Below, in pieces: positions 1 to 64,000 of a stretch of 64,000 nucleotides of DNA. Location: assembly GCA_034436555.1 (NCBI GenBank), contig DAOTUU010000021.1, positions 36,415-100,414 of the forward strand. The letters are read 5' to 3'. The notes beneath the pieces were generated by a model, which was not told the origin of the DNA, did not search any database, and saw nothing but the letters and a program-made list of their open reading frames with translations. A program made the position numbers and the translations under genes. Source of the stretch: Chloroflexota bacterium (GTDB taxonomy: Bacteria > Chloroflexota > Limnocylindria > Limnocylindrales > CSP1-4). Every line of letters starts with the position of its first letter. Position 1 is the first letter of the stretch.

Positions 1-640
1 GGTTGTGCCGCTTCAGCCGTCGGCCGACGCCCATGAGCGTGCCGCCGGTCCCCAGGCCCGCCACGAACACGTCCACCTCGGGGCAGTCGGCGATGATCTC
101 CTCGGCCGTGCCGTCCTCGTGGGCCCGGGGGTTCGCCGGGTTGCCGTACTGGTAGGGCATCACGAATCGGTCGTCCTTGGCCACCAGGTGCTTGGTCAGC
201 GCCACCGCGCCGTTGGAGCCCAGCGCCCCCGGCGAGTCGATGATCTCCGCACCGAACAGCGCCAGCAGCTGGCGCCGCTCCCGGGTCACGTTGTCGGGCA
301 GCACCACGGCCACGCGATAGCCCTTGCGGCGCGCGATCATCGCCAGGGCGATGCCCGTGTTGCCGGACGTCGGCTCGATGATGATGGAGTCTGGCCGCAG
401 TCTCCCCGACGCCTCCAGGTCGTCGATGAGCGCCTTGGCCACGCGATCCTTCACCGACCCCGTCGGGTTCATGAACTCGAGCTTCGCGTACAGCCGGACG
501 TTCGGGTTGGGACACATCCGTGGGATCTCGACGAGCGGCGTGTGGCCGATCGCGTCGATGATCGACGGGTAGCGACCGCCGTGCGGCGGCGAGCCCTCGT
601 GGGCGTGGGGCCGGAGCCGCTCGAGGTCCGGGATGGCCAT
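1..640 (-). CDS. cysM: PLP-dependent cysteine synthase (CysM/CysK family), truncated by the left window edge
   Basis: Manual translation from ATG at 640: MAIPDLERL...IGHTPLVEI...YAKLEFMNPTGSVKDRVA...IIEPTSGNTGIALA...GLGTGGTLMG. These are the PLP-lysine and glycine-rich motifs of cysteine synthases. It lies directly downstream of a MoaD/CysO-like carrier. Confidence 0.92.
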   Translation of the reverse strand, partial: MAIPDLERLRPHAHEGSPPHGGRYPSIIDAIGHTPLVEIPRMCPNPNVRLYAKLEFMNPTGSVKDRVAKALIDDLEASGRLRPDSIIIEPTSGNTGIALAMIARRKGYRVAVVLPDNVTRERRQLLALFGAEIIDSPGALGSNGAVALTKHLVAKDDRFVMPYQYGNPANPRAHEDGTAEEIIADCPEVDVFVAGLGTGGTLMGVGRRLKRHN

Positions 641-654
641 CGCGGTCGAACGGG

Positions 655-930
655 TCAGCGACCGCCCGCCATGGCCGGCAGGAGGACGACCGTGTCCGTC
701 GGGCCCACGGGCGTGGCCAGCTCCTGCTCGTAGCGCACGTCCCGGCCGTTCACGTACACGTTCACGAACCGATTGAGCGTGCCCTCGGCGGTGAGCAGCT
801 GGTCGCGCAGCGACGGGAACTGGGCGATGAGCGCGTCCAGCGTCTCCCCCACCGTGACGCCGGTGACCTCCACCTGCTTCTGGTTGCCCGCCGCCGCCCT
901 GAGGACGGGCGGGATGCGGACCGCGGTCAT
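655..930 (-). CDS. Ubiquitin-like sulfur carrier protein (MoaD/ThiS/CysO family)
   Basis: MTAVRIPPVLRAAAGNQKQVEVTG...FVNVYVNGRDVRY...DTVVLLPAMAGGR. Beta-grasp carrier pattern with near-terminal GG; the ATG overlaps the moeB stop (ATGA). Confidence 0.9.
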   Translation of the reverse strand: MTAVRIPPVLRAAAGNQKQVEVTGVTVGETLDALIAQFPSLRDQLLTAEGTLNRFVNVYVNGRDVRYEQELATPVGPTDTVVLLPAMAGGR

Positions 931-2108
931 GCTTGCACCCCTGTGCTGGTGTTGAAGGAGCCGCCGAGCGCGAACACGCCCGACTGGCTGGCCGCCGGCG
1001 CGCCGTCTCCGCACGCCGGGCAGTGCGGATCGCGCCGCAGCTGGAGCTCCGAGAAGGACGCGTCGAGGGCGTCGTAGATGAGCAGCCTCCCGGCGAGCGT
1101 GTCGCCGATGCCGAGCAGGATCTTGAGCGCCTCGGTGGCCTGGAACATGCCCATGGTGCCGGGCACCACGCCCAGCACGCCCGCGACCGAGCAGCCGGGC
1201 GCGAGCTCCGGGGGCGGCGGCGTGGGATAGAGGCAGCGGTAGCACGGCCCCTCGTGGGGCGCGAACACGGTGAGCTGGCCCTCGAAGCGGAACACGGACG
1301 CGTGGACCACGGTGATGCCCGCCGCGACCGCGGCGTCGTTGAGGATGTAGCGCGTCTCGAACGTGTCCGTGCCGTCGAGGATCACGTCATACCCCGCGAT
1401 GAGCCGGGCCACGTTCTCCGCCGTGAGCATCTCCTCGTGCGGCACGACCTGCACATCCGGATTCAGGGCACGCACCGACTCTGCGGCGCTGTCCACCTTC
1501 TTGCGACCGACGCGGTCGTTCGTGTGCACGATCTGCCGCTGGAGGTTGGACAGGTCGACCACGTCGAAGTCGACGATGCCGATGGTGCCCACGCCCGCCG
1601 CGGCCAGGTACAGCAGCGCCGGGGCGCCCAGGCCGCCCGCGCCGATGAACAGCACCCTGCTGGCCAGGAGCCTCGCCTGGCCCTCTGCACCGACCTCCGG
1701 GATGAGCAGGTGCCGACTGTAGCGCTGCTTCTGCTCCCTGGACAGGATGACCGGCTTGGTCCACTCCCGACCCTCCGACTTCCAGGCCTGGAAGCCGCCC
1801 CTCATGGAGATCGGCTGGGCATAGCCCATGGCGGCGAGCGTGGTGGCCGCGAACAGCGAGCGCACGCCGCCCGCGCAGTAGAGCACGACCGGACGGTCGC
1901 GATCGGGCACGGCGGCCTCGATCTGCTGCTCCAGGTAGCTCTTGGAGATGTGGGTCGCGCCGGGGGCGTGGCCCTCCTCCCACTCGGTGGTCTCGCGCAC
2001 GTCGATGAAGGCGGCGCCACCCTCGACGAGCGTCGCCGCCTCGCCGGGCGAGACCTCGCGGATCGACGCGCGGGCGTCGCGCATCAGGTCGGAGAAGGAC
2101 TTGGGCAT
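927..2108 (-). CDS. moeB: Sulfur-carrier adenylyltransferase/sulfurtransferase (N-terminal rhodanese fused to MoeB/ThiF E1-like domain)
   Basis: Rhodanese motifs DVRE..EWEEGH and YCAGGVRS, then RYSRHLLIPEVG, GAGGLG, DVVDLSNLQRQ, CYRC and CPAC zinc motifs. Confidence 0.93.
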   Translation of the reverse strand: MPKSFSDLMRDARASIREVSPGEAATLVEGGAAFIDVRETTEWEEGHAPGATHISKSYLEQQIEAAVPDRDRPVVLYCAGGVRSLFAATTLAAMGYAQPISMRGGFQAWKSEGREWTKPVILSREQKQRYSRHLLIPEVGAEGQARLLASRVLFIGAGGLGAPALLYLAAAGVGTIGIVDFDVVDLSNLQRQIVHTNDRVGRKKVDSAAESVRALNPDVQVVPHEEMLTAENVARLIAGYDVILDGTDTFETRYILNDAAVAAGITVVHASVFRFEGQLTVFAPHEGPCYRCLYPTPPPPELAPGCSVAGVLGVVPGTMGMFQATEALKILLGIGDTLAGRLLIYDALDASFSELQLRRDPHCPACGDGAPAASQSGVFALGGSFNTSTGVQA

Positions 2109-2246
2109 CGGGGCATCGGCTCCAGAGGGTGGTGGACGGGGCCCGCTCGGCGCGGGACGGGCGGCGGGGATGGGCGGAACGCCAGCCTGGCTGAAGTCAG
2201 GCCGGCCGACGACAGGTGCAGCGACAGGCGCAGCGGCCCACGGGCG

Positions 2247-2651
2247 TCATGCGCGCGCCTCTCCGGGGGCGGGTGCCGGATCGCGCCCCTCCGTGAGCGC
2301 CTTCTTGAGGGTGTCCACGGAGAGCACGGCGCACTTCATGCGCGCGGGGCTGATCTCGATGCCCAGGAGATCCAGCACGTCCTGGTGGCGGAGTGCCACG
2401 ACGTCCTCAAGGGTGCGGCCGCGGATCTCATCGGTGAGCATCGACGCGCTCGCCTGGCTGATGGCGCATCCCCGACCGGTGAAGGCCACGTCCGCCACGC
2501 GCCCGTCCTCGCTGATGTCAAGCATCAGCGTGATGCGATCGCCGCACAGGGGGTTGCTGCCCTCGTAGGCGGCGTCCGGCTCCGGCAGGGTGCCGAAGTT
2601 GTGCGGCCGGCGGTAGTGCTCCAGGATCTCGTCGCGGTAGAGGTCGTCCAT
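2247..2651 (-). CDS. sufU: SufU/NifU-type Fe-S or sulfur-transfer protein
   Basis: LYRDEILEHY, NPLCGD, GCAISQAS and RMKCA, giving three conserved Cys; adjacent to sufS. Confidence 0.92.
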   Translation of the reverse strand: MDDLYRDEILEHYRRPHNFGTLPEPDAAYEGSNPLCGDRITLMLDISEDGRVADVAFTGRGCAISQASASMLTDEIRGRTLEDVVALRHQDVLDLLGIEISPARMKCAVLSVDTLKKALTEGRDPAPAPGEARA

Positions 2652-2661
2652 GTCCGGTCGG

Positions 2662-3924
2662 TCAGCCTACAGGATGTGCGCTCGGGGCGAAGATGCGCTG
2701 GACCGATCGCAGTCCGGCGGCGAGTCGATCGAGGTCCTCGGTGGTGGAGTAGACGTTGAAGCTGGCGCGCGCCGTGGCGGTCTCCCCCAGGCGCTCGTGG
2801 AGCGGCTGGGTGCAGTGGTGACCGGCTCGGATGGCGATCGCCTCGCGGTCCAGGAGCGTGGCCACGTCGTGGGGGTGGACGTCGGGCAGGTTGAACGTGA
2901 CGATGCCCGACCGCTCGTCCGCGGAGCGGGGTCCATGCAGCCGGATGCCCGGCACCTCGCGCGGCAGCAGGTCCAGGGCGTGGCGCGTGAGCTCCCGCTC
3001 ATGCGCCCGGACGGCGTCCATGCCGATCGCCGAGAGATAGCGCACCGCGGCGCCCAGGCCGATCGCCGCCGCCACGTCCGGCGTGCCCGCCTCGAACTTC
3101 CAGGGGACATCGTTCCAGGTGGCGCGGCGGAGATGCACCTCGCGGATCATCTCACCGCCACCCATGAACGGGGGCATGGCCTCCAGCAGCTCGCGACGCG
3201 CCCAGAGCGCCCCCGAGCCGGTCGGCCCCAGCACCTTGTGCCCGGAGAACACCACGAAGTCGGCGCCCCACGCCTGCACGTCGACGTGCCCGTGGGGAAC
3301 CGCCTGCGCCGCATCGACCAGCACGAGGGCTCCGACCGCATGGGCCTGCTCGACCATCATCCTGACTGGGTTGATGGTGCCCAGGGCATTGCTCACCGCG
3401 GTCAGCGCGACGAGTCGAGGGCGCGTGCGCAGGAGCACCTCGTAGCTCTCCTGGTTCAGGCGACCTTGGTCGTCGATGGCCACGAACTCCAGGTCCGCGT
3501 CCTTCTCCTGTGCCAGCAGCTGCCACGGGATGAGGTTCGAGTGATGCTCCAGCTCCGTGAGCACGATCGTGTCCGCCTGGCCGATGTGGCGCCGGCCCCA
3601 CGAGTTGGCGACCAGGTTGATCGCCTCCGTGGCGTTCCGGACGAACACGACCTCGGCGGGCTCTGCGGCGTTCAGGAACCGGGCGACGTGCGAGCGGGCC
3701 TCCTCATAGGCGGCGGTCGCCTCCTCGCCTGTGGTGTAGATGCCGCGATGGACGTTCGCCGTGAACCGCTCGTTGTAGCCCGCCATCGCGTCCAGCACCG
3801 CGCGCGGCTTGAGCGACGTGGCGGCGCTGTCCAGGTAGGCGAGGGTGCGGCCCCCGAAGTCACGCTCGAACAGCGGGAAGTCCCGTCGGATCGCGACGGG
3901 ATCCAGCGACCGGGGCTCGGTCAT
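2662..3924 (-). CDS. sufS: Cysteine desulfurase, SufS group II
   Basis: YLDSAATS, ANVHRG, EHHSNLIPW, SGHK (PLP lysine), EAGTP and RAGHHC motifs. Confidence 0.95.
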   Translation of the reverse strand: MTEPRSLDPVAIRRDFPLFERDFGGRTLAYLDSAATSLKPRAVLDAMAGYNERFTANVHRGIYTTGEEATAAYEEARSHVARFLNAAEPAEVVFVRNATEAINLVANSWGRRHIGQADTIVLTELEHHSNLIPWQLLAQEKDADLEFVAIDDQGRLNQESYEVLLRTRPRLVALTAVSNALGTINPVRMMVEQAHAVGALVLVDAAQAVPHGHVDVQAWGADFVVFSGHKVLGPTGSGALWARRELLEAMPPFMGGGEMIREVHLRRATWNDVPWKFEAGTPDVAAAIGLGAAVRYLSAIGMDAVRAHERELTRHALDLLPREVPGIRLHGPRSADERSGIVTFNLPDVHPHDVATLLDREAIAIRAGHHCTQPLHERLGETATARASFNVYSTTEDLDRLAAGLRSVQRIFAPSAHPVG

Positions 3925-3944
3925 CCTCGGCGGTCCTTCCCCGG

Positions 3945-4865
3945 TCAGTCGTCGGAGCCGGCGTGGTCGGGGCCGTCGTCCGTGCCGGCCTCCATGCCCG
4001 CGGCGCGCAGGATGGGCGCGTAGCCCTCCTGCTCCAGTCGGAGCGCCAGATCCCGGCCACCGGATGTGATGATGCGGCCCTGGGCGAGCACATGCACCAC
4101 ATCGGGCTTGATGTGATTGAGCAGGCGCTGGTAATGCGTGATCACGAGCACGCCGAGGTCCGGCGAGAGCTGGGCGTTGACGCCGTCCGCGACGATGCGC
4201 AGGGCGTCGATGTCCAGACCCGAGTCGGTCTCGTCCAGGATGGCGAACTCGGGCTCCAGGACGGCCATCTGGAGCATCTCCAGGCGCTTCTTCTCGCCGC
4301 CTGAGAAACCCTCGTTGACGTACCGCGCGGCGAACGCGTCATCCAGCTTGAGCAGCGCCATCTTCTCGCGCATGAGCTTGCGGAACTCACCCATGCGGAT
4401 GCCGCCGCGGGTGGGGTCGGACGGATCGTATTCCGAGTCACCACCGTCCACGCCCCGTCGCCGTGCGTTGAGCGCCGTCCGGAGGAAGCTCGCCACCGAC
4501 AGGCCCGGGATGGCCGTGGGGTACTGGAACGCGAGGAACAGGCCCAGGCGCGCCCGCTTGTCGGCGGACAGCTCCAGGATGTTCCTACCCCGCCAGATGA
4601 CCTCGCCACCGATGACCTCGTACGCCGGGTGGCCCATGAGCGCGTAGGCGAGGGTGGTCTTGCCGGAGCCGTTGCGACCCATGATCGCATGGACCTCGCC
4701 CTTGCGGATCGTCAGGTCGATGCCTCGCAGGATCTCCTTGTCCGGCTGGCCCACGGGCACCACTTGCAGATCGCGGATGACCAGTTCGCGGTCATCGGCG
4801 GTGGGCGAGGACGCGGCGGGGGCCGCGACGGTGTCGGTGTCGGTGGCGGCGTCGATGGCGTTCAT
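3945..4865 (-). CDS. sufC: Fe-S assembly ABC ATPase SufC
   Basis: Walker A GRNGSGKT, LAFQYP, NEGFSGGEKKR, LDETDSGLDIDAL and ITHY. The ATG at 4865 overlaps the regulator stop codon (ATGA). Confidence 0.95.
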   Translation of the reverse strand: MNAIDAATDTDTVAAPAASSPTADDRELVIRDLQVVPVGQPDKEILRGIDLTIRKGEVHAIMGRNGSGKTTLAYALMGHPAYEVIGGEVIWRGRNILELSADKRARLGLFLAFQYPTAIPGLSVASFLRTALNARRRGVDGGDSEYDPSDPTRGGIRMGEFRKLMREKMALLKLDDAFAARYVNEGFSGGEKKRLEMLQMAVLEPEFAILDETDSGLDIDALRIVADGVNAQLSPDLGVLVITHYQRLLNHIKPDVVHVLAQGRIITSGGRDLALRLEQEGYAPILRAAGMEAGTDDGPDHAGSDD

Positions 4866-5401
4866 GCGGCGGAAACGGGCTCCGTGCTGGCCGGCCGCTC
4901 GGCGACCGGGAGGGAGATGGCATTGACGGGCGGGTGATAGGGGTGGGACGGCGTGGGTCGCGCCAGCTCGGCGAGGGTCATGGAGTCCAGCGCCCCGACC
5001 ACGGCCATGCGCACCCGGACCCACAGTGCGTTGACGTTGCAGATGCCGCTGCGGCTACAGACGTCCTCGTGATGGAGGCCATCCAGGGCGCAGATCATGG
5101 GGGCGATCGGGCCCTCCAGCGCCTCGATGACCTCGCTCATCCGGACCTCGGCCGGGTCGCGTGCGAGCTGGTAGCCACCGCGGGCGCCACGGGTGCTGGT
5201 GACCAGGCCCGCCTCGCGCAGGCTGACCACGAGCTGCTCCAGGTATGGGCGCGGCAGATCCTCGTGGTCCGCCAGCTCGCTGAGGCTGACCGGGCCGTCC
5301 CCGAAGTGGCGCGCGAGCTCCACCATCAGGCGAACGCCGTACTCCCCGCGGGTGGAGAAATGCAGCGCGCCGGTGGATGGGAAGGTGGTTCGGACGGGGA
5401 T
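4862..5401 (-). CDS. Rrf2-family (IscR-like) Fe-S-sensing transcriptional regulator; start uncertain
   Basis: STRGEYGVRLMVELA...YLEQL...GLV.STRGARGGY.LAR and three Cys in MIC...DVC...GIC. The in-frame ATC at 5401 follows a GAGGAG element; the ORF-track start is 5518. Confidence 0.88.
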   Translation of the reverse strand: MPVRTTFPSTGALHFSTRGEYGVRLMVELARHFGDGPVSLSELADHEDLPRPYLEQLVVSLREAGLVTSTRGARGGYQLARDPAEVRMSEVIEALEGPIAPMICALDGLHHEDVCSRSGICNVNALWVRVRMAVVGALDSMTLAELARPTPSHPYHPPVNAISLPVAERPASTEPVSAA

Positions 5402-5454
5402 GGGACTGCTCCTCGGGCGGTCGGCAGGGGTCGCATGCGAGGACGCGGAGCCAC

Positions 5455-5479
5455 AATTCCGACACGTTTCGTCGGATAT
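5455..5479. promoter_or_regulatory. Probable Rrf2/IscR-type operator
   Basis: Inverted repeat AATTCCGAC-ACGTTTC-GTCGGATAT with the GAC-N7-GTC geometry of IscR type-1 sites, just upstream of the regulator. Confidence 0.6.
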
Positions 5480-5607
5480 CAGTCTAGCCCCGGTGGCTGC
5501 GGGCGTCAATCGGTCCACCGGGCCGGGCGCCGTCGCCGGCCGCGGGTGTCGCCGGGCGCGGTCGGCGCGCCGGGGCGGGCCGTGGTCGGCGCGCTGGGGC
5601 GGGCCGG

Positions 5608-6039
5608 CTATCGAAGTCCGGTGTCGTAGTCGACGCCCACCTCCGTGAACGCCTCGTCCCCGACCACGACGCTGATGGTCCGGCCCGTGGGAAACAGGTC
5701 ACCGTTCGCGGGCGGTACCGGCTGGATGGTGTAGACACCCGGCGGCAGCGTCACCTCGAAGCGCCCGTCGGTCCCGGAGGTGACCCGCGCCACCACATCA
5801 TCGTCGGCATCCAGGATGACGAGGTCGGCGCTGTATGGCTCGATGCACGGCGATGCGCGCGTGGCGTCCTCGCAGGTGGGCCCCACGTGGACGATGCCCC
5901 GGATCCCGGACAGCACCGGGGACGGGGTGGGCGAGGGCGTCACCTCCGGATCCAGGATGGCCTGGCAGCCGCCGAGCACGAGGGCTGCGGCGAGCAGGAC
6001 CCCGGACGCGGCGAGCAACCCGAGCCGGCGATCCCGCAC
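5608..6039 (-). CDS. Predicted lipoprotein with small beta-sandwich (carboxypeptidase-regulatory-like) domain
   Basis: Hydrophobic leader ending LVLGGC (lipobox), Pro/Thr linker, then GRFEVTLPPGVYTI. Confidence 0.7.
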   Translation of the reverse strand: MRDRRLGLLAASGVLLAAALVLGGCQAILDPEVTPSPTPSPVLSGIRGIVHVGPTCEDATRASPCIEPYSADLVILDADDDVVARVTSGTDGRFEVTLPPGVYTIQPVPPANGDLFPTGRTISVVVGDEAFTEVGVDYDTGLR

Positions 6040-6044
6040 GCGGC

Positions 6045-6923
6045 TCAGATCCCCGACCAGGACCGGATGGCCCGAGCGAGCGCGCTGTTGTCGTCGTCGC
6101 CGTGACCCTGAGCCACGAGGCCCGCCTCGATCTGCTGCGCCAGGGCCGTCACCGGCAGGGCCGCGCCCACCTCGCGCGCCAGCGACAGCGCGATGAGCAC
6201 ATCCTTGAGGTGGAGCGCGATGCGGAACCCGAGGGGGTACTCGTCGTCGATCATCCGACCGGCGCGGTTCTCCAGGACCCAGGAGCGGGCCGCACCGCCG
6301 GTCAGCGCCTCGGCGACCTTCTTCGCGTCGAGGCCCGCCTTCATCGCCAGGACCATCCCCTCGGCGACGCCCAGGTAGGTACCCGCGAGGATCACCTGGT
6401 TGCAGGCCTTGACCACCTGGCCCGACCCGATCGGACCGAAATGGGTGATGGTCCTGCCCATCGCATGGAGCACCGGCCGGGCATCCTCGAACGCCGCCTC
6501 ATCGCCTCCGACCATGATCGTGAGGGTGCCCTTCTGGGCGCCCTCGGAGCCGCCCGAGACCGGGGCGTCGACCATCCTTGCCCCGCGCTCGGCCAGGCGC
6601 GCCGCGAACGCGCGCGTCTCCGCGGGGGAGATCGTGGAGCAGTCGATGACCAGCAGGCCCTCGCGCGCGCCGCCCGTGACGCCGTCCGGCCCAAACAGCA
6701 CCGCCTCCACGTCGGGCGTGTCCGAGACGCAGATGACCACGACGTCCACGGCCGCCGCCAGATCCCGGGGCGTGGCGGCCTCGGTGGCGCCGAGCGAGAC
6801 CGGCAGTCCCGCGCGACCGGGCGTCCGGTTCCAGACCGTCAGCGGGAAGCCGGCCCGCGCGAGGTTGGCGGCCATCGCGGCGCCCATCGTGCCCATCCCG
6901 CAGAACCCGACCCGCGTCGCCAT
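6045..6923 (-). CDS. NAD(P)-dependent beta-hydroxyacid dehydrogenase (3-hydroxyisobutyrate/tartronate semialdehyde reductase family)
   Basis: GFCGMGTMG, VWNRT, DCSTISP, DAPVSGG and catalytic K in VKACNQ. Confidence 0.9.
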   Translation of the reverse strand: MATRVGFCGMGTMGAAMAANLARAGFPLTVWNRTPGRAGLPVSLGATEAATPRDLAAAVDVVVICVSDTPDVEAVLFGPDGVTGGAREGLLVIDCSTISPAETRAFAARLAERGARMVDAPVSGGSEGAQKGTLTIMVGGDEAAFEDARPVLHAMGRTITHFGPIGSGQVVKACNQVILAGTYLGVAEGMVLAMKAGLDAKKVAEALTGGAARSWVLENRAGRMIDDEYPLGFRIALHLKDVLIALSLAREVGAALPVTALAQQIEAGLVAQGHGDDDNSALARAIRSWSGI

Positions 6924-7091
6924 CCCATCCGCCTCCGTGTCCGTCCCGAGTGCGCCGCCACGACGGCCGGCCGCCGACCCATGGTAGAGCGAAGCCCCGC
7001 ACCGGAGGGCCGGGCGGGGCCGGGTGCAGGCGGGACCCGAGCGGGGGCGTGGCGGGACGTGGCGGGGGCGGGCCAGGCGGCGGGACCCGGA

Positions 7092-7517
7092 TCAGCCCCA
7101 GTCGCCGCGCAGCTGGGTGAGCCGGAAATGGTTCCCGGAGACGTCGCGGAAGCCCGCGTCCATGCCGTAGGGTCGGTCCTCGGGCTCCTCCACGAACTCC
7201 ACGCCGCGCGACTTGAGGTCCGCCACGGCCGCGCGGCAGTCCTCGGTGACCAGGAAGACGGTCCCCGCGAACCCCTTGCCCATCAGCTCCCGGACCTGCT
7301 CGCCGGTGGCCGCATCCATCACCGGCTCGCCGGGGATGGCCATGAGCACGATGGCCACCTCGGGCTGACCCTTGGGGGCCACGGTCAGCCAGCGGAAGTT
7401 GCCCATCTCGGGCACGGTCACGTCCTGGACGACCTCCATGCCCAGCTTCGTGGTGTAGAACGCCAGGGCCTCGTCCTGGTCATGGACCCAGAGCTGGGTC
7501 GTCGAGATGCGGATCAT
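7092..7517 (-). CDS. VOC/glyoxalase family protein
   Basis: MIRISTTQLWVHDQDEALAFYTTKLG...LKSRGVEF...PYG...FRDVSGN. Confidence 0.88.
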   Translation of the reverse strand: MIRISTTQLWVHDQDEALAFYTTKLGMEVVQDVTVPEMGNFRWLTVAPKGQPEVAIVLMAIPGEPVMDAATGEQVRELMGKGFAGTVFLVTEDCRAAVADLKSRGVEFVEEPEDRPYGMDAGFRDVSGNHFRLTQLRGDWG

Positions 7518-8005
7518 CGGTGTCTCCCTGTCATCGGTGCGGATGTCGATGCCACGGATGCTGGCGCATCGGCCGCGGGGGACGCTTCTCGAAACGTTCG
7601 GTTCTGCGGCAGGCCGTACACCCGCAGCACGCACGACGGGATGATCGCCTGCTCGCGGGTGGGCGGGAACGCCTCGCGGTACTCCGTGGGCGTGCGGCCG
7701 TACAGCCGCCGGAATGACGCGGTGAAGGAGCCGACGCTGCTCCAGCCCACGTCCATGCAGATCGTGGTGACGGTCCGGTCCGTGTGGCGCAGCAGGTGCG
7801 CGGCTCGCTCCAGGCGGCGCGTCAGCAGGTAGACATGCGGCGTGACGCCGAACGCGCGCTTGAACGCGACGCTGAAGTGCGCCCGCGAGAGCCCGGCCTC
7901 GGCGGCCAGGTCATCGACCGTGAGCGGGTCGATGTAGCGCGCATCGACGAGGTCGCGGGCGCGGGTCAGGTAGCGCGCCGGAGGCAGGGGAGAGGCGCTG
8001 GCCAC
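7514..8005 (-). CDS. AraC-family helix-turn-helix regulator
   Basis: DLAAEAGLSRAHFS..FKRAFGVTPH.Y...RRLERAAHLL...VGWSSVGSFT.SFRR.YG.TP. Start estimated at GTG 8005; stop overlaps the VOC start. Confidence 0.88.
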   Translation of the reverse strand: MASASPLPPARYLTRARDLVDARYIDPLTVDDLAAEAGLSRAHFSVAFKRAFGVTPHVYLLTRRLERAAHLLRHTDRTVTTICMDVGWSSVGSFTASFRRLYGRTPTEYREAFPPTREQAIIPSCVLRVYGLPQNRTFREASPAADAPASVASTSAPMTGRHR

Positions 8006-8070
8006 AGGTGGTGAGGCGAGGGGTGGACCGAGGGGTCCGGCTCGGTCGGACCCCTCGGACGTCCGGTGGT

Positions 8071-8865
8071 CTAGCGGTTGTTGCCGAAGATGCGCAGCAG
8101 CATCAGGAACAGGTTGATGAAGTCGAGGTAGAGCAGCAGCGCGCCGTACACCGACGCGGAGTCCTTGTCCACGCCGGGCAGGGCACCCGCCTTGATCTTC
8201 TGGACATGGACCGCGGTGAGCCCGGTGAAGATGACCACGCCCACGACCCCGATGATGAAGTTCATGGGACCCGAGCCGGGGAACAGCAGGAACTGGGCGA
8301 ACGTGACGACGATGATGCCCAGCAGCCCCATCGACAGGATGCCGCCGATGCTGGTGAGGTCTCGCTTCGTCACGCCGCCGTAGAGCGCGGCGCCCGCGAA
8401 GATGGCCGACGCTCCCAGGAACGCGGTCACGACCGCCGACGCGCCCTGCGCTCCCTGCGCGGCGTAGGCCGCCACGATCACGCCCAGCATCAGCCCGTTC
8501 ATCAGGGCATAGGCGAAGAACCCGCCGAGCGCGACGAGCGCACTCAGCCGCGTGATGGCGATGCTCAGCCCGATGCCCAGCACGAAGGTGCCGATGGCGA
8601 CCAGGAACCAGGAGTCGATGAGCTGGGCCATCAGCGTCGGGTTGTTCATCACGAACGCCGCCGCGCCCGCGCTCACGAGCAGGCCCACGAACATCCACAC
8701 GAAGCTGGCCGTGAGGAAGCCCTCGCGCGGCATGGACGCGGCGCGCGCCTGCGGGGATGTCCCCGCGGCTGCCGGACCGGAGAGCGTGTTGGGCTGGACG
8801 GGCGGCTGGTTCCAGTTGTTCGGACCGCCCTGGTAGGACGTCCGATTGGGGTCGTTCGGCTGCAT
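8071..8865 (-). CDS. Bax inhibitor-1/YccA family membrane protein
   Basis: About seven hydrophobic segments ending ALLLYLDFINLFLMLLRIFG; GGAG upstream of ATG 8865. Confidence 0.9.
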   Translation of the reverse strand: MQPNDPNRTSYQGGPNNWNQPPVQPNTLSGPAAAGTSPQARAASMPREGFLTASFVWMFVGLLVSAGAAAFVMNNPTLMAQLIDSWFLVAIGTFVLGIGLSIAITRLSALVALGGFFAYALMNGLMLGVIVAAYAAQGAQGASAVVTAFLGASAIFAGAALYGGVTKRDLTSIGGILSMGLLGIIVVTFAQFLLFPGSGPMNFIIGVVGVVIFTGLTAVHVQKIKAGALPGVDKDSASVYGALLLYLDFINLFLMLLRIFGNNR

Positions 8866-8990
8866 CAGGGGTGCTCCATGGTGCGTGGCGCCGTCCAAGG
8901 GCGGCGGCGCGCCTCCGGACAGTGTAGGACGGCGGGGAAAGGGGGCGGACGCGACCCTGTCGGACGGCGTCGGACCGCGCCGGAACCGGG

Positions 8991-9656
8991 CTATCGCGAA
9001 GCGGGCGAGCGCTCGCGGACGGCGGTGGCGGAGTGGTGCTCCGCCTGCTCGGCGGCACGCGCGAGGACCCACAGCAGGTCGGCGAGGCGGTTGAGATACG
9101 GCACCAGCCAGGGTCCCAGGGCGGCGCCGGTGCCAGCGAGCGTGATGGTCCGGCGCTCCGCGCGACGCACCGTGGCCCGGGCGACCTCCAGGGCGGCGGA
9201 GAGTCGCGACTCGCCCGGGACCACGAACTCGCGGGGCATCACGATGCCGGCCTCCGCCTCGGCCAGGGCGGCCTCCAGGCGGTCCAGCATGGTGGCGTCC
9301 ACGCGGGTGACGCCGTCGCGCAGGCGCTCGGTGGCCGACGGGTTCGTGGCCAGTTCCGCGCCCACCACGAACAGCTCCCGCTGGATGCGCAGGATCAGCT
9401 GCGGGAGCCCCGCCAGGGCGTCCGGAAGGGCTCCCGTCGCGACGAGCGCGCCGAGCTCCGCGCGCGCCACGCCAAGCGCCGCGACTGCCTCGTCCACCGT
9501 GCCGTACGCCTCGGTGCGGGGGTCATCCTTGGAGACGCGGCCACCGTACAGCAGGCCCGTGGTGCCGTCGTCCCCCTTGCCCGTCGCGACGACCGACGCC
9601 GCGATCGCCGGACGCCGGCCGCCGGCCGATCCCGCCGGGTCGGCGGGTCCTACCAC
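8991..9656 (-). CDS. Cob(I)alamin adenosyltransferase, PduO type
   Basis: TGKGDDGTTGLLYGGRVSKDDPRTEAYGTVDE, RATVRRAER and YLNRLADLLW motifs. Confidence 0.9.
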   Translation of the reverse strand: MVGPADPAGSAGGRRPAIAASVVATGKGDDGTTGLLYGGRVSKDDPRTEAYGTVDEAVAALGVARAELGALVATGALPDALAGLPQLILRIQRELFVVGAELATNPSATERLRDGVTRVDATMLDRLEAALAEAEAGIVMPREFVVPGESRLSAALEVARATVRRAERRTITLAGTGAALGPWLVPYLNRLADLLWVLARAAEQAEHHSATAVRERSPASR

Positions 9657-10003
9657 ATCAGGCCCGCGTCCCGGGGGTCCCAGCGCTCGGCGAGCAGGGT
9701 GACCTTGACCTCGTGCTCCTCGACCTCCTCGGCCGCCTCCTTGACCTGCTGCATCATCGATCCGGCATAGGGACAGAAGGGCGTCGTCAGGATCATCTTG
9801 ACCTCTGTCAGATCGTCCCCCAGGAGCACCTGGCGGATGAGCGCCAGCTCCACCACGTTCATGCCGATCTCGGGGTCCACGACCGAGCGGAGTGCGTCGA
9901 GGATGGCCAGCTCGCGGGCACGTCGGACCGGGTCGACGGCGGGTTGGTCCGTGGGTGTGACGATCGAGCCGAACGCGTCGGTGGCGACCTTCTGGTCGGT
10001 CAT
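9650..10003 (-). CDS. SufT/MIP18 (DUF59) Fe-S maturation factor
   Basis: VVDPEIGMNVVELALI and LTTPFCP motifs. Confidence 0.88.
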   Translation of the reverse strand: MTDQKVATDAFGSIVTPTDQPAVDPVRRARELAILDALRSVVDPEIGMNVVELALIRQVLLGDDLTEVKMILTTPFCPYAGSMMQQVKEAAEEVEEHEVKVTLLAERWDPRDAGLMW

Positions 10004-10061
10004 GGTGTGCGCTGCCTCATGCGGGAGGCTCAAATCCTACCATCCCGATCAGGTATCGCGG

Positions 10062-11681
10062 TCAGGGCCAGCGGTAGCGACCACCCAGCTGCCGGACGAG
10101 CTCCGACTCGAGCGCGTCCCGGGTCGCACCGTCGGATGGACTGCTCGCGAGGCTGTCCAGGAGATCGGGGTCCGCGGCCAGGTCGTAGAGCTCGCTCTCG
10201 CCGTTCCGGTAGCGCACGAACAGCCAGGCGCCCATGGGGTGCTCCGGCGCCGTCCGGAGCGCGAACCAGCCCGGTCGGTGGGACGCGTGCCAGTTGTTGG
10301 CGGGGTGGCTGGAGATCGTCGTGAGCCTGCCCGTGGGAGCGGCATCCCGGAACGCCGCCAGCACGGACACGCCGTCCGGGTGCCGCTGGCCGGTGGGGAA
10401 GCGGCGGAGCCGACAGCCCGCGATGGCGCACACAGTGGGCGCGAGATCCACCATGGACACCAGACCGGTGTGACGTCGGATGCCGTCCGCGCCCGGGTCG
10501 GGTCGCGCGCCCCCAGGCCAGTTCACCATCAGCGGGATGGGCGCGGCATACGGGCTGCCCTTCGCCTTCAGCCGGTGCAGGCCCATGTTCATGCCGTTGT
10601 CGGACACGAGGACGAACACGGTGCGGTCGAGCCGGCCCTGGCGGGCGAGCTCCGACCGGACCGCGCCCAGGAGCTGATCCGCGGAGAGCAGCGTCTCGCA
10701 GATCGGGACGAGCGGCCACCCATCCGCGAGGTCGCCCCGGAGGCGCGCACCGTGGCGCAGGAATGCCGGCTTGTCGCTGACGTCCGCCTCATCGGTGGCG
10801 GCCGTCCGGAAGCGAGGCAGGCCTGCGCACCTTCGATCGTCCCGGTGCCGCGGCGCGGGCACGCCGTATCGCTCGAAGGACCCGACCTGGTCGAAGCCGC
10901 TGTGCGATGCGTACGGGGCCAGCACCGCGAACAGCGGACGGTCGCGCGGCGCCGCCTGGAGGAAGGCGACCGCGTCCCTGGTCACCACGTCCGTGCTGTA
11001 GTCGGAGGTCGCCGTGCCGTGCCACTCGGGGTGGCCGTCGCGCCAGTAGGGGTAGCGGTAGTAGCGGCCCTCGAAGATCGCCGAGCGCGACCATCCGTCG
11101 GGCGTCTTGTCGGGCAGCGCCGGCATGGCGTTGAGGTACTTGCCCGCGTAGATCGTGGTGTAGCCGGCACGCTGCATCGCCGTGGCGATCGTCTCGTCAT
11201 CGTGGAACAGGCGGGCGTCGTTTCGGATCACGCCGTGGTGCCACGTCCAGAGGCCCGTGAGGAAGGAGGCACGGCCTGGACAGCACATCGGCGTGTCACC
11301 GATGGCCTGGGTGAAGACCGTGCCACGCTGCAGGAACGTGCGTCGGATCACCGGAAGGCGCTGGAACAGTCCCTCGCCGACCTGGCCCACGTCGTCGAGC
11401 AGCAGCACCACCACGTCCAGTCGCGGCGGGTCCTCCTCCACGGGCGGATCGGTCGGCTCCTCGCGCTGGACCGCGACGGGCATGGGCGGTGCCACGTCGA
11501 TGGCGCGGACGCGGACGGCGGACCCGGGCGATGGGTCACCGATGGCGCGGACCGGGGAGAGGCCAGCGACCAGGATCGCCGCGAGCACGACGGGGATGCC
11601 GGCCGCGCAGATCGACCGCCTCACGCCCGGTCGCGCGTGCCGACCGGGCTTCATCCGAGTGTCGCTGCCCAGGCCCCCCAT
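10062..11681 (-). CDS. Secreted sulfatase (formylglycine-dependent family)
   Basis: N-terminal hydrophobic leader; VLLLDD, CCPGRASFLTG (CxPxR), GKYLN, SDNG and ELYDLAADP motifs. Confidence 0.85.
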   Translation of the reverse strand: MGGLGSDTRMKPGRHARPGVRRSICAAGIPVVLAAILVAGLSPVRAIGDPSPGSAVRVRAIDVAPPMPVAVQREEPTDPPVEEDPPRLDVVVLLLDDVGQVGEGLFQRLPVIRRTFLQRGTVFTQAIGDTPMCCPGRASFLTGLWTWHHGVIRNDARLFHDDETIATAMQRAGYTTIYAGKYLNAMPALPDKTPDGWSRSAIFEGRYYRYPYWRDGHPEWHGTATSDYSTDVVTRDAVAFLQAAPRDRPLFAVLAPYASHSGFDQVGSFERYGVPAPRHRDDRRCAGLPRFRTAATDEADVSDKPAFLRHGARLRGDLADGWPLVPICETLLSADQLLGAVRSELARQGRLDRTVFVLVSDNGMNMGLHRLKAKGSPYAAPIPLMVNWPGGARPDPGADGIRRHTGLVSMVDLAPTVCAIAGCRLRRFPTGQRHPDGVSVLAAFRDAAPTGRLTTISSHPANNWHASHRPGWFALRTAPEHPMGAWLFVRYRNGESELYDLAADPDLLDSLASSPSDGATRDALESELVRQLGGRYRWP

Positions 11682-11693
11682 CCCGGCGCGCGT

Positions 11694-12041
11694 CTAGCGG
11701 CGCGTGACGACTGGCGGGGGCTCTCGCGCGGCGTCCACGACGGCCGCGGCGGTGCGCAGGTGTCCGGGCAGGCTGGCCGCCTCCTCCGGGGTGAATCCGG
11801 GTCCGTCGAGTGATCCGTCCGGTGCGACGTGCGGCGCATAGCGGTCGGCATGGCCAGCGGCATACAGGAAGGCCTCCGCGATGCCGACACGACGCAGCTC
11901 CGGATGCTCCGCCAGCATCCGCGATGGCGTCATGCCCGCCGAGCGCATCTCCAGGAGGTTGCGCACGGTCAGGCGCGTCCCGTAGCAGAAGGGCTCGCCA
12001 TTCATCACCAACGGGTCCGACTTGACCCACTTGATGGTCAT
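11694..12041 (-). CDS. DUF433-family small HTH protein
   Basis: DPLVMNGEPFCYGTRLTV..LL....G.T...ML.EHPEL....I.EA..YAA matches the DUF433 pattern; TGATG overlap with the upstream gene. Confidence 0.78.
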   Translation of the reverse strand: MTIKWVKSDPLVMNGEPFCYGTRLTVRNLLEMRSAGMTPSRMLAEHPELRRVGIAEAFLYAAGHADRYAPHVAPDGSLDGPGFTPEEAASLPGHLRTAAAVVDAAREPPPVVTRR

Positions 12042-12544
12042 CAGACGACCGTGTCGTCGCCGAGCCCGGCGCCCTTCCAGATGAGGCGGACGAGCGCGTT
12101 GCCCTTGTGATCCCCGGGCAGGCGCGCGTGTCGGCGCAGGCGCGCGATCCACGCGGCGAAGTAGCGGTCCGCGATCTCCGCGTCCGCGGCCGGCAGCGCG
12201 CCGCCGACGGCCTCGCGCAGCCCGCTGACGATGGAGATGACGTCATTCATGCGGATGCCGCGACGGCGGTAGGACGGCACGATGGTCTCCGCGTAGATGA
12301 CCACGAACCGCTCCTCGCCCGTCTCCAGCGCGCGGGCGAGCTGCTCCAGGTTGCGATCGTGGTCGCGCAGGATGCGCCGCAGCATCATCTCGTCATGACG
12401 CTGCGCGAACGTGGCATCGAGGGCGAGCGTCGCCTCCAGGGCGATCCGCGCCAGGCGATCCCGCTGGGCGCGCAGCCGAGCGGCGGCCTCGGGGCGGCCA
12501 GCATGGATGTCGGAGGGGGGCAGCCCCAGGAGCGGATGCGGCAT
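12041..12544 (-). CDS. All-helical hypothetical protein, possible globin/phycobiliprotein-like fold
   Basis: ILRDHDRNLEQLARALETGEERFVVIYAETIVPSYRRRGIRMNDVISIVSGLREAV resembles globin-fold helices. A TAGACT element lies 8 nt upstream of the ATG. Confidence 0.6.
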   Translation of the reverse strand: MPHPLLGLPPSDIHAGRPEAAARLRAQRDRLARIALEATLALDATFAQRHDEMMLRRILRDHDRNLEQLARALETGEERFVVIYAETIVPSYRRRGIRMNDVISIVSGLREAVGGALPAADAEIADRYFAAWIARLRRHARLPGDHKGNALVRLIWKGAGLGDDTVV

Positions 12545-12576
12545 CAGGGGAGAGTCTACCGTCTCCGCGCGCGGAT

Positions 12577-12685
12577 GGGAGGCGCCTGGGCTCACGGCGG
12601 GTGGCGCCTGGGCGGGCGGGAGGCGCCTGCGCGGGCGGGCGGGAGGCGCCTGGGCTCACGGCGGGAGGCGCCTGGGCTCACGGGC
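12577..12685. repeat. Degenerate tandem repeat, core gggaggcgcctgggctcacggc
   Basis: About five imperfect copies in intergenic DNA. Confidence 0.75.
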
Positions 12686-12944
12686 GGGCCGCGGGGTGCT
12701 GGACGATCGTGGCCAGGTCCGGAGGTGCGCGCCGCCACCGGTGCCCTGCGTGCGCGCCATGCCATCCCACGCCGCTCGCGCAACCCGATCGGCCGGTCCG
12801 GTGAGCGGCCACGGGCGCCCGGTCTCACCCCCGACCGCGGTGATCCGGGCCCCGGAGCGGACCAGTGCGGCCGGACTCACCCATCCGGTCCATGGAGCGG
12901 CCCGGACCGACGTGTCGACCCCTGACGCTCGACCCTCATGGCCG

Positions 12945-13056
12945 CTGAACGGCCCGCGGCAGGGCGTCGCGTGTGAACGGCCGCGGCAGCGCGCCGGGAG
13001 CTGAACGGCCGCGGCAGGGCGCCGCGTGTGATCGGCCGCGGCAGGGCGCCGCGTGG
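12945..13056. repeat. Tandem repeat, unit about 27 bp (tgaacggccgcggcagggcgccgcgtg)
   Basis: Four imperfect consecutive copies. Confidence 0.75.
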
Positions 13057-13201
13057 ACACCTCCGGCCGCCTGCCCTCGTCGTCACCGGCCCATAGTCCA
13101 CCGACCCGGCTCATCCACCCGCGCCATCGCCGACCACGCGACCGGCGTTCCCGAGCGACGACGGAGCCGTGGGCGCGCCGGCGGCAGGTAGCATGGGCGG
13201 C

Positions 13202-13822
13202 ATGACGGCGCCCGACCCCCCTTCGTCGAGCCGAGGCCCCGGCGCCCCGAGCGAGCTCACCCCCGCACGCCCGCAGCCCGGCGAGACCATCCCGGCGGCG
13301 CGGCGCCCGGGGGCCACCGGATGGACGTTCGGCGCGCGGGCAGACTCACCGGCCGTGGTGGTGGCGCGCCCCGACCTGGTCCGCGCGACCATCCTGGGGC
13401 TCGCCGCGGGCCTGCTCCCGGCGGTGCTCACCGCCCTGGTCCTCGCGGTGCTGTCGGTGACCGTCGGGCTCATCGCGATCGCGGTGCTGGGAGGGTGGCT
13501 GGTCGGTCTGGGCGTGCGGACCGGTGCGTGGTCGGGCCGGCCCCATCCGCCGTCCCGGGCACCTCTGGCGCTTGCCGCGACGCTGGGGGCGATCACCTGG
13601 GTGGCTGGTCTCGTCCTCGCCTGGATCGTCTCGATGGTCACCCTGCCGGCGTCCTCGATGGGTGTGCCCGATCGCCTGGTCGCCAATCCGTTCCTCGACT
13701 GGTTGAGCCCGCAGCTGGGCCCCATCGACCTGGTGCAGCTGGTGCTCCTGGTGAGCCTGGCGTGGGTGGCCGCACACACCACCGACCTCGAGCGTGAGGC
13801 GGCGCGCATCCCGCGGCGATAG
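13202..13822 (+). CDS. Hypothetical integral membrane protein
   Basis: About four hydrophobic helices; TAGCAT 7 nt before ATG 13202. Confidence 0.7.
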   Translation: MTAPDPPSSSRGPGAPSELTPARPQPGETIPAARRPGATGWTFGARADSPAVVVARPDLVRATILGLAAGLLPAVLTALVLAVLSVTVGLIAIAVLGGWLVGLGVRTGAWSGRPHPPSRAPLALAATLGAITWVAGLVLAWIVSMVTLPASSMGVPDRLVANPFLDWLSPQLGPIDLVQLVLLVSLAWVAAHTTDLEREAARIPRR

Positions 13823-13840
13823 CGCGACGCGGCGCGGGGT

Positions 13841-13885
13841 GAGGCCGCGATGGGAACCGAGGGCCGCGATGGGAACCGAGGGCCG
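13841..13885. repeat. 19-bp direct tandem repeat (gccgcgatgggaaccgagg), two copies
   Basis: Visible duplication between convergent genes. Confidence 0.7.
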
Positions 13886-13951
13886 GGACGAGGCCGCGGG
13901 CGAGGCGCGGCGCGCGGCGGGGCCGTGGTCCGAACCGAGGGGATGCCGACG

Positions 13952-14284
13952 TCAGGCGTGGGCGGGCGTCTCGCCGCGGAAGGGCATCCCCTCCTCGACC
14001 GCCCGGAGGCTCATCCGGAGCACCGCGGTCTTCTGGGCAGCCACCTCGCGGACGTAGGCCGCCTCCTCGTCCGGGCGCATCGGTCGGCCGCGCACCGCGC
14101 CCCGCGGTCGACCCACCGACAGCCAGGACAGGTGATAGCGATCCATGGAGCCCCAGGCCGTGCTCAGCAGGTCGTCCGAGAGCTGCAGCCACAGGCGAAG
14201 CCCGCCCAGCGAGGGAGCGGCCTGGAGCCTGTCGCCCTCGTCGGCCAGGCGGCGAGTCTCGGTGATGAGCTGCGTCCGCGTCAT
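13952..14284 (-). CDS. Hypothetical protein
   Basis: MTRTQLITETRRLADEGD...DRYHLSWL...MPFRGE has protein-like composition; GATGAT 7 nt upstream of the ATG. Confidence 0.65.
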   Translation of the reverse strand: MTRTQLITETRRLADEGDRLQAAPSLGGLRLWLQLSDDLLSTAWGSMDRYHLSWLSVGRPRGAVRGRPMRPDEEAAYVREVAAQKTAVLRMSLRAVEEGMPFRGETPAHA

Positions 14285-14322
14285 GCGTCCTATCATCGGG
14301 CCGAGGGAGGCGCCGCGCAGCG

Positions 14323-15492
14323 ATGATCATTCCGGGACCCACCATCGAGGCATCGTCGATCCGACCGATCGCCCCGGTCGATCGTCCGCGTCACCGCACC
14401 CCGGACCTTGCGGCCATCGGCGCTCCTGCGCGGGAGGCGATCGACGCGGGGGTCATCCCGTGTGCGGTCATCGGCGTGTCGGATGCCTGGGGCACCCTCC
14501 ACCTCCAGGCGCTCGGTGGGCGGACCGATCGGCCGGCGGTGGACACGCGCTTCTTCCTGGCGTCGGTGACCAAGCCCATCGTGGCGACCGCGGTGATGCA
14601 GCTGGTGGACGAGTCGCGCCTCGACCTCCAGGCGCCCCTCGTGCGGGTGCTGCCCGAGCTGGGCGGCCATCCCTGGCGCGAGCGGATCAACGCCTGGCAC
14701 GTGCTGACGCACACCGCGGGCCTTGGTGACGTCCCGCCCGACGTGCTCCGGAGGCAGCGGCCGGGATACCGCAGGATGCTCGAGAAGGTGGTGGGGGAGG
14801 AGCCGGCCTGGGAACCGGGCTCCCGGTTCCGCTACTGCTCCGACTCCTTCTACCTGCTCGCGGAGGCGATCGCACGACTGACCGGGATGCGCTTTCCGAT
14901 GGCGCTGCGGCGGCGACTGCTCGATCCGCTGGGCATGGAGACGACCACCTTCGACATGCGCGCGGAGCGATCCCGGACCCTCCCGGTGCATGGCATCCCG
15001 ATGCGCAACGTGGTGATGCGGCAGCTGACGCTGCGTTTCCTGGCGAGCGCGACGCTGCCGGGGGGCGGACTGTTCGCGACGGCCGAGGATCTGCTGCGGT
15101 TCGGACGGGCGATGCTGCCGCGGAGAGGACAGGATGGTCCGCGGGTGCTGTCACAGGCGTGCATCGACGAGATGCTGCGGGAGCAGACGATCGGCATCCC
15201 CGAGGTGCGCGACGACGGGATCGTGCGCGAGCCGCGCTACGCGCTCGGGTGGCGGAAGCGCTCGGAGCGGGCCGCGGGCCGGACGATGGACGGCACGGTC
15301 GACCCCGACCTGGTCATCCCGGCCTCGGCTGGCACGGTGACCCACGGCGGGGCGAGCGGCACGCGCCTGTGGGTGGATCCGGAGCGGGATCTCGTGTTCG
15401 CGTTCCTCACCAACACGTGGCTGGGTGATGACACGCCCTGCCACGAGGTGCTGCGCCGGGTGTATGCGGCGTGGGATGCCGAGGGCGCCTGA
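14323..15492 (+). CDS. Serine hydrolase, beta-lactamase/PBP class C-like family
   Basis: LASVTKP (SxxK), LTHTAG, FRYCS, GGLFATAEDLLRF and HGGASG motifs. Confidence 0.88.
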   Translation: MIIPGPTIEASSIRPIAPVDRPRHRTPDLAAIGAPAREAIDAGVIPCAVIGVSDAWGTLHLQALGGRTDRPAVDTRFFLASVTKPIVATAVMQLVDESRLDLQAPLVRVLPELGGHPWRERINAWHVLTHTAGLGDVPPDVLRRQRPGYRRMLEKVVGEEPAWEPGSRFRYCSDSFYLLAEAIARLTGMRFPMALRRRLLDPLGMETTTFDMRAERSRTLPVHGIPMRNVVMRQLTLRFLASATLPGGGLFATAEDLLRFGRAMLPRRGQDGPRVLSQACIDEMLREQTIGIPEVRDDGIVREPRYALGWRKRSERAAGRTMDGTVDPDLVIPASAGTVTHGGASGTRLWVDPERDLVFAFLTNTWLGDDTPCHEVLRRVYAAWDAEGA

Positions 15493-15525
15493 GAGATCTT
15501 GGGCGCGTCGGGTCCTCGCGGGCGA

Positions 15526-15942
15526 TCAGGGGATCGCGCCTTCCTCCAGCGCGAACGTGCGAAGGCGCTCCATGCACGCGTCCAGGAGTCGCCCGCACTG
15601 GCGCATGACCCAGGGGTCCACGCGCGACGAGTCCTCGATCTCAAGGGTGGCGCCTGCGGCATCCTCGGCCAGCTCGAACCCGCCGCTGTTCCGGAAGTCG
15701 CTCAGCCAGTTGGCCTGGAGCTGCACGATGGCCGCGATCACCGCGCCACGCGAGAACGACCAGTCCAGGTAGTCGGCGTTGAGCCGGTCCACGATGTCCC
15801 GGACCCGGACTGGCTCGCCGCGCGGGATGCGCGCGACCAGGTGGACGATCCGCAGGGTCGCGAAGGGGTCTCCCGGCTCGGCGATGGTGGGCGGCTGGAC
15901 GTTGGGGTCGGGCAGGTCGGGCGTCGTGCGGAGGACGAGCAC
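15526..15942 (-). CDS. Hypothetical protein, possibly winged-helix-like
   Basis: Protein-like ORF; TAGGCT 6 nt upstream of the GTG. Confidence 0.6.
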   Translation of the reverse strand: MLVLRTTPDLPDPNVQPPTIAEPGDPFATLRIVHLVARIPRGEPVRVRDIVDRLNADYLDWSFSRGAVIAAIVQLQANWLSDFRNSGGFELAEDAAGATLEIEDSSRVDPWVMRQCGRLLDACMERLRTFALEEGAIP

Positions 15943-16083
15943 CGGTCGAGCCTAGCACAGGGCGTCCTGACCACCGATGCGCCTGCCCGAACACGGGCCG
16001 CCGGGCGAGGCGCCGGACGGGCCGGGGCGCTGGTCCTGTGCGATCGGACCTGACGCCCCGGCATGGGGCGCCGGTCACGGGCG

Positions 16084-17325
16084 TCAGCCGGTGACCCCGG
16101 GGGACGCGAGCTGGACCTGCGGGGCACGCGCCGCCCTCAGCCTCGGAGACAGGCCGAACAGCCCGGTGATGGCCGTGAGCAGCAGTGCGATCGCCATCAT
16201 CGTCGTGCTGCCGCCGAGCGAATCGAGCGCGAGGCCGCCGATGAGCATCCCCACGGGTTGCAGGCCGAGCGACACCACGCGCGCCGTGGAGCTCACCCGA
16301 CCCAACAGCGGATCCGGGGTGATGGTGCTGCGCAGCGTGATGTACGGGATGAGCCACAGCGCCTGTGACAGACCGGACACCGCGACAGCGATGCCCTGGA
16401 TCACGGGATGCTCGGACAGCGCGAACACCCCGAGGGCCAGCGCTCCGACGAGGTTCGCGAGCAGCATCAGCCGGCCCAGCGGACCCCTCACCAGTCGTGC
16501 CGCCAGGAGCGCCCCGGCCAGGTACCCGATGCTGAACATCGCCAGCATCACCCCCACGGCCTCCGATCCCGCCTGTCGGTCGACCGTCAGGAAGTAGATG
16601 GCCGCCGCCGTAAGCGGCGCGGTGGTCACGGACACGGCACCCGCGAAGCCGACCGCGACGCGGAGCGTGGGCTGGCGCACCAGGTAGCGCAGTCCGTCAC
16701 CGATGTCGCGCAGCAGGTGGGGATCCTCGCCGCGTCGGTCCGCGCGCAGGTTCCGGCGCACCGCCGACATGGCCACCGCGGACACCCCGAACGTGGCGGC
16801 ATCGATGAGCAGCGTCCAGCCGGGCCCGATGGTGGTCACGAGCACCCCCGCGATGGCGGGCCCCAGGATGAAGCTCAGGCTGAACACCGCCTCGGCGTAG
16901 GAGCTGGCACGCCCCACCTGGTCGCGCCCCACCAGCGCGGGCATCATCGAGGTCCAGGCCGCCATGAACAGGGCGCGCAGGCAGTTGATGGGGAACACCA
17001 CGAGCAGGATCACCGGCATCGTGGGCCAGCCCAGCAGGTAGGACAGCGGGATGAGCGCGGTCAGCAGCGCCCGACCCAGGTCGGCCCCGATGATCATCCG
17101 ACGACGATCCCAGCGGTCGGCCAGGGCGCCTGCCGGCAGGCCGAACAGCAGGTCGGGCAGGGTGGACAGGACTCCCACGATGCCCATGGCCACACCAGAC
17201 CCGGTGAGCGCGACCACGATCAGCGGGAGGGCCGTGAACGTGATGGCGTCCCCGAACGCGGAGATCCCCTGTCCGCCGAGCACGACGCGGAAGTCGCGGT
17301 CGCGCCACAGGCTCCTGTCGGTCAC
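16084..17325 (-). CDS. MFS transporter (DHA3/macrolide-efflux-like)
   Basis: About 12 TM segments, GALADRWDRRR (MFS motif A) and LLGRVSS. Confidence 0.9.
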   Translation of the reverse strand: MTDRSLWRDRDFRVVLGGQGISAFGDAITFTALPLIVVALTGSGVAMGIVGVLSTLPDLLFGLPAGALADRWDRRRMIIGADLGRALLTALIPLSYLLGWPTMPVILLVVFPINCLRALFMAAWTSMMPALVGRDQVGRASSYAEAVFSLSFILGPAIAGVLVTTIGPGWTLLIDAATFGVSAVAMSAVRRNLRADRRGEDPHLLRDIGDGLRYLVRQPTLRVAVGFAGAVSVTTAPLTAAAIYFLTVDRQAGSEAVGVMLAMFSIGYLAGALLAARLVRGPLGRLMLLANLVGALALGVFALSEHPVIQGIAVAVSGLSQALWLIPYITLRSTITPDPLLGRVSSTARVVSLGLQPVGMLIGGLALDSLGGSTTMMAIALLLTAITGLFGLSPRLRAARAPQVQLASPGVTG

Positions 17326-17356
17326 CTGCGCAAGGCTACCAGCGATCGGGCCCGGT

Positions 17357-20053
17357 TCAGCCCGCGTTCGCTCCCAGGCTCCGAGTCAGGAAGCTGTCGC
17401 GGATCAGCAGCGCATCCATGGGCCGCGCGAAGAGGTAACCCTGGGCCAGCTCGCATCCGGCGGACCGCAGCGCGGCGACCTGCTCCGGATGCTCGACACC
17501 CTCCGCGATCGGCTGCGCATGGAGCGTCCGCGCGATGTTCACGATGGACCGCACGAGATCCTGCGCCTCCGCCGATCGCTGGATGTCGGCGACCAGGGTG
17601 CGATCGATCTTGATGACGTCGAAGTCGAGCCGCCGAAGGTGGCCGATCGAGGACATCCCCGAGCCGAAGTCGTCGATGGCGAGCCGGACACCGGCGCGAT
17701 GCAGGTCCCGCAGGCGAGCCTCCACCGCGTCCAGGTCATGCAGCGCGGCACCCTCGTTGACCTCCAGCAGCAGCCGGTCCGCGGGAAGGTCCGCCTCGGC
17801 CAGGGCCGCCGTGACCGACGCGACCATTCCCGGGTCGAGCAGCTGGCGGGCCGACACGTTCACCCCCAGCCACAGCCCCCGGCGCGCGTGGCGCTGCCAC
17901 ATCGCGGCATCCTGACAGGCGCGGCGCAGGACCCACTCGCCGATCGCGGGCATCAGCCCGGATTCCTCCGCGACCTCGAGGAACTCCCCCGGATCGACCG
18001 ACCCGGCCTCGGGGCTGTGCCAGCGCAGCAGGGCCTCCGCCCCCTCGATCCGCCCATCCGCGGCGTGGACCACCGGCTGGTACACGAGCCGGAACTCGTC
18101 GCGCCCGAGGGCACGCCGGAGGGCGCTCTCCATGCGCACCCGCTGGCGCGCCGGACCGGACATCCCCGGATCGAACAGCACCCAGCGACCCCGGCCACGC
18201 CTCTTCGCCACGTACATCGCGGTGTCCGCGTCCCGCAGCATCTGCTCGGGGTCGGTGGCGGCACCGCTGGAGATGGCCACGCCCGCGCTGGCGGTCACGC
18301 GGGTGTCGCGCGTGCCCAGCCTGACGGGCGCCGCGAGGGCGGCCATGACCCGGTCGGCGACCCGGCCCAGCTCGTCGCGATCGACCTCCTCGATGAGCAG
18401 CGCGAACTCATCCCCGCCCAGTCGCGCAGCCGTGTCGCCGGGTCGGACGGCACCCCGCAGCCGTTCCGCGACGGCCCCCAGCAGCGCATCGCCCTCGGCG
18501 TGGCCCAGCTCATCGTTGACGGTCTTGAAATCGTCCAGGTCGATGAAGATCACCCCGACCTCGGTCGGCTTCCGACGGTTTCGATCGATGGCGTTGCCCA
18601 GCCGGTCCAGCAGCAGCGAGCGGTTCGGGAGGCCGGTGAGCGAGTCGTGATGCGCCTGGTAGCGCAGCTCCTCCTCCACCAGGTACGCCCGCGTGACGTC
18701 GATGAGCGTGCCCACCCAGTAGGGCCGTCGCTGCCCTCCGGGCTGGACCGGCGACGCGTCGTCGCGGATCCAGCGGACCTCCCCCGACCGGGTGACCATC
18801 CGGTAGTCGATGGCACCGCTCGTGGGCTCCTCCTCCTCGTGCAGCACCCGCTCCCGGTCATCGGGGTGGATGCTGTCGACCCAGCGCATCGGGTCCGCCA
18901 TCCACTCCTCCGGTGTCCAGCCCAGGAGCCTCGAGATCTGGGGGCTGACGAAGGTCCAGGGACCGACGCCCAGCTCGGCGCGATAGAACACGCCGTTGAC
19001 ATGCTCCATCAGCTCCCGCAGCTCCCGCTCGCGAGCCTCCAGCTCCTCGGTGGCCTGGCGCTGCTGCGTCACGTCCCTGCCGGTCAGCACGAGGCCCTCG
19101 ATGCCTGGCTCCGCGGTGCCGTCCCAGACCGCGATCTCCACCCAGCGCTCCTGGCCTCCGGCGCCGTTGGACCGGATGCGGCATTCCACGCGCACCGGAC
19201 CCGACACCTCCCCGCGCCGGAGCGCTCCCAGCGTCGCCTGGGCTGCGGGCAGGTCGTCGGGGTGGACCAGGCTGGTCGGCCGGAATCCCGCCACCTCGTC
19301 CTCGTCGATGCCCAGGAAGGCGGCGACCGACGGGCTCGCCCAGATGATGCGTCCCTGCTCGTCCACGACGGTGATGAGGTCGCTGGAGGCACCGATGAGC
19401 GCGCGCAGACGTCGCTGCTCACCCATCAGCGCGGTCCGCCGGCCCGCCCCGAACTCCAGGGCCGCGTTGCGCCGCTGGAGCAGCACGAACAGCACCACCA
19501 CCCCGACGCCGGCGAGCATCGCGAACCCGAACAGGATGAGCGACTCCCAGGCGTCCGACGCGCGACCCGCCTGGGCCGACGCGCTGGCCCGGCTTCCGAG
19601 GACGGACATCAGCCCCGCATACTCGCGGCGCACCTGCTCGCCGGCCAGGCTGCGCGTGATGCCGGGTCCCAGCTCTCCCTTGAAACGGCTGCGATGGTCG
19701 GTCGTCTCCTGGAAGGCGTGGATCATCCCTCGGATGTCCTCCGGGACGAGCGATCCCGCCTCCTCGAGCAGCGTCGTCATGCGCTGGTGACGCCACTCGT
19801 GGGTCGCCTGCGCGTCGTCCATCGCCGCCGGCCCATCGGCGGCCCGGAAGGTGGACTCGAGGTACGCGTCCCGCTCCCCGGTCACCAGGTCGGCGAGCCG
19901 GTATAGCACGACCGCGCGGTCGTCCGGGACACGCAGCGTCCGACTGACGGGGATCCAGGCGACGACGCTCGCGGCCACGAGCCCCATCAACGCCAGGACG
20001 GCCCAGCGGGGCGTGGTGCGCGACTTGGTGCGGCGGTGGTCGGCGACGGGCAC
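17357..20053 (-). CDS. Membrane-anchored PAS-PAS-GGDEF-EAL diguanylate cyclase/phosphodiesterase; start uncertain
   Basis: Two TM segments, PAS repeats (IHPDDRE, WIRD), HDSLTGLPNR, RLGGDEF, EALLRW, DDFGSG, IKIDR, EGVE and QGY motifs. Confidence 0.92.
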   Translation of the reverse strand: MPVADHRRTKSRTTPRWAVLALMGLVAASVVAWIPVSRTLRVPDDRAVVLYRLADLVTGERDAYLESTFRAADGPAAMDDAQATHEWRHQRMTTLLEEAGSLVPEDIRGMIHAFQETTDHRSRFKGELGPGITRSLAGEQVRREYAGLMSVLGSRASASAQAGRASDAWESLILFGFAMLAGVGVVVLFVLLQRRNAALEFGAGRRTALMGEQRRLRALIGASSDLITVVDEQGRIIWASPSVAAFLGIDEDEVAGFRPTSLVHPDDLPAAQATLGALRRGEVSGPVRVECRIRSNGAGGQERWVEIAVWDGTAEPGIEGLVLTGRDVTQQRQATEELEARERELRELMEHVNGVFYRAELGVGPWTFVSPQISRLLGWTPEEWMADPMRWVDSIHPDDRERVLHEEEEPTSGAIDYRMVTRSGEVRWIRDDASPVQPGGQRRPYWVGTLIDVTRAYLVEEELRYQAHHDSLTGLPNRSLLLDRLGNAIDRNRRKPTEVGVIFIDLDDFKTVNDELGHAEGDALLGAVAERLRGAVRPGDTAARLGGDEFALLIEEVDRDELGRVADRVMAALAAPVRLGTRDTRVTASAGVAISSGAATDPEQMLRDADTAMYVAKRRGRGRWVLFDPGMSGPARQRVRMESALRRALGRDEFRLVYQPVVHAADGRIEGAEALLRWHSPEAGSVDPGEFLEVAEESGLMPAIGEWVLRRACQDAAMWQRHARRGLWLGVNVSARQLLDPGMVASVTAALAEADLPADRLLLEVNEGAALHDLDAVEARLRDLHRAGVRLAIDDFGSGMSSIGHLRRLDFDVIKIDRTLVADIQRSAEAQDLVRSIVNIARTLHAQPIAEGVEHPEQVAALRSAGCELAQGYLFARPMDALLIRDSFLTRSLGANAG

Positions 20054-20242
20054 GGGTGGTCGTGGCTCGCAGGTGCGGAAGATGGACGGCTGCGGCGGGT
20101 GGACGCACAGTGCCGCCAGCCGCGGGTCCATGCCATGACCCAACGGGGGCAGGCTCTGACCGGACCGGGTGGTACCGGCCCCGTACCGATGGGAGGTGTC
20201 AGCCGCCAGCCGGGTCGCCCATGCCGCCGGCCGGGTCGCCCG

Positions 20243-20704
20243 TCAGCCGCCCGTCGGGTCCGCCAAAGCGTCCGGATCGGCGGGCAGGTCGATGCGTTCC
20301 TCGGCGGCTCCGTACGGCCCTGCGCGCACGGCGAGATACGCGCCCCTGGGCACCTCGTCCAGCAGCGGCAGCAGGACGCGCACGATCGCGTGAGCGTCTC
20401 GGCCCTGGAAGCGCATCGCGTAGTACCCGCGATCGAGCTCGTTCGTGTCGAGGTCACCGGCCCCGGATTCGTACAGGCCGCGCATCAGCCGATCCTCGAG
20501 CCGGAACATCCGCTGCTGCTCGCGAGACGTCTCGAACGCGGGGTCCGCGAGCGGCAGCCAGGCGACCACGCGCTGGAGCGACGGGTCGCCGTCGCTGACC
20601 GGCCCGCCCACGAGCGGCTCTGCATCAGGCACGGACACCGTCTCGGGATGCGTCCCGGTCGAATCCTCGGATCCGCCGCCGAACAGGCGCCTGAGGAAGC
20701 TCAT
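20243..20704 (-). CDS. Hypothetical protein
   Basis: MSFLRRLFGG...WLPLADPAFE...RLEDRL...GDLDTNEL has protein-like composition. Confidence 0.65.
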   Translation of the reverse strand: MSFLRRLFGGGSEDSTGTHPETVSVPDAEPLVGGPVSDGDPSLQRVVAWLPLADPAFETSREQQRMFRLEDRLMRGLYESGAGDLDTNELDRGYYAMRFQGRDAHAIVRVLLPLLDEVPRGAYLAVRAGPYGAAEERIDLPADPDALADPTGG

Positions 20705-20762
20705 CGCCCGCCCAGCCTACACCGCTGCGCCTCGGCGTCGACGGCCGAGCCCGCGAGTGCCG

Positions 20763-22448
<1,686 letters not shown>

Positions 22449-22536
22449 GGGGCGGGCTCCGAATCGGGAGGCGTCGCGGACGCTGCGCCACCCGGTGATC
22501 AAGGTCAGGTGAAGCGGCCCTGGGAGAAAGGCCGCT

Positions 22537-22574
22537 TGCATACCGATTATGCACACTGGATAGACGATCGCCAA
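22537..22574 (-). promoter_or_regulatory. Sigma70-like promoter of kamA with overlapping palindromic operator
   Basis: Minus strand TTGGCG (22574-22569), 17-nt spacer, CATAAT (22551-22546). Perfect inverted repeat TGCATA-N5-TATGCA at 22537-22553 overlaps the -10. Confidence 0.6.
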
Positions 22575-22629
22575 GGGGTCAGATGCGCGACCGGTTCGAT
22601 GTCGTCATGCGGGCCGGGCGTGCGCCGCT

Positions 22630-22712
22630 CGGCAGGGCGGGCCACATTTCGGCAGGGCGGGCCACGCCGCGGCAGGGGCGGGCCACGCCGCGGCAGGGGC
22701 GGGCCACGCCGC
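22630..22712. repeat. 20-21 bp tandem repeat (ggcagg[g]gcgggccacgccgc), four copies
   Basis: Directly adjacent copies with no spacers, in a divergent intergenic region. Confidence 0.8.
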
Positions 22713-22757
22713 GGCGCGACCCGCGTGGGGGTGCACGTCTGGTAGACTCGCGCCGCG

Positions 22758-23153
22758 ATGACGATGGACCGCTTGCGCAACCTGGGATTCCTGCTCGCCT
22801 TCCTCGTGTTCGGGGTGGTGCTGTTCTGCCTCTACGGCGCCTTCCGCGGCGCCATCGAGGGTGGCAACTGGGTGGCGTTCCTGGGCGGCATCCTGCTGGG
22901 CGCCGTGATGGTCGCGTTCCTGCTCGTGGTGATGATCGTCCCGGACAGGCGCAGGACCGGCTGGGTCCAGGCCATCACGAACGTCAACGCGAAGTACCTG
23001 TTCTTCGGGTTGATCATCGTCTGGATCGCCACCATGGGCCTGCTCGCGAGCCTCGAGCTGCCCAGCAACACGGTCGGTGCCCCGGCGCTCCTCGGACTGT
23101 TCGCGGGCATCTTCATCTTCATGGGCTTCATCTGGGCCGTCATCGGCGAATGA
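22758..23153 (+). CDS. Small hypothetical membrane protein (about 4 TM)
   Basis: Strongly hydrophobic; stop overlaps the pilin start (ATGA). Confidence 0.75.
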   Translation: MTMDRLRNLGFLLAFLVFGVVLFCLYGAFRGAIEGGNWVAFLGGILLGAVMVAFLLVVMIVPDRRRTGWVQAITNVNAKYLFFGLIIVWIATMGLLASLELPSNTVGAPALLGLFAGIFIFMGFIWAVIGE

Positions 23154-23308
23154 CCTCTGCGACCGGGCTCCGGCGCGACGAACGCGGCCAGGGCCTCGCG
23201 GAGTACGCCCTGATCCTGGCGCTCATCGTGGTGCTCTCGATCGTGGCCCTCGTGTTCCTGGGCACGCAGATCAGCAGCATCCTGTCCACGATCGCCCAGT
23301 CCGTCTGA
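23150..23308 (+). CDS. flp: Flp-family type IVb pilin
   Basis: MTSATGLRRDERG|QGLAEYALILALIVV: G-1 cleavage site with E+5/Y+6 Flp motif, 52 aa. Confidence 0.88.
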   Translation: MTSATGLRRDERGQGLAEYALILALIVVLSIVALVFLGTQISSILSTIAQSV

Positions 23309-23465
23309 CCGACATCCCGACGCCTGGACCCGACCGGCCGGCTGTGGCCGCGCCCGACCTCTCCGGCCGCTGCGTCGGAGGCGGGCTGCGCGCAGAATCG
23401 CGGGGACCCATCCCATCGGCGCGTCGCTGACGGACCGCCGCGCTGGGACCCTCCGGAGGACGCTC

Positions 23466-23921
23466 GTGCGCACCGTCGATGTCACCTGGGACCAGGACGC
23501 CGGGCACTTTCTGGCCAGCGGCTCCATCCGCGGCCACACGGTGACCATCAACGCACCCGGGATGCCCGACGAGAAGAAGCGCCCGGCCGGCTTCTCGCCC
23601 GCCGACCTGCTGCTCGCGGCGATGGGTTCCTGCTCGCTCTGGGACGTGGTGGAGATCCTGCGCAAGTCGCGCCGTGAGGTGGCGGACCTGCGCGTGCGCA
23701 TCACGGCGGAGCAGGACGCGGATCCGCCCTGGACCTTCCGTCGGGCACACCTCCACTACACGTTCGTGGCCGATGGCCTGGACCCGGCGGTGGCGGAGCG
23801 GGCGGTCCGGCTGAGCGTGGAGAAGTACTGCTCGGTGATCGCGACGGTGCGACACGCAGCCACCGTGACGGATTCCTTCGAGATCCTCACGGAGGCGGAG
23901 GTCAGCGGGCCGGACGCCTGA
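23466..23921 (+). CDS. OsmC/YhfA family protein
   Basis: GFSPADLLLAAMGSCS...ILRK and SVEKYCSV, with two Cys. Confidence 0.88.
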   Translation: MRTVDVTWDQDAGHFLASGSIRGHTVTINAPGMPDEKKRPAGFSPADLLLAAMGSCSLWDVVEILRKSRREVADLRVRITAEQDADPPWTFRRAHLHYTFVADGLDPAVAERAVRLSVEKYCSVIATVRHAATVTDSFEILTEAEVSGPDA

Positions 23922-23923
23922 CC

Positions 23924-26269
23924 ATGGGCCGTTTCGAGCGCCTGGGCCGGCTCGTGGCACGCCGTCGCCGATGGGTGGTGGTGGCGTGGGGGCTGCTCGC
24001 CATCGTCGCGCTGCCCCTGGCACCGGCGGCGCCCGGCGTGCTCCGACCGGGTGGCTTCACCACCGATGACCTGGAGGCCGCGCGGGCCCGCACGCTGCTG
24101 GAGGAGCGCGTCGGCCTGCCTGCGTCGGCGCTCGTCATCGTCATCGAGAGCACCACGCACAGCGGTGCGGGCGATGCCGCGTTCGAGGCCGCGGCCGCGG
24201 CTGCCATCGCGGACGTGTCGCGCGCGGATCACGTGCTCGCGGTCCGGAGTCACGTCCTCGCACCCGAGCAGGTCGGCGCTGATGGCCGGGTGGTGTATGA
24301 CGTGGTCGCGCTGGACCTCCCGCCCGACGATTCCCCGGACGCGCTGCGGCCGGTCGCCGCCGCGCTGCGCGATGTGCCCGGGGTGAGGACCGCGATCGCC
24401 GGCGGCCCGGCGTTCTATGGCGACATCCAGCACACATCCGAGCGAGACCTGCAGCGCTCCGAGATCATCTCGCTGCCGCTCGCGGGTCTGGCCCTGCTGC
24501 TCGTGTTCGGATCGGTGGTGGCGGCGGGCGTGCCCATCGTGACCGGTGGCCTCGCCGTCCTCGTGGCGCTGGCGGCGCTCGCCATCGTGGCGTCGCTCAT
24601 CCCGATGAGCATCTTCGTGCTCAACCTCGCGACGCTGCTGGGCTTCGGACTGGGCGTGGACTACGCGCTGCTGCTCGCCAGCCGATTCCGCGAGGAGCTG
24701 GCCGCACGCGGCGGAGGGCGCCAGGCGGACGGCGCCGTCGATGAGGCGGCCGTGGCCGATGCCGTGGCGGCGACCGTCACGACGGCAGGCCGCGCGGTGT
24801 TCTTCAGCGGCATCACGGTGCTGCTGGGCCTGTCCGGCCTGGTGCTGTTCGACTTCATGGTGCTTCGCTCGGTGGGCATCGCGGGCGCGCTCGTGGTCGG
24901 TTTCGCGGTGGCGGCGGCGCTCACCCTGCTGCCCGCCGGTCTCGCCATCCTGGGGCCGCGCATCGATGCGTTCCCGGTCCGGCTGGGGCTCCGGCGCGTG
25001 CGGCCAGGGCTGGCCGCGACGGGCCCGTCGGCGGTGCCCGCTGGCTCGTCCGGGGAGCCGGAGACCCCGATGGGTTTCTGGGGTCGCCTGGCCGAGCGGG
25101 TCATGGACCGGCCCGTCGCCGTGTTCGTGCCGACCCTGGCGCTGCTGGTCGCCCTGGGCCTGCCGTTCCTGCACGTCCGGTTCAACGCGCCGGACGCGTC
25201 GATCCTGCCCCCATCGGTGCCCTCCCGCCAGGCGTACGACACGCTGCTGGCGACCTTCGGGGAGGGCGACTTCTCGCCGCTCCTGCTGACGGTTGAGACG
25301 GACGGGCCGGTCACGGACTCGGCCAACGTGGGTCGGCTGTATGACTACGCCCGCCGACTCGCCGACGACCCGCGGGTGAAGCGCGTCGACAGCATCGTGA
25401 CGCTCGATCCGCGCCTGGGGCGCGCCCAGTACCAGCTGCTGTACTCGGTGGCGGGTGGACCCGGGGACCGGTTCGTGGCCCAGGCGCTTGCTGCGACCAC
25501 GGCCGGCGACCTGACCGCGTTCACCATCACCACGTGGCATGGCGCGAACGACCCGGAGGCGCGCGCCCTGGTCCATGACCTGCGCCACCCGGCGTCTTCG
25601 CTGGCGCCGCCGCCGGGTGTGAACGTGCTCGTGGGCGGAGGGGCCGCCGAGGTGGTGGACGTCGTGGACAGGGTGGCTGCCGACTTCCCGCGCACCGCGC
25701 TGTTCATCCTGGGCGCCACGTACCTGGTGCTGTTCCTGCTGCTTCGCTCGGTGTTCCTGCCGCTCAAGGCGATCGTCATGAACGGGCTGTCGATCCTCGC
25801 GTCGTTCGGGGCGCTCGTGTGGATCTTCCAGGACGGCAACCTGTCGGGGCCGCTGGGGTTCGCGCCGCTCGGGTTCGTGGAGACGACGCTGCCGGTGATC
25901 CTGTTCTGCGTCCTGTTCGGGCTGTCCATGGACTACGAGGTGTTCCTGCTGTCCCGGATGAAGGAGGCGTGGGACCGGACCGGGGACAACCGTGTTGCCG
26001 TGGCCCAGGGACTGGAGAAGAGCGGCCGGATCGTGACGTCGGCGGCGCTCATCGTGGTCGTGGTGGCGGGATCCTTCGCGTTCGCGGAGATCGTGCTCAT
26101 CAAGGCGATGGGCCTGGGTGTGGCGATCGCGGTGGCCCTGGATGCGACCGTGGTGCGGGCGCTCCTGGTGCCGTCCACGATGCGCCTGCTGGGTCGCTGG
26201 AACTGGTGGATGCCGGCCCGGCTGGAGCGCTGGATCAGCGCCCGGCTGCCGGTGGTGGAGGGCGCCTGA
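23924..26269 (+). CDS. MMPL/RND-family lipid transporter
   Basis: Two RND halves with GLGVDYALLL and GLSMDYEVFLLSR motifs. Confidence 0.92.
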   Translation: MGRFERLGRLVARRRRWVVVAWGLLAIVALPLAPAAPGVLRPGGFTTDDLEAARARTLLEERVGLPASALVIVIESTTHSGAGDAAFEAAAAAAIADVSRADHVLAVRSHVLAPEQVGADGRVVYDVVALDLPPDDSPDALRPVAAALRDVPGVRTAIAGGPAFYGDIQHTSERDLQRSEIISLPLAGLALLLVFGSVVAAGVPIVTGGLAVLVALAALAIVASLIPMSIFVLNLATLLGFGLGVDYALLLASRFREELAARGGGRQADGAVDEAAVADAVAATVTTAGRAVFFSGITVLLGLSGLVLFDFMVLRSVGIAGALVVGFAVAAALTLLPAGLAILGPRIDAFPVRLGLRRVRPGLAATGPSAVPAGSSGEPETPMGFWGRLAERVMDRPVAVFVPTLALLVALGLPFLHVRFNAPDASILPPSVPSRQAYDTLLATFGEGDFSPLLLTVETDGPVTDSANVGRLYDYARRLADDPRVKRVDSIVTLDPRLGRAQYQLLYSVAGGPGDRFVAQALAATTAGDLTAFTITTWHGANDPEARALVHDLRHPASSLAPPPGVNVLVGGGAAEVVDVVDRVAADFPRTALFILGATYLVLFLLLRSVFLPLKAIVMNGLSILASFGALVWIFQDGNLSGPLGFAPLGFVETTLPVILFCVLFGLSMDYEVFLLSRMKEAWDRTGDNRVAVAQGLEKSGRIVTSAALIVVVVAGSFAFAEIVLIKAMGLGVAIAVALDATVVRALLVPSTMRLLGRWNWWMPARLERWISARLPVVEGA

Positions 26270-27690
26270 TGAGACCCAGCATGTCCGGCCGACCCGACCG
26301 GTGCCGCGGGTCCGACCGGTGCCGCGGGTCTGGCGGCTTTGGCCGACCCGGCCTACCCGACCGCTTGGGCCGGTCCGACCGCCTTGGCCGACCCGGCCTA
26401 CCCGACCGCTTGGGCCGGTCCGACCGCTTTGGCCGCCCCGACAGGTCCGGCCGCTCTGGCCGCCCCGACAGGTCCGGCCGCTTTGTCCACCCCGACCGGT
26501 CCGGCCTCGCCCGACTCCTGGTCGGGGCGCTGTGCGTCGTGGCCGCGGGCTGCACCGGGCCGATCCTGGCCAACCCGGTGCCGCCCGAGCCGATCATCGT
26601 GCGGCCCTCTGCGACACCGTCACGGGTGCCCGATCCGCAGCCCGTGGTCCTGCCGCGCGATGACGGACCGCACGACCGGCTCACCGAGTGGTGGTACGTC
26701 ACGGGACACCTGGAGGCCGAGGACGGGCGGCGATTCGGCGTCGAGGACGTGATCTTCCGCGCCGAGCGGGGTGCCTTTCCGGTGACCTGGGCCTCGCACC
26801 TCGCGCTGACCGATGAGACCGGTGGGCGGTTCCTGTACGACCAGCGCTCCGAGGTGGGGTCGCAGGTGGATCGCTCCGTGCCAGGGGCCGGCTACGACCT
26901 CGCCATCTCTGGTCAGAAGACGCCAGGCGTGGCGGACGCCGGGACAGTGCCCTGGACAATGGCCGGCGCCGGCGGCACGGACCGACTGAGAGCGCTGGGG
27001 GTCGCGTCGGCGGGAGCCGGCGCCGGTGACCTGGGCGGCAGCGCGTTCGGGCTGGACCTGGCACTCGACGGGTCGGCGCTGCCGGTCACGCTCCACGATG
27101 GGGACGGCTACGTGGACTTCGGCCCTGCGGGGGGTTCGTACTACTACTCGCGGCCGCACATGGCCGCGTCGGGGACGGTGACGCTGGGCGGGGAGACACT
27201 GCCGGTCACGGGCAGTGCCTGGTTCGACCACCAGTGGGGCGATTTCATCGCCGTGGGCGGCGGCGGCTGGGACTGGCTCGCCATCAACCTGGACGACGGC
27301 GTGGCGCTGACACTGTCGCTGGTCCGGTCCGCGGACGGGTCGTACCCCCTGGTGTACGGCACCCTCACGCGGCCGGACGGGTCCGCGGAGCACCTGGCGC
27401 GGGACGCCTTCACCGTCGAGGTGACCAGGGAGTGGACATCGCCATCGACGCACGCAGTGTATCCGGCCGGGTGGCGGGTGACGGTGCCTGGCGAGGACCT
27501 CGTGGTGGATCTGGCGCCTGCCCTGGCCGACCAGGAGCTGGACACCCGGGCCACCACCGGTGTCGTGTACTGGGAGGGCTCGCAGATGGTGAGAGCCACG
27601 CGCGCCGGCCTGCCGCTGGGCGGAGAGGCGTACGTCGAGTTGACGGGCTACGGGCCCGGCATGCTGACGGACGCCGCGCCAGCGGGCTGA
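26269..27690 (+). CDS. AttH/CrtC (lipocalin-like) family lipoprotein with repeat-expanded N-terminus
   Basis: Lipobox VAAGC; HDRLTEWWYVTG, SYYYSRP, AWFDHQWG, GWDW, SPST..VYPAGW, DQEL and VYWEG motifs; TGATG coupling to MMPL. Confidence 0.85.
   Translation: MRPSMSGRPDRCRGSDRCRGSGGFGRPGLPDRLGRSDRLGRPGLPDRLGRSDRFGRPDRSGRSGRPDRSGRFVHPDRSGLARLLVGALCVVAAGCTGPILANPVPPEPIIVRPSATPSRVPDPQPVVLPRDDGPHDRLTEWWYVTGHLEAEDGRRFGVEDVIFRAERGAFPVTWASHLALTDETGGRFLYDQRSEVGSQVDRSVPGAGYDLAISGQKTPGVADAGTVPWTMAGAGGTDRLRALGVASAGAGAGDLGGSAFGLDLALDGSALPVTLHDGDGYVDFGPAGGSYYYSRPHMAASGTVTLGGETLPVTGSAWFDHQWGDFIAVGGGGWDWLAINLDDGVALTLSLVRSADGSYPLVYGTLTRPDGSAEHLARDAFTVEVTREWTSPSTHAVYPAGWRVTVPGEDLVVDLAPALADQELDTRATTGVVYWEGSQMVRATRAGLPLGGEAYVELTGYGPGMLTDAAPAG
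26285..26510 (+). repeat. In-frame coding tandem repeats (GRPDR/GRSDR units)
   Basis: Repeated ccgaccggtgccgcgggt, ggccgacccggcctacccgaccgcttgggccggtccgaccgc and ggccgccccgacaggtccggccgct blocks. Confidence 0.8.
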
Positions 27691-27731
27691 GGCCTCCCGG
27701 CTGCACGTCCGCCCGCGGTGACGGGCGCGTC

Positions 27732-28030
27732 GCGTGCGGCCCACGCACGAGACCCCGTCGGCGTGCGGCCCACGCACGAGATCGGGCGCACCTCCCGTTG
27801 CCGGCGCCGCTCCGGCACCGCACCAGCGCGGGAGCGTTGTCCGCGGCGCACGGATGTGCCTGGAGCGCACCCATGTGCTCCAAGGACACGCGACAGCCCC
27901 GCCCACTCCCATCCCGACCGTCGATCCTGTCCTCGACGCCGCCGGTGCGTCCGAATCTCGTGCGTCCCACGCACGCCCGTGGCATCTCGTGCGTCCCACG
28001 CACGCCCGCGGCATCTCGTGCGTCCCGCGC
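27732..28030. repeat. REP/BIME-like cluster of palindromic units in inverted arrangement
   Basis: Two copies of gcgtgcggcccacgcacgaga (27732, 27761) face three copies of atctcgtgcgtcccacgcacgccc (27955, 27984, partial 28013; 29-bp period). Each unit has a cgtgcg/cgcacg stem; located between convergent genes. Confidence 0.72.
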
Positions 28031-28043
28031 AGGCGCGAAGGGG

Positions 28044-28406
28044 TCAGGACTTCGCCAGCACCAGGTACAGCAGCAGCAACACCGCCGCGAGCACGATGCC
28101 GCCCGTGAACACGAGGTGCGCCAGGAGGGCCGGCCGGTACGACTCGGTGTCGATCTGCGCCTCCACCATCCGGAATCGCCTCACGCCCGTGACCGCGACC
28201 AGCGCGCCGCTCACCACGAGGCCCACCCCGAGCACGGTGCCCAGCCACGCCTTCTCGGAGCTGCCCTCGAACGCGAACCGGTCGACCACGAACCCGAGGC
28301 CCACCAGCGCGAGCGCGGTCCGCTGCCAGGCCAGGAGCGTGCGTTCGTTGGCCAGATGATCGCGCACCGCGGCCGAGCGGTCGGGGGCAGGCATCGGGTC
28401 GCTCAC
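28044..28406 (-). CDS. DUF202/YidH family inner membrane protein
   Basis: RDHLANERTLLAWQRTALAL motif. Confidence 0.9.
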   Translation of the reverse strand: MSDPMPAPDRSAAVRDHLANERTLLAWQRTALALVGLGFVVDRFAFEGSSEKAWLGTVLGVGLVVSGALVAVTGVRRFRMVEAQIDTESYRPALLAHLVFTGGIVLAAVLLLLYLVLAKS

Positions 28407-28488
28407 GGGAACCTCACGGATGCCCCGATGCTGGGCCCGACCCATGCCCCGAGCAGCATGGCGCGACCAGGAGGACATGGCGTGGCCG

Positions 28489-28563
28489 GCGGGACGGGCA
28501 CGATCGACGCGACCAACGCGACCGGCGGGACGGGCACGACCGACGCGACCGACGCGACCGGCA
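28489..28563. repeat. 36-bp direct repeat, two copies (ggcgggacgggcacga.cgacgcgacc.acgcgacc)
   Basis: Visible duplication in intergenic DNA. Confidence 0.65.
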
Positions 28564-28623
28564 GACTCCGCGGGGCCACCCCGAATCGAACGCGAACCAG
28601 CCCGCCCGGACCTCGCCCCGATC

Positions 28624-29439
28624 TCACCCGGAGACCAGCTCGCCGCCATCGACCCCCAGCACGTTGCCGGTGATCCAGTGCGTGCCGGTGCCGCTGAGCG
28701 TGACGATCGCCTGGGCCACGTCCTCGACGGTGGTCATCCTGCCATTCGGGTTGTTCATGCCGTGCGCGATGAGCTGGTCCTTCTCAGGGATCTGCATCAG
28801 CGCCGGCGTGAGCGTCACGCCCGCCCGGATGGCATTGACGGTCACGCCCGACTTCAGCTTCGCGAACTCCATGGCCAGCTGACGGCAATGGGACTCCAGT
28901 GCCGACTTGGCCGCCGAGACCGCGCCATAGGTCGTGCTCACCCGGACCGATCCCTCCGAGGTCATGGCGTAGACCTTGCTGCCCTCCGCGAACAGCCCGG
29001 CGCGCCACACATCCTGCGTCCAGTAGACGAGCGAGTTGGCCATGACGTCGATCGTCATCTCCAGGTTCTTCCGGTTGATCGCGGCCGCCGGATCCAGCAC
29101 CAGGAACGGCTTGAGCGTCCCGAAGGCCAGTGAATGGAGCAGTACGCGCAGGTGCGGCTGGCGTCCGTGCGCGCGCGATTCGGCGAACACGTCGCCGATC
29201 CGCTTGATGACGCTCGCGCGCTGCGCGTCGTCGGCCGCGTTGCCGTTGAAGAACAGCGCCTTCTGGCCGTGCGCCTCGATGCGCCTGCGGATCCCCTCGA
29301 CGCGCTCCATCCCCTGTCGACGATCCAGGTGCACACCCGCGATGTGATACCCGTCCGCCGCGAGTGCCAGCGCCGTCGCCTCCCCGAAACCGCTGCTGGC
29401 GCCCAGGATCAGCGCCCAGCGCTCCCGGTGATCGATCAT
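28624..29439 (-). CDS. SDR, enoyl-ACP reductase (FabL/FabI-like)
   Basis: LGASSGFG, HSLAFG and YGAVSAAK (Y-x6-K spacing of enoyl reductases). Confidence 0.78.
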   Translation of the reverse strand: MIDHRERWALILGASSGFGEATALALAADGYHIAGVHLDRRQGMERVEGIRRRIEAHGQKALFFNGNAADDAQRASVIKRIGDVFAESRAHGRQPHLRVLLHSLAFGTLKPFLVLDPAAAINRKNLEMTIDVMANSLVYWTQDVWRAGLFAEGSKVYAMTSEGSVRVSTTYGAVSAAKSALESHCRQLAMEFAKLKSGVTVNAIRAGVTLTPALMQIPEKDQLIAHGMNNPNGRMTTVEDVAQAIVTLSGTGTHWITGNVLGVDGGELVSG

Positions 29440-29585
29440 GCGGTCCTCCTCCGTCTCCGTCGATGCGGCCAATGATGCCACCCGGGCCGAGGCTGACGAA
29501 CCATGTGTTGACCATGGGGATACCGTGGTTGCCTACCCGGCGGACGCGCGCCCGATGCGCGCCCCCATCCGAGAGGAGGATGCCC

Positions 29586-31196
29586 ATGCACCGACGCCAC
29601 CTGATTCCCGCTCTCGCCCTGGCGTTCCTGCTGCCCACGGGGGCGGTCGCGCAGGACGAGGAAGAGACGTTCAGCGTGACCATCCTGCACACCAACGACA
29701 CCCACTCCCACCACGAGCCGAACAACGCGGGGGACGGTGGTGCGGCGCGCCAGGCGGCCGTCGTCAACCAGATCCGGGCCGAGGGCGGCAACGTGCTGCT
29801 GCTGGATGCGGGCGACCGCTTCACGGGCACGCTGTTCCACCAGCAGTATCGCGGTCAGGACAGCGTCGCGGTCATGAACGCCATCGGCTACGACGGCATG
29901 ACCCTGGGCAACCACGAGTTCGACGACGGCGACCAGATCCTGGCGGACTTCATCGACGGCGTCGCGTTCCCCGTGGTGAACGCGAACGTGGACTTCAGCG
30001 CGTCCCCGGAGCTCGACGGCAAGGTCCAGCCCACCGCCATCCTGGAGGTGGGTGGCGAGCAGGTCGGCATCATCGGCCTGGTGACGCCCGACACCCCCAC
30101 GATCTCCTCGCCCGGCCAGGGTCTCGTGTTCGACAGCGACCTCGTCGGGGCGACCCAGAAGGCCGTCGACGCGCTCACCGAGCAAGGCGTCGACAAGATC
30201 GTCCTGGTCACCCACATCGGCCTGGACAAGGACAAGGAGGTCGCGGCGGGCACGCGCGGCGTCGACATCATCGTGGGCGGGCACACCCACTCGCTGCTGA
30301 GCAACGCCTATACGGCTTCCGTGGCGGAGTATCCCGTGGTCGTGGAAGACCTGGACGGCGCCCCGGTCAGCATCGTCCAGGCGGGTGAATACGACCAGTA
30401 CCTGGGCCGCCTGGACGTGACGTTCGACGCGGCAGGCGCGGTCACCGAGGCCGCGGGCGACACCATCCTGCTGTCGCGCTTCATCACCCCCGATCCGGCG
30501 GTCGCCGAGATCGTGGCGACGCTGGCCGCCCCCATCGAGGACCTGAAGCAGACCCCCGTCGGCGAGTCGGCGGTGTTCCTCGTCGGCGACCGGGCCGTGT
30601 GCCGCGTCCAGGAGTGCAACCTGGGCGATCTCATCACCGACGCGATGCGCGCCGAGACGGGCGCCCAGATCGCGATCACCAACGGCGGCGGCATCCGGAG
30701 CAACGTGCCGGTCGGCGCCGACACCCCCGCCGACGTGGCGCTCCCGGAGCCGATCACGGTGACCCTCGGCGACGTGCTCACGGTCTTTCCGTTCGGCAAT
30801 CTCGTGAGCACCTTCAAGCTGACCGGTGCGGACGTGGTGGCGGCCCTCGAGAACGGCGTGTCCAAGGTGGAGGAGGGCGCGGGCCGCTTCCCGCAGGTCT
30901 CCGGCATCCGGTACACCTGGGACGGCAGCAAGCCTGCGGGCAGCCGCATCGTGAGCGTCGAGGTGGTCGGTGAGGACGGCACCGCGACACCCATCGATCC
31001 GGCGGCCACCTACACCGTCGCCAGCAACGACTTCATGCGTCGCGGTGGCGACGGCTACGAGGTCTTCGCGACCAACGCCATCGACGCCTACGACTTCGGC
31101 AAGCCCCTGGACCAGGTGCTCCAGGAGTACATCAAGACGAACAGCCCGATCGCCCCGGCGATCGATGGCCGGATCACCCGGGCGGACGCTTCGTAG
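29586..31196 (+). CDS. Secreted bifunctional metallophosphatase/5'-nucleotidase
   Basis: Signal peptide; ILHTNDTHSH, LDAGD.FTG, GNHEFD, THIG, GGHTH, NGGGIR, FPQVSG and ASNDF...GGDGY motifs. Confidence 0.93.
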   Translation: MHRRHLIPALALAFLLPTGAVAQDEEETFSVTILHTNDTHSHHEPNNAGDGGAARQAAVVNQIRAEGGNVLLLDAGDRFTGTLFHQQYRGQDSVAVMNAIGYDGMTLGNHEFDDGDQILADFIDGVAFPVVNANVDFSASPELDGKVQPTAILEVGGEQVGIIGLVTPDTPTISSPGQGLVFDSDLVGATQKAVDALTEQGVDKIVLVTHIGLDKDKEVAAGTRGVDIIVGGHTHSLLSNAYTASVAEYPVVVEDLDGAPVSIVQAGEYDQYLGRLDVTFDAAGAVTEAAGDTILLSRFITPDPAVAEIVATLAAPIEDLKQTPVGESAVFLVGDRAVCRVQECNLGDLITDAMRAETGAQIAITNGGGIRSNVPVGADTPADVALPEPITVTLGDVLTVFPFGNLVSTFKLTGADVVAALENGVSKVEEGAGRFPQVSGIRYTWDGSKPAGSRIVSVEVVGEDGTATPIDPAATYTVASNDFMRRGGDGYEVFATNAIDAYDFGKPLDQVLQEYIKTNSPIAPAIDGRITRADAS

Positions 31197-31242
31197 CGTC
31201 CGGGTCACCGAATCGGGAGGGGGCGGCCGGCGATCGCGCCGG

Positions 31243-32184
31243 TCAGCCTTCTCCCACCATCGGCGTGGTGATCATGCCGATCCCCTCGATCTCGATCTCC
31301 ACGATGTCGCCCGGCGCCAGGAACTCCGGCGGCGTGCGGCCCTGGCCGACGCCGTCGGGCGTGCCGGTCAGGATGATGTCGCCCGGGTGGAGCGTCATGA
31401 CCGCCGAGGCCGACCGGATGATGTGCGGCAGGTCCCACACCAGCCGCGCCGTGGTGCCGTCCTGCTTGACCACCCCGTTCACGCGCGTGACGATGCGCAG
31501 GTCACCGGCGTCCGGCACGTGCGCCGCGGGCACGATCCACGGCCCCAGCGGCGCCGCGCCGTCGTGCGACTTGCCGCGATACCAGTAGGGCGGCGCGAAC
31601 ATCTTCGTGGTGGGCCGCCCGGCGCCTCCCCGGTCGCTCACGTCGAACGCGACGAGGTACCCGAACACGTGGTCCATGGCGGTCTCCAGGGGCACGTCCT
31701 TGGCGGTCCGGCCGATGACCAGCGCCAGTTCCCCCTCCCAGTCGATGTTGCGTCCGGCGGGCATCACGAACGGCACACCCGGGTCCGCGATGCAGTTGCG
31801 GGGCGACTTGGCGAAGAACACCGGCTCCTCGGCGTCTGGGTCCACGGCCGAGTCGCGGCCCATCTCGTCCGCATGCGCCTTGTAGTTGGCGGCGATGCAC
31901 AACAGGTTCCAGGGGTGGCGCAGCGGCGTGCGCAGCTGCACCTGGGAGCATGCGTGGGTGCCCGGGCCGTCGCCGAGACCGGCGTCCGCCATGGCCTGGA
32001 GACGGGCGGCCACGCGCGGACTCCACGCCTCGATGATGCCCCGCAGGTCGGTCGGTGACCCGTGGGCCGTCTCCGCACGTCCGTGCGCCGTCGCCGCGGC
32101 CAGGTCCAGCACCCGGTCACCGACGAGCATGCCGGGACGGTCGATGCCCTCATGGGTGAAGGTGACGAGTCGATAGGGAGTCAT
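31243..32184 (-). CDS. Fumarylacetoacetate hydrolase family protein
   Basis: CIAANYKAH, PVFFAK, DWEGELALVIG, GKSHDG, LGPWIV and GDIILTGTP motifs. Confidence 0.9.
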   Translation of the reverse strand: MTPYRLVTFTHEGIDRPGMLVGDRVLDLAAATAHGRAETAHGSPTDLRGIIEAWSPRVAARLQAMADAGLGDGPGTHACSQVQLRTPLRHPWNLLCIAANYKAHADEMGRDSAVDPDAEEPVFFAKSPRNCIADPGVPFVMPAGRNIDWEGELALVIGRTAKDVPLETAMDHVFGYLVAFDVSDRGGAGRPTTKMFAPPYWYRGKSHDGAAPLGPWIVPAAHVPDAGDLRIVTRVNGVVKQDGTTARLVWDLPHIIRSASAVMTLHPGDIILTGTPDGVGQGRTPPEFLAPGDIVEIEIEGIGMITTPMVGEG

Positions 32185-32246
32185 GGAGGGTCCTCGGTCG
32201 GGCGTTCGGAACGGTTGTCCGGACACATGATGGGGCAGGGTGGGGC

Positions 32247-32344
32247 CGCGTCGGTCCGCGGGGTCGGCACAGGACCGATCGGCCAGGCAGATGGTGAATC
32301 CGCGTCGGTCCGCGGGGTCGGCGCAGGACCGATCGGCCAGGCAG
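32247..32344. repeat. Approximately 44-bp direct repeat, two copies
   Basis: cgcgtcggtccgcggggtcggc(a/g)caggaccgatcggccaggcag occurs twice, 54 bp apart. Confidence 0.7.
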
Positions 32345-32708
32345 CGGCCATGACTGACCGAACCGCCCCCGGACGACGGCGATCCGGGCCGCTCAACGGA
32401 CCGTCCCGACCGGATGGTTCCAGCCGGTCCGGGGAGCGGCCCGAAGCGATGTGCCGCGCCGCAACCTCGATGGTCCTGGCCGTTGACCGGGACGGTCTTG
32501 GCCGCTGACCGGCCACCCCACCATTCCCGGAAGGGTCGCCCAGTCAGACACCGGCATGCCGCCCCGAGTCGATCGACATGGGTCGCCATCATGGTGTAAC
32601 GATGAGGGCCGTCTCCGCCAGTCGCCTGGGCCGCCGCGCGGGGCCGGCGCCTCTGCCGACGCGCGGGTCCGGCGCCTCTGCCGGCGCGCGGGTCCGGCGC
32701 GCCGGAGG

Positions 32709-33290
32709 CTAGTCAGACAGCCAGAGCCTGAGCAGGTCGCGCAGCGCCTCGATGCCGGTGCCCTTCGCGGCGCTGACCCAACTGACATCCTCGGGCAGCA
32801 GGTCACATGCCACCGCCACCTCCCTGCGGCGCACACCGATGGTGGACGGCTTCACCTTGTCCTGCTTCGTGGCCACGACGTGGTGGGGAACCTCGTGGTG
32901 GCGCACCCAGGCGAGCATCTGGAGGTCCAGCCTCGTCGGGCCGACCGCGCCGTCGACCAGCACGACCACCATCTGGAGGCCGTCGCGCCGAAGCAGGTAT
33001 CCCTCGATCATCGCGTCCCACGTCGCCTTGATGCGCGTGGGCACCTTCGCGAAGCCGTAGCCCGGCAGATCCATGATCGTGCGCCCCGGGCGCACCTCGA
33101 ACAGGTTCAGGCGCTGCGTCAGGCCGGGGGTCTGGCTGACGCGCGCCAGCTGGCGCTGGTTGGCGAGGGCGTTGATGAGCGACGACTTGCCGACATTGGA
33201 GCGGCCCACGATGGCCACCTCGCGGGTGGTGGGCGGCAGCTCGTCCACGGCACCCGCGGAGGTGACGAAGCGCATCTGGACCGGGGGCAC
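32709..33290 (-). CDS. engB: Ribosome biogenesis GTPase YsxC/EngB
   Basis: VGRSNVGKSSLIN, SQTPGLT, DLPGYG and TKQDK motifs. Confidence 0.93.
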   Translation of the reverse strand: MPPVQMRFVTSAGAVDELPPTTREVAIVGRSNVGKSSLINALANQRQLARVSQTPGLTQRLNLFEVRPGRTIMDLPGYGFAKVPTRIKATWDAMIEGYLLRRDGLQMVVVLVDGAVGPTRLDLQMLAWVRHHEVPHHVVATKQDKVKPSTIGVRRREVAVACDLLPEDVSWVSAAKGTGIEALRDLLRLWLSD

Positions 33291-33292
33291 GG

Positions 33293-34699
33293 CTATGCCT
33301 CCCCGCGCGTCACGGCCGCGGCGTTCGGGCGCAGCGCGGCGATCTCGTCCGGGCCGTAGCCCAGCTCCCGCAGGACCTCCGCGCCGTGCTCCGCGAACAG
33401 CGGCGGTGGTCTGCGCACCGACCCCGGCGTCCGCGACAGCTTCGCGGGCAGCCCCGGCAGCCTGATCTCGCCGATCGTGGGATGGGCGACCGTCACGACC
33501 ATCGCGCGGTCCGCGATCCCCGGGTCGGCGAACACCTGGGCCATGTCGCGCACCTCGCCGACGGGCACCTGTGCGGCCGTCAGCGCGGCCGACCAGTCCG
33601 CGGTCGCGCGACCCGCCAGCACCCCGGCGAGGATCGGCCGGAGCGCATCGCGGTTCACCACGCGCTCGGCGTTCGTGACGAACCGCGGGTCCGAGGCCAG
33701 CGCGGCCATCCCGAGCGCCTCGCAGAAGCGGGCCCACTGCCGCTCCGAGCCGACGGCGACCGCCAGCTCGCCATCGGCGGTCGAGAACGTCTCGTAGGGC
33801 GTGATGTTGGGATGCCGGTTGCCCATGCGCCCGGGCACGCGCCCACCGATGAGCCAGTTCGCGGCCTGGTTGGCGAGCCACGCCACGGTGGCGTCGAGGA
33901 GCGCCAGGTCGATGCGCTGGCCGCGTCCGCCTGCATCCCGCTCTCGGAGCGCGGCCAGCAGGTGCACCGCGCCGAGCATCCCGGTGGCGAGGTCCACGAT
34001 CGCGACGCCCACCTTCGTCGGGCCGCCTCCGTCGGCATCCGCCTGGCCCGTGATGGACATCAGCCCGGACACCGCCTGGATGATGAAGTCGAAGCCCGGC
34101 CGGTCCGCGTCCGCGCCGCGCGGGCCGTAGCCCGTGATCGACAGCCGCACCAGGCCCGGCTGGAGGCGCTCCAGCTCGGCATCGCTGAAACCCATCCGGT
34201 CGAGGGCACCCGCGCGGAAGTTCTCGATGAGCACATCGGACCGTGCGATGAGGCGCCGCAGCGCGTCGCGCGCCTCAGGCGTCCGGAGGTCCAGCGCGAT
34301 GCCCCGCTTGTTGCGGTTGACCGAGAGGTAGTAGGCGGACTCGCCCCGGTACCCGCGATCGCGGCGCGGGTCACCCGCCGGATAGCTGCCTCCCTCCTCC
34401 GGAGCACCCGCGTACGGCGGGCCGTAGAGGCGGGTGGGGTCTCCGGTGGGCGGCTCGACCTTGATGACGTCGGCGCCCAGGTCGCCCAGGAGCATGGCGC
34501 AGTAGGGCCCCGCGAGCACCGTGGACAGGTCCAGCACGCACAGGCCCGCGAGCGGCCCGTCCGAGGCGCGCCCGGGCGGCCCGTCCGAGGCGTCCTCGCC
34601 CGCCGGGTCGCGCCCGGGCGGTGGGACGCGCCCGGGCGGCCCGTCCGAGGCGTCCTCGCCCGCCGGGTCGCGCCCGAGCGGCGGGATCAGGTCGGTCAC
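33293..34699 (-). CDS. Family III CoA-transferase (CaiB/BaiF)
   Basis: GPLAGL.VLDLS..LAGP, GDLGADVIKVE, NRNKRGI.LDL, DVLIENFR, GFDFIIQA.SG and P.FAEH motifs; 60-bp duplicated N-terminal extension. Confidence 0.92.
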   Translation of the reverse strand: MTDLIPPLGRDPAGEDASDGPPGRVPPPGRDPAGEDASDGPPGRASDGPLAGLCVLDLSTVLAGPYCAMLLGDLGADVIKVEPPTGDPTRLYGPPYAGAPEEGGSYPAGDPRRDRGYRGESAYYLSVNRNKRGIALDLRTPEARDALRRLIARSDVLIENFRAGALDRMGFSDAELERLQPGLVRLSITGYGPRGADADRPGFDFIIQAVSGLMSITGQADADGGGPTKVGVAIVDLATGMLGAVHLLAALRERDAGGRGQRIDLALLDATVAWLANQAANWLIGGRVPGRMGNRHPNITPYETFSTADGELAVAVGSERQWARFCEALGMAALASDPRFVTNAERVVNRDALRPILAGVLAGRATADWSAALTAAQVPVGEVRDMAQVFADPGIADRAMVVTVAHPTIGEIRLPGLPAKLSRTPGSVRRPPPLFAEHGAEVLRELGYGPDEIAALRPNAAAVTRGEA

Positions 34700-35136
34700 C
34701 GGGGCGCGGGCCGTCGCACCGATCGACCGGACGCCCTGGGGCGGCCCGCCTCGCCGCTCATGCCCGCGCGCATCGGCTTCAGCAGCAGGTAGCGCTGATC
34801 CTGGTCGAGCAGGTCCCCGGCGACGCTGGCCAGCCCGGCGTCCATCACCGGCGGCAGCGCCTGGTAGCGCGCCTGCTGGCGGATCTGCTCCGGCGAGCCG
34901 CCGCCCACCGCATCGACGAAGTTGAACGCCTTGTCGCCCGCCCACTCGTTGACGGCCGCCCGCAGCTCGTCCAGCTCCGCGTGCCTCCCGGCCGCCCGCA
35001 GGCGCTCCGACGCGACCGTCCAGGCCGTTCGCCGGGGCTCCGGGTCCTCGGCATCCCAGGCGACGCGCATCTGGCGCGCCTGCTCCGGCTCGATGGTCGC
35101 GATCCGGGCGAGAAAGCGCTCGATGGTCGGTGTCAT
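34696..35136 (-). CDS. Hypothetical helical protein
   Basis: MTPTIERFLARIATI...; GATACT 7 nt upstream of the ATG; stop overlaps the CoA-transferase start. Confidence 0.65.
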   Translation of the reverse strand: MTPTIERFLARIATIEPEQARQMRVAWDAEDPEPRRTAWTVASERLRAAGRHAELDELRAAVNEWAGDKAFNFVDAVGGGSPEQIRQQARYQALPPVMDAGLASVAGDLLDQDQRYLLLKPMRAGMSGEAGRPRASGRSVRRPAPR

Positions 35137-35230
35137 GCGAGCCAGTATCCCCGGTCGGCGGCCCATCCGTCCCTGCCGACCATCCCGCCTATCATCCACG
35201 GGTGAGGTGTGTCGCCCTGGACGCGATCGC

Positions 35231-36094
35231 ATGAGTCGAGGTGCGTCCGCAACGAGGACCGCGCGGCGGTATGCCGGGGACGCCCTCGCCGCGGTCCGGT
35301 CGTTCGGCGCGCCGGGTGGCGACCCGGGCCGGCACGCGCCGACCGAGGTCCCGCCGCCCCCGCCAGCAGGCTGGATGACCGCGCCACCCGACTTCGTGGG
35401 CGTGGGCACGGCTCGCTCCGGCACGACCTGGTGGGACACCCTCATCCACGACCATCCAGGGGTGGCGCGCGCGGACGGCGTGCCCAAGGACACCCGCTTC
35501 TTCGACCGGTTCTGGGCGAGCGAGTGCACGGACGCGGACATCGCCGCCTACCACGCCTTCTTCGCCCGGCCTGAGGGCTCGCTGGCGGGTGAATGGTCAC
35601 CCGGCTACATCCTGGACCCGTGGACCCCGCCGCTGCTGCGTCGCGCGGCGCCGGACGCGAGGCTGCTGGTGCTGCTGCGCGACCCGGTGGAGCGGTTCCG
35701 CAGCGCTCGCGCCGTGGCTGCGAGCCGCCCGACGCCGGATGCGAGTCCGCGCGCTGCCGCGAACGCGGGCTTCCAGCGCGGCATCTACGCCGACCAGCTG
35801 CTGCGCCTGTGGCGATCGTTCCCGCGCGACCAGACGCTCGTGCTCCAGTTCGAGCGGTGCGTGCGCGAGCCCGTGGCCCAGCTCCGCCGGACGTTCCGGT
35901 TCCTCGGCCTGGATCCTGACCCGGCCGACTCCATCGAGGTCGGCACCGGGGCGCAGGCATCGGGTGGACCGCGCGCCGGGCTGTCGCTGGACCAGCAGGC
36001 CACGCTCGTCGCCCGGTACGCGCCGGAGAACGCTCGACTGGCCGCACTCCTCGGCCCGGACCTGGACCTGTCGCTGTGGGTGAGCCCGCGATGA
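35231..36094 (+). CDS. PAPS-dependent sulfotransferase
   Basis: PDFVGVGTARSGTTWW (5'-PSB loop), KDTRFFD, GEWSP.Y, LLRDPVERFRS (3'-PB) and RGIYADQL motifs. Confidence 0.88.
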   Translation: MSRGASATRTARRYAGDALAAVRSFGAPGGDPGRHAPTEVPPPPPAGWMTAPPDFVGVGTARSGTTWWDTLIHDHPGVARADGVPKDTRFFDRFWASECTDADIAAYHAFFARPEGSLAGEWSPGYILDPWTPPLLRRAAPDARLLVLLRDPVERFRSARAVAASRPTPDASPRAAANAGFQRGIYADQLLRLWRSFPRDQTLVLQFERCVREPVAQLRRTFRFLGLDPDPADSIEVGTGAQASGGPRAGLSLDQQATLVARYAPENARLAALLGPDLDLSLWVSPR

Positions 36095-36127
36095 GGGCAT
36101 GGCACCGGGGCGCCGAACGGTGAGGGC

Positions 36128-37000
36128 ATGGCACCGGGGCGCCGAGCGATGAGCCAGGGCCTCGAGGCGCGCCTGCGCCGCCAGGTCGTCCGCGGATCGC
36201 GCGCCTGGCACCGCTTCCGGGGGCCTGCTGCGGCCGGGCCGCCGGCGCCCCCGGCGTGTCCCGCCAACCAGCGCATCGGCCCACCCGACTACGTGGGCAT
36301 CGGCGCGCAGAAGGCCGGCACCACCTGGTGGACCGCGCTCATCGAGGCACACCCGGACGTGCATCGGGCAAAGGGCCAGCCCAAGGAGCTGCACTTCTTC
36401 GACACGCTCTGGGAGCGGACGTGGTCCGCGTCGGATGCGACCCGCTATGCCCGCTACTTCCCGCGCCCGTCGGGTGCCGTGTCAGGAGAGTGGACGCCGG
36501 GCTACATGATCGACTTCTGGACACCCGGGCTCATCGCGCGGGCGGCGCCCGGCGCACGCATCCTGGTGCTGCTGCGCGACCCGGTGGAGCGGTTCCGGAG
36601 CGGGCTGACCCACACCGACGACGCATCCAGCGCGACGCTCACCCAGCGTGACGTCGTGGGCGGGTTCCAGCGCGGGCTCTACGCACAGCAGCTGCGGCGC
36701 GTGTTCGACGCCTTCCCGCGCGACCAGGTGCTGATCCTCCAGTACGAGCGCTGTCGCGAGGACCCGGTCGCGCAGCTGGGTCGCACGTTCGCGTTCCTGG
36801 GCCTGCGTCCCGTGGCCCAGCCCCCGTCCGATGTCACGCGGGAGTTCAACCCCACCACGAGGGCGAAGGTGCCCCTCTCGGACGGGCTGCGACAGGCGCT
36901 CGTGGAGGGCTACGCGACCGATCTGGCCCAGCTCGCGGAGCTGGTGCCGGAGCTGGACCTGGGATGCTGGCCGACCGCCATCGCGGCGGGGCTCGCCTGA
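36128..37000 (+). CDS. PAPS-dependent sulfotransferase (paralog)
   Basis: PDYVGIGAQKAGTTWW, KELHFFD, GEWTPGY, LLRDPVERFRS and RGLYAQQL motifs. Confidence 0.9.
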   Translation: MAPGRRAMSQGLEARLRRQVVRGSRAWHRFRGPAAAGPPAPPACPANQRIGPPDYVGIGAQKAGTTWWTALIEAHPDVHRAKGQPKELHFFDTLWERTWSASDATRYARYFPRPSGAVSGEWTPGYMIDFWTPGLIARAAPGARILVLLRDPVERFRSGLTHTDDASSATLTQRDVVGGFQRGLYAQQLRRVFDAFPRDQVLILQYERCREDPVAQLGRTFAFLGLRPVAQPPSDVTREFNPTTRAKVPLSDGLRQALVEGYATDLAQLAELVPELDLGCWPTAIAAGLA

Positions 37001-37052
37001 CCGCTCGCCGACGCCTGTGGCGGCCTGCCCGCGGGCGGGGCACAATCGCGCC

Positions 37053-37964
37053 ATGGCCCCCCTCCACTCGCTGCTCACCGTCCACGCCCATCCCGACGAC
37101 GAGACCATCGCCACGGGCGGGGTGATGGCCCGCTACAGCCAGGCCGGCCACCGCGTGGTGTGCGTCACCTGCACGGGCGGCGAGCACGGTGAGATCGTGG
37201 TGCCCGACATGGATACCCCGGAGAACCACGCCCGGCTGCGCGACATCCGGGCCGAGGAGCTGCGCCGCGCCCTGGAGCGGCTGGGTCCCGTCGAGGGTCG
37301 TGCGCTCGGCTACATCGACTCCGGGATGATGGGCACGGCGCCGAACGACGAGCCGGGATCGTTCTGGACCGCGGACGTCGACGAGGCGACCGGACGGCTG
37401 GTGCGCATCGTGCGAGAGACGCGGCCGCAGGTGATCGTGGGCTACAACGACTTCGGCGGCTACGGCCACCCCGACCACATCCGGGCGGCGCAGGTTGCGA
37501 AGCTCGCGTTCACCCGCGCGGGCGACGCGGCGTGGTATCCCGAACAGCTGGACGGCGGCCTCGTCCCGTGGCAGCCGCTGAAGCTGTACGAGAGCGTGAT
37601 GGACCTCTCGCGGCGCACCGAGATCGCGGAGCTGATGCGGGAGCGCGGCGTGCGTCACTGGCTCGCGCCCGCCGACGACGAGACCCCGGAGCAGCGACGC
37701 GAGCGCGAGGACCACATCCGGCGCATGGCCGAGGCGACCGGCCCGAGGACCACCAGCGTGGACGTGACGTCCGTGATCGAGGACAAGCTCGCCGCGCTCC
37801 GGGAGCACGTCACCCAGATCGGGGCGGACAGCGTCCTGCTCGCGCTCACGCCCGACGAATGGCGGCACCACCTGCCCACCGAGGACTTCACCCTGCGCAT
37901 CGCGCGCCTGGGCGTGGCGATCCCGGAGAGCGACCTGTTCGCGGGGCTCCCCTCGGAGGCGTGA
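37053..37964 (+). CDS. PIG-L/LmbE family de-N-acylase (Mca/MshB-like)
   Basis: HAHPDDE, TGGEHGE, DSGMMG and GGYGHPDH motifs; CACAAT 6 nt before the ATG. Confidence 0.88.
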   Translation: MAPLHSLLTVHAHPDDETIATGGVMARYSQAGHRVVCVTCTGGEHGEIVVPDMDTPENHARLRDIRAEELRRALERLGPVEGRALGYIDSGMMGTAPNDEPGSFWTADVDEATGRLVRIVRETRPQVIVGYNDFGGYGHPDHIRAAQVAKLAFTRAGDAAWYPEQLDGGLVPWQPLKLYESVMDLSRRTEIAELMRERGVRHWLAPADDETPEQRREREDHIRRMAEATGPRTTSVDVTSVIEDKLAALREHVTQIGADSVLLALTPDEWRHHLPTEDFTLRIARLGVAIPESDLFAGLPSEA

Positions 37965-38011
37965 CGGCCCTTCGGGTCGCCCGGCTTCCCGACCGTGTCA
38001 GGATGTGTCGC

Positions 38012-38839
38012 ATGACGTCCACCACTGGGCACACGCCGGTCGGACCTGACGGCTGCCACGGGCTGGAGCTGGTGGTGCTGGGGGCGGGGCCGGCCTACTC
38101 CGACATCCCGGGGTCGGCCGGCGCGAGCTATCTCGTGCGTGCCGCCGGCTCGGCGGTGCTGCTCGACCTGGGCCAGGGCGCGTTCCCGGCGCTCGCCCGG
38201 GCGTGTGAGCCGAGCACCCTGGCGGCGGTCCTCATCAGCCACCTCCATCCCGACCACTTCATCGACCTGATCCCGCTGCGCCACTACCTGTGCCGGGCGG
38301 AGTTCCAGCCGTCGCGGCGGGTGCGCGTGCTCGCCCCGGCGGGCCTCGACCGGCGCCTGGACGGGGTGTACGACCAGGCGGGGTTCGCGGCCGCGGCGTT
38401 CGACCTGGAGGGCCCGCCGGATGAGCCGGTCGGCATCGGCCCCGTCCGGGTGCGGTCGGTGCGGGTCCGCCACGCGGGCGACAGCCGGGCCTGGCGCGTC
38501 GCACCGGCATCGGGCGGCGCGGGCGTCGTCTACACCGGGGACGCATCGGACCCCGATGAGCTGCTGGCGCTCCTGGAGCCGGGGGACCTGCTGCTGTCCG
38601 AGGCGACGTTCGGGGTGGGTCCGGTGCCCGCGGGGATGCTCCATCTCGACGGGCCCATGGTGGGCGACCTCGCGGCGCGCAGTCAGGCGGGCTCGGTCGT
38701 GGTCACCCACGTGCGGATGGGCTGTGACCTCGACGCCACGGTCGCCGCGGTGCGCCTTCGATACCCCGGGACCGTGGTGCCCGCGAGGCCCGGCCTGCGG
38801 CTGTCCATCCGGCCCGACGGCACGCCGGTCCTGCCGTGA
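38012..38839 (+). CDS. MBL-fold metallohydrolase (RNase Z/YhfI-like)
   Basis: LGAGPAY, LLDLG.G, SHLHPDH, YTGD, SEAT and THV motifs. Confidence 0.87.
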   Translation: MTSTTGHTPVGPDGCHGLELVVLGAGPAYSDIPGSAGASYLVRAAGSAVLLDLGQGAFPALARACEPSTLAAVLISHLHPDHFIDLIPLRHYLCRAEFQPSRRVRVLAPAGLDRRLDGVYDQAGFAAAAFDLEGPPDEPVGIGPVRVRSVRVRHAGDSRAWRVAPASGGAGVVYTGDASDPDELLALLEPGDLLLSEATFGVGPVPAGMLHLDGPMVGDLAARSQAGSVVVTHVRMGCDLDATVAAVRLRYPGTVVPARPGLRLSIRPDGTPVLP

Positions 38840-39609
38840 TCAGGGTCGGACCCCCGTCGTGCGCCGGTCGGGGCGCGCGGCGCGGGCTGCACCAGCAGGT
38901 GGTCCACCAGCTGGGCCTGGGCATCATCCGGGGCGACCACCGGCCCGGCGACACCCTGTCGCGCGGCGACGACCTCGCCGCCAGCCTGGGCGTCAGCCGC
39001 ACGGTGCTGCGGGAGGCGATGCGCGTCCTCGCGGACAAGGGACTGGTCGAGTCGCGGCCTCGCGCCGGCACGCGCGTGCGGGGGCACGACGCGTGGAACC
39101 TCGTGGATCCCGATGTCATCGCCTGGCGTCGGCAGGCAGGTCCGGACCTGGCCTTCCTGCGCCACATCGCGGAGGTGCGTCTCGTCATCGAGACGGACGC
39201 AGCACGCCTCGCAGCCCAGCGTGCCACTCCTGCGGACCTGGCCCTCATCCGGCACCTCGTCGGGCTGATGGAGCGCGAGTTCCACGACGTGGATCGATAC
39301 AACGCGGTCGACCTGGAGTTGCACGGGGCGATTCTGCGGGCGACCCAGAATCCTCTCCTGGCGCAGCTCACGGACACCCTCGCGGCGGGCCTCGTGGCCA
39401 GCAACGAGATCACCCTCCACGTGCCGGGCGGCCATGGCTACTCGCTGCCGCTGCATCTCGAGATCGTGACGGCCATCGAACAGGGCGACGGCGCGACCGC
39501 GGAGCGGCTCATGGACACGCTCGTCCGCCATGCCCTCCAGGACATCGAGCTGGTGATGACGCCCCGTGACGAGGGTCGTGACGCCGAGGTCGTGACGCCG
39601 AGGCCGTGA
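38836..39609 (+). CDS. GntR family, FadR-subfamily regulator
   Basis: N-terminal wHTH (LGVSRTVLREA...GLVESRPRAGT) and FCD domain (DLELH..I..AT.N). Confidence 0.92.
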   Translation: MIRVGPPSCAGRGARRGLHQQVVHQLGLGIIRGDHRPGDTLSRGDDLAASLGVSRTVLREAMRVLADKGLVESRPRAGTRVRGHDAWNLVDPDVIAWRRQAGPDLAFLRHIAEVRLVIETDAARLAAQRATPADLALIRHLVGLMEREFHDVDRYNAVDLELHGAILRATQNPLLAQLTDTLAAGLVASNEITLHVPGGHGYSLPLHLEIVTAIEQGDGATAERLMDTLVRHALQDIELVMTPRDEGRDAEVVTPRP

Positions 39610-39615
39610 AGCGGG

Positions 39616-39672
39616 TTGACATCGCCGCACCACGGCGGTTACTGTGACCGCACTCTTCATACTTATTGATGA
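39616..39672 (+). promoter_or_regulatory. Sigma70-like promoter and possible FadR operator of the sugar cluster
   Basis: TTGACA (39616-39621), 18-nt spacer, TACTGT (39640-39645), then an AT-rich imperfect palindrome CTCTTCATACTTATTGATGAG. Confidence 0.55.
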
Positions 39673-39691
39673 GGACAAGGAGGAGTCGCAG

Positions 39692-41071
39692 GTGAACAGG
39701 CAGTCCGATGTGCTGACGGCGTCGCTATCCCGTCGGCGATTGCTCCAGGCTGGCGCGGTCGCCGGGGCCGGCATGCTGACCGCCGGCACGTGGGGAGCAC
39801 GCCGGGTCGCCGCCCAGGATCAGCTGGCGCCCGCGGAGCTGGAGGTGTGGTTCCAGGACTGGGGGCCGCTCTACTCCACGTACGAAGCCCTCAAGGCCGC
39901 GGTCGAGACCGCGCAGCCGAACGTCAAGATCAAGCTCACGCCGCTGCCGTACGAGCAGCTCCTGGCCAAGATGATCCCCTCGATCGCCGCCGGCAACGAG
40001 GCGGACATCATGATGGCCTACAGCTCCTGGCTGGTCGCCTCGGACGTCACGTCGCTGTTCACGCCGGTCGCCCCGGGCATCCTCTCTGTGGAGGAGGCGA
40101 ACGCGCTGTTCTATCCCGCTGCGCTCACCGAGGGCCTGCGCGGGGACAACCTGTACTACCTGCCCTTCCTGAACGGGATGGGTGGTGCGACGTTCACATA
40201 CAACGCGGACCACCTCGCGGAGAAGGGCATCGACCCGGCCGCCATCCAGAACTGGCAGGACCTGGTGGACGCGGGCAAGGAGCTCGTCCAGTGGGACGGC
40301 GACAACCTCGTCCGCGCGGGCGTGGCGTTCAGCCCGTACATCTCATCGGCGTGGGTCACCGGCATCGCACAGCTGGGTGGCACCTACTTTGACACGGAGA
40401 CGGGCAAGTTCAACCTCACCAGCCCCGAGGCGCTCGAGGCGCTCAAGAACATCGACGACCTGCTCAAGGTGCACAAGGTCGATGACATCACCAAGGAGGC
40501 GCCTAGCCACGCCAACATGACCGGCTACGGCGCGCCGGACGGGTTCCCCGAGGGCAAGGCGTCGATCACCAACTTCGGCTCCTGGATCGTGTCCGCGGAC
40601 CCGCCGCGCCCCGCCGGACTGAACGCGGGCATCTTCCCCATGCCCCGGATGGGCGATGCGACTGATGACATCGAGCTGAATCACAGCGGCATCCACGTGC
40701 TCTCCCGGCGCCTGGCCGACGACCCCGCCAAGCTGGCCGCCGCACAGTACTTCGTGGGCCTGTTCGCCAATCCCCAGATGTTCCTGCCGCTCGTGGACAT
40801 CTACGGCGGCTCGGTCATCATCCCGTCGGTCGCCCAGGACCCGACGGTCGCGGAGCGCCGCTGGGGCTCCATCCAGCAGCAGTACGACCAGACCGTCTGG
40901 CCGCGCGCCGTGTTCGAGGAGCACCACATCCCCGACTGGAACATCACGGGCGCCTGGTCGTACCTGCTGCGCGTGTTCAAGGACAGCGAGCCGATGGAGA
41001 CCGTCCTGGCGGAGCTGGAGGCGAACGCCAACCAGCTGGAGCAGGACGCCCGGGACAAGCTCGGGCTCTGA
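39692..41071 (+). CDS. Carbohydrate ABC transporter substrate-binding protein with Tat signal
   Basis: SRRRLLQ twin-arginine leader, cluster-1 SBP layout (ADIM, LYYLP, YNAD.L, F.EGKAS); AGGAGG SD upstream. Confidence 0.88.
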   Translation: MNRQSDVLTASLSRRRLLQAGAVAGAGMLTAGTWGARRVAAQDQLAPAELEVWFQDWGPLYSTYEALKAAVETAQPNVKIKLTPLPYEQLLAKMIPSIAAGNEADIMMAYSSWLVASDVTSLFTPVAPGILSVEEANALFYPAALTEGLRGDNLYYLPFLNGMGGATFTYNADHLAEKGIDPAAIQNWQDLVDAGKELVQWDGDNLVRAGVAFSPYISSAWVTGIAQLGGTYFDTETGKFNLTSPEALEALKNIDDLLKVHKVDDITKEAPSHANMTGYGAPDGFPEGKASITNFGSWIVSADPPRPAGLNAGIFPMPRMGDATDDIELNHSGIHVLSRRLADDPAKLAAAQYFVGLFANPQMFLPLVDIYGGSVIIPSVAQDPTVAERRWGSIQQQYDQTVWPRAVFEEHHIPDWNITGAWSYLLRVFKDSEPMETVLAELEANANQLEQDARDKLGL

Positions 41072-41143
41072 GCCGGCTCGGTCATCGATCCGGAGGCCCG
41101 GCTGCCGCGACCGGCGCCGGGCCTCCGCACTTCCTGAGGAACC

Positions 41144-41920
41144 ATGGACCATCGCCCGCTCGCCGGCCGTGTCGCTGTCGTGACCGGTGCCGCCACCGGA
41201 CTGGGGGCGGCCATCTCGGTCGCGCTCGCCGAGGCCGGTGCCGATGTGATGCTCCACCACCGCTCTCACGCCACGGGCGCGGCCGATGTGCGCGCCCGCT
41301 GTGAGGCGCTGGGCGTGCGCGCCGCGACCATCGCCGCCGACTTCGCCGCGGACGCGGGCGAGGCGGCCCGGGTCGTGGACGCGGCCGCGGCGTCCCTGGG
41401 ACGGGTGGACATCCTGGTCAACAACGCCGCGAACGTGGGCGACCTCGTGCCGTTCGACGAGATGTCGCAGGAGACCTTCGAGGGCGTCCTGGCGGTCAAC
41501 GTCACCGCGCCCTTCCTCGCCTCCCAGGCCGCGGCGCGCCACATGGCCCGCCAGGGCACGGGCGGTCGCATCGTGAACATCGGCTCGGTGCACGGGCGCC
41601 AGTCCGCGACGCACCACCAGGCCTACGAGACGAGCAAGGGCGCCATCGGCGCGCTCACGTTCTCGTCCGCGATCGCCCTGGGCCACCTGGGCGTGACCGT
41701 CAACTGCGTGGCCCCCGGCGCGATCGTCGTGGAGCGCTACGCCGACGCGGACTGGGACGAGGACTGGTTCATCAGTCGCACGCCAGTGGGTCGCAACGGG
41801 CGCCCGGACGACATCGCGGGCGTGGTGCGGTTCCTGTGCACGGATGAGGCGGCGTTCATCACCGGCGAGACGATCGTGGTGGATGGCGGCATGACGCGGC
41901 GCATGCCGCTCGTGCCCTAG
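41144..41920 (+). CDS. Classical SDR oxidoreductase
   Basis: TGAATGLG, NNAA, NIGS and YETSK motifs. Confidence 0.9.
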   Translation: MDHRPLAGRVAVVTGAATGLGAAISVALAEAGADVMLHHRSHATGAADVRARCEALGVRAATIAADFAADAGEAARVVDAAAASLGRVDILVNNAANVGDLVPFDEMSQETFEGVLAVNVTAPFLASQAAARHMARQGTGGRIVNIGSVHGRQSATHHQAYETSKGAIGALTFSSAIALGHLGVTVNCVAPGAIVVERYADADWDEDWFISRTPVGRNGRPDDIAGVVRFLCTDEAAFITGETIVVDGGMTRRMPLVP

Positions 41921-41959
41921 GCCGGCGGGGACGCCGGGGAGAGGGAGCTGGGTCGACGG

Positions 41960-43369
41960 ATGGGGTCGCGGGTGTTGAGCGCAGGGGTGGGCCGGGCGGA
42001 CATCACGCCGCCGGTGGGCATGCCCATGGGCGGCTGGTCGAACGCGCTGCACGAACGTTCCGAGGGCAACGACGGCACGCTCACCGCGACCGCGCTGATG
42101 GCCACCGACGGGGACGCCGGAGCGGTCATCTGCGAGCTGGACCTGTGCCTCCTGACCCACGCCCAGGCGGATGCCATCCGCGCCGCCGTGGCCGATGCCG
42201 CCGGGGTGGACGCCGAGGCGGTGCGGGTGACCGCGACCCACAACCACTCGGCGCCGGTGACCGGCGAGCTGACCGGGGCGGGCTGGATGCGCGACGGCCT
42301 GGGGTCGGTGGCGCCGTACATGGCCATGGTCACCGAGCAGCTGGCGGGCGCCGCCCGTGAGGCTCGGCGCGGCCTCCGGCCGGTGAGCGTGGGCCACGGC
42401 CTGGGGAGCTCGCCGCTGGCGGTCAACCGGCGCGTGGGCCTGCCCGACGGGCGGATCCGGGTGGGCCATGCCTGGGACGGTCCGGTCGACCACGGCGTCC
42501 GGGTCGCCCGCCTGGACGCGCCCGGAGGCGATGCGCTGGCCACGATCGTCCACTACTCGGCGCATCCCACGATCACCGCAGGCGGCAACCGGACCATCCA
42601 CGCGGAGTATCCCGGTCCGGTGCGCCAGGTGGTGGAGCGTGCCCTGGGCGGGCGCTGCGTGTTCCTCCAGGGCACGCCCGGTGACATCGGGCCGGTCGAG
42701 ACGTTCGTGGACGAGCTGGAGCCGTATCGCCGGCTGGGCACGATGCTGGGTCACGATGCAGCGGCGACGGCGCTGCGCGCGGGCGCGGACCCTCATCGTC
42801 AGCAGCTCGCGGCGGACCAGGACCCCTCCACCTGGCTCGCCTTCTACGAGTACGCGCCGCCGCCCCTGGGCGACACCACCGTGCGCGTGGAGCGGCGGGT
42901 CGTGCCCATGCCCATCCGGGCGGACGTGGGCGAGCCGGTCGCGCTGCGCGCCGCGCACACGGCCCTCCAGGCGGACCTGTGGCGCGCCATCGAGCGCGGC
43001 GCGTCGGCGTTCGACGTCCGGGAGCTGCGCGTCCAGACGAAGGGCGCGTCCATGCGCGCCGAGCGCGCGGAGGCCCTGGCGGGACGGACGCACTTCCCGC
43101 TCGAGGTCCACGGCACCCGCATCGGCCCGCTCGCGTTCATCGGCGTCCCGGTGGAGCCGTTCATCGAGCTGGGCCGCGCCATCGATGCCGCGTCGCCGTT
43201 CGCGATGACGTTCGTGTCGGGCTACACGAACGGCTACCGCAACTACCTGCCCACGGCCGACGAGTGGCACCGGGGCGGCTACGAGATCGACATCAGCGCG
43301 TTCGCACCGGAAGCCGGGGACCTGTTCGTGGCGACCGCCGTGGATCTGCTCCGGTCGCTCGCCGGCTGA
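41960..43369 (+). CDS. Neutral/alkaline ceramidase-family amidohydrolase
   Basis: GRADITPPVG.PMGG, ATHNHSAP, HYSAHPT, EYPG, FLQGTPGDI, GYTNGY..YLPT and GGYE motifs. Confidence 0.75.
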   Translation: MGSRVLSAGVGRADITPPVGMPMGGWSNALHERSEGNDGTLTATALMATDGDAGAVICELDLCLLTHAQADAIRAAVADAAGVDAEAVRVTATHNHSAPVTGELTGAGWMRDGLGSVAPYMAMVTEQLAGAAREARRGLRPVSVGHGLGSSPLAVNRRVGLPDGRIRVGHAWDGPVDHGVRVARLDAPGGDALATIVHYSAHPTITAGGNRTIHAEYPGPVRQVVERALGGRCVFLQGTPGDIGPVETFVDELEPYRRLGTMLGHDAAATALRAGADPHRQQLAADQDPSTWLAFYEYAPPPLGDTTVRVERRVVPMPIRADVGEPVALRAAHTALQADLWRAIERGASAFDVRELRVQTKGASMRAERAEALAGRTHFPLEVHGTRIGPLAFIGVPVEPFIELGRAIDAASPFAMTFVSGYTNGYRNYLPTADEWHRGGYEIDISAFAPEAGDLFVATAVDLLRSLAG

Positions 43370-43387
43370 TCGCGTGGAGTCCCCCGC

Positions 43388-44353
43388 ATGACCCTCGGCG
43401 GCGAGCCCATCGGCGACGGCGTCGCCTCGGCGGAGCTCGCCCTGGAGCAGACGATCCACACCCGGCCGCGACGACCGCGACCATCGGGGCTGACGCTCGC
43501 GGTCGTCGTCGTGCTGGTCGCGTTCTTCCTGTTCGTCTTCGTCATCCCGCTCATCCAGGCGTTCTGGTACAGCCTCAACACGTACGACATCCTCACCGGG
43601 TCGTCCAAGTTCGTGGGCCTGCGCTACTACGAGCGGCTCCTGGGGGACCCGGAGTTCTGGAACGGCCTGCGGGTCGCCGCCGTGTTCACCGCGACCGTGC
43701 TCATCGCCGGCCTCCTGTTCCAGCTCGCGCTCGCGGTCGTGCTGACCACCCTCCGCGGACACCACCGGACGCTGCTCATCACGCTGTTCTTCCTGCCCGC
43801 GGTGCTGCCCAACATGGCGGTCATCATCATCTGGAAGGCGATGTACCGGGTCGACTTCGGCCTGTTCGACATCACCGCGACCGCGCTCGGTCTCCAGCCG
43901 CTGCCCTGGATGTCCAACGGCACGCTGGCGCTGCTGTCCATCGTCATCCTGACCGTCTGGAAGTTCCTGGGCTACGGCGCGGTCATCTTCATGGCGGGCC
44001 TCAACGAGATCTCCGACGAGCTCTACGAGGCGGCGGCGCTGGACGGGGCGGGCCGGGTGCGCCAGACGTTCGCCATCAGCCTGCCGATGCTCCGGCCGCT
44101 GCTGCTGGTCCAGATCGTGGCCAGCATCATCACCCTGCTCCAGTTCTTCGACCCGTTCTACGCGCTCACCAACGGCGGTCCGTCGGGCGCCACCGAGACG
44201 CTCATCCTGTACATCTACAACACGAGCTTCCTGCGCCAGAACTTCAGCTATGCGGCGGCCATGACCACCGCGCTGTTCCTGATCCTGCTGCTGGTCAGCG
44301 GCGTCCAGCTGTTCCTGGGCCGGCGGCACCTGACCGGCGACGGGGCACGATGA
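43388..44353 (+). CDS. Carbohydrate ABC permease
   Basis: VGLRYY, EAA loop (LYEAAALDGAG) and TNGGP motifs. Confidence 0.93.
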   Translation: MTLGGEPIGDGVASAELALEQTIHTRPRRPRPSGLTLAVVVVLVAFFLFVFVIPLIQAFWYSLNTYDILTGSSKFVGLRYYERLLGDPEFWNGLRVAAVFTATVLIAGLLFQLALAVVLTTLRGHHRTLLITLFFLPAVLPNMAVIIIWKAMYRVDFGLFDITATALGLQPLPWMSNGTLALLSIVILTVWKFLGYGAVIFMAGLNEISDELYEAAALDGAGRVRQTFAISLPMLRPLLLVQIVASIITLLQFFDPFYALTNGGPSGATETLILYIYNTSFLRQNFSYAAAMTTALFLILLLVSGVQLFLGRRHLTGDGAR

Positions 44354-44366
44354 GGAGAGGCGATCG

Positions 44367-45221
44367 ATGACCGTGGAGTCGCGCTCGGCCGGGGGACGCA
44401 TGAGCTGGGGCCGGATGCTCACGCTCGCGGTGACCATCGCGGCGGCCATCCTGGTGCTGGTGCCCATCATCTGGGCGGTCCTGGGGTCGCTCAAGACGGA
44501 GGCCGACTACCGTCAGCTGCCCATCGCCATCCTGCCGCGCCAGGTCTCCTTCGACGCCTATCGCACGGTCCTGAGCGATGGGGACCTGCCGCGCGGCTTC
44601 CTCAACTCCGTGATCGTGGCCACCATCGAGGTGACCGCGGTGCTGCTCACCAGCTCGCTCGCGGGCTACGTGTTCGCGCGCAAGATGTTCTGGGGCAAGG
44701 ACGCCCTGTTCCTGTTCGTGCTGGCGAGCACCATGGTGCCCTTCACGATGCTGCTCATCCCGCTGTACCTCCAGTTCGTGGACATCGGCTTCACGGACAA
44801 CTACCTGGCCATCGTGCTGCCCACCGCGGTGTCCGCATACGGCATCTTCCTGTGTCGCCAGTTCATCCGGGGCATCCCGCGCGACCTGTTCGACGCCGCG
44901 ATGATCGACGGCGCGGGCGACCTGACGGTCTTCCGGGAGATCGTGCTGCCCATCGCGCGGCCGGTCCTGTCCGCGCTCGCGATCTTCACGCTCATCGTGA
45001 GCTTCAACTCGCTCATCTGGCCGCTGGTCATCGTCAACGACGCGGACCTGTTCACGCTGCCCCTGGTGCTCGCCTCCTATGCCCGCCAGGGCGAGGCGAT
45101 CATCTTCACGGAGATCCTCGCGGCGGGGGTGGTCGGGTCGATCCCGCTCGTCGTGGCGTTCCTGGTGCTCCAGCGCAACTTCGTGAAGGGCATCTCCCTC
45201 ACGGGCCTGGGCGGCCACTGA
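44367..45221 (+). CDS. Carbohydrate ABC permease
   Basis: IP.DLFDAAMIDGAG, IVLP...P and QRNFVKG motifs. Confidence 0.93.
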   Translation: MTVESRSAGGRMSWGRMLTLAVTIAAAILVLVPIIWAVLGSLKTEADYRQLPIAILPRQVSFDAYRTVLSDGDLPRGFLNSVIVATIEVTAVLLTSSLAGYVFARKMFWGKDALFLFVLASTMVPFTMLLIPLYLQFVDIGFTDNYLAIVLPTAVSAYGIFLCRQFIRGIPRDLFDAAMIDGAGDLTVFREIVLPIARPVLSALAIFTLIVSFNSLIWPLVIVNDADLFTLPLVLASYARQGEAIIFTEILAAGVVGSIPLVVAFLVLQRNFVKGISLTGLGGH

Positions 45222-45266
45222 GCCACGGCGAACCATGAGCTTGGACGCAGGAATGGGAGGCTGATC

Positions 45267-46310
45267 ATGAAGGACATCGGCATCGGCGTGATCGGGGCCG
45301 GGATGGGGGCCACCCTCGCGCTCGTCAACGAGGTCCCTGCCTCGCGCCTCCAGGTGCGCGCCATCTGCGCAGGATCCGAACACAGCGCTCGCTCGACGGC
45401 CGGGCGCCTGGGGATCGCCCGCTGGACGACGGACTACCGCACGCTGCTCGACGATCGGTCGATCGATGTCATCGGGGTGTTCTCACCGGATCACCTGCAT
45501 GCGGAGCACGCCATCGCCGCGCTGCGGGCGGGCAAGCACGTGCTGTGCACGAAACCGATGACGGCATCGCTGGCGGACGCGCTCGAGGTGGTCCGCGCGG
45601 TGGAGGAGACCGGGCGCTGCTTCATGGTCGGCCAGACCATGCGCTGGGACCCCCAGTTCGCGACCGCCCGACGCGTGCTCCAGGACGGCGAGATCGGGGA
45701 GCTGTGCTGGGCGGAGGCGCACTACGTCCACGACCTGCGGCATGTGTTCGAGGCGACGCCCTGGCGCCTCACCGCTCCCCAGGACCCCCTGTACGGGGGC
45801 CTGTCCCATCCCATCGACCTGCTTCGGTGGCTGCTGGGTGACGTCCGTCGAGTGCACGCGCTCGGGCGACACGGCGTCGTGGAGCCACACAGTCCGATGC
45901 TCGACAACTTCCTCGTGAACCTCGAGTTCGAGAGCGGCGTGATGGCACGCGCGCTGGGCTCCTTCGGCGTGGTTCATCCGCCGATGGCGATGATGGGCCT
46001 GGGTCTCTACGGCTCACGCGCCAGCCTGGTCGCGGAGTACTCCGACCTCAAGGGAGGACGCGTCCAGGTGGTCCAGGACCGGTTCCCGACGCTGCCCACC
46101 GCCGTCATGGACTTCCCTCCCGAGACGAGCGGGGCCTATGGCCATGGGGAGACGGTGCTGCGGATCCTGAGGGAGTTCGAGGAGGTCATCGAGGGTCGGC
46201 GCGCCGCGGATCCCGATGCCCGCGACGCCGCACGGACCATCGCCGTCTGTGCAGCCGTCAACGACTCGATCGCGACCGGGACGACGGTGGACGTCCCACG
46301 CATCGTCTGA
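45267..46310 (+). CDS. Gfo/Idh/MocA family oxidoreductase
   Basis: GVIGAG, SPDHLH, GKHVLCTKP and SHPID motifs. Confidence 0.9.
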   Translation: MKDIGIGVIGAGMGATLALVNEVPASRLQVRAICAGSEHSARSTAGRLGIARWTTDYRTLLDDRSIDVIGVFSPDHLHAEHAIAALRAGKHVLCTKPMTASLADALEVVRAVEETGRCFMVGQTMRWDPQFATARRVLQDGEIGELCWAEAHYVHDLRHVFEATPWRLTAPQDPLYGGLSHPIDLLRWLLGDVRRVHALGRHGVVEPHSPMLDNFLVNLEFESGVMARALGSFGVVHPPMAMMGLGLYGSRASLVAEYSDLKGGRVQVVQDRFPTLPTAVMDFPPETSGAYGHGETVLRILREFEEVIEGRRAADPDARDAARTIAVCAAVNDSIATGTTVDVPRIV

Positions 46311-46312
46311 GG

Positions 46313-47125
46313 ATGGGGAGCGTGATGGAGATGGCCGCCGCCGGCAGATCGTTCGGTGGCCGCGTGGCCATCGTGACGGGTGCCGGACAGGGCATGGGCG
46401 AGGCGTTCGCGCGGGCCCTCGCCGCGGAGGGCGCCCACGTCGCGGTGGCGGAGCTCAACGAGGACACCGGCGCGGCGGTCGCGGCGAGCATCCGCGACGC
46501 CGGCGGATCGGCGGCGGCCTATCGCGTGGACGTCCGGGAGCGGATCGCGATCGCGGAGATGGTGGACGATCTGGTGGCACGCCACGGCCGGATCGACATC
46601 CTCGTGAACAACGCGGGCCTGGCGGCGGGCGGACCGTCGGAGGATGTCACCGACGAGCAGTGGGACCTGGTCTACGGGGTGATGCTCACGGGACTGTTCC
46701 TGTGCAGCCAGGTGGCGGGCCGCGTGATGATCGCCCAGCGACGCGGCGTTATCGTCAACATCTGCTCCATGGCGGGCATCGGCGGATGGGCCAGGCGGGC
46801 GCTCTACACGCCCGCCAAGGCGGCCGCGATCTCGCTCACCCAGGTGCTCGGCGTGGAATGGGCGCGTCACGGCGTGCGGGTCGTGGGCATCAGTCCCGGC
46901 CAGGTGGAGACGCCCCTCAACGAGGTCGTGTTCAAGGCCGGTCTCGCCGACCGCGAGACGTTCACCAACCGAGCCCCCATGCGTCGCTTCGCGAGTCCCG
47001 AGGAGATCGCCCGGGCCGTGCTGTTCCTGGCCAGCGACGCGGCGAGCGGCATCACCGCCGAGACCGTGACCATCGACGGCGGCTGGATCGCATGGGGCGG
47101 AATCGAGGAGCCCATCGGTGTCTGA
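46313..47125 (+). CDS. Classical SDR oxidoreductase
   Basis: TGAGQGMG, NNAG, NICS and YTPAK motifs. Confidence 0.9.
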   Translation: MGSVMEMAAAGRSFGGRVAIVTGAGQGMGEAFARALAAEGAHVAVAELNEDTGAAVAASIRDAGGSAAAYRVDVRERIAIAEMVDDLVARHGRIDILVNNAGLAAGGPSEDVTDEQWDLVYGVMLTGLFLCSQVAGRVMIAQRRGVIVNICSMAGIGGWARRALYTPAKAAAISLTQVLGVEWARHGVRVVGISPGQVETPLNEVVFKAGLADRETFTNRAPMRRFASPEEIARAVLFLASDAASGITAETVTIDGGWIAWGGIEEPIGV

Positions 47126-47969
47126 GCGACGTGACCACCCCATGATCCCGCCGGGAAGCGGCACCCCGTTCACCGTGAGCGGCAGGTCGGCGGGCTATCG
47201 GCCGCCACCCTGGCGGATGCGCGGTCGCGCCCTCGCGCTGTGGTACCGCCTGGCCGACCCGGACGAGGCGCGGCGCCACGTGCCGCGCAGCGTGGACATG
47301 GATCCCGACCCGGTGGTCCGGGCGCGGTTCTGGGACCTGGAGCATGACGCCGGCGCCCCGGTGCACGATGCGGACCGGCCCGCGGACGCGGTCTGGACGC
47401 CCATCCGCGAGGCGGTCGTGGCATTCCCGGTCCGGTACGGCGCGGTCGAGGGGGACCTGCCCACCTACATGTATGCGGACGACCCGATCTACATCGCGAT
47501 GGGCCGGGAGCTGATGGGCTGGCCGGTCCGGGGCGGCGAGATCGAGCTGACCGGGGCACCGGGATCGGTCGCCCAGCCCACATCGCCGACGCCCGGGTCA
47601 CCCATCGTGGCGCGGCTGATCCGCGGCGGACGCGAGGTGATGCGCGCCTCGGTCGCGGTCTCGGGCGACGTGGTCCGCGAATCCCGGCCAGCGCCGCCCC
47701 GCTGGCTCGCCGAGAAGGTCATCGGTCACGTCGACCGGCCGGGTGCGGCAATCGCGCAGCTGGTCGCCACGGGTCCCGCATGGATCGAGCGTCGCGACCG
47801 CTGGGCGGCCACGGGCGCGCTCGCGTTCGGGGAGGCACCCGGCGACGAGCTGGCGATGCTCGCGCCGCGGGAGATCGTGGCCGCGGAGCTGTGGGCGGAC
47901 CTGGACCTGGCCATCGGCTGGGGAGAGGTGCTCGCGGAGCTGGGCGACGAGGTGTACGACCGTGGCTGA
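47118..47969 (+). CDS. Acetoacetate decarboxylase-like superfamily protein
   Basis: YRPPPW.MRG, P.YMYADD.....MGRELMGWP motif typical of the ADC-like fold. Confidence 0.75.
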   Translation: MSERRDHPMIPPGSGTPFTVSGRSAGYRPPPWRMRGRALALWYRLADPDEARRHVPRSVDMDPDPVVRARFWDLEHDAGAPVHDADRPADAVWTPIREAVVAFPVRYGAVEGDLPTYMYADDPIYIAMGRELMGWPVRGGEIELTGAPGSVAQPTSPTPGSPIVARLIRGGREVMRASVAVSGDVVRESRPAPPRWLAEKVIGHVDRPGAAIAQLVATGPAWIERRDRWAATGALAFGEAPGDELAMLAPREIVAAELWADLDLAIGWGEVLAELGDEVYDRG

Positions 47970-48702
47970 CACGGGGATCGCGGGACGTCGCGTCGTGGTC
48001 ACGGGCCATCGCGACGCTCTGGTCGAGGCGATCGCGGCCGCCGCCCGAGACGCCGGGGCCCACGTCGGGCGGGCGCTGGACGCGGATGGGGATCCGCCCG
48101 ACGTCCTGGTGCTCGTGGCGCCGCCGTCCGCCCCCGCGGCGTTCCTCGCGATGTCCGACGACGACTGGTCCGCGACGATGTCCCGTCGGATCCTCGAGCC
48201 CGTCCGCCAGGCGCGCGACGCGGCGTCCCGGATGAGGGAGGGCGGCGGCGGCTCGATCGTGGTCGTCGGCACGCTCGACGCCAGCCACGCGTACGCGGGC
48301 CACGCCGACGCGTCCGTGGCCATGGGCGCGCTGGGCGGCCTGGTCCGGTCCCTGTCGCTGGAGCTCGCCGCGGACCGGATCCGCGCCAACCTGGTGGTGG
48401 CGGGCCCGTTGGATGACGAGTGGCGGCCGCCGATGCCCGCGACATCCGCGGCCGCTGCGACACCCGCGGCCGCTGCGACACCCGCGGCCGCTGCGACGTC
48501 CGCGACATCCGCCGCGACCGCCCTGCGAGACCGGACGCTGCTCCGCTCCCCCTCCGGGCGGTTCGTCCGGCCCGACGAGGTCGCCGCGGCGGTCCTGTTC
48601 GTGGCCGGTGAGGACGCGGGCTTCATGACCGGCGCGGTGATGCGCGTGGATGCCGGGTGGGGATCGCTCAACCAGGCGCCCGACGGGATGCGCTTCGCCT
48701 GA
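47962..48702 (+). CDS. Degenerate SDR-like protein lacking canonical motifs
   Basis: C-terminal half is SDR-like (LVRSLSLELA..RIRAN, PDEVAAAVLF, MTGAVMRVDAGW), but no GxxxGxG or YxxxK is present; internal 18-bp repeat. Confidence 0.7.
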   Translation: MADTGIAGRRVVVTGHRDALVEAIAAAARDAGAHVGRALDADGDPPDVLVLVAPPSAPAAFLAMSDDDWSATMSRRILEPVRQARDAASRMREGGGGSIVVVGTLDASHAYAGHADASVAMGALGGLVRSLSLELAADRIRANLVVAGPLDDEWRPPMPATSAAAATPAAAATPAAAATSATSAATALRDRTLLRSPSGRFVRPDEVAAAVLFVAGEDAGFMTGAVMRVDAGWGSLNQAPDGMRFA

Positions 48703-48711
48703 CCGCGGCCG

Positions 48712-50595
48712 TCAGCCGGGGAGCGCGACCCAGGCCACGCCGACCGACTCCGCGACCAGGTCGCAGTCCCATCGCTCGGGACGCACGGTGATCGCGTGCG
48801 TGCCGTCGACGGTGGCGCTGAAGTCGACCCACTCCACGTTGCTCGCATCCACCCGAGCGCGGCTGGTGCGATCTGGGTGCACCGACGCGCCGGAGGGATC
48901 GCGCACCACCAGGTCCAGGTCGGCCCTGCGGCGGTCCGAGCCACCTCCCGACCGGTTGGGTCGCCCGGCATGGCTCATCCAGGCGATCGCCACGCGGATG
49001 CGCCTGCCGGCATGTGCCGAGAACGCCAGGGTCGCGGGCATCCCGGCGCGACAGCCGCCCTCACCCACGCGGGAGTCGAGCGTCCGGGCGGTGTACCCGC
49101 CCGTGTCACGGAGCGCGCCCCGGCGTCCCGTGACGATGGCGTGCGCCCAGTCCACCGCGAGCGTCCCCGCACCCTCTCGATCGACGGAGAGCCGACCCCC
49201 GGTCCGGACCGGCGTGCGGTGGGCCCGCGAGCTGGCCAGGAGGATCGCCTTGACCACGTGGGGCTGCGTGGCCAGCGCGGGATCGCGCGCCAGCAGCGTG
49301 GCGGCCGCGCCGCTGACCATCGGCGTCGCGTAGGACGTGCCGGACGACAAGGGGTAGCCCGCCACGCCGATGTTCCGGGCCACCGCGGACAGCTCCGGCT
49401 TGAGGCGCCGGTCCCGATCGCCCGACTGGCCGGGCGGGTCGGCGGTGCACACCGCGTCGCGGCCACCCTCCGACCAGAGGCGGTCGTCCGACCAGCTCGC
49501 GGTGCCCCCGTCGTCGGTGCCTCCCACGGTCAGCACGTTCCAGGCGGTCGCGGGAGACACGGGCACGCCGCTGGGACACGTGCCATAGACCGCGTTGCCG
49601 GAGGCCACCGCGATGAACACGCCGTAGGTCCGCACGAGGTGGTCCACGAACGTCCGCAGGTAGCCCTGGCGTCGCGGCTCCGAGAGGCTGAGGTTGATGA
49701 CGTCCGCGTCACCCCGGACGATGGCGCACTCGATCGCCTTGGCGACGCGTGCGGCGGTCTCGCGGTTGTCCTGGGCGGGCATGTCGATGGACGTCTGGAC
49801 GATCGTCGCGCCGGGCGCGATGCCACGGGGCGCGGCGGCCGAGCGGCCCGCGATGATCGCCGCCACGCGCGTCATGTGGCTCACGCTCGCATCGGGATGG
49901 CGCGGGTCGCCGGAGCGGCAGGCCAGACCCCGGCCGGTGCGCGCCACGCGCAGCCTCTGGCGCGGCACGTCCCCCAGGGTCGGGCGACTGAAGTCGATCC
50001 GAGCGTACTCCACCACGGCCACCCGGACGCCGTCACCGCGATGCCCCGCCGCGAACACGGCCGGTGCCCCGATCGTGGGATACGCCGTGGCCATCTCGAG
50101 CCGGACATCGCCCGCGGGCTCCACCGCGCTGACCAGCGGGGACGCCCGCAGGGCCGCCTCCTGCGCCGGAGTGACGGCGGCGACCACGAGCGGCGCGGTC
50201 CGGTAGCTGGTGAGGTCCCGCACGCCGAGCGCCACGGCAGCGACCCGGAAGGCGTGGGTCAGCCGACGCGCCGCCCTCGCATGGACGCGCACCAACGCCC
50301 TGCGCAGGGCGCGCGCGTCGTCGAGCGTGCGGATCTCGGGTGTGCCGTCAGGATGGACGCGCAGGCCGGACCGGGCGATGGCCGCGGCGCGCAGGGCGTC
50401 GTCATCGCGGGCGTCGGACCCGATCCAGAAGCCCATCGGACGCAGCGGGCCCGTCGCGGCGGGGGCACCCGCGGACCTCTCGGGCGTGGCGCCCGCGACC
50501 GTCGCGGACGGGGCGACCAGCGCCACGCACAGCACCGGCAGGATCATCCAGCGGACGACCCGGGCCCCGCGCCGGCGATGGCGCGGCGGGTTCAC
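48712..50595 (-). CDS. Secreted S8 (subtilisin-like) peptidase
   Basis: Signal peptide, propeptide, HMTRVAAII, ASGN, KPELSA and SGTSYATPMVSG motifs, plus a C-terminal beta domain. Confidence 0.85.
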   Translation of the reverse strand: MNPPRHRRRGARVVRWMILPVLCVALVAPSATVAGATPERSAGAPAATGPLRPMGFWIGSDARDDDALRAAAIARSGLRVHPDGTPEIRTLDDARALRRALVRVHARAARRLTHAFRVAAVALGVRDLTSYRTAPLVVAAVTPAQEAALRASPLVSAVEPAGDVRLEMATAYPTIGAPAVFAAGHRGDGVRVAVVEYARIDFSRPTLGDVPRQRLRVARTGRGLACRSGDPRHPDASVSHMTRVAAIIAGRSAAAPRGIAPGATIVQTSIDMPAQDNRETAARVAKAIECAIVRGDADVINLSLSEPRRQGYLRTFVDHLVRTYGVFIAVASGNAVYGTCPSGVPVSPATAWNVLTVGGTDDGGTASWSDDRLWSEGGRDAVCTADPPGQSGDRDRRLKPELSAVARNIGVAGYPLSSGTSYATPMVSGAAATLLARDPALATQPHVVKAILLASSRAHRTPVRTGGRLSVDREGAGTLAVDWAHAIVTGRRGALRDTGGYTARTLDSRVGEGGCRAGMPATLAFSAHAGRRIRVAIAWMSHAGRPNRSGGGSDRRRADLDLVVRDPSGASVHPDRTSRARVDASNVEWVDFSATVDGTHAITVRPERWDCDLVAESVGVAWVALPG

Positions 50596-52508
50596 CAGTC
50601 CATGAGCGACGCCTGGCGGACGGCCTTCATGAGCGCCTTGCCGTCGTCCGTCGCGGGATCGAGGAAGTTCGGCTGCGCCTGGTCATGCGACAGGAACGGG
50701 TGGAGCCGCAGCTGGACCAGCTCCTTGCCGTGGAAGGTCGCCTCCAGGAGCACCGATTCCATCGTGTAGGTGGCCCAGTTCTGGTCGAAGATGAAGTTCC
50801 CCAGGGAGTAGAACACGGGCATCCCATCGATCTCGCCGATGCCGCCCGCCACGTGGCTGTGGGCGCCCACGATGAGGTCCGCTCCGGCCTCGGCCCACTG
50901 CGCGGCCCATCGCTGCTGGCTGAGGAGCGGGTCGCGGTCGTACTCGACACCCCAGTGCGGGAACACGATCACGAAGTCGGCCCGGGTCTTCGCCTCGCGG
51001 ATCTGGTTCGCCATCTTCTTGGGCTTGCAGGGCATGACACCGCCGCTGGAGCGCGTCGCACCCGTCCACGAGAGGCCGATCGAGGAACAGGGGAGGATGG
51101 CGACCTTCACTCCCTTCACGTCCAGGATGCTGTACTGGCTGGCCTGCTTGAGGTCCCGTCCGGCACCCGCGTACTTGATGCCGAAGCGGTCCAGGTTCTT
51201 GCGCGTGTCGGCGATGCCGTCGGTGCCGAAGTCCTTGATGTGGTTGTTGGCGAGCGACATCCAGTCGATGCCCGCCCGCTGGAAGATCTCCGTCAGCGCG
51301 GGCTTGCCCGAGAACACGAAGCCGTGGAGGTGGAACACCCAGTTGTCCGGGATCGGACTCTCGTGGTTGGCGATGGCCAGGTCGGCGTCCTTGACCATGT
51401 CCCGGACGATGCCCTTCGGCCCGCCGAGCTTGTAGCTGGGCACCGGATGGCCGGGCGTCACGAATGGGCCGCAGCAGTAGTGGCCGGTGACCCGGGCGGT
51501 GCCGCCGGCGAAGGGATAGTCGATGCCCTTGTTGCGGTTCACGACGCGCTCGTAGATGCCCCGGTCGGTGAACGAGTCGCCACCCGCCACGAGCGTCCAG
51601 GTGGAGCGCTGGTCCCAGGTGCTGCCCGCGGGGCCCTGGACGGTGGCGGTGAGCGGCCAGTTGTCCAGCTTGAGGATGCGGTCGTTGCCGAACAGCTCGC
51701 GGTCGTTGATGCCCAGGGCGCGCACCCGGAACGTCACGTCAGAGGCACGCAGGATGCCCAGGTTGCGCTGCTTGCGCGACTTCACCGCACGCTCGATCGC
51801 GGCGGGATCCACCTCCTCGACGCGGTCGGCGATGGAGATGCCCAGGGCGCCCTCGATCGCCGCGCGGTCCCCGGTCGGGATGAGCACCCGCGCCCACGAT
51901 CTGCCGCCGGTGAGCGCGTCCACGAGGTCCGCCCGGGAGATCGCGGTCTGGGTGCCCCAGTAGCTGATGACCGGCACGAACGGCATCCGCAGCTCCACGA
52001 TCGCCGCCGGGTCGAGCAGCGGAACCGCGCTGGCCAGCGGGTCCGGCGAGGCCAGGGGGTCCGGCGAGGCCAGGGGGTCCGGCGAGGTCGCGGCGAGGCC
52101 CGGGGAGGCCAGGGCGACGAGCAGGCCCGACGGGTCGGCCGATGAGGACGGGCCTGCCTGGGTCACGGCCGCCACGGGCGCCGGCGAACCGATCGGCATC
52201 ACCGGGACAGCGAGCCGGTCAGGTGGAGAAGTCGGATGATCGGGGAGGGCGGCCGCGGGCGCCACGGGGATGGCGGGCGTGCCCGGCGCGGTGGCGGGCT
52301 CCTTGCGCGCGCTGCCCATCGCCACGAAGAACGCGATCGAGGCGAGCACGAACAGCGCCCCGAGCACGATCACCAGCGCCTTGGAGAACGTCGGACTCGA
52401 CGTGACGCCGCCCGGGGAGGCGCGAGGCGCCAGGATCGGCCGGACGATGGGGACGCTCGAGGTGGGGGCCTCGGGCTCGTGACTCGGAGAGGCGATGCCG
52501 CGGGTCAT
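50592..52508 (-). CDS. Membrane-anchored CapA-family metallophosphoesterase-like protein
   Basis: One TM segment; GGDS, ANHESP, LANNHIKDFG, FPHWG.EY, GAHSH and YSLGNFIFDQ motifs. Confidence 0.88.
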   Translation of the reverse strand: MTRGIASPSHEPEAPTSSVPIVRPILAPRASPGGVTSSPTFSKALVIVLGALFVLASIAFFVAMGSARKEPATAPGTPAIPVAPAAALPDHPTSPPDRLAVPVMPIGSPAPVAAVTQAGPSSSADPSGLLVALASPGLAATSPDPLASPDPLASPDPLASAVPLLDPAAIVELRMPFVPVISYWGTQTAISRADLVDALTGGRSWARVLIPTGDRAAIEGALGISIADRVEEVDPAAIERAVKSRKQRNLGILRASDVTFRVRALGINDRELFGNDRILKLDNWPLTATVQGPAGSTWDQRSTWTLVAGGDSFTDRGIYERVVNRNKGIDYPFAGGTARVTGHYCCGPFVTPGHPVPSYKLGGPKGIVRDMVKDADLAIANHESPIPDNWVFHLHGFVFSGKPALTEIFQRAGIDWMSLANNHIKDFGTDGIADTRKNLDRFGIKYAGAGRDLKQASQYSILDVKGVKVAILPCSSIGLSWTGATRSSGGVMPCKPKKMANQIREAKTRADFVIVFPHWGVEYDRDPLLSQQRWAAQWAEAGADLIVGAHSHVAGGIGEIDGMPVFYSLGNFIFDQNWATYTMESVLLEATFHGKELVQLRLHPFLSHDQAQPNFLDPATDDGKALMKAVRQASLMDW

Positions 52509-52608
52509 GCGTGAGCAGTCTGCCACCCTTGGCGATTCGGCGGGGATTCCGGGCCGGGCGCCACGTCGGTGGGCGCGCACTCGCCAGGAGCGGGAGGGGG
52601 GAGGGAGA

Positions 52609-52685
52609 TGGCGGACCCGACCGGATTCGAACCGGCGATCTCCAGCGTGACAGGCTGGCATGTTGGGCCGCTACACCACGGGTCC
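52609..52685 (-). tRNA. tRNA-Asp (GTC), CCA encoded
   Basis: Reverse complement GGACCCGTGGTGTAGCGGCCCAACATGCCAGCCTGTCACGCTGGAGATCGCCGGTTCGAATCCGGTCGGGTCCGCCA folds as a cloverleaf, 77 nt. Confidence 0.97.
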
Positions 52686-52863
52686 GCTGCGGCGAACGCG
52701 GAGCATAGCAGGAGTCGCCCCGACCGTCCGGCGAGCGAGCGATGCGGATCCGCCGGACCCGGCGCGAGCGGAGACACCGGGCGGCGACGTCGGGCGGCGA
52801 CGTCGGGCGCCGGCGCGAGCGCGCGCGACGGGTCGACCGCATCCGGCGGTATCCTGCCCTCCC

Positions 52864-53982
52864 ATGCCCGATCTCATCGACCTGCGCTCCGACACCGTCA
52901 CCAAACCCACTCCCGAGATGCGCCGCGCCATGGCAGCGGCGGAGGTGGGAGACGATGTCTTCGGGGATGATCCGACGACGATCGCCCTGGAGGAGCGCGC
53001 CGTCGAGCTCACCGGCAAGGAGGCCGCCCTGTTCGTGTCGAGCGGCACGATGGGCAACCTCGTGTCCCATCTCTCCTGGGTGCCGCGCGGCAGCGAGATC
53101 ATCGCGGAGGCGGGCTCGCACGTCTCCTGGGACGAGGGCGCTGGCCACGCGGTCATCAGCGGTGCCTCGCTGCGCACGGTCAAGGCACGCCGCGACGGGA
53201 CCCTCGATGCCCAGGAGGTGGAGGACCTGATGCAGGACGACTCGGACGTCCACATCGCGCCCACCGCCCTGCTGGTCCTGGAGAACACGCACGCGGTGTC
53301 CGGAGGCCAGCCGCTTCCGGCCGACTATCTCGACGCCATGTCGGCGCTGGCCCATCGGCATGGCGTGAAGACCCACGTGGACGGCGCACGGCTGTTCAAC
53401 GCGGTCGTGGCGCTCCAGACGCCCGCGAGCCGGCTGCTGCGCGAGGTGGACTCGGCCACGTTCTGCCTGTCCAAGGGCCTCGCATGCCCGGTCGGGTCGA
53501 TCGTGGTCGGCCCCCGCGACTTCGTCTGGCGGGCGCGGCGGGCGCGCAAGATGGTCGGTGGCGGCATGCGCCAGGTGGGCATCCTCGCGGCGGCCGGTCT
53601 CATCGCCCTCCAGGACGGCCCGTCGGGCATGATCGACCGGCTCGCGGACGACCATGTCAACGCCCGCCGGCTGGCCGAGGCGCTCGCGGGATCGGCGGGC
53701 ATCGGCCGCCTCGATCCGAGCTGGGTCCGCACGAACTTCGTGCTGTTCGCCGTGATGCGACCCGGCCAGGACACCCAGGACCGCCCCGACCCGGCGCTGC
53801 GCGCGGCGTTCGTGGAATGCTGCCGGCGGGACGGCGTGCTGCTCGTCAACTACCCCGACGGCATGGTCCGCGCCTGCACCCACCACGGCATCGAGCCAGA
53901 GCACATCGAGCGGACCATCGCGGTCATGCGCGCGGCGCTCGTCGAGATCGGGGCCGCACCGGCCGTCTCCGCAGCCAGGTGA
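52864..53982 (+). CDS. ltaE: Low-specificity L-threonine aldolase
   Basis: IDLRSDTVT, GDDVFGDDPT, SGTMGN, ENTH, HVDGARLFN, CLSKGL and GGGMRQ motifs. Confidence 0.93.
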   Translation: MPDLIDLRSDTVTKPTPEMRRAMAAAEVGDDVFGDDPTTIALEERAVELTGKEAALFVSSGTMGNLVSHLSWVPRGSEIIAEAGSHVSWDEGAGHAVISGASLRTVKARRDGTLDAQEVEDLMQDDSDVHIAPTALLVLENTHAVSGGQPLPADYLDAMSALAHRHGVKTHVDGARLFNAVVALQTPASRLLREVDSATFCLSKGLACPVGSIVVGPRDFVWRARRARKMVGGGMRQVGILAAAGLIALQDGPSGMIDRLADDHVNARRLAEALAGSAGIGRLDPSWVRTNFVLFAVMRPGQDTQDRPDPALRAAFVECCRRDGVLLVNYPDGMVRACTHHGIEPEHIERTIAVMRAALVEIGAAPAVSAAR

Positions 53983-55676
53983 CGGCACCGGAGCTGAGGT
54001 CGATCGCGGCGCCCGTCGTCGCGACCGAGGGAGACCGAGCGTTCGCGGACCTCATCGCGGACCACTTCGAGGCGCTCATGGAGCGCAGCCCGGCGGTCGC
54101 GACCTACCTGGGCATCCACGCCCACGACCACCGACTGGCGGACTTCTCGCGAGACGCGTTCCTCGCGGGCATGGACGCCGAGCGGCGCCACGAGTCAGCG
54201 CTGGAGGCCATCGACCCCGCCGGCCTCTCGCCGGCCACCGCGTTCGAGCGGGAGGTGGCCCTGTTCGTCGTGCGCCGCGCCCGCTTCGATGCGGAGGTCC
54301 ACCGCGCCTGGGAGCGCCGCGCACACGCCGCCGACGAGATCGGCGACTCGCTGTTCCTGCTGTTCGCCCGTGACTTCGCGCCGCTCGCGGAGCGCCTGGA
54401 GGCGATCACGGAGCGGCTCGTGGCGACCCCCGACGCGCTCCGGCGGGTCCGCGACCGACTCGGTCCCCGACCCGTCCGGCTGTGGCTCCAGCTCGAGATC
54501 GACGGCCTGCGCACGCTCCCCTCGTTCATCGAGTCGATCGTCGCGGCCGGACCGGAGGCATGGGGTGGCGACGACCCTCGCCAGGCTCGCCTGGCGCGCG
54601 CCGCGGCCGCCGCCCTGACCGCGATGCACGAGTACGCCGACTGGCTGCGCACGCAGCTGCCGCGCGCCGGCGACGAGTACGCCCTGGGCGGCGCGGACCT
54701 CGAGACCCTCATCCGGCTGCGTGCGCTCGACGGCCTCGACGGCGACGCGATCCTGGCCATCGGGCTGGAGCAGCTGGAGCTCCAGCACCTGGCCCGCGCG
54801 GAGGCGGCGCGCGAGATGGCGGGCTCACCGGACGAGGCGACCGCCGTGGACCGGGTGAAGGCAGACCACCCGGCGACCTTCGAGGCGGCCCTCGAGGGAT
54901 ATCGGGATGCGATGCACCGGGCGCGCGCGTTCGTGATCGCCCACGACCTGGCGACCATGCCATCGGACGAGGTGCTGGAGGTCATCCCGACCCCGGCCTA
55001 CCTGCGCGCCGTGATGCCCTTCGCGGCGTACTTCGCACCCGCCGCGTTCGACCGGCCGCGCCGCGGCACGTACATCGTCACGCCGTCCGTGGACGGCGAT
55101 CCGGGCGCCATGCGGGAGCACAACTGGGCGTCCATCAGCAACACCAGCATCCATGAGGCCTACCCGGGCCACCATCAGCAGCTGACCGCGGCGCTCGCCC
55201 GTCCCACGCTCTCGCGGCTGCTCCTGGATGCCCCCGAGTTCGTGGAGGGCTGGGGGATGTACTCGGAGCTGCTGCTCCGGGAGCACGGCTTCGACGCGAC
55301 GCCGGAACATCGCGTCGCGCTCGCCACGGACGCCATCTGGCGCGCGTGCCGGATCATCCTGGACATCCGACTCCATCGCGGCGAGATCGGCACGGCGGAG
55401 GCGATCGACTTCCTGGTGGAGCACACGGGCTTCGAGCGTCCGAACGCGACCGCGGAGGTGAACCGCTACACCTCCTCCCCGACCTATCAGCTGTCCTACC
55501 TCCTGGGCCGGGAGCTGATCCTGCGCCTGCGGGCCGACGAGCAGGCCCGCCTGGGCGACGCCTTCTCGCTGCGGCGGTTCCATGACGGGATGCTGTGGTC
55601 CGGCTGCCTGCCCGTGAGCTTCCATCGACGGCTGCTGGCGGGCGAGGGCGGCGGGCCGATCCTGCCGGAGGGCTGA
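53979..55676 (+). CDS. DUF885 family metallopeptidase-like protein
   Basis: P..ATYLG, HEAYPGHH, FVEGWGMYSE, R.CR...D..LH and PTYQLSY..G motifs; GTGA overlap with ltaE. Confidence 0.9.
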   Translation: MTAPELRSIAAPVVATEGDRAFADLIADHFEALMERSPAVATYLGIHAHDHRLADFSRDAFLAGMDAERRHESALEAIDPAGLSPATAFEREVALFVVRRARFDAEVHRAWERRAHAADEIGDSLFLLFARDFAPLAERLEAITERLVATPDALRRVRDRLGPRPVRLWLQLEIDGLRTLPSFIESIVAAGPEAWGGDDPRQARLARAAAAALTAMHEYADWLRTQLPRAGDEYALGGADLETLIRLRALDGLDGDAILAIGLEQLELQHLARAEAAREMAGSPDEATAVDRVKADHPATFEAALEGYRDAMHRARAFVIAHDLATMPSDEVLEVIPTPAYLRAVMPFAAYFAPAAFDRPRRGTYIVTPSVDGDPGAMREHNWASISNTSIHEAYPGHHQQLTAALARPTLSRLLLDAPEFVEGWGMYSELLLREHGFDATPEHRVALATDAIWRACRIILDIRLHRGEIGTAEAIDFLVEHTGFERPNATAEVNRYTSSPTYQLSYLLGRELILRLRADEQARLGDAFSLRRFHDGMLWSGCLPVSFHRRLLAGEGGGPILPEG

Positions 55677-56374
55677 TGCAGGTCATCCCGAGCATCGACC
55701 TGGTGCGCGGTCGCTCCCGCCTCGTGTGGTGGCCGGGCGCGTCCACCGGCTCGGGCACGCCCACCGACCGCCCCGAGCGCATCGCGAGCGCGTTCGTGGA
55801 GCTGGGCGCGCCGCTGATCCATCTCGTGGACATGGATGGACCCGGACAGGGACGGCCCGTGAACCTGGGGGAGATCGCGGCGGTCTCCCGAGCCGTGGGC
55901 GTGCCGCTCCAGCTGGCGGGCGGCGTGGACGGGCCGGAGCAGATCGACCTCGCCTTCGCCGCCGGTGCGACCCGGGTGGTGCTGCCGATGTGGCTGGCCG
56001 CGGAGGATCCCGGTCGCCTGGCGGCCTGCGTCCGACGGGCGGGCGACTGGCTCGCCGTGGGCCTGGACGCGCGCCCGGAGCGCCTCGCGGAGTATCCCTG
56101 GCCGCGCCCGGTGCGACCCACCCTGGAGGCCCTCATCGGCGAGCTGGCCAGGGCGGGCGTCGGCCGATTCGTGCTCAGCCACGCGGGCGCCGACCTGCCG
56201 CGCCTGCGCGCGCTCATCGCCGCCACGGATGCGGAGGTGCTGGTGGCGGGCGGCGTCACCTCGCCGGCGGTCATCGGCGAGCTGCGGGACGCGGGCGTCC
56301 ACGGCGTGATCCTGGGCGAGGTCCTGTTCACCGGCGCGATCGACCTGGCGGACGCGCTGGCGGCGGCAGCCTGA
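55676..56374 (+). CDS. Divergent HisA/HisF-like (beta/alpha)8 barrel protein
   Basis: MQVIPSIDL, IHLVDMDG, QLAGGV, GA.RVV, GLDAR, AGGV and GVILGE.LF motifs; TGATG overlap with DUF885. Confidence 0.75.
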   Translation: MQVIPSIDLVRGRSRLVWWPGASTGSGTPTDRPERIASAFVELGAPLIHLVDMDGPGQGRPVNLGEIAAVSRAVGVPLQLAGGVDGPEQIDLAFAAGATRVVLPMWLAAEDPGRLAACVRRAGDWLAVGLDARPERLAEYPWPRPVRPTLEALIGELARAGVGRFVLSHAGADLPRLRALIAATDAEVLVAGGVTSPAVIGELRDAGVHGVILGEVLFTGAIDLADALAAAA

Positions 56375-56414
56375 AAGATTTAGGAAAGTTAACCGGTGAA
56401 TCCGCCCGAACCGG

Positions 56415-56444
56415 TTGAGATCCCGTTCGAGGTTCGTGTATTCT
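56415..56444 (+). promoter_or_regulatory. Sigma70-like promoter of the ncRNA
   Basis: TTGAGA (56415-56420), 18-nt spacer, TATTCT (56439-56444), with an AT-rich upstream tract at 56375-56400. Confidence 0.65.
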
Positions 56445-56450
56445 CTCGTC

Positions 56451-56594
56451 AGTGCTGCTGGTCAGCATGACTGCCCCAGGCACAAGGTCATGGGTAGGTC
56501 GGGTTAGGGTAGCCGGTGCAGCCGGCGTTATAGATGCCCTTGTGACGCGGCAGAAGACCTGAGGCTCACGCCTCTGGCTTCACCGGGACAGTGC
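56451..56594 (+). ncRNA. Stand-alone structured ncRNA, 6S RNA-like candidate
   Basis: Lies between a promoter and a terminator with no credible ORF. The 5' gtgctg-ctggt pairs with 3' accgg-cagtgc; inner taggtc/gacctg, agggta/tgccct and gccgg/ccggc stems; side hairpins catgac/gtcatg and gaggc/gcctc. Confidence 0.65.
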
Positions 56595-56595
56595 A

Positions 56596-56629
56596 GGCGG
56601 CCCCGCTTCGGCGGGGCCGCCTCGTTTTC
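56596..56629 (+). terminator. Intrinsic terminator
   Basis: ggcggccccgc-ttcg-gcggggccgcc (11-bp stem, UUCG loop) followed by tcgttttct. Confidence 0.88.
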
Positions 56630-56839
56630 TGTGCGGGGCCGACGGGCGCCTGGTCGCCAGCCCTGGCGGGGCCGCCGGTCGGCCGTGGCCGTCGACCGGA
56701 CCGCAGGGCGCGCTGACGGTTCCCGGAGGTCCCGATACACTCCGCCGATCACGCCCGCTCCGCCCGTCGAGCGAGGCCCATCCGGAGCCAGACCCAAGAT
56801 GCGCCACCGTCGTCAGCCAGCCGTGCCGACACCCGACCG

Positions 56840-58924
56840 ATGAGGTGGCCCCGATCCCGGCGACGCCTGGCCCTGGGCGTCGGCGCGCTGCTGCTGATGG
56901 GCCTGCTGCTGCTCGCCTACGCGCTGCTCCACCTGTCGGTGCGGCGGGTCATCTGGGATGCCCTGTTCGGCGGCGACTGCACGATGTTCTGCGGCAGCCT
57001 GCGCGTGAGCGCGGAGATCGCCCAGGCGGTCAGCGCGACCTGGCTCATCGGCGTCGCCATCATCGCCGCCGTCCCGCTGGCGGGCGCGCTCGTGCGGACG
57101 GGCCTGGAGCGGATCGTCGCCGCCGGGCTCATCGCGTATGGGCTCATCGCCATCCCCGCCGCGATCGTGGGCTACGCCGGGGACCTCGTGGGCACCCACC
57201 TGCTGAAGCCGCCCGTGGGTCCGCTGCTGGCGAGCCTGCCATCGGTGCTGGCCATCGGCGTCTTCGTGGCGCGCGGCTGGCGACCGTCATGGCCGCGCGG
57301 GGAGACGGGCGTGCGCCTGACCCCCGCCATCGCGATCCTGCTCGCGCTCGTCGTCGCGGCGACCATCGTCCAGCTGGGCATCGCGGTCCACCGCCCCTTC
57401 ACCGGATTCGACGCCCTGGGCTACCACGCGCCGCTGGCGGTGCTGTTCTGGCATGACGGCGGCATCGCCTCGTTCCTGGACCGGTTCGCCGCCTCCGCCG
57501 TGCTCAACCATCCGGGCGGCACGGAGCTGTGGCAGGGTCTGCTGCTGCTCATCGGGGGCGAGCCGCTCGCGATGGGCGGCCAGCTGCCATTCGCGCTGCT
57601 GGGCGGGGCAGGCGTGGCGCTGTTCGGGCGGCGCCTGGGCCTGCGCAACGGGGCCGCCGTGCTGGCCGGCCTGTTGTTCCTGCTCGCGCCGATGGTCACG
57701 GAGCAGATGGGCCACCTCCGCAACGACGTGGTCGGCTCGTCTCTGGTCGTGGTCACCGCGGCGATCCTGGCCGACCGGACACCCGGGACACTCCCCTCGC
57801 GCCTGATCCTGGGATGCCTGGGCTTGGGCCTGATGATGGTCACCAAGCTGTCGCTGCTGCCCGCGGTCGGCGCGCTGAGCCTGGTCGTCCTGTGGCTGCT
57901 CATCCACGAGATCCGCTCCGGCCGGCCGATGGGTCCGGTCTGGAAGGCGTTCGGCATCGGCGTGGCCGTCGCGCTGCTCGCGGTCGCACCGTGGTGGATC
58001 CGCAACCTGCTGGATCACGGCAACCCGCTGTATCCGCTCAACTTCCCGATCGTGGGCGGCGGCGTGCCCTGGGCCAGCCCGCCCGACTCGCGCTACGTCC
58101 CATCGCCGCTGCTGTGGCCCATCTACCCGCTCATCGAGCCGTATGGCCCCGCCAACGGCTTCGGGGGCGCCTACGCGGTGGGCATCATCCCCGGCCTGGT
58201 CGCGGCGCTGTTCCTGGCGCGGCGCAGGCCGCTCGCGATGCTGGGGCTGATGCTGGTCATCACGATCCCCGCGTGGGTGCTCCTCGACCGCCGTGAGCCG
58301 CGGTTCCTGCTGGGCGTCGTCGGGCTCAGCTTCGCGCTCATCCCGTTCGCGCTCGTCGCGCTGCGCCGGCGCTGGCGGGGCTGGGCGGTCGGCTTCCTCG
58401 TGGCGGCGTCCGTGGTCACGGTGGCCGCGCAGTGGATGGTCACCACACCCCGCTATGCCGAGGAACGGATCGCGTTCTACGACCAGGCGTGGGGCGTGGA
58501 CCCGGTCGCGGACGCACTGCCGGAGACGGTCGGGATCCTCGTGGATGACCGGTGCGGCGGCCCCGAGGGTCGCCTCTATCCGTGGTTCGGCGCGGGCCAG
58601 AAGCGACGCGTGGCGCGGGTGGGGTGCAAGGGCACGAGCGCGGAGGACGTCCTGCGACTCATGCGCGAGGAGCGCCTGAGCCACGTGGCGCTGTTCGTCC
58701 CGGAGGCGGACGGCGCCGCGCGGATCGCCACGCTGTACCCGCCAGAGGCGTTCACCGAGGTCAGCCGGTCGATCCGCACCAGCGACAAGGGGACGCGCCT
58801 GCGGGTGCTGCTCCGATGGAACGAGGCGCCCGTCGACCCTGCGGACGATGATGGGTCGCCGGGGGCGGACGCGTCGCCGGGGGCGGACGCGTCGCCGGGG
58901 GCGGACATCCCGCCCGGCGACTGA
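56840..58924 (+). CDS. Polytopic membrane protein, GT-C/ArnT-like glycosyltransferase candidate
   Basis: Many TM segments, FDALGYH loop, ND in helix, PWWIRN and REPRF motifs; C-terminal GADASP repeated three times. Confidence 0.65.
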   Translation: MRWPRSRRRLALGVGALLLMGLLLLAYALLHLSVRRVIWDALFGGDCTMFCGSLRVSAEIAQAVSATWLIGVAIIAAVPLAGALVRTGLERIVAAGLIAYGLIAIPAAIVGYAGDLVGTHLLKPPVGPLLASLPSVLAIGVFVARGWRPSWPRGETGVRLTPAIAILLALVVAATIVQLGIAVHRPFTGFDALGYHAPLAVLFWHDGGIASFLDRFAASAVLNHPGGTELWQGLLLLIGGEPLAMGGQLPFALLGGAGVALFGRRLGLRNGAAVLAGLLFLLAPMVTEQMGHLRNDVVGSSLVVVTAAILADRTPGTLPSRLILGCLGLGLMMVTKLSLLPAVGALSLVVLWLLIHEIRSGRPMGPVWKAFGIGVAVALLAVAPWWIRNLLDHGNPLYPLNFPIVGGGVPWASPPDSRYVPSPLLWPIYPLIEPYGPANGFGGAYAVGIIPGLVAALFLARRRPLAMLGLMLVITIPAWVLLDRREPRFLLGVVGLSFALIPFALVALRRRWRGWAVGFLVAASVVTVAAQWMVTTPRYAEERIAFYDQAWGVDPVADALPETVGILVDDRCGGPEGRLYPWFGAGQKRRVARVGCKGTSAEDVLRLMREERLSHVALFVPEADGAARIATLYPPEAFTEVSRSIRTSDKGTRLRVLLRWNEAPVDPADDDGSPGADASPGADASPGADIPPGD

Positions 58925-58951
58925 CGGCGCGGCCCGGCGCGGCCCGTCCGG

Positions 58952-60367
58952 TCAGACCATCGTCTCCGCGCGCACGATCGCATCGAACTGCTCCGCGCTG
59001 ACGTAGCCCAGCGCCAGCGCGGCCTCGCGCAGGGTGGTGCCCTCGTGGTGCGCCTTCTTGGCCACCTCCGCGGCCCGGTCGTAGCCGATCGTGGGCGCGA
59101 GCGCGGTGACCAGCATCAGCGACCGGCCCACGAGCTCTGCGATGCGGCCGCGGTCCGGCTCCAGGCCGTCCACGCAGAACTCGCGGAACGAGCGGCAGGC
59201 GTCGGCCAGGAGGCGGATCGAGCGCAGCACGTTGGCGATGATCACGGGCTTGAACACGTTCAGCTCGAAGTTGCCCTGGGAGCCCGCGAACGCCACCGCG
59301 GCATCGTTGCCCAGCACCTGGGCGGCGACCATCGTCATGGCTTCCGACTGGGTGGGGTTCACCTTGCCGGGCATGATGCTGGAGCCCGGCTCGTTCTCCG
59401 GCAGGGCCAGCTCGCCCAGGCCCGATCGCGGCCCGGAGCCCAGCCAGCGGATGTCGTTGGCGATCTTCATCAGGCTCACCGCGAGCGTCGTCAGCGCGCC
59501 GCTGGCGAAGACCAGCGCGTCGTGCGCCGCCAGCGCGGAGAACTTGTCGGGCGCGGACACGAACGGCAGCCCGGTGAGCGCCGAGATGCGCGCCGAGGCC
59601 CGCTCGCCGAAGCCCGCCGGCGCGTTGAGCCCCGTGCCCACCGCCGTGCCCCCGATGGCCAGCTCGGCGATGCCCGACAGCACCTGGGCGATGCGCGCCA
59701 GGTTCGCGTCCAGCTGGGCGACATACCCCCCGAACTCCTGGCCCAGCGTGAGCGGCACCGCATCCTGGAGGTGCGTCCGGCCGATCTTCACGATGTCCCG
59801 GAACTCCGCAGCACGTCTCGCGAGGGCGTCCCGCAGCTCGGTGACCGCGGGGATGAGCCGCTCGTGGATGGCGATCGCGGCGGCGATGTGCATCGCGGTG
59901 GGGAACGTGTCGTTGGACGACTGGGACATGTTCACGTGGTCGTTGGGGTGGACCGGCTTCTTGGACCCCAGGACGCCGCCGGCCAGCTCGATGGCGCGGT
60001 TGCTGATGACCTCGTTGGCGTTCATGTTCGTCTGGGTGCCGGAGCCCGTCTGCCAGATGTAGAGCGGGAAGTGGGCATCCAGGGCACCCGCGATGACCTC
60101 GTCCGCGGCGCGTGCGATGAGGTCCGCCAGGTGCGCGTCCAATCGGCCGTCCGCGGCGTTCACCTGGGCGCACGCCTTCTTGAGGATGCCCATGGCATGG
60201 ACCACCTCGATCGGCATCCGGTCGCCTGCCGGGTCACCGATCGCAAAGTGGTGGAGCGAGCGCTCCGTCTGGGCGCCCCAGTAGCGATCGGCGCGGACGT
60301 CGATGGCGCCCATGGAGTCGGTCTCGGTGCGGGTGGCCGCGGCGGAGGTCTGGTCGTGCTGGGTCAT
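58952..60367 (-). CDS. fumC: Class II fumarate hydratase
   Basis: [37 protein letters not shown] and [11 protein letters not shown] motifs. Confidence 0.97.
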
Positions 60368-60462
60368 GGGCGTGATTCTGCGCGTCCCCGCCGACTCCCG
60401 TCGTGGGCGGGCGGTCCGTCGGGGCCCCGGTCCGGACGGTCCGGTACACTGTGGGCCGCGCT

Positions 60463-60538
60463 GCGCCCGTAGCTCAGTGGATAGAGCGTCTGCCTCCGGA
60501 GCAGAAGGCCGTGAGTTCGAGTCTCGCCGGGCGCGCCA
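60463..60538 (+). tRNA. tRNA-Arg (CCG), CCA encoded; probable integration site
   Basis: GCGCCCGTAGCTCAGTGGATAGAGCGTCTGCCTCCGGAGCAGAAGGCCGTGAGTTCGAGTCTCGCCGGGCGCGCCA folds as a cloverleaf, 76 nt. Confidence 0.97.
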
Positions 60539-61210
60539 AAACCACCTTCACCCGCTCCGGCAGCGCGAGTGCGAGTCCGTGTCGCATGACGTCCTCCGTG
60601 AGCTCGACCTCCACGATGCCCTTGTCGGTGACGACGACGCGGTCGTAGACGGTCGCCACCAGGTTCGCACGTTCCGCTTCCCCGCCTTTGTCCCAGGCGA
60701 GCTTGAGGTCGCGCAGGAAGCGGACGATGCGGTCGCCATCGGACATCGAGGCGGCCGGACGGACGTCGACGAGGGCGTCCAGCTCCGCGGTCAGCCGCGC
60801 ATGCTCCGCCAGGTACGCCTCGGTCGTCATCCGTCGCGCCGCGTGGTCGGCGGCCTGCCTCGCGAGGTCCCGCTCGATCGCCCGACGCCGCAGCGTCGTG
60901 TCCACCGGCAGCGGCTCCCCGGCGCGCGCCCGCAGCCTCGCCACCGTCGCGTCATCCACCTCGAGCTGTGACAGCTGGGCCACGATGGGCGCCTCGAACG
61001 TCTCCGCGACGCGCGTCACCGTCGACCACTGCTCGCAGCGCTCGTGGCGGTATCGACGGCGCTGGGCGCCGGACTTGTCCGTGTGGGTCTCGGCGCGGAC
61101 GGCGCGCCCGCACGGGCACCACAGCCGCTTGGCGAGCAGGTGGACCCTGCGCGGATGGCGGCGACCGGCCGTCACGACCCGGCGCGAGCGGACCTCCTCC
61201 ACCCGGCTCC
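60474..61210 (-). pseudogene. C-terminal fragment of a large serine recombinase (zinc ribbon plus coiled coil)
   Basis: SRVEEVRSRR...HLLAKRLWCPCG...RYRHERC, coiled-coil segment, then ERANLVATVYDRVVV. No catalytic N-terminal domain upstream; the frame ends inside the tRNA antisense. Confidence 0.72.
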
Positions 61211-61217
61211 GGTCCGG

Positions 61218-61475
61218 ATGGAGGCCGCGCGGGTCGAGGCCCACGAGCTCGACGCGGTCGCCTGGTCGCCCGTCCGCGCCGACGAGCAGACACTCGACAC
61301 CTGGACCACGGACGGCCCGATCTACCGGGACGTCCCCCGCTGGGAGGTCCGCCGGGACGACGGACAGGGCTGGGACACCGCCACCGATGAGGAGCCGTGC
61401 GACGGGTTCACGGGCGGCAACGCCTGGGGCGCCTGCGCGAAGTGCGGACGCCGCCTCGAGGACCACGCCGCCTGA
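61218..61475 (+). CDS. Small phage-like hypothetical protein, possibly N-terminally truncated
   Basis: MEAARVE...PCDGF...CAKCGRRLEDH with a Cys/His cluster; no clear SD. Confidence 0.45.
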   Translation: MEAARVEAHELDAVAWSPVRADEQTLDTWTTDGPIYRDVPRWEVRRDDGQGWDTATDEEPCDGFTGGNAWGACAKCGRRLEDHAA

Positions 61476-61559
61476 CGCCGAAACCGGGCGCTCGCCCGGT
61501 CCGCCGGAGACCCCGCCCGGCGCTGACGAGGCAGGGGACCAGCCACCAGGAGCACCACG

Positions 61560-61880
61560 ATGGCCACCAAGAAGGACGCCACCGGCGAGACCACCGCCAG
61601 CGGCATGCGCCGCTGCATCGGCAGCACCACGTTCGGCATCGAGACGCACGAGGCGCCGGTCGACGACTTCCCCGTCCAGGCGAGCGCTAAGGACGGGCTC
61701 GGCCGGATGTGTCGCGAGCACTGGACCGCCTACACCCGAGCGCTCCGGAAGGCCTCGCTCGCGCGCAAGGCGGATGTCGGCGAGCCCGAGTCCGCTGCCG
61801 AGCTGGACGCCCCCATCGAGGCGCCTCGCCGAACGCGCCGGACGAAGGCGGCGCCCGAGCCGGAGGCCGTCGCCGGCTGA
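61560..61880 (+). CDS. Small phage-like protein with possible metal-binding motif and basic/acidic tail
   Basis: AGGAG SD upstream; RRCIG...H...DGLGRMCREHW motif; followed by a hairpin. Confidence 0.7.
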   Translation: MATKKDATGETTASGMRRCIGSTTFGIETHEAPVDDFPVQASAKDGLGRMCREHWTAYTRALRKASLARKADVGEPESAAELDAPIEAPRRTRRTKAAPEPEAVAG

Positions 61881-61902
61881 CCCACCCTTCCGCCGCACGT
61901 CG

Positions 61903-61933
61903 GGCCCCGGGCACGAGTCCGGGGCCTTCGTCT
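61903..61933 (+). terminator. Probable intrinsic terminator
   Basis: ggccccgg-gcacgagt-ccggggcc followed by ttcgtct. Confidence 0.55.
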
Positions 61934-62039
61934 GTCCGGTGGCATCCGTGCTCGACTCGGCGCGCACCGCGGCACTCCGCGGCCCTGTCGCGCCCACGGC
62001 CCGACCACTACGATGGGCTGCCTGAGGGAGGGCGATGGG

Positions 62040-62759
62040 GTGGATGAGATCGATGTCGGCAAGGGAGCGATCCTGCGAGGCAAGGCCCTCGAGGACGCGG
62101 CCGTCGCCTGGGTCATGGAGTACGAGCGTCGGGAGGGCCGGGTCCCCGTGGACCGCCGCTACCAGGCCGGCTTCCCCGGGGACATCGAGAGCCCGCCGCG
62201 GCTGATCGAGGTCAAGTCCACGGCGACCAGCTACCGCGGGTGGTTCCTGCCCCTGCAGCCGGTCCAGGTCGAGCACGCCCGCACCGACCCGACCTTCCAC
62301 GTGTATGTCGTCGAGCACATCGGATCGGGGCGGGATACGAGCAAGTTCACCCTGCGCATCCTCGCAGGGGAGCATCTGCGGCGGCTCGCGGAGGCGGCCG
62401 TGGCGAGGACCTCCTACGAGGTCCCGTGGCCCACCGCCGACTACGACGCCACCGCGATTGAGGGAGCCCCCATGCCGGTCGTGGCGCCGCAGGCGACCCG
62501 AGCCGAGGAGCCCATCACTCCCTCGCTGGGGCCCGCGAGCGACGTCGCCATGGCGATCGCCTCCGCGATCCGTGGCCTGGGCGGAGAAGCGAGCGTGCGC
62601 GACATCGAGGCGGCCGTGGAGACGGCTCACCCAGGCCGGTGGCGCAGCCTTGGGACGGCCATCGCCGATCACACCTATCCCGGGTCGCCCTCGTCCCTGG
62701 TCCCACCCGAGCGGCGGATCCTGGTCAGGGTCGAGCGCGGGCGCTATCGCCTGCGCTGA
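62040..62759 (+). CDS. DUF3883 (PD-(D/E)XK-type) nuclease domain with C-terminal winged-helix-like domain
   Basis: GKALEDAAV, GDIES and LIEVKST, then FHVYVVE; the C-terminus reads AIRGLGGEASVRDI...RVERGRYRLR. GGAGG 8 nt before GTG 62040 and TACGAT at 62009-62014. Confidence 0.75.
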   Translation: MDEIDVGKGAILRGKALEDAAVAWVMEYERREGRVPVDRRYQAGFPGDIESPPRLIEVKSTATSYRGWFLPLQPVQVEHARTDPTFHVYVVEHIGSGRDTSKFTLRILAGEHLRRLAEAAVARTSYEVPWPTADYDATAIEGAPMPVVAPQATRAEEPITPSLGPASDVAMAIASAIRGLGGEASVRDIEAAVETAHPGRWRSLGTAIADHTYPGSPSSLVPPERRILVRVERGRYRLR

Positions 62760-63167
62760 AGCCGGCCGACGACCGGGAAAATCGGCGAAACCCGGCCGCG
62801 CGTACACGCTACCCGCGGCGTCATGGCGGACCGACGGCCCGGTGATGTGGGTACCCCACCGGTTGTCCTGCGTTGCGCTCTTCACCCGGTGGTGGCGAGC
62901 GCAGAGACTCGGCAGGTTGGCCGGCTCATCGGTCCCCCCGTGGACCTTGGGCACGACGTGGTCGACGTCGGTCGCCGGACGCCCGCAGGGTCGAGCGTCA
63001 CCGGCGCGCCGCCACTGGCACGCTGGGCGCCGCAGCAGCTGCCGAGCCCGACGCTTCTGCCAGTCGGCGCCGTACCCGCGCTGTGTCGTCGTCCCGCCGC
63101 CGCAGGCGACGCAGCGCCCCGGACGGGAGGTGACCCGCAGGCAGCCAGGGCACGGGTGGGCGGTCAC
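62760..63167 (-). CDS. Phage HNH endonuclease (gp74-like); no in-frame stop, 3' end approximate
   Basis: CPGC...CVAC...RGYGADWQKRR...C...C...ATDVDHVVP...GG.D...NL..LCARHH..K. The GTG start overlaps the holin stop. Confidence 0.8.
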
Positions 63168-63394
63168 GGGCCCTCGGCGTCCTCGCCATCGAGCAGCCGC
63201 TCGACCGTCGCCGGCGCGAACACGCCGGCGCGGATGACGACGCCCGCGACGATCAGCGCGATGGGCCCGAGGACCATCAGGTCCTCGTCTGTCAGCGCGA
63301 ACCAGCGGGCTACGATTGCCAGCAGGATGGCGGCGGGGAAGCTCGCGGTGAGGACGGGCTCCTTCTGCGTGGTGTAGCGCAGGAAACGCTCCAT
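63164..63394 (-). CDS. Holin-like small membrane protein
   Basis: 76 aa, two TM segments, charged C-terminus, directly after the endolysin. Confidence 0.7.
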   Translation of the reverse strand: MERFLRYTTQKEPVLTASFPAAILLAIVARWFALTDEDLMVLGPIALIVAGVVIRAGVFAPATVERLLDGEDAEGP

Positions 63395-63404
63395 CAGTTG
63401 CCTC

Positions 63405-64000
63405 TCAGTTCCGGATCACGGCGAGGACGGCGGTCGCGATGCGCTCCCGCTCGGCGGCGACCTCGTCGGTGCAGACGGCGGGCGGGATTGGTACGGGCCC
63501 GCTGTCCGACACCGCCCTTGTCCGCACCCACGCGGTCCGGGCCTTGCCGTCGAGCACGGAGCTGACGAGGGCGTAGTCGCCGCTCGGATCCTCGCCCAGG
63601 TAGTCGCGCTCGAGCGGCGGGTCGACGACGCCGATGGAGAGGCCACCGGGGTAGTCGAAGAGCTTGCTGCCGTCCCGGACGGTGCAGACCTGTCCGGGGA
63701 CGTAGTCGCGCGTGGACACGTGGCGCACCTCCGTGAAGTCCTTGCCGTGGCCACCCATGGCCGAGAACGCGGCGCGCATCCCGACCGTCTTGCCGGGGCA
63801 CGGCTTGACGTCCTGCCAGTCGCGATGCCCGAGCGGGATGGCTCTCGGGTAGCGGCCCTTGAGCTCGTCCCAGAGCGCGACGATCGAGCGCTGCTGGGCA
63901 TCGCTCGGCCCGTACTTGGCGAAGCCGGCGACCTCGACGCTGATGATCAGCAGGTTCGGGCTGGTGTCCGGCCAGTGCGACCCGACCGCGGCCTTGGCGT
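63405..64000 (-). CDS. N-acetylmuramoyl-L-alanine amidase (Amidase_2-type endolysin), truncated by the right edge
   Basis: Manual translation: NLLIISVEVAG...QQRSIVAL...PLGHRDWQDVKPCPG, then a small C-terminal beta domain. Confidence 0.85.
   Translation of the reverse strand, partial: AKAAVGSHWPDTSPNLLIISVEVAGFAKYGPSDAQQRSIVALWDELKGRYPRAIPLGHRDWQDVKPCPGKTVGMRAAFSAMGGHGKDFTEVRHVSTRDYVPGQVCTVRDGSKLFDYPGGLSIGVVDPPLERDYLGEDPSGDYALVSSVLDGKARTAWVRTRAVSDSGPVPIPPAVCTDEVAAERERIATAVLAVIRN

Follow-up and report, generated by a model that had tools for sequence, protein, structure and literature searches.

A 465-bp intergenic gap in the window (the whole 64,000-nucleotide stretch of DNA analysed here) very probably contains the gene of an autonomous, structured RNA of an undescribed family, as judged from the sequence of the window and its relatives. 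The overall explanation that we favour on balance is that the gene is free-standing, occurs in a single copy and specifies a stable RNA of about 180 nt, which would belong to such a family and act in trans as a binding platform. For the mode of action taken by itself, the binding of a partner on such a platform is put forward tentatively.

The gap extends from the stop codon of a HisA-like gene (56372-56374) to the start of the next ORF (56840). G+C content over 56350-56600 was 0.57-0.65, as compared with 0.72-0.82 on either flank. Consensus scans of 55500-57500 returned a single sigma-70-type promoter match (TTGAGA-18-TATTCT, 56415-56444; 0.1 expected from shuffles) and a single terminator-like site (56595-56622; 0.4 expected), which comprises 12 pairs, 11 of them G-C, a UUCG loop and CGTTTTC directly after it. 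The AT-richer island, the good promoter and the strong terminator described in the first-pass annotation were recovered by these scans. Its transcription start near 56451 agrees with the position of the -10 element, from which the start is placed here as well, so that the position is a prediction. The length of about 145 nt given there holds for the RNA without the terminator (144 nt, 56451-56594); with the terminator the full transcript would comprise about 179 nt. The features of the locus are listed below with their positions in the window.

56377-56394, + strand: AT-rich conserved upstream element, GATTTAGGAAAGTTAACC; family consensus aGGTTAaGGAATTTtAACC; centre about 65 bp upstream of the predicted start.
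56415-56444, + strand: sigma-70-type promoter; -35 TTGAGA at 56415-56420, spacer of 18 bp, -10 TATTCT at 56439-56444.
56451-56629, + strand: predicted transcript of about 179 nt; start about 7 nt past the -10 element, end at the end of the terminator U-run.
56452-56468, + strand: H0, 5' hairpin, GUGCUG-CUGGU-CAGCAU.
56470-56477, + strand: P1, 5' strand of the closing helix, ACUG-C-CCC; partner 56585-56592; C74/A88 mismatch.
56479-56491, + strand: P2, 5' strand; partner 56534-56546.
56492-56511, + strand: internal loop, G-rich 5' side (20 nt), GGGUAGGUCGGGUUAGGGUA; family GGGUAGGUNGGGUYAGGGUA.
56512-56526, + strand: P4 hairpin, GCCGG-UGCAG-CCGGC.
56527-56533, + strand: internal loop, 3' side (7 nt), GUUAUAG; family GYGAUAG.
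56534-56546, + strand: P2, 3' strand; partner 56479-56491.
56547-56552, + strand: junction J2/3, GCGGCA; continues into P3, whose first bases complete the nearly invariant GGCAGA.
56553-56581, + strand: P3 hairpin, closed at its base by GAAG...CUUC; its sequence differs among family members, as does its length of 23-37 nt.
56582-56584, + strand: junction J3/1, ACC.
56585-56592, + strand: P1, 3' strand, GGG-A-CAGU; GGGACAG invariant in 115 sequences.
56595-56629, + strand: intrinsic terminator; 12-bp stem with UUCG loop at 56595-56622, followed by CGUUUUC.

Homologous sequences were searched with nhmmer, using 56375-56640 of the window as the query against 50 loci fetched via the HisA-like neighbour. 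The element was present in 37 of the 50 loci (E-values 1e-38 to 1e-15), and the HisA-like protein was only 53-74% identical among contigs carrying its closest relatives. The 13 loci in which nhmmer detected no element were on truncated contigs, in genomes from outside Limnocylindria or, in one case, in a complete-chromosome MAG. In the latter (L024; OY970306.1, 3001-6693) the HisA-like and cyclophilin genes are present, and the 2.2 kb downstream contain no copy of the RNA; either the RNA is encoded elsewhere in that genome, or it was lost in the lineage. Set A1 was made up of 35 full-length genome copies, which were found without a pattern search and have 59 invariant columns in common. Metagenomes were searched with the core pattern ATGGGNAGGTNGGGTNAGGGTAGNCGG, which matched at least 120 contigs from soils, sediments and fresh water; viral contigs gave no copy in the core pattern search. 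Set A2 contained 115 distinct sequences, of which 80 came from the pattern search that fixes 23 core positions. Because of this selection the invariance seen in A2 is partly one of construction, and the independent evidence is that of the 35 sequences in A1. In total the element was present, once in each, in 157 related loci in addition to the window, comprising 37 Limnocylindria-type genome contigs and 120 among the metagenome matches listed. In one genome scan and one metagenome scan (at least 120 contigs), the RNA has so far been seen in Limnocylindria-type Chloroflexota alone. A profile search of 838 kb located the RNA in 158 of 171 sources, with a single copy at each locus, and the sole copy in the window at 56471-56592. 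These comparisons establish the RNA as a conserved element.

The transcription signals accompany the RNA among the relatives. The promoter has the form TTGnnn-N17/18-TAnnnT in 109 of 116 copies, with a variable spacer sequence, and an A-tract (AAAaCCC) stands 5' of the -35 element in most copies, where the window has GAACCGG. The 18-nt upstream element aGGTTAaGGAATTTtAACC matched the window once (0 expected), and scanning with a position weight matrix gave 140 occurrences adjoining the RNA and 0 elsewhere in 838 kb. This element (56377-56394) may be either the site of a regulator or a distal UP-like element. In one clade it takes the form of a GGTTA/TAACC inverted repeat, which is not found in the other clades. 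Terminators occurred in 114 distinct sequences across the family, every one a strong hairpin (mean -30 kcal/mol); all copies have a GC hairpin of 11-14 bp, with differing sequences. The U-run is short: the window has 4 U, and the relatives often have a weaker one. Promoter and U-run are found on the + strand only, and many pairs of the helices described below are G-U, which would be A-C mismatches on the opposite strand. The RNA was assigned to the + strand on the basis of these frequent G-U pairs, the promoter and the U-run.

Alignments of the family consist of invariant blocks alternating with segments that are variable yet self-complementary. The fold deduced from covariation is well supported and comprises a 5' hairpin (H0), a three-way junction of 122 nt and the terminator hairpin. 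For H0, 109 of 109 copies fold into a hairpin with 4 or more base pairs, and 79 different sequences are represented among them (mean -6.2 kcal/mol, versus -2.3 kcal/mol when shuffled); compensatory variants such as GCUG/CAGC, GCCG/CGGC and GUCGC/GCGAC occur in the alignments. The seven pairs of P1 are paired in 100% of 115 sequences, the outer pair being G-C in 81, A-U in 22 and G-U in 12; P1 was also picked by RNAalifold on the 115-sequence core. Both sides have changed in 9 of the 13 pairs of P2. All five pairs of P4 are formed in 100% of the sequences, with U-A (70), C-G (41) and U-G (4) at the second pair. P3 occurs in 96 distinct sequences and folds into a single hairpin in 115 of 115 (-12.6 kcal/mol, versus -6.3 kcal/mol when shuffled); double changes were found in 6 of 6 inner pairs tested and in 3 of 4 pairs at its base. 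Over 35 tested pairs in the 115 sequences, standard pairing was observed in 88.8% of the cells, as opposed to 32-44% after sliding the 3' partners by 1-3 columns. Double changes were present in 20 of the 35 pairs, and 0 of 500 shuffles reached any of five measures, these controls being column slides and shuffles rather than phylogeny-aware tests of significance. The secondary structure is established by this covariation. In a mutual-information scan, no tertiary or pseudoknot pairs were detected beyond the helices and clade effects.

Folding of the window sequence alone gave z = -3.9 with the terminator and z = -1.67 without it. Since the single-sequence signal rests mostly on the terminator, the case for the structure depends on the relatives. 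The energy model assigned -52.4 kcal/mol to the three-way-junction fold and -53.9 kcal/mol to a non-conserved minimum free energy structure. The first-pass annotation had called the RNA highly structured and had proposed that covariation be examined; the relatives do share a conserved structure, although the fold differs from the one it described. The closing stem proposed there (about 56452-56462 with 56583-56594) is not conserved: its 5' segment belongs to the covarying H0, and the actual closing helix is 56470-56477/56585-56592. Likewise, a hairpin at 56466-56492 is found in the window only and clashes with P1 and P2; both this hairpin and the proposed closing stem belong to the minimum free energy structure of the window and were rejected for lack of conservation. 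A second hairpin at 56561-56574 is real and constitutes the tip of P3.

An alternative to P1 was considered, in which GGCAG (56549-56553) pairs with CUGCC (56471-56475). RNAalifold chose this helix on 35 sequences and P1 on the 115-sequence core. The helix was dropped in favour of P1, because it does not covary and has been lost through uncompensated breaks or deletions in 5 of 115 sequences (CUGAC in L075 and L082; GGGAAG, GGGGAG and GGGGGG in L026, L081 and L102), whereas P1 covaries. As an alternative conformer beside P1, the CUGCC/GGCAG helix is possible.

This alternative pairing bears on the question whether the RNA could be a base-pairing sRNA, in which an invariant unpaired stretch serves as the seed for mRNAs and the terminator hairpin as the handle for a chaperone. 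The seed would then be the G-rich loop, GGCAGA or, in the CUGCC/GGCAG fold, CACCGGGACAG. An sRNA of the Hfq type would be expected to combine a short conserved seed in single-stranded form and little constraint elsewhere with a long U tail at its terminator. The gene has the layout of an sRNA gene with its own promoter and terminator, its promoter with the gene-specific upstream element looks regulated, and the alternative pairing would free an invariant 3' segment. However, P1 is fully paired throughout the family, contains a covarying pair and tolerates a C-to-A change that breaks the alternative helix, and the G-rich loop is shut between two helices. Antisense regulators need only a short seed, and the approximately 40 unpaired positions of the 20/7 internal loop and the junctions, which are invariant across the class while the helices vary freely, far exceed this need. 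A base-pairing sRNA is accordingly regarded as improbable. The binding platform is favoured over an antisense RNA because so many unpaired positions are invariant while the helices tolerate any pairing sequence; riboswitch aptamers, ribozyme cores and protein-binding RNAs typically combine an invariant unpaired core with free helices.

Of the 20 positions in the G-rich strand of the internal loop, no more than three vary in the whole family, all of them between G tracts; the remainder is invariant, and this holds as well for the 35 genome copies, for which no pattern search was used. From this composition (GGG-UA-GG-UN-GGG-UYA-GGG) the RNA might be read as a free-standing ligand sensor or catalytic RNA, i.e. 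a riboswitch-type RNA acting in trans or a ribozyme, whose G-tract loop forms a quadruplex-like structure or a compact pocket for a small molecule. The pattern of invariance is like that of an aptamer core, the location of the variable positions agrees with this reading, and by direct reading the sequence fits a G2+ (two-tier) quadruplex motif. EutX and Rli55 are examples of sRNAs that contain a B12 riboswitch and act in trans. On the other hand, a quadruplex was not chosen by ViennaRNA with quadruplex energies, and the linker bases A52, U55, U60, A62, U66 and A67 are invariant too, none of which a plain quadruplex needs. The terminator sequence changes freely, so that no conserved switchable expression platform is apparent, and no riboswitch or ribozyme model matched. 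A G-quadruplex in the G-tract loop is therefore treated as speculative, and the sensor or catalyst reading as a whole is considered unlikely. It overlaps with the favoured binding platform when the partner is a small ligand.

Coding capacity was evaluated across the copies. One frame is open across the invariant core, in which a 36-codon ORF starting with GTG (56452-56562) could specify a small protein. In 63 of 116 copies this frame has no start codon, and stop codons are scattered. Third codon positions were not more variable than the others (entropy 0.43 versus 0.52 and 0.52), the paired substitutions keep the helices while altering the amino acids, and hairpin lengths vary by non-multiples of 3. 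Thus the only frame through the core has neither a conserved start or stop nor a three-base periodicity, which bears out the earlier view that no credible ORF lies between promoter and terminator and establishes the RNA as non-coding; the probability of a small protein gene is taken to be minimal.

The upstream neighbour was a same-strand gene of a cyclophilin-type peptidyl-prolyl isomerase in 112 of 129 loci, often with two such genes in tandem, and a HisA-like gene in 10 of 129. The window belongs to the latter type; it lacks the cyclophilin gene, and the HisA-like gene (55676-56374) abuts the promoter of the RNA. The upstream cyclophilin may reflect conserved gene order only. Downstream, the first ORF had the orientation of the RNA in 17 of 33 loci and the reverse orientation in the other 16, and the downstream gene was none of the tested neighbour genes of the window in 86 of 89 loci. 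The products encoded there are unrelated, including a PfkB kinase, an AlkZ-like glycosylase, a DEAD-box helicase, ClpB, an MFS transporter, acetyl-CoA synthetase (Acs), fumarase (FumC), a GT2 enzyme and an FAD oxidoreductase (DAO). In one locus (L035) the RNA itself is inverted with respect to its neighbours. No conserved neighbour gene pointing to a partner was found among the 129 upstream and 33 downstream loci. The varied downstream context and the conserved promoter and terminator establish the gene as autonomous.

These data also apply to a cis-regulatory function, by which the RNA would be the leader or riboswitch of ORF 56840-58924 and control it by attenuation at the terminator 56595-56622. 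The order in the window (promoter, structured RNA, terminator and same-strand ORF) resembles that of an attenuator, but 210 nt separate the terminator from the start of the ORF. A conserved anti-terminator or complement of the terminator was not seen in the family, since the core does not change from clade to clade, whereas the sequence of the terminator does. Because the downstream genes differ and about half of them are on the opposite strand, control of the downstream gene by a leader or riboswitch was in effect ruled out, and we rate it as highly improbable.

ORF 56840-58924 encodes a protein of 694 amino acids with hydrophobic stretches, no Pfam family and a short tandem peptide repeat at the C-terminus (GADASPGADASPGAD...); the gap between it and the terminator is G+C-rich and untranslated. 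At a larger scale, a conserved frame was recognized, in which tRNA-Asp(GTC) is followed at some distance by the HisA-like gene, the cyclophilin gene(s), the RNA, 0 to 5 kb of variable genes and tRNA-Arg(CCG). In the window the two tRNAs are at 52609-52685 (- strand) and 60463-60538 (+ strand), with the RNA at 56451-56629 (+ strand) between them, and the same frame occurs in L069, L086, L061, L087 and other loci. The downstream tRNA was in all 32 loci tRNA-Arg(CCG) on the same strand. It was within 400 nt of the end of the RNA core in 21 of 103 loci and is 3.9 kb away in the window. Since the distance between RNA and tRNA-Arg varies from 0 to 5 kb, gene insertions must have built up between both RNA genes. 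Co-transcription with the downstream tRNA-Arg was considered unlikely, as the tRNA has its own -10-like element, and an integration hot spot beside the RNA was rejected with 0 integrases among 10 downstream genes sampled.

According to the favoured explanation, the RNA would be transcribed from its own sigma-70-type promoter with the gene-specific upstream element and end at its own hairpin terminator. It would probably be abundant and stable, because the promoter is strong and conserved and hairpins are present at both ends; these two hairpins may protect it against exonucleases. The invariant nucleotides of the internal loop and the junctions could fold into a compact tertiary site for a conserved partner, which may be a protein or a small ligand, and the RNA would act in trans as a folded platform for its binding. 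A more far-reaching version, which we consider rather unlikely, is that of a new class of housekeeping ribonucleoprotein or a free-standing sensor, with the GGG-tract loop as a quadruplex-like or unprecedented pocket for a cofactor, a metabolite or a core protein. If true, none of the stable RNAs known from bacteria would be a counterpart of this functional RNA.

In soils and lakes, Limnocylindria belong to the more abundant of the uncultured bacteria. The near-invariance of the RNA across a class, together with a dedicated promoter element, suggests that it is central to these cells, and riboswitches, ribozymes and protein-regulating RNAs are what structured RNAs with such a conservation pattern have earlier proved to be. 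The family is directly testable in vitro although the organisms are uncultured, since its secondary structure is well supported and over 100 natural variants are at hand.

Known RNA families were compared by means of Rfam 15 (4227 families), which was applied at gathering threshold to the window and 14 long loci, and permissively at E<=10 to 56300-56900 and at E<=5 to 11 homologous loci, among them those with the most divergent copies. At gathering threshold no family was assigned to the RNA in the window, and only tRNAs passed in the window and the 14 long loci. In the permissive scans no relevant family was obtained; weak matches to istR, RsmY and Xoo2 were driven by the terminator and discarded. 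A literature search on noncoding RNA of Limnocylindria and on strings of the core sequence yielded no description of this RNA. At the family level the RNA is new in that these comparisons detected no relative, and its action may prove analogous to a known one. The first-pass annotation had proposed an Rfam scan for 6S, raiA and other families, and none of them matched; of the two possibilities that it left, a divergent 6S RNA or an unannotated class, the new noncoding class is retained, and 6S RNA is not.

The 6S reading assumes a mimic of the open promoter that sequesters the RNA polymerase holoenzyme, with the 20/7 loop as the central bubble of a divergent 6S RNA or an analogue of it. Similar to 6S RNA (SsrS; RF00013), the RNA is largely helical with a big, asymmetric internal loop between helices, its gene is free-standing and present in one copy per locus, and its predicted length of about 179 nt including the terminator is within the 6S range of 160-200 nt; plausibly both are trans-acting binders of a housekeeping partner. 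No 6S model matched, neither in the window at E<=10 nor in 11 relatives at E<=5. The fold backed by covariation is a three-way junction, as opposed to the 6S rod with closing stem, central bubble and terminal stem; P4, the helix distal to the loop, has just 5 bp, and the closing stem that would have suited a rod is not conserved. In 6S bubbles, shape is conserved rather than sequence, whereas the loop of the present RNA is invariant in sequence. An assignment to 6S RNA is for these reasons very unlikely.

Bacterial SRP (4.5S) RNA (RF00169) is also a small, conserved and independently transcribed RNA with a long hairpin arm containing conserved internal loops. The SRP hallmarks are absent, as had been noted in the first-pass annotation: no SRP model matched, the apical loop is a UGCAG pentaloop instead of a GNRA tetraloop, the 20/7 loop replaces the symmetric and asymmetric loops of SRP RNA, and the P1/P3 junction is additional. 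The likeness to 5S rRNA (RF00001) is one of architecture only, namely a three-way junction of about 120 nt in which the two ends of the RNA form the closing helix, plus a G-rich loop that recalls loop E; unlike 5S rRNA, the RNA gave no match at E<=10, lies outside an rRNA operon and differs in arm lengths and conserved sequences.

With three-way-junction riboswitch aptamers and trans-acting riboswitch sRNAs, it shares an invariant core of junction and loop nucleotides, freely covarying helices and a terminator directly after them, a resemblance in pattern only. Unlike riboswitches, it is not followed by a conserved gene, it lacks an alternative anti-terminator pairing, and none of the riboswitch models matched it. 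Short stretches (AGGGnAnCCnGUGC...) which we take to be look-alikes of the cobalamin aptamer have no Rfam score in their support, and none of the look-alikes considered (cobalamin aptamer, 5S loop E and 4.5S) was backed by a model score. The features of an independent bacterial sRNA gene are present, i.e. an own promoter and an own intrinsic terminator, both predicted from the sequence and both conserved with the RNA.

The raiA motif or ModT (RF03072; PMC11706538) differs in the details of its structure and its distribution. The raiA RNA comprises 8 paired regions and 2 pseudoknots and is found in Bacillota and Actinomycetota (PMC11706538), whereas the RNA described here gave no RF03072 match, has the simple layout of a three-way junction (about 122 nt) and comes from Limnocylindria-type Chloroflexota. 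Both are structured RNAs conserved throughout a phylum or class, with an own promoter and many invariant unpaired nucleotides, and in many species raiA has an intrinsic terminator as well. As a kind of object, the raiA motif is the best analogy for the RNA of the window.

Follow-up and report, generated by a model that had tools for sequence, protein, structure and literature searches.

A probable attachment site inside the reading frame of a Limnocylindria serine recombinase family, traced from a decayed phage remnant at tRNA-Arg(CCG)

In a family of large serine recombinases (LSRs) from Limnocylindria (Chloroflexota), the attachment (att) site very probably lies inside the integrase reading frame, and the C-terminal tail of the enzyme is swapped when the element integrates into a tRNA gene. 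We arrived at this reading from a 64,000-nt stretch of DNA (G000:C21:36415-100414; hereafter the window), in which the attL scar of a temperate-phage remnant sits at tRNA-Arg(CCG). Limnocylindria are an abundant uncultured lineage of soils and freshwaters, and serine integrases are major tools of genome engineering. According to a large survey from 2026, serine-integrase proviruses prefer protein-coding targets (PMC13626063), which agrees with the remark in a sequence-only reading of the window that tRNA targeting is more typical of tyrosine integrases; for serine integrases it is indeed unusual.

The tRNA-Arg(CCG) gene of the window is complete, with an encoded CCA end, and is overlapped from the opposite strand by a recombinase-like frame (Table 1). 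This minus-strand frame runs from about position 61208 to a first stop, a TGA at 60476-60474, so that 65 nt of it lie inside the tRNA gene. The sequence-only reading had described a recombinase frame without a stop ahead of the tRNA and an overlap of this length, and its coordinates and peptide proved exact when checked with ARAGORN and by translation. In DNA of about 70% GC, however, a 21-codon open run is unremarkable alone, and the significance of the overlap must therefore come from relatives.

That the frame represents the C-terminus of a serine recombinase was borne out by BLASTP and tblastn, but the window copy is a C-terminal fragment only and not a complete enzyme. Residues 35-263 of the frame align with 50% identity to residues 265-495 of a 520-aa homolog in the attP form (P0034), i.e., the window recombinase corresponds to residues ~265-495, the zinc-ribbon and coiled-coil half, of an LSR of ~520 aa. 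Pfam found neither a match nor a catalytic domain in the fragment and no resolvase-domain match on contig C21, and three intact LSRs are encoded on other contigs of the same genome. As residues 1 to ~264, including the catalytic domain, are missing, the gene can perform neither integration nor excision. The window copy is thus a dead, 5′-truncated pseudogene at the attL end of a decayed phage remnant, in which a deletion would have taken the first ~264 codons of the integrase. An 897-codon open frame at 60474-63167 (−), extending from the HNH gene to the recombinase fragment, was rejected as a high-GC artefact, since it crosses three plus-strand genes and shows homology only within the two real genes.

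Table 1 Features of the window at and beside tRNA-Arg(CCG)
Feature	Position	Strand	Evidence
Host flank fumC, class II fumarate hydratase; conserved beside tRNA-Arg in the genus	58952..60367	−	Pfam PF00206 and PF10415; genus search
tRNA-Arg(CCG), attL hybrid: positions 1-60 host, 61-76 element	60463..60538	+	ARAGORN; repeat boundary
tRNA-antisense tail of the prophage-form frame: 15 codons and D-loop TGA stop	60474..60522	−	Translation; identical stop in homologs
16-nt att core and restored tRNA 3′ end (tRNA positions 61-76)	60523..60538		blastn-short against genome; three-copy comparison, identity starts exactly here
Putative crossover dinucleotide, CT here, CC in most relatives; LSR-type dyad centre	60523..60524		Dyad centres in attP-like junctions: G079, G151, G000 copy 2, G009 phage
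5′-truncated LSR pseudogene (zinc-ribbon and coiled-coil part)	60525..61208	−	BLASTP, Pfam negative, tblastn
Deletion junction: recombinase homology ends, plus-strand small ORF starts	61208..61240		Alignment limit; ORF map
E1 cargo small ORF	61237-61475	+	ORF map
E1 cargo small ORF	61560-61880	+	ORF map
E1 cargo NOV_C/DUF3883-type nuclease gene	62013-62759	+	Pfam PF13020
E1 phage late gene: HNH endonuclease	62850-63167	−	Pfam PF01844
E1 phage late gene: holin-like ORF	63164-63394	−	ORF
E1 phage late gene: amidase endolysin	63405 to beyond 64000	−	Pfam PF01510

Of 200 sampled genomes from the same family, 84 contain homologs of the fragment. Among the 11 best loci, 10 have a tRNA-Arg at the 3′ end on the opposite strand, with frames that end inside the tRNA. 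None of the nine intact relatives first examined has a stop ahead of the tRNA and eight share the identical D-loop TGA, while the frame of locus L010, at another tRNA-Arg, stops 50 nt into the tRNA. A second, independent set comprised 74 loci containing the C-terminus, from one-genome-per-species contigs of Limnocylindria/Limnocylindrales and other Chloroflexota MAGs; 48 of these end antisense in tRNA-Arg(CCG), including 25 with frames of at least 480 residues, and 12 further loci bear a different, conserved tail. Because relatives keep the frame open into the tRNA, the overlap goes beyond chance, and the frames of intact relatives run into the tRNA rather than stopping before it, as the sequence-only reading had implied. 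Judged from these sequences, the overlap of attachment site and gene characterises the family in Limnocylindria (Chloroflexota). Genomes of the genus differ at the window tRNA: a related integrase occupies it in G207 and G206 but not in G215 and G210.

Other representatives end in tRNA-antisense peptides from several different tRNAs. Of the three intact LSRs in the window genome, one (G000:C61:147022-148860, −) ends inside tRNA-Glu(TTC) with …YPQGDSNP before the stop, a second (G000:C24:41151-42725, −) ends inside tRNA-Pro(CGG) with …GRDGRGERI, and the third (G000:C36:5135-6679, +), where no tRNA was called, ends with …EFGRGERI and may sit in an attP-like context. The frame of locus L135 apparently reads through two successive tRNA-antisense peptides (…ALSTELQA… twice), which suggests integration beside tandem tRNA genes or tRNA fragments.

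Full-length relatives of ~500-520 aa contain the Resolvase catalytic domain PF00239 (E 5e-18 and 4.5e-11), which is absent from the window copy, together with an almost invariant R-x-S catalytic motif (R23/S25) and a conserved zinc site, C-x-C…H-x2-C (C295, C297, H319, and C322). Since PF07508 and the zinc-ribbon Pfam models match neither the window fragment nor the full-length relatives, assignment to the LSRs rests on PF00239 and on fold comparison. In the AF2 model of P0034 (44-sequence alignment, pLDDT 92), residues 8-478 match full-length serine integrases, with 9dxh (Z 17.2), Bxb1 (9iu2, Z 14.5), phiC31, and LI (4kis) as matches in the PDB. By this fold match, the relatives possess the recombinase domain and the zinc ribbon with coiled coil, and it is the zinc-ribbon/coiled-coil part that the window fragment spans. 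In tblastn searches of 50,697 phage records, neither the fragment nor a full-length relative gave a useful match, and no cultured phage with an integrase of this family is found there.

The 16 nt at the 3′ end of the window tRNA, together with the recombinase 3′ end to which they are fused, recur twice downstream on the same contig, at C21:104110 and C21:108792, both outside the window; a tRNA-derived repeat at the other boundary had been anticipated in the sequence-only reading. The three copies in the genome become identical exactly from tRNA position 61, and the direct repeat of 16 nt comprises the crossover and the tRNA end with which the element rebuilds the gene. Interior junctions in two related genomes (G079 and G151) form an imperfect palindrome of ~48 bp; its central CC is equivalent to tRNA positions 61-62, and its right half is made up of tRNA positions 63-76 and the first codons of the integrase. 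Copy 2 of the window genome has an equivalent dyad centred on CT, and the attP of a phage-form carrier (G009, see below) shows perfect 10-bp outer repeats with its centre at tRNA-Lys positions 61-62. On sequence grounds, with short, imperfect half-sites around a central dinucleotide, the junction architecture is of the serine-integrase attP type. The crossover, whose position we derived from dyad symmetry and repeat boundaries, would fall at tRNA positions 61-62, the LSR-type dyad centre. The T-stem pair is A52:T62 in the tRNA-Arg of the window genome versus G52:C62 in genus relatives (window 60511-60527 versus L061/L062/L063/L070), and the putative crossover dinucleotide thus differs between hosts (CT versus CC), a difference that the elements appear to track. 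When IMG/VR was scanned for the exact pattern of the attP core, one contig was returned and discarded, as its right side is unlike an integrase 3′ end.

The order on C21 is the tRNA, element E1 (7.2 kb), element E2 (4.7 kb, of lower GC and with mostly unknown ORFs), a ~100-nt scar, and a host alpha/beta-hydrolase gene. Copy 2, at C21:104110 (95% identity), retains a 133-residue recombinase fragment and copy 3, at C21:108792, one of 33 residues. Two older scars of related elements stand in tandem after E1, and the decay gradient is compatible with repeated integration into the rebuilt tRNA, the newest element probably being closest to it. The partner att site sought by the sequence-only reading was recovered in part: copies of the tRNA 3′ end exist as junctions between tandem decayed elements, but not as a clean attR beside host DNA, as no fourth copy of the 16-nt repeat was found in the window genome and the array ends in the ~100-nt scar abutting the hydrolase gene. 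One might also suppose that the truncated fragment in the window, which keeps the DNA-binding half of the enzyme (zinc ribbon and coiled coil) in an open frame, has been domesticated as a DNA-binding protein occupying attL. For the truncated form, however, we found neither a start nor a promoter nor any conservation, and the ever shorter fragments in copies 2 and 3 look like decay, which makes domestication very improbable.

Pfam assigned no function to most of the cargo ORFs of E1 and E2. A 706-residue ORF without Pfam match (L001:1440-3557, +; G000:C21:101439-103556, outside the window), located in the lower-GC (59-67%) part of E1, may be unknown cargo, possibly a defence gene. At least three P-side tail blocks per contig, spaced by 4-5 kb, are present on G123:C2, G086:C4, G154:C30, G200:C16, and others, which suggests that in many Limnocylindria genomes tRNA-Arg accumulates tandem stacks of small integrase islands (4-8 kb).

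A phage-form counterpart of these scars is present on contig G009:C49 (17.5 kb, no tRNA). Its intact integrase frame crosses a palindromic attP and ends with …RIPIVGRSAWLRSAKTA before the stop; an HNH gene, an AAA_25 helicase-type gene and a phage metallopeptidase gene lie on one side of the integrase, with portal and capsid genes on the other, and the HNH-then-integrase order is common to this contig and E1. The P′ arm of its attP matches the 16 nt at the 3′ end of a tRNA-Lys(CTT) gene that is intact and unoccupied and lies on a different contig of that assembly. From this gene and the junctions, both attP and the alternative C-terminus could be reconstructed, a step that the sequence-only reading had proposed. 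The same evidence bears on the possibility that a tyrosine integrase brought the element into the tRNA and that the serine recombinase fragment is unrelated cargo adjoining it by chance. While a direct repeat of a tRNA 3′ end is a classic mark of tyrosine-integrase sites, and a PF00589 protein is encoded 5 kb away on a related metagenome contig (P0007), contig C21 contains no PF00589 match, recombinase and tRNA lie side by side in dozens of genomes and in a constant frame register, the junctions show an LSR-type dyad, and the G009:C49 phage attP lies inside a serine integrase gene. We consider a tyrosine route extremely unlikely; the serine recombinase is the probable agent of integration.

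The two states of the gene differ in how the protein ends. The attP forms end with …IPIEGRDEWLAAARRLA and variants thereof before the stop, whereas the attL forms end in 15 tRNA-antisense residues. Where an attP-form gene is intact, its frame passes through the dyad centre and reaches a stop after another 26-30 codons; read across junctions of the G079/G151 type, it continues from …ARPTG into VGRALATYEIPIEGRDEWLAAARRLA and a stop. The attP-form tail is conserved over ~25-30 residues, with the motif …IPIxGRxEWL…A directly before the stop, and intact tailed genes were found on G009:C49, on P0003-P0005, P0007, P0009, P0017, P0025, and P0034, and at five loci of the 74-locus set. The proposal of the sequence-only reading that the att site lies inside the integrase gene, with integration swapping the C-terminal tail, thus stands for the family, as the attP and attL tails attest, but does not extend to the window copy, which is without a catalytic domain.

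Several lines of evidence indicate that the tail is a coding part of the integrase. A 121-nt junction probe matched 102 of 201 family genomes (a tally that counts one unpublished genome, G082, on which none of the specific statements depends), frequently with several matches on a contig, 4-8 kb apart; DNA probe searches favour similarity to the query and so inflate apparent conservation, an effect that does not touch the codon-position pattern or the protein-level matches. In 30 fetched copies, the TGA of the integrase frame marks the exact start of homology, and the left side is unrelated. Summed column entropy was 6.2, 3.5, and 16.0 at codon positions 1, 2, and 3, respectively (24 ungapped copies), with variation concentrated at third positions, the mark of a coding constraint on the integrase frame. 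The final 18 tail residues lie outside any plausible half-site, and the tail is better conserved than the neighbouring 3′ coding DNA of the integrase. Even copy 2 of the window genome keeps a diverged yet recognisable tail (…VPIRGRAEWL…), and the motif IPIxGRxxW is kept in lineages that are only 38-45% identical and have different att cores; in database proteins found via the integrase body, the cores ahead of the tail motif read …SPEG…, …ARPTG…, or …ARPAR…. A plus-strand gene as the cause of the P-side conservation was rejected, because there is no long plus-strand ORF, the homology ends at the integrase TGA and the plus frame is broken by a stop. At interior P-O-P′ junctions, none of 30 loci holds an intact integrase; all are fragments, and the tail there is never joined to an intact gene.

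Modelling suggests that the tail is a folded module. In the AF2 model of the attP form (P0034), a strand at residues 487-491 (P′-encoded) is followed by a lower-confidence loop at 491-500 (the att core), a second strand at 500-504 (pLDDT 95) and a helix at 510-519 (pLDDT 89), while an integrated-form relative modelled likewise has pLDDT < 50 at residues 488-501 and no hairpin, with the proviso that AF2 confidence partly depends on the alignment supplied. The attP tail is accordingly predicted to be ordered and the tRNA-encoded tail to be disordered. As the loop coincides with the att core, the crossover would fall in the loop of the predicted hairpin, and integration would remove the second strand and the helix. 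Known LSR structures align only to model residue ~480, ending before the tail, and no precedent assigns it a role.

This last point, together with the arbitrary sequence of the tRNA-encoded tail and the fact that prophages must still excise by means of the truncated form, could be taken to mean that the layout is real and the swap functionless: the enzyme would be complete at …LALALPE, both tails would be tolerated, and the arrangement would be a compact int-attP module. The divergent C-termini of DsiB, the serine integrase of Dehalococcoides genomic islands, are compatible with such a reading (PMC3146451). A merely tolerated tail is, however, hard to reconcile with conservation above that of the neighbouring integrase 3′ coding DNA, with variation at third codon positions, with a motif kept across lineages that differ in their att cores, and with the predicted order of the tail (pLDDT ~90-95), and we regard a functionless swap as rather unlikely.

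Alternatively, the tail could serve mainly as a degradation or stability signal, with a short-lived free-form integrase and a stable, tail-less prophage form. The tails end in conserved basic-x-Ala (…RRLA, …RSA, …KTA), the host tmRNA tag ends in …YAA, and in mycobacteriophage BPs, where attP likewise lies in a gene, the viral form of the repressor carries an ssrA-like tag at its C-terminus and the integrase also has a C-terminal proteolysis signal (PMC4557955). The tail termini are nevertheless not closely like the host tag, and conservation resides in an internal strand and helix with a predicted fold, suggestive of more than a degron at the terminus. A stability role is thus possible by analogy with BPs and from the basic-x-Ala termini, but it is doubtful as the main function, as the folded prediction favours a structural role. 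Returning to the exchanged tail as a functional module of the integrase, it is too conserved to be meaningless, yet the prophage must excise with the truncated enzyme, and the tail would therefore more likely modulate direction, synapsis, or lifetime than serve catalysis.

We propose the following sequence of events. The attachment site would lie inside the integrase frame, ~25-30 codons ahead of the natural stop. Its P′ half-site would be formed by the codons …V-x-x-A-R-P together with copied tRNA positions 63-76. The crossover dinucleotide would coincide with tRNA positions 61-62, with which the 3′ strand of the T-stem starts, and the P half-site would lie across the crossover from P′ together with the last ~26 codons. 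Integration would rebuild an intact tRNA, to which the host contributes positions 1-60 and the element positions 61-76, and would at the same time cut the integrase gene, so that the prophage copy would run antisense through the tRNA to the D-loop TGA and gain 15 arbitrary residues, whereas the circular or phage copy would end in the conserved strand-plus-helix tail (…IPIxGRxEWL…A). We infer that the tailed enzyme would be the integration-competent form and that loss of the tail may change the activity, direction, or stability of the enzyme; the sequence-only reading had likewise raised a possible directionality or stability switch. More tentatively, and as a possibility that we would not yet favour, the strand-helix module, which would be present only in a circular element or downstream of another element, may act as a sensor of the integration state, with the tailed enzyme integrating and the tail-less prophage enzyme being biased to excision or locked until induced.

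Comparison with known systems shows which parts of this design have been seen before. The integrases of phiC31, Bxb1, and Listeria A118/LI share with the family the fold (catalytic domain, recombinase domain, and zinc ribbon with coiled coil) and a short attP with an imperfect dyad around a 2-bp centre, but they do not possess the strand-helix tail at the C-terminus (their alignment ends at ~residue 480); they are known to use protein-coding or intergenic targets, with attP outside the int frame. The integrases of Mx8 and of mycobacteriophage BPs are tyrosine recombinases. In Mx8 (IntP/IntX), attP is inside the int coding sequence and integration gives a new 3′ end and altered enzyme properties (PMC6070905), with a mechanism and att architecture different from those of the family here. 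In BPs, the integrated state yields a C-terminally shortened protein of different stability, but the gene split at attP encodes the repressor and not the integrase (PMC4557955). The SSV-type “suicidal” integrases of archaeal viruses and plasmids are tyrosine-recombinase analogues with the att site inside their own gene; there, the split disrupts the gene, while the family here exchanges only a tail of ~26 residues.

The closest parallel is DsiB, an ssrA (tmRNA)-specific serine integrase of Dehalococcoides genomic islands described by McMurdie et al. in 2011, which is also the only report that we found on serine integrases with attP inside int (PMC3146451). Both are serine recombinases of ~500-540 aa from Chloroflexota, compared here by layout, and in both the 3′ end of the gene overlaps attL, with a stop only in the RNA gene or the neighbouring island; McMurdie et al. 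suggested that the DsiB gene is perhaps fully functional only on the circular element (PMC3146451). Both systems also form tandem island arrays marked by a short direct repeat of the RNA-gene 3′ end. DsiB differs in targeting tmRNA instead of the tRNA T-stem, in being paired with a second small serine recombinase, DsiA, whereas none was noticed beside the genes examined here, and in having divergent C-terminal ends without a conserved tail, whereas the tail here is conserved, coding-like and predicted to be folded, and one carrier is a true tailed phage. One related contig (P0007) carries, besides the integrase, Prim-Pol/D5 primase, ParB, and PAPS-reductase-type genes, and DsiB islands possess a similar module of ParB, a PAPS-reductase-type protein, and primase. 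The layout has thus been noted once before in related bacteria; new here are the Limnocylindria lineage, the T-stem target in tRNA-Arg and tRNA-Lys, the tailed-phage carrier and the evidence that the exchanged tail is a conserved, coding, and probably folded module.

The directionality of serine integrases is generally attributed to the coiled-coil motif and a separate directionality factor alone. The message of the window itself is modest, as its copy is a dead scar; the family, in turn, would rewrite its own C-terminus at each integration and excision, and the part that is lost is a conserved and apparently folded module. If the tail does act as a state sensor, directionality or stability control would be hard-wired into the integrase gene beside, or instead of, a recombination directionality factor, and the tail exchange could reveal a natural, self-contained control of direction or enzyme lifetime. 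For annotation, the design explains integrase genes that seem to be without a stop codon and run antisense into tRNAs. Serine integrases regularly target tRNA genes in Limnocylindria, where islands accumulate in tandem at one tRNA, and the design of an attachment site inside the integrase gene appears to be widespread in Chloroflexota.
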